The position numbers and the translations under genes are program-made. DNA of 64,000 nucleotides from Octopus vulgaris (lineage: Eukaryota), in assembly GCA_951406725.2 (NCBI GenBank), contig OX597819.1:88102001-88166000 (forward strand), read 5' to 3'. This document shows positions 1 to 64,000 of this stretch, in pieces. The first letter of the stretch is position 1. Each line of letters opens with the position of its first letter. The notes under the pieces are model-generated. The model ran no database searches. It was not told where the DNA came from and was given only the letters and a program-made list of their open reading frames with translations.

Positions 1-3000
1 GAATTACCTCCCTTTGCAGGTTTAGGGCACCGTGACGGTGTCGAGCCTTTCTGGTGACGTCGATGTTCGCCTGGGGCTAAATGCAACAGTAACACCCCCA
101 CCACCCTGCCCTGTCCCTAGCCATATTCAGATGGCTTTAGTCCCTTATGTTGTCGAGCAGTTACTGTCTATATTCCTTTTAGAGAATTATTATTGCTTTC
201 GAACAGATTTTCGAAATCAGCAAATTTATTTTGCTTGAAAATCTATATAAGAAAATCCTGCAGAGGGAGAATTCGTCGGGGAAGCGGAGGCCTACCACAC
301 GCCGATGATAGGCAATACACCTTGAAACCATGGTCCGTGTGTGGTTTCCGCTTCATCGGGGAATTACCTCCCTTTGCAGGTTTAGGGCACCGTGACGGTG
401 TCGAGCCTTTCTGGTGACGTCGATGTTCGCCTGGGGCTAAATGCAACAGTAACACCCCCACCACCCTGCCCTGTCCCTAGCCATATTCAGATGGCTTTAG
501 TCCCTTATGTTGTCGAGCAGTTACTGTCTATATTCCTTTTAGAGAATTATTATTGCTTTCGAACAGATTTTCGAAATCAGCAAATTTATTTTGCTTGAAA
601 ATCTATATAAGAAAATCCTGCAGAGGGAGAATTCGTCGGGGAAGCGGAGGCCTACCACACGCCGATGATAGGCAATACACCTTGAAACCATGGTCCGTGT
701 GTGGTTTCCGCTTCATCGGGGAATTACCTCCCTTTGCAGGTTTAGGGCACCGTGACGGTGTCGAGCCTTTCTGGTGACGTCGATGTTCGCCTGGGGCTAA
801 ATGCAACAGTAACACCCCCACCACCCTGCCCTGTCCCTAGCCATATTCAGATGGCTTTAGTCCCTTATGTTGTCGAGCAGTTACTGTCTATATTCCTTTT
901 AGAGAATTATTATTAGCTTTCGAACAGATTTTCGAAATCAGCAAATTTATTTTGCTTGAAAATCTATATAAGAAAATCCTGCAGAGGGAGAATTCGTCGG
1001 GGAAGCGGAGGCCTACCACACGCCGATGATAGGCAATACACCTTGAAACCATGGTCCGTGTGTGGTTTCCGCTTCATCGGGGAATTACCTCCCTTTGCAG
1101 GTTTAGGGCACCGTGACGGTGTCGAGCCTTTCTGGTGACGTCGATGTTCGCCTGGGGCTAAATGCAACAGTAACACCCCCACCACCCTGCCCTGTCCCTA
1201 GCCATATTCAGATGGCTTTAGTCCCTTATGTTGTCGAGCAGTTACTGTCTATATTCCTTTTAGAGAATTATTATTGCTTTCGAACAGATTTTCGAAATCA
1301 GCAAATTTATTTTGCTTGAAAATCTATATAAGAAAATCCTGCAGAGGGAGAATTCGTCGGGGAAGCGGAGGCCTACCACACGCCGATGATAGGCAATACA
1401 CCTTGAAACCATGGTCCGTGTGTGGTTTCCGCTTCATCGGGGAATTACCTCCCTTTGCAGGTTTAGGGCACCGTGACGGTGTCGAGCCTTTCTGGTGACG
1501 TCGATGTTCGCCTGGGGCTAAATGCAACAGTAACACCCCCACCACCCTGCCCTGTCCCTAGCCATATTCAGATGGCTTTAGTCCCTTATGTTGTCGAGCA
1601 GTTACTGTCTATATTCCTTTTAGAGAATTATTATTGCTTTCGAACAGATTTTCGAAATCAGCAAATTTATTTTGCTTGAAAATCTATATAAGAAAATCCT
1701 GCAGAGGGAGAATTCGTCGGGGAAGCGGAGGCCTACCACACGCCGATGATAGGCAATACACCTTGAAACCATGGTCCGTGTGTGGTTTCCGCTTCATCGG
1801 GGAATTACCTCCCTTTGCAGGTTTAGGGCACCGTGACGGTGTCGAGCCTTTCTGGTGACGTCGATGTTCGCCTGGGGCTAAATGCAACAGTAACACCCCC
1901 ACCACCCTGCCCTGTCCCTAGCCATATTCAGATGGCTTTAGTCCCTTATGTTGTCGAGCAGTTACTGTCTATATTCCTTTTAGAGAATTATTATTGCTTT
2001 CGAACAGATTTTCGAAATCAGCAAATTTATTTTGCTTGAAAATCTATATAAGAAAATCCTGCAGAGGGAGAATTCGTCGGGGAAGCGGAGGCCTACCACA
2101 CGCCGATGATAGGCAATACACCTTGAAACCATGGTCCGTGTGTGGTTTCCGCTTCATCGGGGAATTACCTCCCTTTGCAGGTTTAGGGCACCGTGACGGT
2201 GTCGAGCCTTTCTGGTGACGTCGATGTTCGCCTGGGGCTAAATGCAACAGTAACACCCCCACCACCCTGCCCTGTCCCTAGCCATATTCAGATGGCTTTA
2301 GTCCCTTATGTTGTCGAGCAGTTACTGTCTATATTCCTTTTAGAGAATTATTATTGCTTTCGAACAGATTTTCGAAATCAGCAAATTTATTTTGCTTGAA
2401 AATCTATATAAGAAAATCCTGCAGAGGGAGAATTCGTCGGGGAAGCGGAGGCCTACCACACGCCGATGATAGGCAATACACCTTGAAACCATGGTCCGTG
2501 TGTGGTTTCCGCTTCATCGGGGAATTACCTCCCTTTGCAGGTTTAGGGCACCGTGACGGTGTCGAGCCTTTCTGGTGACGTCGATGTTCGCCTGGGGCTA
2601 AATGCAACAGTAACACCCCCACCACCCTGCCCTGTCCCTAGCCATATTCAGATGGCTTTAGTCCCTTATGTTGTCGAGCAGTTACTGTCTATATTCCTTT
2701 TAGAGAATTATTATTGCTTTCGAACAGATTTTCGAAATCAGCAAATTTATTTTGCTTGAAAATCTATATAAGAAAATCCTGCAGAGGGAGAATTCGTCGA
2801 GGAAGCGGAGGCCTACCACACGCCGATGATAGGCAATACACCTTGAAACCATGGTCCGTGTGTGGTTTCCGCTTCATCGGGGAATTACCTCCCTTTGCAG
2901 GTTTAGGGCACCGTGACGGTGTCGAGCCTTTCTGGTGACGTCGATGTTCGCCTGGGGCTAAATGCAACAGTAACACCCCCACCACCCTGCCCTGTCCCTA

Positions 3001-4518
3001 GCCATATTCAGATGGCTTTAGTCCCTTATGTTGTCGAGCAGTTACTGTCTATATTCCTTTTAGAGAATTATTATTGCTTTCGAACAGATTTTCGAAATCA
3101 GCAAATTTATTTTGCTTGAAAATCTATATAAGAAAATCCTGCAGAGGGAGAATTCGTCGGGGAAGCGGAGGCCTACCACACGCCGATGATAGGCAATACA
3201 CCTTGAAACCATGGTCCGTGTGTGGTTTCCGCTTCATCGGGGAATTACCTCCCTTTGCAGGTTTAGGGCACCGTGACGGTGTCGAGCCTTTCTGGTGACG
3301 TCGATGTTCGCCTGGGGCTAAATGCAACAGTAACACCCCCACCACCCTGCCCTGTCCCTAGCCATATTCAGATGGCTTTAGTCCCTTATGTTGTCGAGCA
3401 GTTACTGTCTATATTCCTTTTAGAGAATTATTATTGCTTTCGAACAGATTTTCGAAATCAGCAAATTTATTTTGCTTGAAAATCTATATAAGAAAATCCT
3501 GCAGAGGGAGAATTCGTCGGGGAAGCGGAGGCCTACCACACGCCGATGATAGGCAATACACCTTGAAACCATGGTCCGTGTGTGGTTTCCGCTTCATCGG
3601 GGAATTACCTCCCTTTGCAGGTTTAGGGCACCGTGACGGTGTCGAGCCTTTCTGGTGACGTCGATGTTCGCCTGGGGCTAAATGCAACAGTAACACCCCC
3701 ACCACCCTGCCCTGTCCCTAGCCATATTCAGATGGCTTTAGTCCCTTATGTTGTCGAGCAGTTACTGTCTATATTCCTTTTAGAGAATTATTATTGCTTT
3801 CGAACAGATTTTCGAAATCAGCAAATTTATTTTGCTTGAAAATCTATATAAGAAAATCCTGCAGAGGGAGAATTCGTCGGGGAAGCGGAAGCCTACCACA
3901 CGCCGATGATAGGCAATACACCTTGAAACCATGGTCCGTGTGTGGTTTCCGCTTCATCGGGGAATTACCTCCCTTTGCAGGTTTAGGGCACCGTGACGGT
4001 GTCGAGCCTTTCTGGTGACGTCGATGTTCGCCTGGGGCTAAATGCAACAGTAACACCCCCACCACCCTGCCCTGTCCCTAGCCATATTCAGATGGCTTTA
4101 GTCCCTTATGTTGTCGAGCAGTTACTGTCTATATTCCTTTTAGAGAATTATTATTGCTTTCGAACAGATTTTCGAAATCAGCAAATTTATTTTGCTTGAA
4201 AATCTATATAAGAAAATCCTGCAGAGGGAGAATTCGTCGGGGAAGCGGAGGCCTACCACACGCCGATGATAGGCAATACACCTTGAAACCATGGTCCGTG
4301 TGTGGTTTCCGCTTCATCGGGGAATTACCTCCCTTTGCAGGTTTAGGGCACCGTGACGGTGTCGAGCCTTTCTGGTGACGTCGATGTTCGCCTGGGGCTA
4401 AATGCAACAGTAACACCCCCACCACCCTGCCCTGTCCCTAGCCATATTCAGATGGCTTTAGTCCCTTATGTTGTCGAGCAGTTACTGTCTATATTCCTTT
4501 TAGAGAATTATTATTGCT
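1..4518 (+). repeat. Tandem array of a 360-bp GC/CpG-rich unit (~12.5 copies, open at the left edge); retrozyme-like satellite
   Basis: Exact 360-bp periodicity. Only three differences seen: a 1-bp insertion near 915, G>A at 2800 and G>A at 3890. The array stops at 4518 and abuts a (TA)n tract. Confidence 0.99.
291..345 (+). ncRNA. Type I hammerhead ribozyme, first copy (cores also at 662, 1023, 1383, 1743, 2103, 2463, 2823, 3183, 3543, 3903, 4263)
   Basis: Stem I CACACG(296-301)/CGUGUG(336-341) with a 5' UAC bulge. Core CCGAUGA(302-308). Stem II AGG/CCU with a CAAUACA loop. GAAA(324-327). Short palindromic stem III ACCAUGGU(327-334). GUC triplet 333-335, predicted cut between 335 and 336. 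Confidence 0.88.
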
Positions 4519-4565
4519 ATATATATATATATATATATATTGATAGATAGATAGATAGATAGATA
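4518..4565. repeat. (TA)n followed by (GATA)n microsatellite at the array junction
   Basis: Direct reading of the sequence. Confidence 0.95.
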
Positions 4566-6132
4566 AAGAGGGAAATAAATGAACGGGCACATTTAACAAT
4601 TCATTTCATTACAATGGAAGAGGAAAGAAGGCAGAGAGAGAGAGAGAGTAGAAGGGATGTTGAAGGGAATATTGAAATGCCAATGCCTAAATATGAATAG
4701 TTATCCCCACACAAACATAGTGAAATAATAAAAGAAAGCATTTTTGGAAGGAGATCAATGGAAAATGATATACCTTATAAGGAAAATGGAAGCTTAGGTG
4801 AGAGTAAAGGGGGGAAGCCAGGCAGTACTAGTAGTGGTAGTAGTGATTCATTAGTCATCAGCCATATTGGAAAAGACTGAATCACATGGGTCTTCGGTTC
4901 ACTCTTCTCTTCTAAGGCTTTAGCATTCATCACAAGACTTCTGGGGATAACTTGATGTATTTGTCATGTCTCAAGATTGGAGAACAATAGAACAACTTCT
5001 CATTAGGGTAAATTTACCGAAGTGTGTTTTCTGCATCTGCAGCTGAAGCATGCGTTCTTGTGTGCATGTGTGAATGCAAATGTGAACTCATGTGCATGTG
5101 TGTGTATGCATGTGTGTGTGTGTGTGTGTGCACGTGCTTTTGCTAAAGACTTATTTGGCATTTAACACGTAAGTAAAATGTAGTCACTCTATAGCATATG
5201 TGATGCATCATATATTCAATATATGCTGTTTAAAAGTACATATGTATAGTAGAAATGTGCTGCTATACAAAATTGATACAAAAGCTAGAATGAGAGAGAG
5301 AGTGTGTGTGTGTCTGTGTGTGTGATATACATGTGCTGATATGTGTGTATGTGCGTGCATGCTAATATATGAGTTTATGAATACTGGTGCATGTGTAATT
5401 ATGTGCTGTTGTATGTATATGAGCTGGTGTGTATGTTCATGTATGCATGCGCTGATGTATATCTGTGCATGCACATCTGTGTGGACAGCTATTATCAAGT
5501 TATAGTCATGTAACTTCCACAGAAAGTTTCTGTAGAGATGAGAGATAGCTAATTGCCTTTCAACTGAACATGTATAACTTTTTAGAGAGTAAGACAAGGT
5601 ATAAATTCAAAATGTATTTCGTAGATTAGAATTTATATCTTACCTTATTCTGTAAAAAAAAAAAAATAAATAAAAATAAAAAATATATCCATTTGAAAAG
5701 TGATTAGCTATTTCTTTCTCAATTTAATTTATTTGGTAGATGGTAAAAATAATGATAAAAAATAAACATCCTAACAGGGTTTCCAAACCTGGTGCAATGT
5801 ACAAAGCACCTATGTATAAATCTGATAAATAATGATAATCCAATTTTTGAGAAAAAGTTGGACGACCAGCTAAGAGTCTCAATAATTCATTTCCTATCAC
5901 TAGCATTACAATGTGTCTATGATCAAAATATTAAGCTTTCCATAACCCAGTTCTTCTATCTACAAGGTAGATAATGCAGAACATTCATAATTCACAGTTG
6001 TAGCATTGTAAAACTGACTGGCGATTTGTTGACTCACAACGAGTTCAATTTTATCTGCAGGAAAATGTTACTCACGATAGATTTGGCATCCTACCCAGAA
6101 AGAGATTGTCTCATTAAGCTTAATGATTTGGA

Positions 6133-6171
6133 AACCAGAGATAAATACCAGTCTGGTATTTATCTCTGGTT
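6133..6171. repeat. Perfect inverted repeat (19-bp arms, 1-nt spacer) followed by a short direct duplication
   Basis: AACCAGAGATAAATACCAG-T-CTGGTATTTATCTCTGGTT, then TTTATCTCTGGTTATG is repeated. Confidence 0.9.
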
Positions 6172-6699
6172 ATGTTTATCTCTGGTTATGTGAAAAAGAA
6201 ATGGGGTCACATTTTAAACAAAGACCACAAATGCCATTACTAAAATATTGGTATAAAATTATATATTTTTTCCTTTTAGAGATAAATACATTCTATACAG
6301 ATATTTGAAAATATCTGGCTAATGCTGTAAAAGTATTATTAACATAAACTGATGGTATGATGGGTGCAGGAGGGTGGGGTTGCTAATAGGAGAGATATAC
6401 AAGACTCTTTGGAAGTATAGAATAGGTAATAAGCATGTAAAGGGATTTAAAAAGATAATAGAAAAACTGACAGGTCAACCACTGACTGGATGGATTAAAA
6501 AATCCACTATGATTTAATCTCAGAAATTCAGAAAATTACAAAGCATATACAAGCCAAAACTTGAAATTTAAGCTTACCAGCAATTGAAATTTTTTTATTA
6601 CTATTATGTATTTTGTCCTACTGTAGAATTAAACTTAAATTTCACACCATTTATGTTGAAAACTTTTGATATAAAACCTAAGATATATATATATAGCAC

Positions 6700-6908
6700 C
6701 ATCCAATGGTGGCTGTTGCCAGCCTCGCCTGGCACCTAAAAAGCACCCACTACACTCACGGAGTGATTGGTGTTAGGAAGGGCATCCAGCCGTAGAAACA
6801 TTGCCAGATCAGACTGGGCCTGGTGCAGCCTTCAGGCTTCCCTACCCCAGTTGAACCGTCCAACCCATGCTAGCATGGAAAGCGGACGCTGAATGATGAT
6901 AATGATGA
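6700..6908 (+). mobile_element. 3' end of an RTE-like LINE with an (ATG)n tail (5'-truncated)
   Basis: Matches the 3' UTR of the longer copy at 38911-39863 (ggaagggcatccagc...ccaacccatgctagcatggaaa...tgatgat). Similar pieces at about 15316-15445, 16290-16480, 17220-17405, 19858-20012, 22236-22333 and 52357-52485. Confidence 0.75.
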
Positions 6909-6912
6909 TATA

Positions 6913-7100
6913 GGCAAATAAAAAAATACGAATAACAAAACAACAAAAGTCAAAAGGACATACACATGGAACATATTAGCTTGATGCCCTGTATAAGATG
7001 GAAAAAAAGAGAGGATGTTTAACGTTTTGAGCATGGTTTTTCAGTAGAAAGAAGAGAAAGGAAAGGTCTGGAGAATGAGAAGTCCAGGAAAACACGTGTT
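6913..7100 (-). mobile_element. Dispersed Penelope pLTR-like repeat with a decayed minimal hammerhead (copy A)
   Basis: Homologous to 19270-19470 and 48485-48685. The minus strand reads ...ccatGCTC-AAAACGTT near 7018-7050. Confidence 0.5.
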
Positions 7101-9958
7101 ATAATGAAGAAGACAGAATTAAAGCTGATATGAAATGTACATGTGTTGATGTATGCATGTGTATGTACTTATGTCTAAAACAACTGCTATTGCTGATAAA
7201 TCCATGATAAATGGACCTAGCCAAAAGAAAAAACAACACTGTAACCATGGAGAATGTATTTAGATCTAGTATAGCACCAAGTATAATGACTTGTCGTATT
7301 ATTACTGTACATGATGACTGTGATATCAGGCATCATCCCTCTCACACATAATCATGTTTAGCAATCCACCCTTTACTGTCAATGTCCAACAGAAAGGTAA
7401 GAGTGGTTCATTATTGTTGGTGGTAAAGAGATTACATACTTGACAAGACTTTTGTAGAAATGTAGCTGCAGGAGGAGATAAAAGCTCTTGAAAGAAGGAA
7501 TTATTGTTACAAAAGCAATCACCAGCAAACAATTTGACAATACTGTGCCTCAAAGATGAGATAGATTGTTATAGTATCATCTGTAATATCATTAAATAGA
7601 ATTGCAGACCTATCAAAATTATATTATTATGGAAAAAAAAAAAAAATAAATGTTATGGTAATGATGATGATGATGAAATAGTATTTTTGAATACTTTGCA
7701 AACCATACCAACTACTTCTTTAAAAATCAAATCAGCAAAATTGCAAACTCGAGATTAAATCTATGTTCTTTGTCCTTTGAAAAACTGAAGCCTTACCAAA
7801 TTACAGTGAAAAATATAAAACAAAAAAAACACTTGACAGACTAGTTTAAACAACATTAAAGAAAACAAAAATGTATAATGACTGAAGAAAAAGTTTCTAA
7901 ACATCTTTTATCAGTGTAAGATAATATTCATAAATTTGTTTAGTCATATTACAATGGTGCCATAATTATGGAGTCATTGTTTAATGTTTCATAAACATAA
8001 ACCATATCCTTATAATTTCAAAAGATTATAAAGGTGAGGGGTAGGGTGCACATTAGTTAAATAAATTTATCAGTAGCTGTTGCAAGCCAGCATAGTAATT
8101 AATTCAAAACAAGTATTAATGAATATTCAATAAGCTTGCTCATTCGTGCACACACACAATATAGTGTTGTGTTAATTTTTTTCCAATGATTGATCAACCA
8201 GTCTTCTAAAGAAAAAAAAAGTTTCTGAGAGAAATGTAAATTACAAAAAGGAAAATCACCATCATTACTGTTGCTTTAATATCAGGTTTTTCTTATTGAA
8301 GTGGGTTGACTAGGTCTGTAACAGCATTTCTCTATTTTTCCTATATGAGAGGTTCAACATTTTAACATCTGACTACACAATTTCTTCACAAGACTTAATT
8401 CATCTCCATTATGATTTACAATCTACTAACAACAAACATATGTCTATTCCAGTACAGCTGCCTTTAAGGTTTACACTGATCAATGCTTGAGATGTCCATC
8501 AGCATTTACCATACACTAGCCTTTTCATAAGTTATGTTAGCAAATTTTATAGGTCATACTCAGCTTATTCCTTTTCAGGTTAATGTAAATCCACAATAGT
8601 TTTTTCTTGTGTTCTATTCACATACAATAGTCACACATCATCCACTCAGCTCATGTAGCCAACTATTTTATTCTATTATCAACAGAGGTCATAGTTCTCT
8701 AACCCATCATATTATCTTTGCAGATGCTTACAAATACAACAGAGGGAAATGAACTAGAAACAGAGAAAGAGATGGGAAGTGAGGGGGTTAGCAAAAAACA
8801 AAGGTTATCTATAAAACAAACTCTTTAGAGTAAGAGTCAAAGCTAGAACATGACATATAGACAATCAGATGATCTAAAAAAACTCAACTTACTTTACATC
8901 TCACTCAAATGTATATACATAGGTATGTATGTATTTATGCTTTCCATACATCCATACATATACACTCATTTAGTGATTTTTCACACCTTAGGGTATTTTT
9001 GTTTGAACAGTCACAAGTTCAAAATATCCAACAACCATTGTCATACACAATATTATGGGATAGGTATGATTTTACTAGCCTCATCTGCTTAGCTTAAAAT
9101 AGCTGTCACTCCCAGTATAAAACAATTCAAAAGCAAATAATATAATTTAAAATGGAAGAATTTTTAAAAAGATACACTATATGGCCTGTTTATAGAACTG
9201 GTCAAATAGTAATGTCAGAGTACACTTTCCAAAATGACAGGCAGATATACTTAAAATGTAATTATATCACAGACTTCACCTCTTTTCAATTGAATTACTA
9301 GTTCTGAAATTACTTTGATCCTAAAATGTCAACTTTAAAAGGTTTTGAATTTTAAAACCACAAGGTCAAAGTAAAATAACCAGATAGATGCTTTTACTAC
9401 AAAAGTAATATCAAATACTAAGCAAGTATGTGAGAAGCATGAATACTTACTTATGCCTGTTCACGCAAGTATGTCACATGCTATGCCATTTTGTAAAGAT
9501 GAAGTCAAAAATGTATATTACATTTGAGGTATTTTGTCATAGCACAGTAACTGACATCTAATTTGACATACTTCATTTACCTAGCTACAATATTTGTGAC
9601 AATCCTTTCCAACAATGTTACTAAGTAATGATTTCTAACTTAGGTACAAGGCCAGCTATTTTGAAAGAAAGGGATTAATTGATACATCAACTTCAGTCCT
9701 TGACTTTCATCAACACCTGAGAGATGAAAGGTAAAGGTGACCATGGCATCTTTGGAAACAGAATTTTAAAGAGCCAGAAGAAATACTGCATAGCATTCCC
9801 TTTCCCTGAAGTTTCAATAATTCTACCTCTCTAATCTGGCAAACAATAAATGATCTAGATATAGGAAATGGTATTAGTGAGGTAAGTGAACTCAGCAGAC
9901 TAGTGACTAGAGTTTCATTGATGCTATACCTCATTCTCAGTCCTTCCTTATGCTAGAT

Positions 9959-10238
9959 CAGTAGTTCTCAATGTGGGTGGTATTGCCCCCCTGGGGGCAG
10001 TGGTGGAAAGTTCCAAGAGGGTGTTGAAGAAAAGTGGAGCCATAATGGGGTAGAGATTCATGTAAAAACAACAGAATAATGGATTCATTAGGTTGAGCTT
10101 TATTTGTGAAATGCAGTTGCTTTGAATTTGCTTCAGAAAGAGGTCTATGCTTGTGATTATTAGTTGGGGTATGGGTGCTAGGAATATGGCCAGGGTGTCA
10201 AGAGGGTGGAAGCCAGAAAATGTTTGGAAACCACACTG
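9959..10238. mobile_element. hAT/Charlie-like MITE
   Basis: Ends CAGTAGTTCTCAA...TTGGAAACCACACTG resemble CAGTGGTTCTCAA-type TIRs. Confidence 0.6.
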
Positions 10239-10766
10239 TTAGAGTTTCATTCCCAAACCTATTTTTACAGAAACCTAAGACAATTTTAAAAAGAATTTTT
10301 TTTAAATCACACATGTGCTTTATGAACAACTCCTGCTGACCCTAATTCTAATAAGACAAATATAATACACCATTTTTTATTTTTATCACACTAATTTTAT
10401 CGACCCCCAAAAGGATGAAGGCAAAGTTGACCTTAGCAGAAGTGAAACAGAAACAGTGCATGTGATTTTACTAGCAAAATGACCCTCTTATGGTTCAACA
10501 ATATCTATTCCAACATATGATTTCACTTCAAGAATCTAGCAAGACAAATACAAAAGCAAAATTTTTATTAGATTTTATTAAGACACCTCAACTTGAGGAA
10601 CTTCACAACCTTTTTTTCTTAGAACTCTCTTTGAGAAATAATGCTTTAAGGTATTATTTAAGTGAATTCTTCACTAAAGATAACACATTTTGAACAGGTA
10701 CCCATACTCACTCCACAAAATTTGCACCCTACAATGTAAGTGACATCTACTTTTAGAAACACTACT

Positions 10767-11220
10767 TTAACCCTTTTGCTACCAGATTTCTACTGAAATG
10801 CACTGCATTTGTTTCAATTAATTTTGAAAATGAAGAATTTTGTAAAGTAACTTCATTATTAAGCTGGTGTTTGGAATATAAAATAAGTTTTGATCAGAGA
10901 TTTTCATTTGAATCATTTTAACACTAGTATTTAAACCAGGTATATCTAACCTAAATATCCAACCTGTTGTAAGTTCAAACCAGCCAGATTCAACCTCTTA
11001 CACCTACCCGACAATGTCATTCTAAAAATAAACAATGACATCATTGAAATTTTGAAGCTACAAGATAATGCATAATTAATTCAAAACAACGTGAATAAAT
11101 AAATATTGCAATTGACAGAGTAATCTGAATGTTAATGGGTTAAAACAAGAAGGTTTATATCATAGGACCAAACCAGGTCTTGGGCAGTGTGACATCAAAA
11201 TGGTTAGAAGGGCATTTAAT
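10767..11220. mobile_element. Nested TTAA-flanked (piggyBac-like) MITEs
   Basis: Starts TTAA-CCCTTTTG. An internal piece ends ...AATGGG-TTAA at 11143 and recurs at about 35790-36000. Confidence 0.55.
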
Positions 11221-13448
11221 TTGATGCTTCAGTATTCTATGACTTCAAACAAATAGAATACTGACTTTGTTTTTCAGCCTTCTAGAGTAATATATCCCTT
11301 CCTCAGCCCAACTAACTTTCTATTTAGTCAAAAGAAACCATAGCTCATAACTCCCACAGTAGTTTTAATCCTATAAGAAATACACAGAACATTTTCAATG
11401 TGAGCACAAGCAGCCATGACATGCTATAATTCATATACTAACATCCACAGAACTAACAATACCTATATACACAGTTTCATGTTTTTATTTATATTCCTCT
11501 ATTCTCAATTGTATACAATGAAGATTATACCTCTATGAATTATTATTATTATTTTTTTTTGTTGTTTCCTCTATTTTTATACTAATTTCTATATTCTCAT
11601 TATGTGTACAGACTGTTTGCTACATGCCTTGTTAGAAAACAATATGCACTTTCAAAGCACAAATTTGGTAAATTTATACAGATCATATACTATTAAGATA
11701 GTAGAAGCAAAATCTCGTTAACAAATACCTCATTGCTAGCTATGTTGAGTCAAGTACTTTGTACTTGATGCTACTAATAGAACATAATGCTATTAATTGG
11801 ATTATTAGAAGTGAAATGGCCGAGTAGATATGATACAGGGCTATCGCCTCAGATCTTGAGTTTAAATGCGCAGCAGGTATTTCATTGTACATTTAATTTG
11901 TGCACTTAAGTCTACGTATGTCAGCTCTTCCACTAGTTTGAGGATTATGAAGTCACTCAACCTGCTAGAAATAGCAACTGAATCTCTCGCAAATCACAAA
12001 AAAGTGAAGATGTGCAGTTCCGGACACATACCTTAAGCAAAGAAAGAATGGTCACGACTGGAATGTTTGGCCACAGGTCTGAACAACAACAACATAAAAA
12101 GGACACATTAGTTAATTTGATCCAAGTGTGCCATAACTGAAAAAAATCGGATAGTCATGGTTGGAATGTCCCTTGATCATAAGTCTGCTAGATCGGAGTA
12201 GAGCTGCATTGAAACAATGAATGGATTTAAATAGGGTAGATTATATGCTTCTTTTTAAAAGAAAATGACACAAAACATTAATATTGACCCTGAAGAGTAT
12301 TTCCATTATTTTACAGTGTCACATTGAAGATCTTGCAGAAGATTCCATCTGCCTTATTCACTCACCATCACTACTACTATCTCTACACATTATATTCAGA
12401 AGTGTTTAACATAGCAGAGTCCTTACTTCTTTTCATTATATATACATGGTGTGATTTGGAATGATCAGATATAAATGGAACACTTGGTCAATTACAACTG
12501 TTTCTTTCACTTCCTACAGCAGTAAAAAGTGCATCTCCTCATGGTACTTATTTATAGTTAGATAAGCTGAGCCAGCAAATTGTAAAGTTGCTAAGTTATG
12601 GACATTGCACAAATCTAGTGTGAGGGAGTAGTTAAAGAAAAAAAAAATTCTCACACTTCAGCCAGTATTCCTACACTTTATCAATTCAGCCAATGATACA
12701 CTTGTATAAAATATGGGGATGTTGCTGCTTCTGCTACATAAACTAAGAACAATGAAAATCTCATTCTATAAAGGTTGTTATGTTTGTTTGTTATCTTTTT
12801 GTCTTTTGCATTTTTCAAATTTTTATATATATATATATATTTGTGCTGAACGGAAAACAAAACAAATTGAAAGTAAAAAAAAAAAAAGATTAAAATGAAA
12901 AGAAAAAAAAATACTAAACACAACACAACATAGTCCCACTCACAAATTATTATTACAACTTTAAACCACCATTTTACCATTCATTTTCTCCCACTCACTC
13001 AGTCAGTCACTCTTGCAGAAATGAAAGAAATCAATATTCCTTATTATCATGCAGCTAAGCAACTGAAGTGGACCCAAAACATGTCTTAACAGGCATTTTG
13101 CCAAGCCAATAAATAAATGAATAAATAAAATAAAGCACTTATCTGGTAGATTTGAATTAAAGCAAAGTGAAAAAAAAGAAGAGAAAAATACCAATATCAT
13201 CATCATCACCATTGTCATCATTATTCTCACCATCGCCATTATTATTATTATTATAATTATCATCTTCAAGAACAACAAAAACTGTGCTTTTAATAGACTT
13301 TTGCATATCCAATAGAAATTGGCATTTGTGCTGGTGGCAATCTATCGCAAAAGCGACATGATCATACTGTGGTGTGAATTAACATTATGGTTTTGGTGCC
13401 AACTAAGAAGGTAATTCTCAAACAGGTGTATACATGTGTCTGTATTAC

Positions 13449-13494
<46 letters not shown>

Positions 13495-14441
13495 CATACA
13501 CACACACACATGTGTGTGTGTGTGTACTATACAAATGTATTTGTGTGTGTGTATTATGCATATAATTACATATGTATGGATTTGTGAATATGCACAGCCC
13601 CCTTTTACTGGTTATTGTTTATCCTGAAGACAACCACTCTCGAACTGACCTACAATCCAAAGTGTCCAAGTCCCTGACCATTTTGTGCTTTGCATATCTA
13701 GGGCTACACTGTCCAATAAGTTCTACTTTCACGACAGAATGATGTAATTGAGGGAAATCTGGTTGCTATTTATAGCAGGCTGATTAATCTGGGATTCACT
13801 ACATTTTTCTTTTTTTATCAAATTCTCTCTCATTAACATAACAGCTTTAGAACATATTTGCAATTAAGAATTCATTTGGGATGCACAAATCTAACAGAGT
13901 ATATGTGAAAACAATTGAAAAATAATTTTAAATTTAGGAAATGGTTTAGAAATGCTTGCATAGAATCACTCACAGACAGGCTCCAGCTGCTGGCCAAGCA
14001 AGCTGCCTCATCTCTCCGCCTTTTCTATGGGTATTATAGTGATCTCTGCTTCTTGCAACTGGCTGGACTCATGCCACCCCCACTCACCTTTAACTTCCTA
14101 TTACACATGTTGTATCCAAACCCACCACAGGAACCTCACTTATCACTATGCCTAGAGCTTCATTTACAGAATGTCAGCCCTTTGGAATTCTTGCCCTTCT
14201 CATCTTTTTCATACAGTTGTTGACTTTTGATGTCTTAAGAAGAACATCAATGGCATCAACCTCACTGGTCTAGGAGGCCCTCTAAAAGCACTGCTATTCT
14301 GCCAGAATCAGCAAGAAAGAAAAATATATGTTAATGATTACATCCATGAGGTGAGAAAAGAAAAAAAAACAGATACATAAGACTGAGTGTGTATGTGTAT
14401 ATAAATAAATGTATGTGTATGTAGATAGATATACACACACA

Positions 14442-14792
14442 CATGGCTGTGTGGTAAAAAGTTTGATTCCCAACCTCATTGGTTCAGGTTCAGTCCTACT
14501 GCATGGCACCTTGGGCGAGTGTCTTCTACAACAGCTTCAAGCAAACCAAAGCCTTGAGTGGATTTGGTAGAAGGAAACTGAAAGAACTCTGCCATTGTGT
14601 GTGTGTGTGTGTATATCTTTGTGTATGACAATCAGTGTTGGAGTGTTTACATACCTGTAACTTAGTGGTTTGGCAAAAGATATCAATAGAATAAGTACCA
14701 GGCTTAAAAGATTAAGTACTGGGGACAATTTGTTAGACTAAAATTCTTTAAGGCAGTGACACAGCATAGCCACAGTCTAATGACTGAAACTG
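14442..14792 (+). mobile_element. tRNA-derived SINE, major family
   Basis: A-box-like TGGCTGTGTGGTAA, B-box-like GGTTCAGTCC, an internal microsatellite and the shared GACTGAAAC tail. Many copies occur in the window. Confidence 0.85.
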
Positions 14793-17700
14793 GATACATA
14801 TATAATAGTAGACTTTACATCAGTTTTGACCGCTTGTTAGATGAACAAAACTACCTAACCATTGTATAACAATGGTAAATGGTTGAGCAATCCATAGTAA
14901 CCTGAGACAGCATCTGATAAAGCAGCTCCTTTGATTTACAAGCACAGCTCACCCAGTCAGTTTCCATTCTACTCCTGTAGAACTCTTTTTCACTCATAAG
15001 ATTCTGGTTGAGCCAAGGCTAAGATAGAAAGCACCTCTTGTGCAGTAAGACTGAAACCAAGGTTTGATAGTTGTAAATTGCATTTCTTAAACATTCAGCC
15101 ATGCCTCTGTGTGCATGTGTGTGTGTGTGCACGCATACGTGTATGCAGATGTGGCTGTGTGGCACCCTGCATAAGTGACTTTTATCATAGCCCCCAGTCA
15201 ACCAAACCCTTGTTATTGGATCTGGTGGATGGAAAGGAAGGGAAGCACCTGGTTGTATATATGTGAAGAGATCCACCTTTCCAGTCTTCTGTGAAAACAT
15301 GTCTGACAATGGGGAAATATTACCTTACTTGGAAACAGTTAGATGTCCTTCTTACAAGGAGCGCATCCAACCATAAAAAAATCTGCCTCAACAAATTCCA
15401 TCTAACCCATACAAGCATGGAAAAGTGGACATTAAAATAATGGCTGCACACACACACATCTGTATTAAATAATGTATGTGTACTGGTATATGGCATGTAT
15501 GCCTGAGTATTTAAATAAGTGTTTGCAAACAAAAGTGAAGGCATGCGAGTGTCACTGGAAAAGTAAAATACAAATACTTTCTAAATGTCCATCAAGGGGC
15601 GATATGCTTAGGGCTACTACTAAGTCTCTTTATTCAAGTGATAAGTTGATGGGAGATGCGTCTCCTCTTAGATATAAGATGATCTATTGCAAATAACATC
15701 TCTAGATAAGTCAGGTTTGTAGGATTTAGTGAATAGCACCCTTAATGAAAAAATTACCTGCTATTTTCTTAGTAATGCAGTCTGCCTGATGATGAAGCAT
15801 GTCTCATGTGGCCCACTCATTGAAAATGGTTGCCTGTGCCTGTCTTAAATGTTACTTATTTCACGCAGTAAATACACCAAGAATTTAAATACTTCTAAAC
15901 AATCTGGAACATTATTCTAAAGAATAGACACTATCAAACAGTCTAGAACCTTGTTCTTGGTATTTGATATGTCAGGTCAACAGAAAATAATTCCAGATCT
16001 AGAACCTTATATCAAACAGTAAACAGAACTAGAGTAACACCAAGAGCAGAAAATTCAGCTTAGGCCATTCGGAAACAATGCTTTTTAGGATATGCAAGAA
16101 TAAAAGGAATAAAGTGAATGTGTGCAAGTGAATACTGGTGGATGTGTGCATGTGAGAGAGAGAAAGACAGAGAAAAGGAGAATGTATACCAGTATTGCTT
16201 CCTGTTTAAGCCACAACAAAGGAGTGAAGTATACAGACCAGAAATGTTAAGGCTGCTCCCCCTGATGAAGAGGATTGGCTTGCAAGAACATTTGTGCCAA
16301 CACCACATAAAAGTACCTGGCACACACTGTAAACTGGCTGGCATTAAGAAGGGCATCCGGTTGTAGAAACCAAGCTAAATCAAACTGGAACCTGGTGCAA
16401 CTGTCCGGCTTACCAGCTCTGATCAAACCATCCAACCCATGCCAGCATGGAAAACGGACATTAAAGGATGATGATTATGATGTGTCAGGCTTATTGTGGA
16501 AACCCAATATCATGTGGCCATGGGGTTAAATATGCTTCACAGTTACAAGTCTATTGTATGCCCTCTTAGGAAAGTATCTTCTATTATAACCTGAGTTGAC
16601 CAACACCTTGTGAGTGGAAACAGGTTGACAATCTGAGATGAAGTCCATCACATAGAGACACATTTTAACACAACATGGCCAGTTAAAAGAACTTGGGTAA
16701 AAAGATAACTTAGCTACTCAGTGAAGGAGATAGATAAGATAAATACCAAACTGAAATAAGTACTAGGGTTGATATATAGGACCAGTACACTTTCAAATGT
16801 CCTCTCCTTTTATTTTTTATTCCTCAGTAAACATGGTCATACAGATAAAAAACTTGCTCTGCAATCAGATGATCTCAGGTTCAGTCTCACTACATGGCAC
16901 TGGGACAAGTGTCTTCTACTGTAGCCCAAGGCTGACCAATGCTTTATGAGTGAATTTGATAAATGGAAACTGTGTAGAAGTTCACACCTTTTATGATAAG
17001 AAAGAATTTTTTTTCTCTACAGTAACTGCAGTGAATTTGCCTTTAGAAGTTGAAATAGGTCATGAAAATATTTTAACTAACCTATAGTTTGCTTATTCCT
17101 AAACACTGCTTGATGCTGATACTGGTGAATATATATATATAATGACTGGTGTTGGTTTGTTTACATCCCCCCTTAGCTAGCATTTTCAACAAAAGAGACC
17201 AATAGAATAAGTACCAGTTATCATCATCATCATCGTTTAACGTCCGTTTTCTGTGCTAGCACGGGTTGGATGGTTCAACCGGGATCTGGGAAGCCAGGAG
17301 GTTGTACCAGGCTCCAGTCTGATCTGGCAGTGTTTCTACAGCTGGATGCCCTTCCTAATGCCAACTACTCCGTGAGTGTAGTGGGTGCTTTTTACGTGTC
17401 ACCGTAAAATAAGCACCGAGCATGATTTGTTCAACTAAACTCTTCAAGATGGTGTCCCAGCATGGCTGCAGCCCAATGAACAGAAACGAGAAAAATAAAA
17501 GAGAAATTGCAGAGAAATTCATCTCCTGTTTATAACAAGTCAAGTAATCTTATAGCGGATCTCTCACTGGTTTCAGTAATCGACAGTAACATATTTAAGT
17601 TGATTCAAAAGACTGTGATTCATCAATAGAAGTGATAATAACATTAAACTTAAATTATTAGTCAGCTTGAATGTCACATATGGTTTGCTTCCATTCTCGT

Positions 17701-19076
17701 TTAAAGTTACTGCTTCACTTCACTCATTATAAATATAATGCTCTTGTGAAAGGCATGAACATCATTAATTCTAATATATTGTTAAGCTCCAATAACTGTT
17801 AGAGACAGTAGTTCTTAGACGACAGTTCATAATAAGAATTACAAAACTATATTATTAGATGACAATCCATAAAAGAAACAAAAGAGATAAATAAATCTCT
17901 GCAACCAACCAGTTTTGTTGGTTGCCATTGGGAAAAAGATATAACATGCGTGTTTGTGTGTATATGAATGTATGAGTGGATTTGTATCTTTGTATGTATG
18001 TGTGAATGGGCACGTACATTTGTATACTGGGTACACTTGCATGTTGTGTATATATATATATATTTTAAGTGAATATATATGTGTGTAAGCTTGGATATAT
18101 GTGTGTGTACATAAGTGAATATGCATGTATATTATGTAAGAGTGGGGACATATGTTGTATGAGTGTGTGGGCATGTGTGAATAAGCACATAAGCCTATGT
18201 GTATGTATGAATGCACATGTGCAATCATTTACCAAGCAACTCTTGATAATTGCAGTCATCTCTATATGAAACCTTTATAATAATAATAATGGTTCTTGTA
18301 TGCATGAGAAACAAAACACACACGATATAAATTGTTATACACTTGAAAGTTGAACTAATGAAGGAGTGTTTTCATGGCTGCATGATCAGTTAGAAACAGC
18401 AGAATAATTTCCCTCAAATCACACACTGCCCTCTTAATTATATCTACAACACTTTTGATCAGAGGTTTTCCAGATCAGGTCAGACCTATGACAATCCCAT
18501 TTTTCTTTATTTTCATTCAGACTATGTACCCTGGACTATATCCACTATACCTCACCTGTTTTGCAGGACAAAAGTGAGGTTTGAACAATTTTTAGCTGCT
18601 ACTTTTAGTAGGTGAAGCTCATATTTTTCACAAGTTTATCATATATCAATAGATAATATATGAATGTTGTTTTTTTTTTAAATTGCTAGTCAGGAGTGTT
18701 GGCAATGCCCATGACACATTGCAAGGTCATGGATATTGCCATTTACTCCTGATAACAAGGAGGAAGGTTTCTTCAAACAGATCCTAGCAACAAAGTAGAT
18801 ACTTCTAAAGGGACCCAATCACAAGATGGTGGTCATATCAAACTGGACAATAGATTAAATCTATCACTTCAGTAGGACACAGCAGAATTGTTTATTTAAC
18901 CACAAGTGGCTGGAACAGATAGAGCAAAGCATCCTATCAGACACTCAAACAATTACATCAGGTCATCACAGTAGACTGGCATATACTGACTCTGGAAAGT
19001 TTTGAACACAAAATGCAAAAAGCCAGAATAAATGCTGAGGTATTTTGTCCAATGCCTAATTATATACAAGTCACTT

Positions 19077-19257
19077 AGGTGGTGAGCTGGCAGAAATGTT
19101 AGCACGCCAGGCAAAATGCTTAGCAGTATTTCATGTCTTCAAGTTCTGAGTTCAAATTCTACCAAGATTGACTTTGCCTTTCATCCTTTCGGGGTTGATA
19201 AATTAAGTACCAGTTGCATACTAAATTTCGGGCCTTGTGCCTAGAGTAGAAAAGAAT
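19077..19257 (+). mobile_element. tRNA-derived SINE, second family (conserved GCCTTTCATCCTTTCGGGGTCGATAAA core)
   Basis: Head GAGCTGGCAGAA...GAGTTCAAATTC plus the conserved central domain. Other copies at 20085-20297(-), 21465-21665(+), 24735-24862(+), 39995-40400(-) and 58150-58365(+). Confidence 0.8.
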
Positions 19258-19269
19258 ATTAAGACACTT

Positions 19270-19470
19270 CAGCCATGTAACCATACACATGCTTCTCTTA
19301 GATTTTTTTTTTTCCCTTCTCCAGACCTTCCCTTTCTCCTCTTTCTAACAAAGAGCCATGCTTGAAATGTTATACACTCACTCTTTTTCCCATCTTATAC
19401 AGAGCATCAAGCTAAAATATTCCATGTGCATGTCTTTTTGACATTTGTTGTTTTGTTATTTTAATTTTTG
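19270..19470 (+). mobile_element. Dispersed Penelope pLTR-like repeat with a decayed minimal hammerhead (copy B)
   Basis: 19345-19372 reads CTAACAA-AGAGC-cat-GCTT-GAAATGTT, consistent with decay of CTGACGA-AGAGC-nat-GCTC-GAAACGTT. Confidence 0.55.
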
Positions 19471-20010
19471 AAGGGTATAGTCAAACAAATCAGCCCCAAT
19501 ACATAGTTTTAAGACTGGCACATATTCTATCAGTCATTTTTGCCAAACTGCTAAGTAATGGGAAAGTAAATAAATCAACCACAGTTGTTAAACAGTGGTG
19601 GGTGACAAATGCAAAGACACACACATATAAATGTGTGTATATGTAGGTGTGTGCATATATCTTAGCTCTTAGATCTTCCAGTACTGTCAACACAATGAGT
19701 AACAACCCTTTTCCGAACATCTCAGTTGCTCGTCTTCCTCCTAGTTTCACTCATGTTGTCTTGGAATGTACTGCACCATAGTATTTAGGTATGTGTGTAT
19801 GTACAAGTAGTATGAATTTTGATTTTCTGTTGCAGCTTCCATATCCACTATTTATACTGTGCCAGTGCCACATTAAAAGCACCCAGCACACATTGTAAAG
19901 TGCTTGGCGCTAGGAAGGGCATCCATCTGTAGAAACCAAGCCAAATCAGAATGGAACCTAGCGCAGCTCTGGTCAAACCGTCCAACCCATGCCAACATGG
20001 AAAATGGACA

Positions 20011-20045
<35 letters not shown>

Positions 20046-21164
20046 GCACATACATACACAACAGGGTTCCACACAATTTCTTATTTTTTTACTGCCTACA
20101 AGGGGATAAACAAGGACAGACAAATGGATCAAGTCAATTATATTGACCCCAGTGTGTAACTGGTACTTATTTAATCGACCCCGAAAGGATGAAAAGCAAA
20201 GTCGACCTTGGTGGAATTTGAACTCAGAATGTAAAGACAGATGAAATACTGTTAAGCATTTCCCCCGGTGTGCTAATGTTTCTGCCAGCTCACCACTTCC
20301 ACACAATTTCTAGCCACCAAATTCACTCACAAGTTAGACTAGCAGTATAGAAGAAGAAAACACATCCCCAAGGAGTCATGCAGTAGGACTGAACCTATAA
20401 CCAGTTGGTTGCGAAGTGAGCTTCTTAACCACACAGCCATGCCTGCACCTGTATACACTTAATATATGTATACATAACAGTAAAGAAGTAAAATTTTCAC
20501 TCGAAAAAAGATAAAGAAAAAAGTCTAGCTTACTTGTGTGATCACATGAATTGCATTAGAGAATAAAAAAACAAAAACAAGAGGAGTAGTATAATAGGTT
20601 TACTGATCTCCTATAAAAAGATATTGATCATGAATAATGAATAGGGAAAATACCTGATTTCCAAGCCAACATTGTATTAAAAAGTAAAAAGTGATCACTC
20701 AAAAGCTGTTAGTGTGAAATTTCTGGTTTTCCTATTTGGTATTTAGGAGGAAATGTTTGGAGTGATATGCCTTGCCAATCAATCAGCCATTTTGGACACA
20801 GGAATAAACAGAACTTTTGCAGAAGAGACAAAATTCGAACAATTTGCTTGGTACCTTAGTAATTGCAAACTTGGGATTACTACATTATATCATGTGCACG
20901 TGTCCATCTGCACACACACAACTACATACACATGCAAAAACATATATATACACACAAACATACACATGGGTGTTTATATATATATATGCATATGTATATA
21001 CACACATAATATAAATATATATATGCTTATGTACAAATGTATATATGTGCACAGATATGCATACACACACATGCATTACATACTTATACATATATATAAC
21101 TATAAGGATATATATGCGTATATATACATATATATATATAAAACATACACATTGACTATATATA

Positions 21165-21211
<47 letters not shown>

Positions 21212-21875
21212 GTGGATTCATGTAAAGCCATATTTAACATGCCCAAACACACTTGGACATGAGAAGACCTGATACTGTAGAAATATTCCCAGGAGAAAAT
21301 CCTTCTCTTAGATGACATGCAAAAACATGTGAATGATGTCACTGGATTATAGGCTGTGTACATCTCTGCAATTTTTTTTTTTTTGGCCTTACCCACAACA
21401 AATGCAAAATCTGTGATTCACAACAGGATAAAAAGGAAATGAGCTTTAATATTAGAACAATGTAAGGCAGCAAGCTGGCAGAATTGTTAGCACACCGGGC
21501 AAAATGCTTAGCAGCATATCATGTCTTTATGTTCTGAGTTCAAAATTCCACCAAGGTTGATTTTATCTTTCATCCTTTCAGGGTTGATAAAATACTGGGT
21601 TTGATATTTATCAATTAGCCCCCTCCACCGAACTTGCTGGCCTTATCTCAAAATTTAAAAACATTATTAGAATAATATACGACATGTTTGTTGTTTTGCA
21701 TAAAGCTTGTTCAAGCTCGAATTAACCAACTAAAGTAACAAGAATAAAATATGTACATGTAAAATCACATTCAATATATTCGAGTACACTTGAACATGAG
21801 AAAACCTTCCACTGCAGAAACAGCCTTGAGTGAAAATGTCCTGAGAGAAAATCCTTCTTTAACATACACATATTC

Positions 21876-22234
21876 TTTTATTCTTTTACTTGTTTCAGTC
21901 ATTTGACTGTGACCATGCTGGAGCACTGCCTTGAGTTTTTAGTTAAAGTAAGCCTAGTAATTATTCTATTGCCAAACCGTTAAGTTACAGGGATGTAAAC
22001 ACACCAACATCGGTTGTCAAGAGTTGGCGGGGGAACAAAGACAGACACATACACATAAATATATACATATATACGGGGGCTTCTTTCGGTTTCCATCTAC
22101 CAAATCCACTCACAAGGCTTTGGTCAGCCCAAGGCTATAGTAGAAGACACTTGCCCAAGGTGCCACACAGTGGGACCGAACCCAGAACCCTGTGGCTGGG
22201 AAGTAAGCTTCTTACCACACAGCCACGCCTGTGC
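21876..22234 (-). mobile_element. tRNA-derived SINE, major family
   Basis: Reverse-complement copy of the family at 14442 and 34750. Confidence 0.88.
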
Positions 22235-22600
22235 ATGGGCCTGATGAAGCCTTCCAGCTTCACAGACCCCAATTGAACCGTCCAACCCATGCTAGCATGG
22301 AGAACGGACGCTAAATGATGATGATGATGATGACACACACACACACAAATACATACACACGTGTGTGTGCATAGGTATATAACCCCAATAAGATGAAGAA
22401 TGAATTTACCATACCTTTACTTTGAGTTACAACTGTTTCAGTGCCAGTCTGTTTTTAACGCCACTACAAGTAAATTATCTCATGTGGAAATCTATGAAAT
22501 ATTTGTACTTCATTACACTCGAGTGGCACTTCAGACCTGCATTACAAGGTGCATTCTACACTTGGAAATGCACTGACCTTCTGCCCAATCAAAGCCCACA

Positions 22601-22639
<39 letters not shown>

Positions 22640-24975
22640 AAGAGACAAAAAGTCGATTACACGTAATTCGTCAATAAATTAACTGATTTATTGTATATAG
22701 ATTCCAAGAATGAGCGAAACCCGTCAAACTGCAGCCACCGGCCCACGGAGGGGCAGGATTTGAACTCAAAGTAACAATCAAGTGTAATAAGAGAAAGAAA
22801 AAGAAAAAGTGGTAATTAAAAATCGTCTAAATAGTAATGGAATAGATACGTTTTACAATGATAAATCAAAGCCCAAAACCAACTTACTAAGAATAGAAAA
22901 TGAAGGAAAACAATAATATAGTAGCAGTGCACATAGCCCAATATTACGTGCTTCTTTGATGAAGTGGCATTCGCGTAAAAGCGCGAGTGCGTGAGTGTCT
23001 ATATGCACGGTGACAAAGGATGGATGAAAAATTCTTATCTCAGATGATTTTTGTGCACAACTCCCCCTTCCGCATGTGTGTGTGTGTGTGGTGAGGTAAT
23101 GTCAGGGAAGATGTCAGGGACCCACTCCATCAGTCTGCAATCGTGTTCTACGTGTTTAAGAAGGATTGCAGGCAGGGAAGGCAGAAGATCGGGCAGGTAG
23201 CAGATTAGGAAAGCAAAAGGCATAAATTACCGTGCTATTAGCTCAACCTAATGAAACATCATATATGCTAAAGAGTGGAAGTGGGAGGTAGGTGCAGCAG
23301 GTGAAATGAAAAAAGGAAAGAAAAGGGCAACAAAAACATTGAAGTGTGTGTGTGTGTGTATGTGTAAGTGTGCATACACATATACATAAGCATATAAGCA
23401 CACACACGCAAGCATATGCATATATGTATATATATACACACACACAAATATATGCATAAACACAGATATGCATACACACACAATTATATGCATATACACA
23501 CAAATATGTGCACACACACACACACACAGACAAACAAATATATGCATATACATATACACAAATATATAGACAATGATTATCATTTGAAGAAGTTTTTTTT
23601 TTCTGTTGGGAGTGGACATAGGAGACAACTTATTTTTCTCATTGTTATTGTATTTTAAATCATTTTCTTGATAGAAACAATATATCCACAATTATCCACC
23701 CACCATCGAAGATTCTACGCTGTCGCGTGTGCTGCTAGGAATAGCAACCAAACGTCTCTAAAACACAGCCAACCAACTTAAAGAAACGAAGGCACATTGG
23801 ATAATGTGGAACTAAATCGATTTTAATAAATAAATAAATAAATACAAGGTATGGACGGAATTGTCACGCCTGTAAAGTCTGTGAGCTATATTACGTCTGC
23901 TTGCTTAAGTCAGGGCTGACTTTAAGATACAATAGCAATCAATCTGAGATTTGATGGCAATGTAACGCAAACGTTCATGCCACGAAAAGTGGACTAAATT
24001 GAAAAAGCATGCGATTCGTGTTTTCGAGTTCAAATTTCAAGAGTAGACTTTGCTTTACCATCCCTCCTAAGGTCAATGAAAAGGGTACCAAATAAGTCAT
24101 GGGATCGATTTAGCAATTGACATAAGCTCTTTCCCCACATTCTACACATAGATAATAATATTGAAAATCAAAAAGGGAAGACGCTAAAATCAATAATACA
24201 AAAAGTACACAAAACTGTTGTTTAGTTCTAGGTCAGCCCTAATCGAGTAAACCTATGATTAAAAGCTTTCAAGCCATTACTATCTCATCTTTTGCATATC
24301 AGACATTACTGCATTGTCCAATGTCCAATGTTTTTGGTTTTGTTTTTCACCTTTTAAGACAGAACGGTTGTGATTTAAGGGAGATTTAGATTTCTACTTT
24401 TAGCAGGTTAGTCAACTACATAGAAATCCCTTCGTTGGCCCAAAATCTAACAATGATGGTCATGAAACTGAGAATATTGATCGTGATTTTTAATTATAAG
24501 ACGACAATAAGCAGAAGTTAAGGCCATTAATATTGAAAATGAGTAGAATCAAGTGGAATCAGCCATCCATTTAGCTTCAAATGAACAAACTTTACATGTA
24601 CTGGATACTCTTTCTCCGGTCTTGTATTTCCAAACAAGCACTTAATCCATAACAATTTCACATTTCACATTTTCTATATTCTAAATGTTTCTGAAACTGT
24701 GTAACATTGCTTAATTGCACCATTTTTAATATTTGCGCAGACTCAGCCGAGGTCGACTTTGCCTTCCATTCTTTCGGGGTCGATAAAATAAGTACCAGTT
24801 GAGGGCTGGAGCGATACCACCCACCACCCGAAATTGTTGGCCTTGTACCAAAAATTGAAACCAAATTTTGTGCAGACTTCCTCCATTACATAAATTGTCA
24901 TTTGCATCGGGATGATGTATTTTGATTTACGCTTTGAGAATATACCTTTGTGTGTGTGTGTGTGTGTGTATGTAC

Positions 24976-25053
<78 letters not shown>

Positions 25054-25995
25054 ATTGCGATAGAAAGGGTGATAAAAGTTGACTAGTAAGAGCAAAAAAT
25101 AAAAGGGGGATTGTTGGTTTTTCAGAAGGTATATACAAAAAAAAATGGGGAAGGTTTTAAAAGGGAAAGGGCACCAACAACTAGGAGTAAATTTATTACA
25201 AAATAAAGAAAAGAATGTCTATGTGGGTGGGTGTGGGTGGTTTGTGATGGGAGTGGAGGGGGAAGCGATGGTGGTGGTGGTGTTGCAATATGTTTGTTGT
25301 CATTTTGGCTTGATCGTTTACGGGTTACAACATTTATCAACTTACTTCCGTGTAGAAAGTAGGGGGGAGAGAGAGACACACACACACACACACATACAAA
25401 TAGACAGACAGAAAGACAACAACAACAACAAAAAAAGAGAGAATGAGAGCCAGAGAGAACTGACTGACAGGCAGAGAGAAGGTGAATGTGAAGAGAGAGA
25501 GAGATTGTTGTATGTTAGAGAAACAGAAGGTGGGGAAGAAAGAGAAAACAAGAGGATGATAATGAGCAGAGAGGGAGAGAAAATTCACATCTGGCAAGTT
25601 TCCACTTGGCAATGAACACGCAATCTAATGTATATATGTATAAGAACAGTTATACATTATATTGCGGCGAGCACAGTATATTTGTCTATATAATATTCAT
25701 ATGCGAAATCTATATATAACTAAAAAGAATATACACCGATATACATTATATATCAGTGTGTACTTGCATATAATACACACGCGCACGCGCAAATGAGAGA
25801 GGAGATAACAGCAAGAGAAGAATTTTTGTTTACCCCTAGGTTAGCGATATCTGAGATTACATTAATGTATCCTTTCCTTTGTAAAATAGCAGTATGAAAT
25901 TTAAGGTAAACTGACCAAACATCTTGAAATTACTCCCTCGTATCGGTGAAGTGCTTGTAGAGACGAACACAAATGCATACATACAGAGATTTTGA

Positions 25996-26050
<55 letters not shown>

Positions 26051-26875
26051 TTCTCAAACCGACAAGGGAACCTCTTACGCGGTCATTCGGCAAGCTAGAA
26101 ATACCAGCCAAATCTTTCTGAAAACCTATCGCCTACTGTCTTAAAGAGAGACGTTGAACAACGTTGTCCCCTAATTATAGAAAAGACGAAATGGTCATGA
26201 CGGGAAAGCTTTTGAACGTAAGTCTCCTCGGTCAACATACATATGGAAAAGCGATTTCGGGAATTTATGGAGTGAATAATAATCGAAGAACCTAACCAAA
26301 CTGCTGTTGACAGGAGATTGACAGACGGTGGAGAGAGCTATGATATTGGTAGTGGTGGATGCGAAATGTAAATGACAAAAATCAAATGTGCGCGTCTATA
26401 TATAAATAAATATATATATATATATATAACAGTATGCTTCAAGAACAAAGAACACCACTATAGTCTAGTCATCGGTAGCGAACTGTGATGCAAAAACAGT
26501 AGCAGTAATTCTAATGCAAGACAACCAACCAAAGTAGCCATATTGTGTGACATCGAGGGGGTGGACAAACCAATTGTGGGGTAGAGAAGCAGAAGCAAGA
26601 AGAGAAAAAGAAAGAGGAGACATAGAGGAGAGAGAAAGCGGGGAGAGGAAAAAATAAAGGGAAGGAGACAGGAATGTCTTAAATTTTTAGATATATTCTT
26701 TGTTTTATCACACCGTAATGTATTCAAATGACACACACATATATATATACTCACACGCACGTGCATGCATGTATGTATACAGATAGACAGAAGATAAGAC
26801 ATTTACATATGGGAGAGGTAAAAACAGACAAAGCAAGAGTTTTGATAGAAAGGGCGGATACATTGTCTGTGTGTA

Positions 26876-26931
<56 letters not shown>

Positions 26932-28984
26932 TGGAGACAAGACAAAGGAGGTGAATAATAACTATGCTGTGTGCACGTTCATACAGAGAGTCAGAGGGTA
27001 GAGAGAGAAGTGGAGAGGAAGATAGATTAGAGACAGAATGACAAGGAAGAGAGATTAAGGATTAGAAAGGAAGACAGATTAGAGACGGAAAGCACGAGAT
27101 GAGAAATAGATGAGCTGGTAGACAGAGTGATGGAAGTGGAGAAAGAAGATGTGGCAGAGAGCTGCTAAAGAGAGACCGAGGTGACGAAAGAGAGTCGTTC
27201 CATAGACAATACAGAGATATCTGTGTATATGGGGGGGGGGGGTTGTGTATGAGTATAGATGAAGAGCAGACAGACAGACGGATAGATAGATAGATAGAAA
27301 GATAGATAGATATCAAGCGTGTCAACATCCACCCATCCATACATTACGTATGTACATAAACTCATTCACAGAAGAGGAAAAATGGATGCAAACGTATGAG
27401 AGAGGGAAGAGATGAAACAGTCTATATTAAAACACATTCTATGGCTTTATAAATAAACTAAACAACAGATAAATACTGTAAACAAACAAAACACATACCT
27501 ATGAAGGCTAGTATTGCGACCATATCGCTTCATAGCAATAGTAGTAGTAGTAGTATGTAGTAGTAGTGGTTATAGTAATGATACCCACTGTAGCAGTGGT
27601 AGTAATAGCGGTGGAATTTTACTGGGGTCTAACATAAGTGCTTGGAAGCACGAGCAGCAATACTTTACTGATAGCCATTCAAGCTTATTCTCCTAACAAT
27701 CTAGACACACTATATATATAGTGTGTGTGTGTGTGTGCGTGCGTGCATGTATGTGTATCTAAATGATCGTGTGTGTGTGTACAGGGTGTTTGTAAGAAGA
27801 ATGAAAATATGAATGAGGTTTGGATTGGAAAGAAACAAATACTATAGTAATACGAAAGAGAAAGCAATGTGTGTGTGTATATATATATATATAATTATAT
27901 GGGAGAGAGAGAGAGAGAGATAGTGGAAGTAACGAATGTGAATGTGGAGCTGACAAAAGAATATAAGAGTAAATAGTGAGAAAGAACGTTGACAACAAAC
28001 AAACAATAAAGAATCTCGTGCGCAAAGATTTGTTTGTTTTATTTTTGTATTCCGTCGTTCTGTTATTCTCTCTACTACCGAAGCATTCGAGAGCGTGAAG
28101 GTTTATTATTTTCTTTTTTTTTTATTAATTTTTTTTATCAATTTTTTTTTCGCACCGTCGAGTTCTATTTAGTCTCGCTTTCTCATTACAAGCACAGATT
28201 CTCTCGCTATCTCTCATATATAAATATATATAAATAATGCACATTTAAATATATATATATATATATATATATATCTCGATAATTTTAGACAATAGCATAG
28301 CAAAAACAAAAAAAGCAAATTAATACATACCCAACGCATCTAAACGACGATAGACAATTACAGACATTAAGTGGAAGCAGACAGACTGACAAATCCGGAA
28401 AAGACTTATCAATGACACACACACACACAATGAGATAGCTGTAGATAGATTTCCCAATTTTATATATATATATAGAGAGCGAGAGAGAGAAAGATATTAG
28501 TCTCTTTATTCAGTACAGGTAGAAAAATATACTGAGATTGACTTACAAATATTTTTAATACTTCCATCACAAACGCAAAGCTGTTACCATAGAATGACTC
28601 ATTATATATATATATATATATATATATTCTTTCCTTTCGTTCCAGATTTCATAATCTAATTAAATACATGCACAGACATAATATAAAATGATACACTCTA
28701 ACGCATTTAGCGGTTACTCTTATATTGCTTTTCAAGCGAAATAGAATCTGGAATTTCATGATGGAATACAAATAATTATTGTTGCAATAACAATTGCTGT
28801 AATAATAGTAGTAATAAGATGTAAAACGAGAAGAAGTAAAAAGAAAATAAAAAAAAAAAGATTGCGGATTGAGAGAGAATGGGAGACTATATGACTAGTT
28901 CGCCACTCTTAAGATGAATTTCTTTGAAGTGTCTAGGCATCTACACACTGACACATATAACTTACACATATTGGTTATGATATA

Positions 28985-29190
28985 TGTTGTTGTTCAACCA
29001 CAGGTCAGCCTTAAGTAGATTTATTATCAAATGCGCTGCATCTAGTCTTTTATTCGAGCGCAATGCATCTAATACAATGTCAGTTTTAGATAGCAGCTTC
29101 TTTAAGATATGAAAGGTAAGAGTTAAAGGAAATTTCACTGCTATTTTTAGCAAGTCGAGCGACCAGGTAGAGGCTCCCTTGTTGGCTCGT
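28985..29190 (-). mobile_element. Abundant ~220-bp dispersed element with an HDV-ribozyme-like head and an (AAC)n tail (representative copy)
   Basis: Minus strand reads CGAGCCAACAAGGGAGCCTCTACCTGGTCGCTCGACTTGCTAAAAATAGCAG...GCTGACCTGTGGTTGAACAACAAC. More than 12 degenerate copies occur in the window. Confidence 0.75.
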
Positions 29191-29445
29191 GATAATTATA
29201 GGCTGTTTGAGGTGGACAGCCAGATTAGTCAACAACATCCAAGCCGAAACAACCTAGTTCCATACACAGTCATCGTGATACAGGTTAATTTATGTATGCT
29301 CCAAAAATGAAAAAAAAAGAAAAGTAGGGCTTCTTTTCTCATGCATTTACCGAAATAATTACTCATTTTTCTTTATTTATGCGCGCATAGTGATGAAGAA
29401 AAATATTAGTTCTCATGCCAGGTACATGCGTGTGCGCGTATTGTG

Positions 29446-29504
<59 letters not shown>

Positions 29505-31039
29505 CACACACACACAATTATCAGGTGAAGGTAAAATATTAAAGGAGTCATTAGATTAGGAAAGCAGGCTGGTAGTAGGGAGCAACAAAAGGTGCCGAAA
29601 CAACCCTGAATTGTTTAGCCCCAGGTCAACCTTCAATGACTAGATTCATCATCATAGGCGTTCCAAATGTGACCATATTTTCTCTTCTTTCAAATAAATA
29701 ACAGTGTACTGCTGACAACATTATCGAGTGTGTCCTTTTATTTTGGAACGGTATAGTCTGATCTGAAGAAGGTCTGACATCTATTTCTAAAGAAAGGTCG
29801 TATAGGCTCCCTTGCTGATTCGAGGAAGCATGACTAATCGGTTGTAGCTACAACGGGTGAAGAGGAAGGTACCAAAAAATTCTTCGTGGATGCGAAGAGA
29901 GTTCAATAAACAAATAATCTTTGGTAACTAAAAATTAACACAGATTTTTAAGCTTCACCAAAAAAAACAAGATATTATTAACGTGGTATCCATACCTTTC
30001 CCAAGGGTTTTAGCAACATAAACTGAGGGCAAAAAAAAAAAAAAAAAACTAAAATGACTGGGAATCGAACTTTGTTTAGTATATTCGGTTCGCCGGGAGG
30101 TTATTTTCTCATCTATCGAACTAGCTAAAATTACCTCATATTTTTGGTATGACGTGATTTTTTTGCACCGCTCTTTATACACACTGACACACACGCATAT
30201 ATGTATACACGTTTAAAAAACATTTCATTTTGGAAATTTTATAAATATATATCATACTAGCTCACTGTGTGTGTGTCTCTATATATGTATATATATATAT
30301 TATACACACGCACAGAGCTAGTCCAGACAGGATTTTCACAGACACACAGCGCCGAAGTAAAAGCTTGAAAATTCTTATTGCAGAAATTGTGCACATAATT
30401 AAACAAACATCTATATATACATTTGAAAGTTACAAATACATCGGATTCAGTTCAGAAAATTATAATAAGATTAGGTATACACAGGCACGCCAGATACATA
30501 TACACGCAAACGCAATTAAGCGCACACACGCAATGCGTATAGATTTCAGAGAGGAAAGATAATTTCGACTAAATTAAAAGAAAATCGCAAATATAGGATA
30601 TAAAAAAAAAAAATAACATTCATGATTGATATCTGCCTTTGAAATAAATACATAACACAACCAATATACATAACAAGCACACACACACACACATATCAGG
30701 GACACACGCACAGAAAAACATATCTTAGATTCCTTTAAGTCTGCATAAGTAATACATATGGAAGTAAATCTCAATGCATAAAAACATGAATATAAAAAAC
30801 AGAGATTAGAAATAAAAATAGTTTTTTTTGTTTTTTTTTTCTATAATGCGGACAAGTATTTTCTCTGTGCGAGAAATACGTATATTTTAATTCTCAGAAC
30901 CTCAGCTTGAATTTCATTGAAAAACAACTTTGACAAAACTGAAAGAAAATTCTATACAAAAAGAAAAATATAAAAAGAATTACATCCAGGATTGATATTG
31001 GCCTTTGAATTTGATAAATGCGTAAATAAAAAGCCTTAC

Positions 31040-31076
31040 CATCAGATCCAATAACGATTAAATTATTTTCATCCAT
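31040..31076 (-). CDS. Candidate first coding exon segment of an unidentified host gene (MDENNLIVIGSD...)
   Basis: AAAATGG start context, then 37 nt followed by a canonical donor G|GTAAGG, inside the CpG-rich domain. No downstream exons identified. Confidence 0.3.
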
Positions 31077-31514
31077 TTTAAGTAAACTGTAGCAGCTGTT
31101 TTCTTCTTGGTAGAAGTAATAAGCTCTTTAGCCTGGTTTTAGAACAGATAGAGGCTTTTTCTGTTGTATCTCTTCTGTTCGTTTGGGAGATGGTCTCTTT
31201 TTCTTTCCTTAAGTGTAACATCCAGGACAAAATAGAGGTAACAATTGCTTAGTGGTTTGCTGACTGACCGTCGTCCGTCCGTCCACCCGTCCGTATGACG
31301 GCCACACCCGGCTATGACAATAGGCGAGACACAGTAATAAAGAAGACATATACATACGTATAATAAACATTCAGCCAACACACACACAATACTTAGAAAA
31401 TGATCGGTGGTGAATCAAGCAGCAGTAGTAGTAGTTTACACTAATTGAAGTCTCGGCGAGTCGGTCACAGCTCTAAAAACAAACACACACATTTACATTA
31501 ACAATATATATATG

Positions 31515-31560
<46 letters not shown>

Positions 31561-32514
31561 TATATATGAGTGTGTATTATCGAGAAAGACAGACGGTGCT
31601 TGAAGCTAAACTATAACACAAGAGCCATCCTATTTCGGTTGTCAGCAGAAATATGGACTTTTTCCAAGCGAATAGCGCCATCAGTTAACACTGTTGGAAC
31701 ATTAAATATATCCTTGTATTAATTGGCTTGCTATAGACATGAACAACGATTGCATTCCTCTCACAACTATTTGTATAGAATATATATTTATATAATTTTT
31801 AATTTATAACTACTAAGAAAGCAGTCGATTTACGCACATTCGCAATACGTACATTAACATACACGCTTGTGTGTGTGTGTGTGTGAGTATGTTTTCTTAT
31901 TTATGAGTTATGGTGAAACATAGATGCGTTTTACGGTTAAGTAGCAGCTGTAGGTTTGGGTATCACGGTACTGTATTCCATTCAAACCCCACACAACACA
32001 ACACCAAACTCCTGAAGCCGAATCTTTCTATCTAAACAGCTGCTGCTGTTGTTATTGTTGCTACAAACTACTATATGCAGTAGGGTCGGTGTAGACGGAA
32101 GCGTGTATTACTGGCTGGCTTAGTGGTGGTGGTGGTGGTGATAGTAGTTAGTGGTGATAGTGCCATCTACACTTCGGCTGAATGGTAATATCATATGATG
32201 AAGCTGAGACTATTTATAGAGCAAGCTTGAGAGCCATCGATGTTAATGACCATTTGACCAGAGCAGTGGGATGTGGCACCAACATTCCTCGTTCTACATA
32301 TATAACTTCGTTGTTTTAACAATTTACAGGTCAACTTACCAATGATGGTTAGTTACATTGGAGAAATATACACACACACACAAACTCTCTCTCTCTCTCT
32401 CTCTCTTCGGTGACCTTGCTACTATTTCCTTTCTGTTTTTATTTAACTACTTATTAAATTCATGTTTAAGTGCAGCCTAACATACTTTCCCATATCTCTC
32501 TCTCTCTCTCTCTT

Positions 32515-32545
<31 letters not shown>

Positions 32546-34158
32546 TCCTTTTCTTCAATCTGCACGTGTGTGTACTTGGCTTTGTTTACTGTTTTATATA
32601 TATATTTCTTTTCAAGAAGGCCTACCATGATAAACCTCATTCGTTCATCCACTTTAATTACTGTGAATTATAAGATAGAACATGGATTTATAAATACGTA
32701 CGAAACGATTTTTTTCTTTTTAATATGCTTAGTGATATAAATTGGGCCGAATTACATATGACATAAAAAATCAGGTGCGTTCTGTTGTTTCATGCAGATA
32801 ACTGAAATAAAATTGGGAATCGAAACGCAAACAAATGCAACACTCACGTGCACATATATATGTAAATATATATGCAAATATGTGTGCCATATGCTTGTAT
32901 GTGAGCGTTCTGTCAGTCAGTGAAATAATATATACATATATATATATGTGTGTGTGTGTATAAGTTAGCCAAAGAGAAAAAGACTGGCAGCTGTTGCCAA
33001 TAAAATCTAAGTCTATATATATAGAATATAAATTACATCTGATCGAGACTTTCATTTAGAGCTTATCATATTTAGGAGAACAATATCCCTTTTGTTACCA
33101 CGAGACGTGGTGAAACCTGTATATGTAATTCAATTTTAATGAAATACAGTAAAACATACATACTCTCAAACTATATGACTAAACCTTTCCGAATTAAATT
33201 TTAGTTATGCTACAAGATTGTTTGCAGATAAGGAAGTTGTTTTTCTTTTTTTTTTTTTCTTTTGTCTTCTAAAAAGATTGATAGAATAATTGTATAGTTT
33301 TCAAAAATATAAGAAGGCTTGCTAACTAAATTACTAAAGGAGATGATTTAATCGCCAGAACAGATATTTAGGGACAAGTAAGTTCGATGATCGGTCACTA
33401 ATGTGCGTTTATCTTTACAACCAAAGGACAATGTAAAGAATGTAGTTTTGGGAGAATGGTTGGGTGGAATAGGACGGGGAGAATTGGAACTTTTACACAT
33501 TTGTGTTAAATACGTCTAAGTCTCTGAGGTCCATTGGCTATTTTCTTTTTACAACTTCTCATGAGTTAACGAAAGTGCAGCTACGTAATTGCCCGAGCCA
33601 AATCTCTTTTCATTATCACCCAACAACTTTAAGAAAAAGACACATAAGAATATTGTAGTCTTAGATACACTTTGGCAATAATATGGGATGGTCATAGTTG
33701 CAATGCGTTTGATCATAGTTCTGTTCAATAAAAGTCAATCTGTAGCTAAATATTAACACACAGAGCTCAGTGATATCTAAAGATTGAATATTTTGACGAT
33801 CTTTCGGTATTGGTATACGACGTCATGAGGAGACGATGTCATTCACCTTCTTTTCAACCTAGCCTCTATGTCACAAGATTGCATAGGTGAATGCTGCCAC
33901 CCTCTACCAATACAGAAGGATTGCCAATATTTGAGTCTTTAAACTTAATATACCACCATCAAAGTGTTGATCAGAAACTCAACCTTGATTGAGCAGGTCT
34001 ATACTGAAAAAAAAAAAGGTTCCTGCCATAATCATCGCTTTTTATCGGACAATTTTTCTAGATTTTATCATATAATGTATCCTTCTGCTTTATTTTTTTA
34101 TGACTGAAGTATCATTTGAGGAAGATTGACTGCTATCTTGAACAGACCACGTTGAGCT

Positions 34159-34287
34159 GCCATGGGCAAGCTATGACACACGGGAGTTTCTAAATGGTAC
34201 CTAGAACCTTTTTTTAGCAATATGGTTTGGCTGATGATGAACCATGTCTCATGTGGCCCACACCTCATAAAAGATTGCCCATGCTTG
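34159..34287. mobile_element. hAT/Charlie-like MITE
   Basis: CATGGGCAA...TTGCCCATG inverted ends. The internal motif CTGATGATGAANCATGTCTCATGTGGCCCA is shared with about 15800-15842. Confidence 0.55.
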
Positions 34288-34749
34288 ATGTAAAGATTCC
34301 TTGTTGATTCATATTGCCTTCAAATTGCTCCAATAAGTGACATGCAACCCACTCTCTGTCATGTGTTCATTATGTCTTTTAATTTTTTAAAAAATATTTT
34401 ATATTATCCAAGGGCCACTCTATACTGCTGAAAGAAAACCAAAAATCACTGTTCATGCAAAAATCTAATTCAAACTATTAAAAACAGTAACAAATCGACA
34501 AAAAGCTAATGTTGCAAATAGTATACATATTCAATAACTTCCTTGCATCTGGCACCTTGAGTTCAGGGCATCAAAATTGCTCTTACAATAGTAATGCATT
34601 CCTGAAAATTTTGCCATAAAGCAAAATTAATGTTCCTATTGATTTCCATGTTGTAAAATGATAATGCGTTTAGATGAATTTTTTTCAAAAGACAAACAAG
34701 AAAAACCAAGTACCACAACAACTTTTATACATGAAAATTACAATTTCCA

Positions 34750-35163
34750 GTTGTGGCTATGTGGTAAGAAGCTTGCATCCCCACCACATGCTTCCAGGTT
34801 CAGTCCAACTGCATGGCAACTTGGGCAAGTGTCTTCTACTATAGTCTCAGGCCAACCAAAGCCTTGTCAATGAATTTAGTGAATGGAAACTGAAAGAAGC
34901 CCATTATATATATATATATAGAGAGAGAGATGTATATATTTGTGTATGTGTTATTGTATCTGTGTTTGTTTCCCCCACCACCACCACTTGACAACCAATG
35001 CTGGTGTGTTTACGTCTTTGTAACTTAGTGGTTCAGCAAAAGAGACAGATAGAATAAGCACTAGGCTTAAAAAATAAGTCCTGGCAACGATTCTTTGACT
35101 AAAAACTTTCAAGGTGGTGCTCCAGCATGGCGGCAGTCAAATGACTGAAACAAGTAAAAGAAT
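34750..35163 (+). mobile_element. tRNA-derived SINE, major family (near full length)
   Basis: Head TGGCTATGTGGTAAGAAGC through tail GACTGAAACAAGTAAAAG. Confidence 0.88.
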
Positions 35164-35399
35164 ACACTGTACAAATTTATACATAAGAACATTTGAAGAG
35201 CAATACATTAGGGAACAAGACTCATGGTATTGCATTAGGGTACATTTTTACCCCAAGGGATGTTAGCTACTGTGAAAGGTGGTAGTGGAATGATAGTTAC
35301 TGCAAGGATGAGGTACACTATCTTCTATCTTATAGTTTATTTTCATCAAAATTTACTTGAGGGGGCCAAGAATTTATCAAAAATTGTTTGATGTTTGAG

Positions 35400-36160
35400 G
35401 TGCGGCATCTTTTAGTACTGCTCAGAATAGAAAGTGAGCTCATTTGTAAACTCCCCATGTAATTTTTATGTTATATTCACGATTAAGGTTGTCGGGAAAA
35501 ATTTGCAGACCTTCCTCTTTTATAAGTGCCAAACCTTCAACAAAGTTCTTCGCTGTCAATTTAAATATGATTTACATAATCTCAGCTGTAGTCTCAGCTT
35601 GTTCTTGTTCTAACATCAGGACAAAAAAAAAATATTTGCACACCAACTCTTCAAAAATGCTTAGTCAAATCAGAAGTAAATTAAACTTTGCATAACCTTT
35701 GAAAGGCCTTGGATTGATAAGGGACTTCAATTTCATGTCACCACCAGTATTTTCTCCCAGAGAAGCACCAGATAATTTTTGGAAGCTTTAACCTTTTAAC
35801 ATTCAAACTGGCAATATCTGGCCCAAATATTGTAGTTGCTTTATGTTTAAGCTGACCAGATCTGTCTAGCACACCCACCCTACAATGTCATCTTAAAAAT
35901 AAGTCGGCAACTCATTGAAATCTCAAAGCTACAGGAGTAATTCAAAACAATGTGAATAAATAAACATTACATTTGACAGAATAATCTGAATGCTTGATTA
36001 AATCCTAGTGTTGATTCTTCTTCTCAAGAAAAAAAAAGTTCTAACAGGTATAGTCTTCCAGAAAAGTGCAGTTTCATCAACATTGTATACTTGCTCTGGA
36101 ATCTAGTTCTCTTTAGCAATCATTTCTGCATTTTGAAATTTTCTTGGTATTTTAAACCAT
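35400..36160 (-). pseudogene. pogo/Tigger-family DDE transposase remnant interrupted by a MITE
   Basis: Manual minus-strand translation gives IPEQVYNVDETALFWKTIPVRTF (about 36035-36105). After the 35790-36000 insertion there is a frameshifted ...GENTGGDMKLKSLINPRPFK motif. Both are typical Tigger/CENP-B-like DDE motifs. Confidence 0.75.
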
Positions 36161-36978
36161 CTTCACATGGATCCTCTAACAATAACTATGGTTATTTTCA
36201 TCATCATCATCAGCAACAGCAGCACCATCATCATCATTATTATCACCATCTTAACATGCACTTTTCCATGTTTGGAGTTTATTGATACCTTTCCTCTTGT
36301 CAACGTTACCTGTTTCCATGCAAGACATATTTTTACTGAATATTGGAAATGAATGACATTCATTGACAGCAATCATATGATGTTAAAATAAGAAAACACA
36401 AGAATACATATGCTTACATATATATACATATGCATACATATTCAAAACGGGCTTCTTTTAGTTTCTGTCTACCAAATCTAGGACTTTGGTTACCCTGAAG
36501 CTATATAGCAGAAGCAGGTTATAAAAGCCAGCTTATAAAATTAGGGGGACATGAGCACATTAAAAAGGTGCCGTGACACATAGCAAATGATTTATCAACT
36601 CATTTCTCTCATATTGCACAAAATATTTCATTAGCTATAATTGTATTCTACATACATTAATATCATGTTTCAGTAACAATGTCATTGTGTATGAAACTTA
36701 AAACTACTGATATAGGTGTGATGTGAAAAAAAAACGAAGCTTCACAGGATCGTCCAGTGTTGAGAGGTTATGACGTCAGTGATTGTTTTGGTTTTTCAAA
36801 CGTCCTGTAATTACAGGAGGATGAGCAGACAGTTCAAAAGCATGGAGGATTGGTCAAATACAGTAATGACTCCAGAAAGTTCTTCCAAAGCCATGACTCT
36901 AGAAAGTTCTTTCAAGGCAAAAAAAAACAAAAAAAACAATATTCAACTTTTATCCCACAAGTAAACTAAAGAGTTTAA

Positions 36979-37200
36979 CCCTTTCATTATCAACCTGGCT
37001 GAAACCAGCTCTGGCTCTGTAGTACAAATGTCTTGTTTTCATAAGTTTTTAATTAAAATCTTCCACCAAACCTTAGTCACAAATACCTGTTCCTAACACT
37101 AGCTGAATGATAACTAAGTTATTTTACAAAATTCTTTCTTATATTTGAAATAATTTGGAGAAACACAGAACATCTCAAAATAAATACAGTAACGAAAGGG
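36979..37200. mobile_element. piggyBac-like MITE with TTAA target duplication
   Basis: TTAA|CCCTTTCATTA...TAACGAAAGGG|TTAA. Confidence 0.8.
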
Positions 37201-38160
37201 TTAAAGACTTGTAGGAAAAGCACCAGCTTTGAAAAATGTGCTGAGGGGAAGAGGTCGCTCCTCTTGCTCCCCAATTAGCTACACCACAGAGTAGAAGGCA
37301 CTTGTCTAAGGTGTCACATGTAAGATTGGACCTCAATTATGCAGTCAGGAAGCAAACTTCTTAACTTGCACCTACCTCATTTCTTTTAAATCATAAAATT
37401 TGTACTGTAAATCACAAGCCAGTATTTTCAAATAAGCTACTGGAGTGATGCCGTTTTGAAAGTCTTCAGCGCGCATGCACAGAGTTGGATTCTTCCAGGA
37501 GGCCTGCCAGAGGTTCCCTCATGCACATGTGCAGAAAACTAGCAGCAGCAAAATTTCCCGTGTATCAATCTCTCTCAAAGCTAACAGTCGAACATGAAGG
37601 ATGTATTTTAGCTGCTCTCCCAAGCTGCCACCTTGTGACATTGCTACACTATGCTAAAACGGACAGGATTTGGTTCACTCCACTTGACTACTGCAACTAG
37701 CTCCTAGGCTACCGATTCACCCCGAAGAAGAATGTATATATTGCGAATCCAGAAATAAAATATTTATGTTGTCGAAGATATTAGGAATTCTTGGTTTTTC
37801 CTTCGATAAATAATTTAATGTAAGGGATGAGAGCTGCACCCCTCCAGTGTTACAGACCTTTCATCCTTACAATGACATGCAAAACATCATGTTAGATACC
37901 TTACACTTATCCAACCAATAAAACTAGTTGCATTTTCTTATAGAAATATCTTTTGACATAATTCCAGAAATGTAATGAAGTGAAAGTATTTTGTCTTTCA
38001 ATCACTGAGAGTCATATTTGCTCCTCCAATTCATTTAATATTATTTAGTTTTTCAAAGATATCTACCACCTACTAAATAAATTGCAAAATTTTTGTCATC
38101 GACTATTAACAAGAATCTCAAGAATATAAAATAGCTTTATGAATCATTTCTGGCAATTGT

Positions 38161-38654
38161 TCTGTGATAACCATCTTACATCAGTGCAAAGCAGTAATCT
38201 TATATGGACAGTAGTTAGTTTATCCTCACAACTGTTTACAGACACATTTAACATTAGCCATTAATAGTGTGGATGCATTTTATTGCTGAAATTAATATTT
38301 CTTTTAGATCAACAGATGAAGATGTGCAGTGTGTGTGTGTGTGTGTGTGTTTTACAGCAAATAGTAGTGTGCAAGCATCATTTCTTGATTGTTTCCCTGT
38401 AACAAATTTGAACAACCATTTCTCTGGTCTAGTACAAGAGGAGAAGCATCTGGAGTACAAGGTACAGTGTTTCCTATTGAAATTGGCATGCCTGTGCAGT
38501 TAAGAGGCTTGCTTCCTAACCATGTGATCTTGGGTTCAGCCCCACTACACAGCACCTTGGGCTAATGTTAAATGTGTTTGTAGACAGTTGTGAGGATAAA
38601 CTACTGCCCATATAAGTTTACTGCTTTGCACTGTTGTAAGATGGATAGCACAGA
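38161..38654. repeat. ~95-bp inverted duplication (arms 38161-38259 and 38560-38654)
   Basis: The right arm is the reverse complement of the left arm with few mismatches and sits inside a SINE copy. Confidence 0.9.
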
Positions 38655-38805
38655 CTCACAAATGCCTTGTGAGTGAATTTAGTTGAAATAAACTGAAGTC
38701 TATTCTCTCTCTCTTTCTCTTTCTATATATATCATATATCATATAGAGGGCACTATTTCACACTAACTACTTGATAAATTCTTATGAAGATTTTATCCTA
38801 TTTTT

Positions 38806-38867
<62 letters not shown>

Positions 38868-38874
38868 ATAAATA

Positions 38875-38910
<36 letters not shown>

Positions 38911-38913
<3 letters not shown>

Positions 38914-39863
38914 TCATCATCATCATCATTGTTTAATGTCCACTTTCCATGCTAGCATGGGTTGGACGATTTGACTGAGGACTGGTGAACCAGATGGCTG
39001 CACCAGGCTCCAATCTTGATCTGGCAGAATTTCTACAGCTGGATGTTCTTCCTAACACCAACCACTCTGAGAGTGTAGTGGGTGTTTTTATGCGCCACTG
39101 GCATGAGGGCCAGTCAGGCGGTACTGGCAACGGCCATGCTCAAATGGTGTTTTTTACATGCCACCTGCACAGGAGCCAGTCCAGCAGCACTGGTAACGAC
39201 CTCGCTCGAATGTTTTTTCACGTGCCATCAGCACAAGTGCCAGTAAGGTGATGCTGGTAACGATCACGCTTGAATAGTGCTTTTTACATGCCACTGGCAT
39301 GGAAGCCAGTTAGCCACTCTGGTAACGATCATGCTTGGATGGTACTCTTACCGCTCCACTAGCATGGATGCCAGTCATTGAATTCGATTTCGATTTCACT
39401 TGCCTCAACAGGTCTTCGCAAGCAGATTTTAGTTTCCAATGAAGGAAAGGTATGCATAAGTTACACTCCTGGCATAGGCCATGAGGTTGTGGTCTCATTT
39501 GGCTTGCCAGGTCTTCTCAAGCACAGCATATTTCCAAAAGTCTCAGTCACTAGTCATTGCCTCGGTGAGGCCTAATTTTCGAAGTTCGTGCTTTACCATT
39601 TCATCCCAGGTCTTCCTGGGTCTGCCTCTTCCACAGGTTCCCTCAACCACTAGGGTGTGGCACTTTTTCACACAGCTATCTTCATCCATTCTCACCACAT
39701 GACCATATCAGCTCCATCATCTCTCTTGCACACCACATCTGATGCTTCTTAGGTCCAACTTTTCTTTCAAGGTACTTACACTCTGTCGAGTATGCACACT
39801 GACATTACACATCCATCCATTCATCAGATCATACTGGCTTCATTCCTTGTGAGCTTACGCATG
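38911..39863 (-). mobile_element. RTE-like LINE 3' fragment with (ATG)n tail and a ~60-bp internal minisatellite
   Basis: Homologous to 49190-49860 and flanked by (TA)n on both sides. Confidence 0.85.
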
Positions 39864-39865
39864 TA

Positions 39866-39905
<40 letters not shown>

Positions 39906-39994
39906 TTGGCGGTTGTGGTGTTTTCTAATGATTTGAAAGACAACAGCTTCATGATCAGTATATCTCACATATGCCAAAAGAGCACCCCTCTGTG

Positions 39995-40400
39995 TGTAGC
40001 CCACAAGGTGCTACACACAGAGAGGACAAACAAGGACAGACAAACGGATTAAGTCGATTATATCGACCCCAGTGCATAACTGGTACTTATTTAATCAACC
40101 CCAAAAGGATAAAAGGCAAAGTCGACCTTGGCGGAATTTGAACTCAGAATGTAACGGCAGACGAAATACCTATTTCTTTACTACCCACAAAGGGCTAAAT
40201 GCAGAGAGGACAAACAAGAACAGACAAATGGATTAAGTCGATTACATCGACGCCAGTGCATAACTGGTACTTATTTAATCGACCCCGAAAGGATGAAAGG
40301 CAAAGTCGACCTAGGTGGAATTTGAACTCAGAACGTAACGGCAGACGAAATGCCACTAAGCATTTCGTCCTACATGCTAACGTTTCTGCCAATACGCCAC
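39995..40400 (-). mobile_element. Second-family SINE with a tandem partial duplication
   Basis: Two consecutive copies of the GTCGACC..GGCGGAATTTGAACTCAGAA block. Confidence 0.8.
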
Positions 40401-40604
40401 ACCACAATGTTTCTTCCAGTTCATTCTTTCATATGTATTGTGAATTTACATGAATTTCAATAACTTTTGAATTAGCTGTGCTTCACCATTTTGGGTATGA
40501 GACTTTGGCACAGTTGTTTTGGTGCCACCAATCTGATATTGCTGATCTGATGATAACATATTTGACATCAGACATTATAATGTCTCTGTTGTTTGCTCCC
40601 TCAC

Positions 40605-40644
<40 letters not shown>

Positions 40645-40992
40645 TCTCTATCTATCTTTCTCTCTCATTCTCTCTTTCTTACACACACACTCATACATTC
40701 CCTCCCACTGCTTGTGAGTGTGAGTACATTTCTCTTCAAGTGTATAGAGTTCAAGTAATAAATGTAATAAATTGTAATCTATATTTTTATCTCTCTCCCT
40801 CTCTTTATCGCTTTCCCTCTCTTTATCTCTCTCCCTCCCTTTATCTCTCTCCCTCTCTCTATCTCTCTTCCTCCCTTATCTCTCTCCCTCTCTCTATCTC
40901 TCTCCCTCTCTCTATCAATCTTCTCTCTATCTCTCTCCCTCTCTTTATCTTTCTCCCTCTATCTGCATGTATATTTCTACACACATACACAT

Positions 40993-41046
<54 letters not shown>

Positions 41047-43589
41047 CTCCATTACCAAAATATACTATCACCAAAACAGGTTCAATGTCAAGTCAACCAT
41101 GCTAAATCATCAACATCCTATCCAAACGTCCATGTCCAACCATCTCATTCTTCACAGTCTCAACTCACTTCACCTATTCTACCGCAAACAATATTGTTAC
41201 TCAGTGCCACGACTTCGAAGTCACTGTCATACCTCTCTAAAACTGTTTTAGGAAAAGCAGATACATTCATATTGTTGGTTTAATGATTGATTTTTTTTCC
41301 AAGTACTGCTTTGATTGTTGATCTATTTCAAATGCCTCTTTTAGTGATTTAAAACATTTCCATTTTGAATTTACATGAATGCAGTATCTCTTTTCCTTTA
41401 AATGAGCTTAAAGATCAAGATAGCCACATTTCATTGATTCATTGGTCGAAACAAGTATTGGTTTAATACACAACAACATGCTCATTTTCATGTGTAACAG
41501 CTATAAAGCCAAACATCAATACCGATAAGCTTTTCTTTTTTATTTTACATATACTTCATATTTTTATCATATGGTCAATAACTATAAAGAAACAGAATAC
41601 TTTGTAAATAAATGTACAAAATATATAATTTTCATCATCATCATCATCATTTTACATCTGCCTGTCCTTGCTTGCATGGGTTGGACAGATTGATTACGGT
41701 CCAAGTCAGTTCTTGTTCAGAGCACCCCACAACCACAGTTTAGGGAAATAAGATCACCCAAAGGTTTTGGGTTCAATCATCACTAAAGGTAGCATTTCAA
41801 AAATAACTGGAGATCACCTAGGAGTCATAACCAAGGTAGGCCCAGCTTTCTTAGGAACTAATAGCCTGAAACACTTACTTGATAGGAATATCTTCCTCTG
41901 AAGATTTCTCCTGATGTCCATTCTGTCCCATAGCAAGTGTTCACTTTCTGCTAATACATTTCCTTTTTGGCATAATTGCTATGGTCAGATGCTAAATGTT
42001 CTTCCTAACACCCACCTTTTTACAATACGCATAAGGTGCCTTTATCAAAGCTCCTGCAGTAAAGAAGTTTCCCTGTTCTTGTCAAGACTAAAGCATCTTG
42101 CCTAACTTATATTCTCTCCATTCATTCATGAAGCATTTTACAGAGTGAACTGGATACATGTTCTTGTATCAACAGCAATAGAGGTTGCTTATTCCCAGCA
42201 AGATTAAAGGGCCCTCTCTACTCTGGATTGTCTCTGCTTCTTTAAGATAACATGTTCAAGAGTGCTGTGCACAAGTATCCATCAGATTACGCTTCACACC
42301 ATGCCATCCCGTGTCTTCCAGGGTCTACCTCTTCCACAGATTCCCTCAACAGCTTGGGATCAACACTTCTATACACAGCTGTCTTCATCCATATGCATCA
42401 CATGACCATATATATAATAAATAGAAAGTTTGTGTGTTTGTAAATTTGTTACTTTAGCTCCTCCGAGACTATCCAACAGACCTTGATGAAACTTGACACA
42501 TGTGTAGAGCTTATGTCCATGTAGTCACTTATGCACTTGGAATTTTAAAAAAAAATCAATTTTTAATAAGCATTGATTTTTCAAAAATTGCAAAATTTTG
42601 ACATTTTTTGCACTAGCCATAGTGACATCAATTTGACGAAAAATGCCGAAATTTGGTGATAAATATTTCATGGGTATAATCAGGGAGCTTATTAACAGAA
42701 ACCTATTTAGCATTTGCTAATTCTTCATTTCAATGTGAATTGTTTTGATTTGCTAAAACTTATTATTTCAATTCATTGTTTTAATTCAAGACATGAATTC
42801 CAATGAGTGAAACTAGAAACACGTACAAGAAAAAAATTACCAACTAGAATTTGAGAAAACTATTTATGGTTTATTAACTAAATTCCGTGCTGTATTTATG
42901 GTTTGTATCCACAATAGTCATTTTTACTCTTAAATCTCAGATCAACCTTAATCGGACAGAACTATGATCAAAGACATTTCAGTTGTGACCATCCCATCTG
43001 TTTCTTATGAGTAGAGAACTATGGACTAGTTTTTATTTTATTTAACATGTCCATTTTTTTTAGGATAGTAGGGTGTGTGACTTGAGGAAGATTTATCTGC
43101 TATTTCTAGCTAGCAAGGTGACCATGTAAAGACAGGTCCTTCATTGGATCACAACAGCAAAAATTAATACAGATGATAGGTAGACTTAGTAGTTGCTCTA
43201 TTCAACATTATTGCTTAGCCTTAGTATACTTTTAGTAGAGGCCACTCTGGTGTGAGCTTTTAGACCAGATCTCTGAATCTAAGGATTTCAGAATCAGCCA
43301 CCCTTTCTCCTATGAGTTTCTGATCCTTGTAAAAGGATCATGAAAGCTGCCTTTCTTCTTATCCCTAATCTATAATGAACAAAAAAAAAAAAAAAAAATC
43401 AGATAGTGTGGTTAAGATGTTTGCTTTACAGTAACATGGTTTTGGGTTCAGTATTATCAGCAGACACATTTTAGGCAACCCTTGTGAGTGGATTTGGTAA
43501 GTAGAAACTGAGACAAGCCTGTGGTGTGAGTGTGTGTGTATGTGTGTGTGTGTGTACATGTGTGTGTTTGTGTTTCCTTGTCTTGACTA

Positions 43590-43875
43590 TGTGTGATAGT
43601 TGTAAATGAATGTTGCTGTCATACAAGTAGTGTCATTCCTTTCCATCCTCCGAGGTACAAGTCCGGGCCAAGTTGTTTATGGAAGACCAGCAGTCGTCCA
43701 TGCATACCAGCCTCCCCTCTTCATGCCACCGATTTTATCCAAGGGAAAGACAAAGGCCAACACAGTTTGGCACCAGAGATGTCACAACTCATTTCTACAG
43801 CTGAGTGAATTGGAGTAATGTGAAACAAAGTGTCTTGCCCAAGAACACAACACACAGTCTGGTCTGGGAGGTGGG
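43590..43875 (-). mobile_element. Third SINE-like family (homologue at 55332-55670 +)
   Basis: Shared block GGAAGACCAGCAGTCG..CATGCATACC.GCCTCCCCTCT. Both ORF-track translations contain CLWKTSSRPCIPASPLHAT. Confidence 0.75.
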
Positions 43876-44233
43876 ATATGACTAGTTTAAATGCTAATGG
43901 GTTAAACCCAGTATTATGTTTCATAGTCATGTGGATAGTAACTAAACTGGCTCCCCAAACTTGCTTGCCAGGTGAGGAGTGTGTTGTGGACACTATGCAG
44001 GACAGGTAAGCTCATTGTGAGTCAATGGCCATCCATACAAGTGATGTCTTGTAAAAAATATCCTGCATGTGTGCTAGCAGACCATGCAGCAGGTCCAAGA
44101 CCATAGCCAAGAAAATTCCAATGGAAATCATACTGTGCTCTAGTTTGATATCCACGAATGATGTAGTGCAGAGCAAAGAAAAGAACTGAATGGGAGGGGG
44201 GGTAGCCTTATTGACTTTGAAGGAAACAGGATG

Positions 44234-44362
44234 TATGAGGGAGGTGCTGAAAAGTTCCTGGCTTTAAGGGTATTGAAAGGGTAGTACAGTTACCTTTACA
44301 GGAGTAACTGCTCTACCCTTTTGATACCTTTAAAGCCTGGAACATTTTAATACCCCCTTATA
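44234..44362. mobile_element. Tc1/mariner-like MITE
   Basis: TA|TGAGGGAGGTGCTGAAAAGTTCCTGGCTTT...AAAGCCTGGAACATTTTAATACCCCCTTA|TA: degenerate TIRs with TA flanks. Confidence 0.7.
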
Positions 44363-44380
44363 TTTGCCTTTTTAATTACT

Positions 44381-44771
44381 CTTTACTCTCTTTTACTTGT
44401 TTCAGTCATTTGACTGCAGCAATGCTGGAGCACAGCCTTTAATCGATCAAATCGACCCCAGGACTTATTCTTTGTAAGCCTAGTACTTATTTTATCGGTC
44501 TCTTTTGCCAAACCGCTAAGTAACGGGGACACCAGCATCGGTTGTCAAGCAATGCTAGGGGGACAAACACAGACACACAAACACACACATACATATATAT
44601 ACATATATACGACGGGCTTCTTTCAGTTTCCGTCTACCAAATCCACTCACAAGGCTTTGGTTGGCCCGAGGCTATAGTAGAAGACACTTGCCCAAGGTGC
44701 CACACAGTGGGACTGAACCCGGAACCATGTGGCTGGTAAACAAGCTACTTACCACACAGCCACTCCTGCAC
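44381..44771 (-). mobile_element. tRNA-derived SINE, major family (well-preserved copy)
   Basis: Full head-to-tail match to the family, with CpGs retained. Confidence 0.9.
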
Positions 44772-45893
44772 ACCTTTAATCATTAGTTATAAAATTCAAA
44801 TAAATACAATTAAGAATTGAAAATGGTTCACAAATTTGTATTATTGAGAGCTAATATTGCTAAACAGGTTTACCTTGTTGAATTTAATATAAACCAAAGA
44901 TATCCATCAATGGGTGATTAGCTCTATTGACTTTGAAAGAAAGAAGGATGTACTTGTTTTTAATCATTATATCTTTTTTCCCAAAGTTATTAACATGTCA
45001 AATGGCTACAAGTGAGAATTGAAACTGGTTCACAGACTCATTGTTGAGAGCCTGTATTGCAAAACAAGCTTGCCTGGATAAATAAGTCATATTAATTTGA
45101 TTTTTTTAACAGCCATTCAACTAGACCAGTTGTCTTCACTATGGGTTAAGGAGATTCATTTCTCACAGAGTGGGAGTGGAGACAAAAATGGAAATAGCCA
45201 TCAGGCTAAAAGACTGGTGTACTTAGGAAATGAATAGGTAGCAGGTGTATTTTAGCTATGCTTGTGTGAGATTCCCAAATAAATTCGGAAAGAAGTATGA
45301 AAAGATATTGAAAGTGCAAGCTGCTTAGCATGCTAAACAGTTTGTGAAGTAACAGAAGAAAGAAAATGTTACGTTGAAAAATATATAAAAAGGACAAAGA
45401 AAAACAAGGAAAGAATCTTTAAGCACAATGATACAAGCATATATGTATTCAGTTGATATGAGAGTAAAGATAAAGAGAAGCGTTATTATGAAGTGCAGCT
45501 AGGGAAAGAGAGAGTTAGAATTGTCTACTCCACTGACCCAGTTGAAAAGACATTTATAGAGAGATTAGCAGGGCATAGAATAAAATATAGAAGGCAATAA
45601 GTAAGTTGGGAAGGCTATAGAGCATTCATGTGTGGCAGCAGGAATGTTAAAAGCCTCAAACAGGATTAGAGTCATAACTAGTCACACCCCTAACTATACA
45701 GACTATATACATCAGGGTGTTATTTCCAATGACAGCCGGTGTCATAAGGAAAAGAAGCGACTGACTGCGATGGAGTGAGAAATATTATGAACTAAATAAT
45801 AAAAGTTTGGGAAATTTAGTGCAGATTTTCAGATGCTTTTCATCGAAGGTTTGGTTTGTATGCAGAAGGCTTGAGAGTGTTTTTTTTACTTTC

Positions 45894-46216
<323 letters not shown>

Positions 46217-46710
46217 TCATGTGTTTCTGTGTGTGTGAGGAAACTGGAACAGATACTTAGCTGGCAACTGCTGAATACACAGATAGTTTTTATCAATCTG
46301 AACAAAATATTTGACAGGACAGCATTTATCTATAACAAAGGAGTTGCAAAAACCTGCTAGAAATAGCAAAAAAAAAAAATTCTTGTCAAATTACATGTTA
46401 TATAATTTTACTGGATAATGTAGTCAGAGTGTACAAAAACATGGACGGCTGGAATTTGACCATAGGTGCATTTTGCTCATAGCTGATCTTAAAGCCCCCC
46501 CCACACACACACACCAAAAAAAAAAAACCACAGCTTGAAGAGCAATGAAGTGATCATCTCTAAAATACTGTGAATTCTCTATAAATCATTGCACCTTTAA
46601 CATGTTTGTCACATTTGGAGAATATATACACTGTAAAAAAACTGGCTTAGAAACATCATCCAACCAACACCAGCATGGAAAAATGAATGTGAAACACAAT
46701 TTCTGCTGCT

Positions 46711-46741
<31 letters not shown>

Positions 46742-47026
46742 ATGATGGTAGTGGTGGTGGTGGTGGTGGTGGTGGTGGTGGTGGTGGTGGTGGTAGTGAT
46801 GAAGGCAATGATCCTTCTCCTGTTGCTATTGTTGTTTAGCCCCTTGTCAGCCCTGATTAAGCAGATGTACATTCAAAGCATTCTAACTATATGCATACCT
46901 TCTTTTATTCAGACATGATATATCTATGACTCCATCAACCAATGTTACTTTTAATAGGTTAGAATATGATTTTAAATGAGATTTCTTTGCTATTTCTAGC
47001 AGGCCAAGTGACTGTGCTAAGTATAT

Positions 47027-47088
<62 letters not shown>

Positions 47089-47147
47089 CACATACATACA
47101 TACATTCATACATACATATATATATGTATGTATGTATGTATGTATAT

Positions 47148-47550
47148 ATGGCCTTCATTGATCTGACAAAGGCCTTTGACTCGGTAAATAGAAAAGGCCT
47201 CTTCATCCTGCTCCAAAAAATCGGATGTCCACCAAAGCTGCTGAGGATCATCAAATCTTTCCATGATGATATGCAAGGTACCATACAGCACAATGGTTCA
47301 ACATCACCCGCCTTCCAAATAAAAAAAAACGAGGTAAAGCAAGGTTGTGTCCTTGCTCCTACATTATTTGGCATCTTCTTCTTGCTGCTGCTGTCATATG
47401 CCTTTGAGACATCAGATGACGGAGTGTTTCTACACAGTAGATGTGATGGGAAACTGTTCAATCTCTCGCGTCTGCATGCCAAGACCAAAATCAGAAACGT
47501 CCTGAGATGCTATTTGCTGATGCTGCTGCTCTGGTATCACACACAGAAGG
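47148..47550 (+). pseudogene. RTE-clade (BovB-like) reverse transcriptase fragment
   Basis: [28 protein letters not shown]...[16 protein letters not shown], then a frameshift near the LFADD-like motif. Flanked by TA-rich microsatellites. Confidence 0.92.
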
Positions 47551-48227
47551 ATATATATATATATATATATATATGAAACTGCCATTCCTTCAATGCTCTA
47601 CTTGTTATAACCAGAAATGGTTCTAAAGAAGGTAGCATTAATTTTCTGAGATCATTCAATTTTTCTCAAATGATCAATAGACTGATTCAGTAAAGTTATT
47701 AGTAATGTAGCTGTTGTGGGAGGATCCTGAACACCACCATATGACTGAAGATGGACTAATGGATTTCAATAAATAAGAACTGTGTGAACTGTCAAGTGGA
47801 GTTGACAGTGTTGGTGAACCATATTGGTTACAGTGTAAGTGCAATGTGTGTTGGTTTAATATCATACCTATGTTTGAGTAGTACGGAGTGCATTCTATGC
47901 GAACAAAATAATTCTGTGATAGGTATTTTTAGATAACCACATCCAAATATTTATTTTTTTAACCCGATGTGTACACCATATGTCATAACAGTACCTATAA
48001 TCATTACTGGAAACAGCTGTAAGCCAAATCTGCTCCAACAAAGGAAGAATACATAATGATCATTATATTCAACTTGTTTTGTATATATATATATATATAC
48101 ATACACACCCACACACAAACATATATATATGTGTATGAGTGTGTGTGTATATATTTATATATGTATATATATACATACATACACACATATACATATACAT
48201 ACACACACACATATATTACATATATAT

Positions 48228-48308
<81 letters not shown>

Positions 48309-48484
48309 ATGGTAAATGAAAGACAGAAGATGGAATATACAAGAATTTATTATTAATCATAACAATTGTTTTGACACATCCAACATTGATCCCTCATGGG
48401 TGTGACACTTAACAACTGGTTCAGGAACATCTGGTAGTGCAGATGTGTCTCATCAGTTGATATATATATATATATATATATATA

Positions 48485-48685
48485 GTCAATTCAAAAACAC
48501 AGACAAAAAGTAAAATACTAACGTTTGGACGTGGCACAAGCAATGTATTAATAAGATGCTCAGAGAAGGAAAAGACTAGAAGTTTTATGTTTTGAGCATA
48601 GCTCTTCTTCGGAAACAGGAAGAAACAGGAGAGTCCAAAATGAAGGAGGAACAAAAATTGGCAACAATCACATGCGGTTACATTT
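48485..48685 (-). mobile_element. Dispersed Penelope pLTR-like repeat with a decayed minimal hammerhead (copy C)
   Basis: Minus strand 48615-48584 reads tttCCGAAGA-AGAGC-tat-GCTC-AAAACAT-aaaa. The tail is homologous to copies A and B. Confidence 0.5.
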
Positions 48686-48711
48686 TTGAACTATATGTAT
48701 GTATATTTGTA

Positions 48712-48747
<36 letters not shown>

Positions 48748-48767
48748 CATATTGTTTTGTTTGTTCC

Positions 48768-49058
48768 TTCTCAAGCCACTCCTGGCTCATAAGGGCCGGT
48801 TTCCTGGTTTCCTTGGCATATAGGTTCCCCACCTGGACAGGATGCCGGCCTGTCACAGGTGAGCTGCAAGATGCAGGAGGAAAGAATGAGAGAAAGTTGT
48901 GACAAAAGAGTCAGCAGAAGTTCGCTATTACTTTCTGCCGGAGCCGCGTGGAGCTTAGGTGTTTCGCTCATAAATACACACATCGCCCGGTCTGAGATTC
49001 AAACTTGCGATCCCATGACCGTGAGACCGCTGCTCTAACCACTAGGCCATGTGTCTCC
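48768..49058 (-). mobile_element. tRNA-derived SINE, fourth family
   Basis: Minus head TGGCCTAGTGGTTAGAGCAGCGG...AGTTTGAATCTC. A partial copy lies at 58408-58555. Confidence 0.8.
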
Positions 49059-49185
49059 ACACACACACACACACACACACATATGTAAATGTACGCACAC
49101 ACACACGCACACATATACATATGTACATGTACACACACACACACACGCACACACACATATTCAAGTAAAAAATAAAAGATATATA

Positions 49186-51155
49186 AGAGTGTAGTGGATG
49201 CTTTTACATGCCACCGGCACAAGCGCCATTCAGGCAGTACTGGCATCGACCACACTCAAATGGTGCTTTTTATGTGCCACCTGCACAGGTTTCAGTCTGG
49301 TGGCACTGGCAATGATCACACTCAAATAGTGCTTTAAACGTTCTACTGGCACAGGTGCCAATCAGACAGTACTGTCATCTGCCATGACAACAATTTCACT
49401 TACTTCAATAAGTCTTTGTAAGCATAGTTTATTGTCCAATGATTGAAGGGTACTCTTAAATGGGCTGGTTTATACAGCACTGGCATAGGCCATGGTTATG
49501 GTCTGACTTGGCTTGCCGGGTCTTCTCAAGCACAGCATATCTCCAAAGGTCTCGGTCACTTGTCATTGCTTCGGTGAGGCCCAAAGTTCAAAGGTCGTGC
49601 TTCAGCACCTATTCCAGGTCTTCCTGGGTTTACCTCTTCCACAGGTTCCCTCTACTGCTAGGGTGTAACACTTTTTCACACAGCTGTCCTCATCCATTCA
49701 CATCACATGACCATACCAATGCAGTCATCTCTCTTGCACACCACATCTGATGTTTCTTAAGTCCAACTTTTCCCTCAGAGCGCTTACATTGTCGTGTATG
49801 AACCCTGACATTACACATCCAGTGGAGCATACTAGCTTCATTCCTTGCAAGCTTACACATGTCCTCAGCAGTCATGGCCCATGTTTCACTGCCATGTAGC
49901 ATGGCTGTTCACACACATGCATCATACAGTCTACCTTTTACTCTGAGAAAGAGGCCCTTTGTCACCAGCAGAGGTAGGAGCTTTCTGAACTTTGCCCAGG
50001 CTATTCATATTCTAGCAGCTACACTTTAAGAGCATCCATCCTGCTACTGACTTGGTCACTGAGGTAATGGAAGCTGTCAACTACTTGTAGTTTTTTTCCC
50101 ATGGAGTGTGGCAGAAGCTGTTCTCTGCACATTTTCTGTGTTTATTGCTCCTGAGCATTTTCCACACACAAAAACTATTTTCCCAGTTAACCTTCCTTTG
50201 ATATTGCTGTACCTCTTATGTGTCCATAGTTTACACTGGGTACATCTTATAGAGTTTCTACCTATGCCTTTTCTACAGATCGAGCAGGGCCATCTACCTG
50301 AAGGGATTTGTGGTTTGTCTGCCTTCCTACTTATTAAGACTTTGGTTTTTGCTCAGTTGACTCTAAGGCCCTTTGATTCTAATGCTTGCTTCCACACCTG
50401 AAACCTCTCCTCTAGTTCTGACAGTGACTCAGTAATTAGAGCAAGGTCATCAACATAGAGAATTTCCCTGGGGCATCATGTCTTGAATTCCTCTGTTATT
50501 GCCTGGAGGACTGATGAATAAGATGGGGCTGAAGACTGATCCTTGGTGAACCCCTACTCCTACCTGGAATTCTTCACTGTACTTGTTGCCAACCATCACC
50601 TTACTGACAGCATCCCTGTACATGGCTTGTACAGTTCTCACTAACTATTCATCTATCCCTAGTTTCCTCATTGACCATTAGATAAGGGATTGGGGGACCC
50701 TGTCAAAGGCTTTCTCCATGTCAATGAAAGCCAGATACAGAGGTTTATCTTTGGTTAGGTATTTCTTCTGCAGCTGTCTTACCAGAAATATAGCATCAGT
50801 GGTGCTTTTCCCTGGCACAAACCCGAATTGCATCTCATCTACACTGACTCTCTCCCTAATTAGTTAGGTTATGACCCTCTCCATGACTTTTATTACCTGA
50901 TCCAACAACTTGATACCTCTGTAATTATTTGTATCGTAAGCATCACTTTTACCTTTGTAGCAGTTGACTATGGCGTTGCAACATCAGTCATTGGGTATGA
51001 CTCTTTCATGTATCACCTGGTTAACTATACAGGTGACTAGACTTTAGCCAACACCACCAGATATTTTAAGCATCTCTGTGGTGATTCCTGATGGGCCAGG
51101 GGCTTTCCCTGTCTTCATACCCTTAATTGCTTTATCTACCAAGGTACTGTCAATT
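49186..51155 (-). pseudogene. RTE-clade LINE, decayed ORF (RT domain) plus 3' UTR
   Basis: Motifs KAPGPSGIT, AFIDMEKAFDRVP, VGVHQGSVFSPILF and LHGSETWAMT, broken by stops and frameshifts. Confidence 0.92.
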
Positions 51156-51457
51156 CAGATAGCATTATATAAACATTATATAATGAATATTTTGCTCTTC
51201 AGAGAACATACATATGTTTCAAGAAATATTCTTTATAGGGATGTCATTATTATCTATATCATCATATTATATTCATTTTCCCTGCTGGCAAGAATTATAC
51301 ATACATAAATGTATATATAATATACACACACATAAGTGCTCTTCTCTAAGCAATACTCATAAAGCATTTACATAATGTTAAGTATGTTGAATGTTACCTG
51401 ATGTTTAGGATGTTCAGTATACATATGTATATATATAGGTTTATGAATACACACACT

Positions 51458-51522
<65 letters not shown>

Positions 51523-51734
51523 TTATAGTAGTCTAAGAATCCATAAGTAACAAAAAATAGGCACTCTTATTTGGTTAGGTCAAAACTTTGCTGGGTTCTC
51601 AGAACATGATAGTGGGAGGACCAGTGGTAGAGATCCTCACATTTATAATCATTGTAAGGCCAGTAGGGACCTTCTCTCATATAAACTGCAGAAGTTTAAG
51701 TAGACATCTGTGTGAAGAGAATATTTTAATATAA

Positions 51735-52235
51735 TTATTTTCTCTGCAGTTTTTACTACAGTTAAAATCAAGCTTGCACTTCTCCAATATTTTCCACTTG
51801 ATGTTGTAATATGTGACAGTTTCCTTCAATGACCATACATGCCTAGCCATAGCGTCTTTCCTGGATACTAAAAAAGGACTTATGGTTGTTCAATCTGGTC
51901 TTGAAAGTGCCTTCTGTTGTACCCACATACTTCTACATGTTGGGATCCTTTGACATCACCTCTATCTCATATATGACTGTCTCTATTTAGAGTAGCCATA
52001 AAGGGAACATGTGATGTTGCTTCTACATGAGCATCCTGCTTCTGTCTCAGGGCAGGCTTACTTAGTAAGATTTTCTTTACACAAAGTGTACAGCTGAAAG
52101 AAACTCTTAAGGTGTGTCTATTAAATATCTTATGGAACCTATTCATATGAGGAATATGTTTATTTACTAAGTTAAGGAACACGCCAGACTCTAACCCTAC
52201 ATGCAAATTCCTTACGTGTTCTATATTTTCTATAA
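51735..52235 (-). pseudogene. Penelope-like element remnant (RT C-terminal linker plus GIY-YIG endonuclease)
   Basis: FLNLVNKHIPHMNRFHKIFNRHTLRVSFSC, then YVGTTEGTFKTRLNNHKSF and ARHVWSLKE...IKWKILEKC, typical of the PLE linker and GIY-YIG domain. Confidence 0.85.
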
Positions 52236-52426
52236 GCACAGGTATGACTGTGTAGTATAGAAACTTATTTTACAGTCATATAGTTTCAGGTACAGCTACA
52301 CTGTGCAACACCTTGGGCAGGTGTCTTCTACTAGAGCCCCAGGTCAACCAATGTCTGGTGCAGCCTCCTGACTTCCCAGACCCCAGTTGAACCGTCCAAG
52401 GACGTTTAACAATGATGATGATGATA

Positions 52427-52485
<59 letters not shown>

Positions 52486-54611
52486 ATTGATTAAATGCTT
52501 GTTATGTACAGTTTTTTTAAATGTATGGTCCTGTGCCTTATTTACTGTCTATTCACATAAAAGAATGAGTGAGAGTAACCAAAGCAGGGCAATTTTAACC
52601 CTCTTTCCTTTTCCAACCTGATTACTACTACCCACTCTAAGATAAATAAGCCAAGGTGGATACAATACACTATTAACAATTCTGGAGAAGTTGTTGTCTA
52701 GCATCAGATCAGTTCTGTTCAACAAGATTCATGATCTAAGATGCCTCAACTATGACTGTTCTGTCATTTTGTAAAATAGAGACTATTTGTGTAATGTCTC
52801 CTTTAAGAAAATATATTATGTAATTTGGAGATTTGGTTGTTATTTCTAACAAGTTGAACAACCATATTGTGGGCCCTCCTCACTGACTTATCCAGGGAAA
52901 TAGAAGAGATATAAGAATTGATTCAGTCTAATAGTGAACTTAAAGTTGTAGAATACTTGGGATTTTATTAAAAACTTGCTTTTTGGCTATATGGATTTTC
53001 TTGGATTGAGATAAAAATGTGTGTGTGTGTGTGTGTGTAATAGGTGCATAGATTCATTGTAAAACAGTGTTCTTGTGAGCATAAATTTTTCTTTTGAGAC
53101 ATTTTCTCACTGTGAACAGTAATCCAGCTTTTATAAAGCTGTCTTAGCAATGTGAAGACTATGCGGTCACCATGAAATGTTATTCTGAATAATAAAGTCT
53201 CATATTTGAAGAAAAGAGAATGGATTTGGCTGCATATTGTTCATGATTAATGAAAATGCAGTGTTGAGAGATTATTTTCTCAAGATAGATAATATCTTTA
53301 CTTTTATGAAGTTAAATGAAACTAAGCTCTAGATTCCTTGTAGAAATTTTTTAGGTCACTGGTCATGGAGAATGTAGAGGCCTGGTAGGAGGTATCAAAC
53401 CAGTCTTGTGTATAGGAGAGTAAGAGAGAAAGTGTTAAAAGGAAGAGAAAGGTGTGTGATATCAAATGTATAAGCAATGATATTGTTAGAAATGATAGCA
53501 AATCAAATTGTTATTGTTTAGCCACAGGCCAGCTCTGACTCAACAGATCTATGATCAAAGATTTTCCACTCATGACTGTCCTTGACTTTTTGTTTTGATA
53601 TGATATATATATAGAACCACATTCTCTGATGTGTTCTTTTTAAGCAAGTAGAGTATGATCTGAGGGAGAATGGGGAGCTATTTCTAGCAGACCAAGCAAC
53701 CACAAAATGGCCTTCTGTGTTGAGATGATTATCAAAAAGGCCACTGAGCTTCAAAGCACACATAACTAGATAAAAGCAAAATTTAAGAGTTCACCATTAA
53801 CATGTACTGAAAGAAACCTACTAATCCAGGGGATTAGTGTCAGATGCTGAACATTTCTCATGTCTGCCATCATTTGTGACTTAACTGATATCAGTATGTG
53901 ACCAATGGTTAGCAACAGGAGAAAATCTGTTTTAATTCTGCTGAAACGAAACCAATTGTCACACAGATGTAAATGAGGGATAATTTATAATTGTTTTGAT
54001 ATAAAGGTGTTGGAATAGCAATGTGGTTAACTTCACTTTACAATAATGTGGTCACAAGTTCAATCCTTTTTACGAGGCACTTTAAGCCAGTGTTTTTACT
54101 ATTGCTTTATGCCAATGAAGGCGCATGACACAGTGGTTAGAGCATCAAGCTCACAGCCATGAGGTAGTGAGTTCGATTCCCGGACTGGCCTTTCTCCAAT
54201 CCACTCAGCTGGAAGTGAGTAATCCTGTGATGGACTAACATCCTGTTCAGTAGTAATGTAGTTATCTTCATGACTTATACACTATAAAAATTGTAGTAAT
54301 GTTTCATTCCCTAACCAATTGGGCATATAACAACATGACAACCAAAATTCAGGACCTTTAGTGAGACACAACTTTATGTATGATGAGACCCAGACTGCAA
54401 AATGGATGCAACATAACATGTTGAATGGAATCTCACCCATAAGGGACAGTAGCAGGATGGGGCAAAATGACTGTTGTACAAAATAAAGATTAATACCAAA
54501 GCCATCTTCTGGTTACTTAAGAAATTTCTATTATTATCTCAACTAATACTGCAGAATTCCTGAAATAGATCCAACAGCAATATACCCTGACTGCGAATGA
54601 ATCCTCCTTAA

Positions 54612-54786
54612 AGTCCAACCCCTCCTCAAAGCGATAGGGTGGTGTAAACGGGCAGTGTCAGAGCTATGCCGTCGGGAACTTCGGTTCCTGGTAGGGCCAC
54701 CCAAGGCAGATTGGTCTGGCACCGAGCGGTATTAGGGCCGTAGCCTAGCCAACGGGGCTCTGGTGAAAATTCGAAGAGGCGTCTGA
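54612..54786 (+). mobile_element. GC-rich fragment resembling the conserved 5' region of RTE retrotransposons
   Basis: GAGCTATGCCG...GTAGGGCCACCCAAGGCAGATTGGTC resembles, from memory, the BovB/Rex3 5' motif. Contains a GGGAAC-UUCG-GUUCCU hairpin. Confidence 0.55.
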
Positions 54787-55902
54787 GTGTGTGTGTGTTT
54801 GTGTCTGTTTTGTCCCCCCACCCCCACCACGTGATAATTGGTGTTGGTGTGTTTACACTACTATAACTTAGTGTGGTAAAATAGACCAATAGAGTAAGTA
54901 CCAGGCATAAAAAAATAAGTACTGGCATCAATTCATTTGATTGAAATTCTTCAAGGATGTGCTCCAGCATGGCCACAGTCCAATGATTGAAACAAGTGAA
55001 AGACAAAAAATAAATGATAATAGTAAAAACCTAACTTAAATTTCATAAAATATGTTCTCAACATCTTTTGTAATTTCCCTAAATATTAGCATAGTTGGCA
55101 TTAATCCATGTAAATATGTGAAAGATGACACATACTTGATGGATTAGAATTAGAAAATATATGTAATAATCCACTGAACAAAATTAGCTTATATCTGTGA
55201 AAATGATAATCTACTGTTTTTGTTTTTTTTCACAGAAAGGTGATCTCTTTAAACATCATTTAGTGAAAGGAACCACTGAGTTAGAAAAGGTCAAGAATCA
55301 TTGATTTAGATTCTTCAGAACTATTCTTCGAAGGTGCATGGCTAAGTGGTTAATGTATCAAGCTTACGATCATGAGGTTGTAAGCTCAAATCCCAAACCG
55401 GGCTGCATGTTGTGTTCTTGAGCAAGACATCTATTTCACGTTGCTCCAGTTCACTCAGCTGTAGAAATGAGTTGCGATGTCACAGGTGCCAAGCTGTATC
55501 GGCCGGCCGTTGCCTTTCCCTTGGATAACACTTGTGGCATGGAGAGGGGAGGCCGGTATGCATGGGCGACTGCTGGTCTTCCATAAACAACCTTGTCCAG
55601 ACTTGTGCCTAGGAGGGTAACTTTCTAGGTGCAATCCCATGGTCTATGTCATGACTGAAGGGGGTCTCAGAATTCTTCAGAACCTATATTCTTCAAAGCT
55701 TATATTGTTTACTACATAACCTATATTCATTTCCTAGTAGTGAGGATTTTTGCTATGTGAATCTTGGTTTTAGAATAGGTACACTGTATCCCTGTGTGTG
55801 ATATTAACTAAGAGGGTTGGTAACACTAAGGATATCTAGCAGTAAAATACTATTACAAAATCCTATCCAGTCTATGCCAGCATGGACAAGCAAGCATAAA
55901 CC

Positions 55903-55907
55903 GATGG

Positions 55908-55964
<57 letters not shown>

Positions 55965-55965
55965 C

Positions 55966-56024
<59 letters not shown>

Positions 56025-56086
56025 CGACGACGATGATGACGACGACGATGATGGCAATGATGATGACGATGATGATGATGATGATA

Positions 56087-56119
<33 letters not shown>

Positions 56120-56173
56120 GTGGTGGTGGTGGTGGTGGTGGTGGTGGTGGTGGTGGTAGTGGTGATGATGATG
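55903..56173. repeat. (ATG)n/(GTG)n trinucleotide tract
   Basis: Direct reading. It follows a decayed LINE 3' end (CCAGCATGGA), so it is probably an expanded tail. Confidence 0.95.
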
Positions 56174-56415
56174 AAGGACATATAAAGGTGGACAGGAGAG
56201 CATATGATAATTTGAGAGAGATGAAAACACTGCACAAGAACTTCTAACTTTGTTGGCCATGATAGATAGGCTTCTCTGTTTTTTTTTGTTTTGTTTTTTT
56301 TTTTTTATTTGTTTTTACCTTGAATGAAAGTAGTCAGTATTGAATGTGTGTAAGAAGTTTGATGGAGTATGGCAGTAAAAGATTGGAAAGAGAATGCAGT
56401 AAAAACCAGCAGGAA

Positions 56416-56467
<52 letters not shown>

Positions 56468-56913
56468 GGAGAGATATGATTAACTTGATATACAATCTAA
56501 TCTTGCAAGATACTGTTGAATGAAAGTGACTGCGCAGGAAAAAGTATTAGCAACTGCACGAAGGAGAAAGAAAGAAGGAAAGAAAGAAGGAAAGAAGGAA
56601 AGAAAGAGGGAGGGCGGGGAAGAGATTATTTGCTAGACTATTGATATAGTCATACGAAGTGAGAGATAATGATGCATGTGGAGTTGAAAGATGCCTTGAG
56701 TTGATGGTAAAAAGCCTCTGTGCACGAGATCCTGAAAATATTTATTCAGTAGCATTATTATTCTGTTAAATTTTAAAACTGTATATATATAATAATAAAA
56801 AAAAATGATATTAAATTGTAGTTGTTTTTATTTTTATTTTTCTCTAAATCAAACAAATCCAAATCGATATCAAATTTTCTATTAAAGTGAAACTCTCTAA
56901 TCCCTCTCTCTTC

Positions 56914-56954
<41 letters not shown>

Positions 56955-56959
56955 ATCTA

Positions 56960-57060
<101 letters not shown>

Positions 57061-57127
57061 CTTCAATCATCATCTGCAGTAACTTCAACAACCACTTCTT
57101 GCTGAGTCTACTCAATCATAGCTGACT

Positions 57128-57495
57128 TGGTTGTGGTGGTGGTGGTGGCGGCAGTGGTGGTGGCGGTGGTGGTGGTGGTGGTGGTGGTAGTGGTGGTGGT
57201 GGAGGTGGAGGTGGTGGTGGTAGTGGTGGTGGTGGTGGTGGTGGTGGTGGTGGTAGTGGTAGTGGTGGTGGTGGTGGTGGAGGTGGTGGTGGTAGTGGTG
57301 GTGGTGGTGGCGGTAGTGGTAGTGCTATTGGTGGTGGTGGTAGTGGTGGAGGTGGTGGTGGTGGTAATGGTGGTGGTGGTAGTGGTAGTGGTAGTGGTGG
57401 AGGTGGTGGTGGTAGTGGTGGTAGTGGTGGTGGTGGTGGTAGGTGGTGGTGGTTGTGGTGGTTGGTGGTTGTAGTGGTTGGTGGTGGTGGTGGTA
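57128..57495. repeat. (GGT)n trinucleotide tract
   Basis: Direct reading. Confidence 0.95.
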
Positions 57496-58375
57496 GAGAT
57501 GCTATACAACAACAACAACAACAACAAAAACAGCAATAACTCCTGGCTATCTTATTTGGCCTGTAGAAACCCAGTGGAGTAGTAATTGAAACTTATGCAA
57601 TTTTCATCAGTTTACACCAATTAATCTTCTCTTCTGTTCGTTTCCAATGACTCTGGATTTTCTTTCCCCGTTCACTGTTAATGATGTCATCCATTGTTTC
57701 AACGCCTTATAGGAGTAGTAGCAGATCAGTGCTTCCTTACCTTATCTCTCTTTGCATTAAATTATCCACTATTCTACGCAATCTCTGGCTATTGTTTAAA
57801 CCCCAGGTCAACTCTCATCAAGCAGACATATAATCAAAGACATTCCGGCCTTGACCATCACATTTTCTTTTCTTTTTTTTGTTCTGTATAGTTGGCTGTG
57901 TGGTAAGAAGCTTGCTTCTGAACTACATGGTTTCAAGTTCGGTCCCACTGTGTGACATATTGGGCTAGAGTTTTCTCTTATAGCCTAGGGATTATCAAAG
58001 CCTTGTGAGTGGATTTGGTTGACAGAAACTGAAAGTAGCCTGTTGTATGTATGTATGTATGTATGTATGTATGTATGTATATATATATATACACACACAC
58101 ATATATACATATATACATATACATATACATATATATATAAATATATTTAAGGCGGCGAGCTGGCAGAAACGTTAGCATGCCAGGCGGAATGCGTAGCTGT
58201 ATTTCGTCTACCGTTACGTTCTGAGTTCAAATTCTGCTGAGGTCGACTTTGCCTTTCATCCTTTCGGGGTCGATAAATTAAGTACCAGTTACGCACTGGG
58301 GTCGATATAATCGACTTAATCCGTTTGTCTGTCCTTGTTTAGCCCCTTGTGGGTAGTAAAGAAATATATATATAA

Positions 58376-58408
<33 letters not shown>

Positions 58409-58631
58409 AGGTGCAATAGCCCAGTGGACTCACAGTCGCAGGATCGCAGTTTTAATTCCCAGACCGGGTGTTGTGAGTGTTTATTGAGCGAAAACACCTA
58501 AATCTCCATGAGGTTCCAGCAGGGTGTGGTGGTGATCCCTGCTGTACTATTTCACTGTAATGTCAATATATCCTTATAAAAAAAACAAGGCTTGTTTCTT
58601 TGTATGTTCACCGCTGAAAATACTACATAAT

Positions 58632-59128
58632 CCGTAAATCCTTGAGTATAGTCCGCCCTTGAGTATAATATGCAGGGGAATTTTAGGGGGCTGTACCTCT
58701 GAAAAACCTAAACCTTGTGTATAATATGCACACCCTTCTCTAACTTGAGTCAAGGAGGTCTATATAATGTCCTTGGTTTGTAAAAATGTATATGGTAACG
58801 TCCTTTATTATTATTTTATATATAACATAATGCAAACGTGTAGATTTTTTGTGCATTTTGTTTGCAGAAAATACAGAAATAGCAGTAATAATGTTTAATA
58901 AATGTTGCTGCAAGTTATAGATGATTCTTTTATGACTTCATTGATTTCAGGCTTAGCTTAAGGTATTTTTGTGCCCGACATCACAAAATGTGCCTGAATA
59001 AACATTGCCGGACAGCAAATAATGCTTAGAAAATCATTTTCATTTTTAACCTTGTATATAGTACACACTAGGGATTTTGACCTTTAAATTTTGGGAAAAA
59101 GAATGCGATTATACTCGAGGATTTATGG
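58632..59128. mobile_element. Tc1/mariner-pogo-like non-autonomous element
   Basis: TIRs CCGTAAATCCTTGAGTATAGTCCGC / GCGATTATACTCGAGGATTTATGG|TA. Confidence 0.8.
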
Positions 59129-59669
59129 TAAAAAGCAAAATTCTTTGCTTATGTTATAATGTGGATCTTCGTCCAGTTGTATGTTATTGTCCATCATTGA
59201 GTCCATTACTTGTTAGAATATGGCAGGTGCCACTTTCACTCCAAAAGGAGCCGCTTGAATTTATACAATCCACGGTGTGTGTTGATTGTTAAAAGGTGTG
59301 CGCAATCTTCCTCTCTCTGTATCTGTAGATAGGCCTCTGAATTTTTCCTCCATTTAGTTTTGAGAACACTTCTCCTGGGCTTGGTAATGGATAATCGTGT
59401 TTGACTAAACAGTCATTTAATCCAGTTGAAAAGTCCACACACGCTCTTAGTTTATTGTGGGTTTTTTTTACATAAAATGTTGGAGCTGCCCAGTCTGAAT
59501 GGTTGACTTTTTCAATTATAGCTAGACTTTCTAGTCTTTCTAGCCCCTTATTGATGTGGTCTAATGCCACAAAAGCACGGGTGTTGCTTTTCTTTTACCA
59601 CGATCCTCACTTTTGTTTTAGTGCAACAGCCTAATCCTTCCAAAAAAACATTTTTCTTTTTTTTCTTTT

Positions 59670-60069
59670 ATTCTTTCACTTGTTTCAGTCATTTGTCTGC
59701 CGCCATGCTGGAGCACCACCTTTAGTTGAATCAAATCGACTCCAGGACTTATTCTTTGTAAGCCTAGCACTTATTCTATCAGTCCCTTTTGCCGAACTGG
59801 TAAGTTACTGGGACCTAAACACACCAGCATCAGTTGTCAAGCGATGTTGGGGTTACAAGCACAGATACACAGCATATACACACACACACATATATATACA
59901 TATATACGATGGGCTTCTTTCAGTTTCTGTCTACCAAATCCACTCACAAGGTTTTGGTTGGCCCGATGCTATAGTAGAAAACACTTGCCCAAGTTGCCAT
60001 GCAGTGGGACTAAACCCGGAACCATGTGGTTGGTAAGCAAGCTACTTACAACACAGCCATTCCTGTACC
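59670..60069 (-). mobile_element. Major-family SINE inserted in the Gypsy pol region
   Basis: Full family match lying between the protease and RT segments. Confidence 0.88.
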
Positions 60070-61511
60070 TATCTGGAAACATATTTTTAATTTTTTGCCT
60101 CAGTTGTTTGACTTCATTCAAGCTTTTAACCATGCTAACTATATTTTCACAGAGGACACTAATGGGGGTATTAAATAACTCCATGCATTCTGTGCCAAAT
60201 AGGTTTAGTGATTTTTTTCAACCCATAAATGATTGTCCTTTTCATTTCACCTTGAAAAGTAACATTGAAAATACATTCACTGATGAAATATAATTTCTTT
60301 CCTGTGACACCATATACTACTTTATTTGATTTAAATAATTTCATCTTACTGATTTGTTGCCACGTTTTTTCATTTATAATAGTGATGTCTAATTGTATTT
60401 TGACACTTGTGGTTTTGATTCTCACCTTGATTAATTTTCTGTTTGTTGTACAAACTTTATTCTCTGACGACAAACTATATATCTTTTTCTCGTTTGGTCC
60501 AATTTTTCGTCATCTTAGTTCTATAGTGCGATTTAATGTGTCCTGTGTTCCCACAATGAAAGAACTTTGCTTCTTTGAACAGACACTCATTTCTCATGTG
60601 CCTACCACCACATGCCATATATGGGTTTATCTCCTGTTGTCTATCATGTATTTTGTGAGACACTTGATCCCTCTTCCAACTCTTCCACACTGGTTTTATC
60701 AGTAAACAATCTCTGTGTTGGATTTCTTCTGTGTCATGCCTTACTTTTAGTATCATATTGCACTCTCCTGACAGTTTCTGGCGAGTTATATCTAGGTTCA
60801 TTTCTAGCTCTGCGAGGATTTTCGTTCTGACTTCTGTGTCCTTTTTTAGCAGTAAGTCCCTGAGCAAAAATCAGGCACTTGAATGAGTTTGGAGTTAGTT
60901 TATCCAGTTTAAATCCCTTGCATGCTCTGTTCACTCTACCGGCACATGTGGTAAAGTCTTTGTCATCACTTTTCTCAGTGTTCAAAGACTTCCACGTGTT
61001 GAATAATCATGTTTTTTCAATGAGCATCTTAAATAAAATGCCAATTGTGTCTGTGAAATTTATGTCAGAAACTTTTTTAGTTACAGTATTTCTCATGCTC
61101 TGTCATTGCCAGTTCCCTCAGAATTAGATGCATTTTCACTTCATCTGTCCAGCCTTGGCATTCTTTTTTGAAAATTTGTTCAAATCTTTGGTAACATACC
61201 CCAAAGGTGATTCCTTCTTCTTCATATCTAAATTCATTTATTGAATTTGCTACATGGGCTGGTGAAAATGTATTTTCCAGTTTTGTTACCAACTTCATTA
61301 CATGTAGTATTTGTTGCTGAAACATTTGTTGTTCTTGTTGTTCATTGAGTTGTTGCTATTGCTGTTTTTGTAACTCAACTAGACCCTCTAACAAGTTTTC
61401 TATAATTTTACAGATTTTTTACAAAATATGTACAATAAAAATGTTTGTTACTCTTGTATCGAGTTTTTAATTTCTCCATGTGAAAAAATTTTCAACATCA
61501 TCTGTGTGAAT

Positions 61512-61922
61512 TACTCTTTACTCTTTTACTTGTTTCAATCATTTGACTCAGGCCATGCTGGAGCACTGCCTTTAGTCAAGTAAATCGACCCCAGGACTTA
61601 GTCTTTGTAAGCCTAGTACTTATTCTATCAGTCTCTTTTGCTGAACTGCTAAGTTATGGGGGATGTAAACACACCAGCATCGGTTATCAAGCGATGTTGG
61701 GGGGACAACACACAGACACACACACGTACAAATATATATATATAAACATACATACATATATACGACAGGCTTCTTTCAGTTTCCATCTACCAAATCCACT
61801 CACAAGGCTTTGGTTGGTCCGAGACTATAGTAGAAGACATTTGCCCAAGGTGCCATGCAGTGGGACTGAACCTGGAACCATGTGGTTGGTAAACAAGCTA
61901 CTTATCACACAGCCACTCCTAC
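61512..61922 (-). mobile_element. Major-family SINE inserted in the Gypsy leader
   Basis: Full family match lying between the PBS and gag. Confidence 0.88.
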
Positions 61923-62837
61923 ATCTATGGAAAATTGTTTATTTTCTCATAAAAGAATTTTTTTTTCAATGTTGTCCATGTGAATTGTTTATATCCTCAT
62001 CACCACTGTTATAATGTGAATCCTCCTCCACTTGTATGTTACTGGCAGCACTGTAATATTCTTGTCACCATAATGTTGTTGTGGCGGTATTCCACATCTT
62101 ATCTTTGACTCGTCAATTGTGCTATCACTGATAGCTCCACAAGACAATGACTGAAAAACCTACCTTGATGGTAACTCAAACTCGTATATATTATGTAACT
62201 GACACTGGCTCCAACTGAGAACTCGTACAATGTCTCTACTACTACTGACCTCCTACAACGACTGATAGCCTGACTTTATAGTGGCTGTATCATACCACTT
62301 TGTCATGTGGGAAGGGGAGTACCATTTTCACTGCAACAGCTTGTTTCTATGTTGACCACTGAAAACAATTAATAAAATTGATAATATTTCATGATTTTCA
62401 TGTGATTTAAATTTATTTCATCATTCTGCAGATAATTGTGCACTTATTTTCTGAAAACAGATTGGGCTAAGTTGGTGGTATATTGGCTCCTACTTTTAGC
62501 AATCCATGTACTGTCTATTTCACCATAATGCTTTTTACAGAGTGAAAAAATACTCTACCTATCACTCAACCCACCTCCAACTTTCTTTCAATTTATACAT
62601 TACGTTTATTCCTTTGAAGTCGCCACTGAACCTTTGCTTTCTCTCTGCCTATATGTCCCTCTCTATGTCACTATCTCCCTCTCTCTTTGGTTGTATATGT
62701 TTCTCTCTCTCTTTCACTCGCGCTCTCTCTCTCTCACTACCTCTACTTCTTTTCTCTCTAGAGAAAAAAACGCATGAGAGACAGACAGACAAAGATGGTT
62801 ACGGAGAAAAAAAACAAGTGAGACTGAAGTGGGATGG

Positions 62838-63172
62838 AGGTAGCCACATCTATAAATCTATCAACAAAGTTGTTGACAAGGACGATGCAGTTCATAATCC
62901 TGTTGAATTCCTCAACAGTCTGGAACCATCCTGTATTCTGTCACGCAACCTTGAATTGAAGAAGGGTGCAGTCATCATGCTTCTCAGAAGCCTGGATCAG
63001 CCAAGATTGAGCAATGGTATACATATGGTCGTGATTTAACTAAAGCCTCACATCATCAAAGCAAAAATCCTCACTGGATGTGGTAAGGGAGACATTGTAT
63101 TTATACCTACAATACCACTAATACCAACAGATGCCCCCTTTCATTTCAGACAATTGCAATTACCAACAAGAT
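62838..63172 (+). pseudogene. Helitron PIF1-like helicase fragment
   Basis: PVEFLNSLEPS...LELKKGAVIMLLRSLDQPRLSNG...*LKPHIIKAKILTGCGKGDIVFIPTIPLIPTDAPFHFRQLQLP. Confidence 0.9.
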
Positions 63173-63876
63173 TGCCGAAAATTGAAGAAAATATCTTACA
63201 AATATCTTACAAACTACAGAATTTTCTCAAGAAAGCCAAGAGAAAAAGATGTTTTATAAACACATTCTACCGTTCAAAGCGAAAAGATCCCATTTTATAT
63301 TCTATCTTGAACACTTTCCTTTACCTGCTGTAAGTACTCTATACTCTTTGATTCATGCTCCCATTCTTGCTCTCTAGTGATTTGACCCTCTGCTTCTCTT
63401 TATGTCATTGCCTATACCACCTCATTCTTTCTCTTGTTAGCTTACATCGTCTGTCATCCATATTTTATGAACAAATATAAATTTTCAAGTGAGCAGATGA
63501 TAAATAATTGCACTTATGCGCATGTGTTAAGTGTATATAAGCAATATAAAAAATTTGGTTCAATTAATAAAAAAAGACTACACTTTTCACTATCCAATCA
63601 CCATCTCCACCACGATGATGACGACAAATGACCACCACCACCACCACCACCACCATTATCATAGTTTTCAGTAACAAAGCTCAATCTTAGGTTGTTTGCC
63701 AACCAAGATTATTTCATTTCAGTTTAGTTGTTTGTTTATTTACATCTATCTACTTTTTTATTGCTGTCAATACAAAGTTCAAATAACAAATTTTTTTCAA
63801 AAAATTATAAAATTCACTGCTATTTTGCAAAGTTATTTCACTTCCATAGCAAAATCTATCTTTTAATCAATAAGTT

Positions 63877-63884
63877 TATTATTA

Positions 63885-63934
<50 letters not shown>

Positions 63935-63950
63935 GTTATTATTGTTATTA

Positions 63951-64000
<50 letters not shown>
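63877..64000. repeat. (ATT)n microsatellite
   Basis: Direct reading. Confidence 0.97.

Follow-up and report, generated by a model that had tools for sequence, protein, structure and literature searches.

The window, a 64,000-nucleotide stretch of the Octopus vulgaris genome, opens within a tandem array that TRF places at positions 1-4518 (period 360, 12.5 copies, 99% matches). The array starts 684 bp upstream of the window edge, where a 3,076-bp arm in inverted orientation lies opposite it. The complete element (G000:C6:88098246-88106518, 8,273 bp) consists of this inverted arm and a 5,202-bp plus-strand arm; the two meet head-to-head before the window begins and overlap there by 5 nt, so that the window holds one arm alone. 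No ORF of at least 130 aa is present in 1-4518 and the 360-bp unit is non-coding. Unit positions (q) are counted from the first base 3' of the predicted cut site (q1). The features are as follows.

1..4518, + strand: long ('tailed') arm, window part, 12.5 of about 14.5 tandem 360-bp units
55..106, + strand: TGACGTC and CCCCACCACCC motifs, read from the sequence
244..250, + strand: TATATAA, putative internal promoter, some 30 nt 5' of the hammerhead helix
276..359, + strand: extended helix either side of the hammerhead (GAAGCGGA/UCCGCUUC), including position 279
296..341, + strand: type I hammerhead motif, first of 12, predicted cut after C335
4473..4518, + strand: 46-nt 'tail', unit positions q177-222, present on the long arm only
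4519..4540, no strand: (AT)n target site; (AT)n also adjoins the inverted arm at its outer end

Sister families B and C have a TATA-like box at comparable spacing, and TATATAA may represent an internal promoter. We take TGACGTC to be CRE-like and CCCCACCACCC to be GC/GT-box-like, both labels being putative. Newt satellite 2 reportedly possesses a promoter of the snRNA type; when the 360-bp unit was compared with the 250 bp upstream of six U6 loci, the likeness amounted to chance words only and such a promoter was rejected. The tail is the best-conserved stretch across families A, B and C and is predicted to form a stem-loop whose 3' base is the end of the arm.

Hammerhead motifs with a non-canonical core

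As claimed in an earlier note on this DNA, TRF and a motif scan place 12 complete type I hammerhead motifs on the plus strand, one per unit, with predicted cuts after positions 335, 695, 1056, 1416, 1776, 2136, 2496, 2856, 3216, 3576, 3936 and 4296. The individual parts were also correctly located: the first motif contains stem I (CACACG, 296-301; CGUGUG, 336-341), the core CCGAUGA (302-308), stem II (AGG/CCU, 310-312/320-322, with a 7-nt loop), GAAA (324-327) and a palindromic stem III (ACCAUGGU, 327-334), C17 being position 335 and the predicted cut 335/336. Three stems surround the core, stem I is open and the cut site is of the UH type, as expected of a type I hammerhead. The description of these motifs as full hammerheads does not hold. 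No window copy possesses the consensus core C3 U4 G5 A6 N7 G8 A9 together with a paired 10.1-11.1, and every copy carries U4C plus a U10.1·U11.1 mismatch. Sister subfamilies have U4; U4C is fixed in the youngest subfamily. U4C is reported to strongly reduce hammerhead activity in vitro (PMC3088659). U4C and U·U each have a separate active precedent and are combined in the window subfamily.

An Rfam search, proposed in the note as a check, returned no hammerhead match over the window at gathering score and none over 200-560 at E<=10; the variant present here escapes Rfam. A relaxed type I descriptor tolerating U4C and the 10.1-11.1 mismatch had no match in window positions 4519-64000 or in any of 20,000 dinucleotide-shuffled versions of the unit. 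Across the whole genome, 1,471 pattern matches to the hammerhead were found; among the first 100 matches listed, 100 carry U·U and 83 carry C4 (hand count). In a small alignment of seven chosen, related sequences from three families, five pairs show double changes, including C3-G8/U3-A8, and 96.9% of cells are paired. Stem III remains palindromic in CCAUGG, CCUAGG, CCGG, CUAG and CUCGAG forms. The covariation with sister families supports a real hammerhead despite the non-canonical core. The predicted circular MFE of the unit is -123 kcal/mol compared with -93 +/- 6 kcal/mol in 60 shuffles (z -5.2), indicating a highly self-paired circular monomer. The MFE fold of the monomer lacks the hammerhead core and the energy model closes stem III only between two copies. 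A dispersed, non-coding tandem unit within the 150-450-bp range, with one type I hammerhead each and no LTR, is characteristic of retrozymes, and genome-wide dispersal, covariation and circular fold agree with the note's assignment of the array to a young non-LTR retrozyme type.

Paired insertion ends and one template haplotype per locus

The earlier note overlooked the inverted, fixed-ended and (AT)n-targeted insertion with hallmarks of Penelope-like elements (PLEs), which is more informative than the array itself. Genome-wide, 529 short-end and 750 long-end junctions with (TA)n are present. In all 15 two-armed loci fetched, one arm stops at a short end (q164-178) and the other at a long end (q218-223); these loci were top matches and the sample is therefore biased to long arrays. 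Among 68 short and 100 long ends collected without selection (C1 and C2 to 117.6 Mb), outward end pairs were short plus long in 45 of 45 cases, with no short plus short and no long plus long pairs, and spanned 196-8,325 bp (median 796) in a distribution compatible with an exponential. The long end lies about 45 nt beyond the short site (tail 44-46 nt), and this extension on one arm is a PLE 'tail'. The 3' ends adjoin (AT)n in 17 of 18 loci, the exception (L046) having a 12-bp TSD. An inverted, 5'-truncated arm with a tail at a single end is a defining trait of PLE-mobilised elements, as is an AT-rich or (TA)n target with a TSD where legible; both are found here. Inner arm ends (n=32) are distributed uniformly round the unit (KS p 0.99) and four of 15 arm junctions overlap by at least 4 nt, compared with 1.7% by chance. 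The predicted cut site is crossed exactly in 175 of 178 units. None of the arms terminates precisely at this site, and there is therefore no direct genomic trace of cleaved RNA.

Three point variants were searched genome-wide and each was found at one locus alone, filling both arms. The window locus accounts for 18 of 18 matches to its variant (12 on the plus and 6 on the minus strand), C18:14.53 Mb for 9 of 9 and C1:75.38 Mb for 8 of 8. Position 279, in the extended helix, is a locus-private G where the family has A. Inverted architecture, paired fixed ends, (AT)n target and a single haplotype per locus can be read from the assembly itself, as can the unbroken passage through the predicted cut site and the covarying hammerhead motif. 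At position 304 of the window locus, the A that is usual in the family is seen in 2 of 22 units, one per arm, in the 5th and 6th unit from the end. Random error on one homogeneous circle does not account for this pair; speculatively, the reversion could stem from an ambiguously read inosine in the template.

Autonomous PLEs encode an RT plus GIY-YIG ORF. The non-coding unit has none and such ORFs are located elsewhere in the genome, including an intact 781-aa RT+GIY-YIG PLE with an equal short/long end pattern in (AT)n, whose inverted copies are long plus short in two of two cases. A first scan of one copy of this PLE for hammerheads with stem I found none. When stem I was not required, a U3-A8 motif with palindromic stem III was found in 16 of 16 copies, so this ribozyme is only a candidate. 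PLE partner scoring covered 150 of 6,136 GIY-YIG candidates. No DNA homology of the unit to an autonomous PLE was found in 20 GIY-YIG loci and 20 wider stretches; a second PLE family (30 + 12 loci) likewise yielded none, and aligning the tail with the 781-aa PLE gave no significant result (p 0.27-0.37). The one weak match among the GIY-YIG loci and wider stretches was a solo copy of sister family C. In the second PLE family, a weak tail-like match (L191, 1496-1533) lies away from the PLE frames.

Proposed copying route and alternatives

The 360-bp unit is probably a non-autonomous non-LTR retrozyme mobilised in trans by a PLE. In the cycle we propose, the unit would be transcribed from its internal TATA promoter, and adjacent hammerheads would pair via palindromic stem III and cleave, probably slowly or aided by protein, freeing a 360-nt monomer to be ligated into a circle. 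A PLE RT/GIY-YIG protein, probably a dimer, would then cut both strands of an (AT)n target, and both target 3' ends would prime reverse transcription on one RNA, starting at q176/178 and q222, which flank the conserved stem-loop. The two enzymes would circle the template over a distance set at random, with about 15 turns as the maximum, before the two cDNAs are joined head-to-head, either blunt or via short microhomology. Transcription, cleavage and the circle are steps that we infer, as are the partner protein and its dimer form. The copies look as if they had been written into the genome in a single step by two enzymes round one RNA ring. The insertions may be genomic fossils of twin rolling-circle target-primed reverse transcription, in which a PLE dimer sits at both feet of the stem-loop on one ribozyme-made circle and copies it from both target strands. 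If true, a single step would account for the PLE tail, inverted arms and tandem pLTRs. Long arrays in the youngest subfamily may stem from a weakening of its hammerhead (U4C), letting circles outlast copying. At least two hammerheads on one arm are present in 15 of 28 C4 loci compared with none of 13 U4 loci, only a hint because this is effectively one evolutionary change.

Alternatively, a parent array could have given rise to a long linear transcript of several units that stayed uncleaved and served for PLE-type twin priming; the hammerhead would then be a dead or dispensable relic in this subfamily, and no circle would be needed. The weak core (U4C plus U·U), the reported independence of anole PLE insertion in vitro from hammerhead cleavage (PMC11167929) and the two A304 units, fifth on one arm and sixth on the other, which fit a heterogeneous multimer read from neighboring units, are consistent with this route. 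However, it requires a parent array fixed for each private variant, absent in the assembly for all three variants; other sporadic substitutions are unmirrored between arms (by eye, at the window locus, L032, L038, L039, L046 and L049); and without a regenerating step arrays could only get shorter. We consider it unlikely.

Quite unlikely is a short inverted PLE-type insertion whose arms later grew by unequal crossing-over or conversion, the satellite-like local expansion favored in 10.64898/2026.07.22.740005. A template variant would likewise come to occupy both arms, and in L040 two neighboring units have a common homopolymer deletion. However, the longest arrays belong to the youngest subfamily (99-100% identical), older family B has at most 2-3 units per locus in 40 scored candidates, sporadic substitutions are singletons and never blocks, and lengths are continuous from 196 bp up.

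A single monomer template with no ligated RNA circle, either a linear monomer on which the RT jumps from 5' to 3' end or an extrachromosomal DNA circle, would account equally well for one haplotype per locus, but the 175 of 178 exact cut-site junctions, with no bases gained or lost, and the lack of a pile-up of arm ends there make it very unlikely; a DNA circle would also exert no selection for a covarying ribozyme. An assembly artefact from fold-back reads or collapsed repeats, resembled by the scattered homopolymer indels, is scarcely credible given that the fixed ends are asymmetric in each of the 45 pairs, that flanks differ per side, that variants are locus-private, that older subfamilies have a matching layout and that independent contigs from four public runs cover the unit (as contigs, they do not show RNA starts, ends or strand).

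Several features of the window family bear against the proposed route: the combination of U4C with U·U, the negative homology searches in the PLE loci fetched, the A304 units and the lack of arm ends at the cut site. Observations in other species do so too: anole PLE hammerhead mutants are reported to have inserted normally in vitro and no RNA reads to terminate at the hammerhead cut site (PMC11167929), and eight of nine Xenopus retrozyme dimers reportedly failed to cleave (10.64898/2026.07.22.740005).

Relation to known retrozymes and Penelope-like elements

Retrozymes, PLE tails and the idea of a circular template are already known. Since 2014, hammerhead-made RNA circles have been proposed to template more-than-unit PLE reverse transcription (PMC4209133, PMC7229834), the origin of inverted and tandem PLE structures has been termed undefined (PMC8557442) and the ribozyme appeared dispensable in an in vitro PLE study with linear RNA (PMC11167929). 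The literature searched contained neither genomic evidence of the kind given here nor any report of a cephalopod retrozyme or of retrozyme arrays with several units in inverted arms; the supplements of PMC7229834 and of the bioRxiv study, and PMC5785218, may list the family or U4C variants. In the window family, young insertions number in the hundreds, their ends are strictly paired and each locus shows one template haplotype; an intact candidate enzyme (the 781-aa PLE) and a simple (AT)n target are also available. Circular versus linear template, one versus two RNAs and the role of a weakened ribozyme are therefore directly testable, and with them a long-proposed, unproven copying route. The insertions also suggest that certain 'satellite' arrays have their full length from birth, through one insertion event.

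Metazoan non-LTR retrozymes from coral, mussel, axolotl (Rtz_353/HHR_Amex2) and newt (satellite 2) are described as similar non-coding tandem units of 150-450 bp with a GC content under 50%, one type I hammerhead per unit and a self-paired predicted circle (PMC7229834). In axolotl HHR_Amex2, helix II likewise has U·U at its base, and better cleavage as a dimer is reported (PMC7229834). In contrast, U4C is fixed in the youngest subfamily here, and the sections of PMC7229834 drawn on here make no mention of head-to-head arms, of a tail, of fixed ends that come in pairs, of (AT)n as a target or of any cephalopod. For those retrozymes, cleavage and circles were demonstrated (PMC7229834); for the window family they are predicted. 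Vertebrate retrozymes were concluded to be non-autonomous PLE partners and pLTR derivatives on the basis of co-occurrence and pLTR homology, with no mollusc sampled (10.64898/2026.07.22.740005), whereas the PLE link of the window family lies in insertion anatomy, homology to an autonomous PLE not having been found in the loci fetched. The non-autonomous Chlamys MRC1 is likewise described as a non-coding PLE partner with multicopy head-to-tail insertions, but it is algal and its clade is reported to be without canonical hammerheads (PMC8557442).

The closest parallels in insertion anatomy come from EN+ PLEs of the Neptune/Nematis/Naiad type, for which inverted 5'-truncated copies, a one-ended tail bounded by two RT start sites, a (TA)n preference, a TSD of about 8-12 bp, TATA in the repeat and a palindromic-stem-III hammerhead are reported (PMC8557442, PMC3846280, PMC11167929). 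For a purified anole PLE, both target strands were extended and two internal starts bound the tail (PMC11167929). In contrast to the EN+ PLEs as described, the window family has a tail of 44-46 instead of 30-40 nt and no ORF, and its 360-nt unit acts as the pLTR, present up to about 15 times per arm.

A tandem hammerhead array and its sister families

The 360-bp ribozyme array at window 1-4518 is a real feature. It consists of 12.5 copies with 99% matches and stops abruptly in (AT)n. The type I hammerhead motif claimed in an earlier note is present in all 12 complete copies of the unit, with the predicted cut of the first copy after C335. A relaxed type I descriptor found no match in shuffles of the unit (0/20,000) or in the other 59.5 kb of the window. 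The core of the window copies is non-consensus, with C for U4 and U·U at 10.1-11.1, and the Rfam check that the earlier note had proposed gave no match to the window hammerhead. A degenerate pattern identified 1,471 copies of the unit's motif (family A) genome-wide. A common SINE-like repeat forms a 184-bp near-dimer at window 40000-40351, and three short decayed frames are also present:

Window 46980-47576, + strand: frame resembling what is presumably a LINE RT piece
Window 60475-60870, - strand: frame resembling what we take to be a gag zinc-knuckle piece
Window 62500-63039, + strand: frame resembling a presumed Helitron/PIF1 helicase piece

Related families in the same genome support the reading of the motif as a hammerhead:

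L039:8665-9104 and L091-L150 (fetched genomic loci): older hammerhead repeats of families B (U3-A8 core) and C (canonical core)

Family B, about 70-88% identical to the unit in local pieces, has the core UUGAUAA with G-C at 10.1-11.1, while family C has CUGAUGA and a stem I identical to that of family A. In an alignment of seven chosen copies, 96.9% of cells are paired and five pairs are altered on both sides, compared with at most 50% paired in slid controls; as the rows are mutually related and were picked as intact, the covariation counts as supporting evidence and not as a statistical result. Every stem III is palindromic (CCAUGG, CCUAGG, CCGG, CUAG, CUCGAG), which fits hammerhead cleavage by dimers as described in PMC4209133. 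Palindromic stem III is likewise found in hammerhead-like motifs unrelated to families A-C at L084 near 1195 (ORF-forward orientation) and L191 near 8326 (minus strand), one of which repeats the CCGAUGA core.

A hand count of the first 100 of the 1,471 matches yielded 48 CCGAUGA, 35 CCGACGA, 8 UUGAUAA, 7 UUGAUGA and 2 UUGACGA cores, all 100 with U·U at 10.1-11.1. The family A core therefore varies at N7 and in the 3-8 pair, matching the prediction of ribozyme selection, with U4C as the exception. According to PMC3088659, hammerheads with U4C are less active in vitro but still sustain infection by viroids, and no mismatch is tolerated better than U10.1·U11.1; axolotl HHR_Amex2 bears U·U and cleaves (PMC7229834). 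A literature search found no test of the two changes in combination; we consider it somewhat probable that the family A hammerhead carrying both is catalytically active. The unit was also covered at 95-99% by contigs of sequencing runs that bear three other organism labels, with C4 kept and N7 variable in one; their 360-nt run-back is explained by tandem DNA.

Inverted arms and fixed ends

The window begins at G000:C6:88102001. A further 684 bp of the array precede it, beyond which comes an inverted arm of 3,076 bp; the whole element measures 8,273 bp and lies in (AT)n. Among 18 family A loci fetched from the top matches, a sample biased to long arrays, 15 possess two outward-pointing arms and three a single arm. 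Counting from the base after the predicted cut (q1), every two-armed locus (15/15) has one arm end at q164-178 (14 at q176 or q178; short end) and the other at q218-223 (long end). (AT)n adjoins the 3' ends in 17/18 loci, the exception being L046 with a 12-bp target duplication. A genome-wide search with exact patterns located (TA)n junctions at 529 short ends and 750 long ends, whereas reversed controls gave 0. Pairing was determined from the first 100 of each, on contig C1 and the first 117.6 Mb of C2 (68 short, 100 long ends): all 45 outward pairs at most 15 kb apart are short+long, and two further neighbour pairs are not outward-facing. Lengths between paired ends range from 196 to 8,325 bp (median 796; at least 720 bp in 24/45). 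The 44-46 nt separating the two sites, the tail of the long arm, form a predicted stem-loop with q222 as its 3' base and are better conserved between families A, B and C than any other part. Families B and C, for which there are about 2,000 and 2,600 first-look candidates respectively, have the tail and the (AT)n target in common with family A.

Inner arm ends are spread uniformly round the unit (32/33 arms; one scrambled arm excluded). Arm junctions overlap by 0-8 nt in 13/15 cases and contain inserts in the other two, with overlaps of at least 4 nt in 4/15 compared to 1.7% at random. The junction at L043:4152-4400 is scrambled: for ~250 bp the sequence is broken up by numerous short deletions and small rearrangements before it is exact again.

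Among the first 100 of the 1,471 matches, at least two hammerheads on one arm were observed in 15/28 C4 loci vs 0/13 U4 loci (Fisher p 0.001), a contrast that amounts to a single evolutionary change and was scored with exact patterns that overlook mutated copies. Arms are near-identical in most of ten U4 loci fetched, which are therefore not obviously old, and same-arm dimers are present in family B, itself U4. The link between the C4 core and longer arrays is a hint only.

A probable single template per insertion

Individual insertions carry private variants. At the window locus q304 is G instead of the A of the family, and all 18 matches to the G variant in the 2.8-Gb assembly fall here, in both arms. 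Similarly, 201A (9/9 matches) is confined to both arms of one C18 locus and 254C (8/8) to both arms of one C1 locus. The simplest explanation for a private variant filling both arms and absent elsewhere is one monomer copied repeatedly for both. The sequence across the cut site is exact in 175/178 units, which is easier to reconcile with a covalently closed template than with end-to-end jumping. The template could instead have been a parent multimer in which the variant was already fixed; this assembly contains none, but another individual could. Each arm may also have been lengthened afterwards by local expansion, against which long arrays are a property of the youngest copies and sporadic changes are singletons. 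Weighing against a clean picture of one copied monomer, A304 is found in 2/22 units at the window locus, one per arm, placed fifth and sixth when units are counted from the ends (window 2799; L031:7724-8083). This pair is too specific for random error; conversion, a switch to a sibling circle, a heterogeneous multimer or template inosine could each explain it, A-to-I editing being one possibility because q304 lies inside a predicted duplex.

Overall, the insertion anatomy is the valuable part, as it suggests twin rolling-circle reverse transcription and provides the parts needed for a test of it; the ribozyme repeat alone is a modest find.

Penelope-like elements and known systems

The inverted arms, paired ends, tail and (AT)n target of unit insertions are marks of Penelope-like elements (PLEs). 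As described in the literature, PLE copies show an inverted 5'-truncated copy, a one-ended 30-40-bp tail, a (TA)n preference and 8-10-bp TSDs (PMC8557442, PMC3846280), and the purified anole PLE protein, a dimer by prediction, nicks and extends both target strands and has two internal RNA start sites bounding the tail (PMC11167929). A candidate mobiliser of the unit is encoded in the same genome:

L082:2481-7290 (and L071-L086): young intact 781-aa PLE family, RT+GIY-YIG frame

Its protein possesses a Cx4Cx2C motif ahead of the nuclease. The 3' ends, readable in 13/16 copies, comprise 10 short ends and 3 with a ~31-38-nt tail, and every one of them runs into (AT)n. Where an inverted arm is present, the ends are long+short (2/2). 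DNA homology to the unit was found neither in this family nor in a second PLE family. At L145:880-1733, between two (AT)n runs, an RT fragment of the second family adjoins a family C insertion with nothing in between, possibly because the enzyme switched templates between PLE mRNA and retrozyme RNA. An upstream open frame (up to 479 aa, w/o Pfam match) overlaps the 781-aa frame, and members of this family (L082, L071-L086) carry a U3-A8 hammerhead-like motif and, in their 3' region, several copies of GATGACGTC. A 5'-truncated PLE at L087:3814-6980 has a 574-aa frame, a long inverted arm, also in (AT)n, a ~28-nt extension on one side, and a hammerhead-like motif with CCGA at positions 3-6. Separately, L193 and L194 (G000:C1:139.42 Mb) hold five tandem copies of a variant U6 gene at intervals of ~1.1-1.4 kb; motifs resembling an octamer and a TATA box lie upstream.

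The retrozyme class and its PLE link (10.64898/2026.07.22.740005) and the circle-template hypothesis (PMC4209133, PMC7229834) are already in print. Supplements and subscription papers aside, literature searches yielded no cephalopod retrozyme family, nor any description of retrozyme arms that are both inverted and multi-unit, of short ends strictly paired with long ones, or of haplotypes private to a locus. Compared with PLEs, the unit shows the same insertion characters, whereas no pLTR homology was found in the PLE loci fetched. Compared with non-LTR retrozymes, the unit shows their sequence-level characters and is predicted to work like one.
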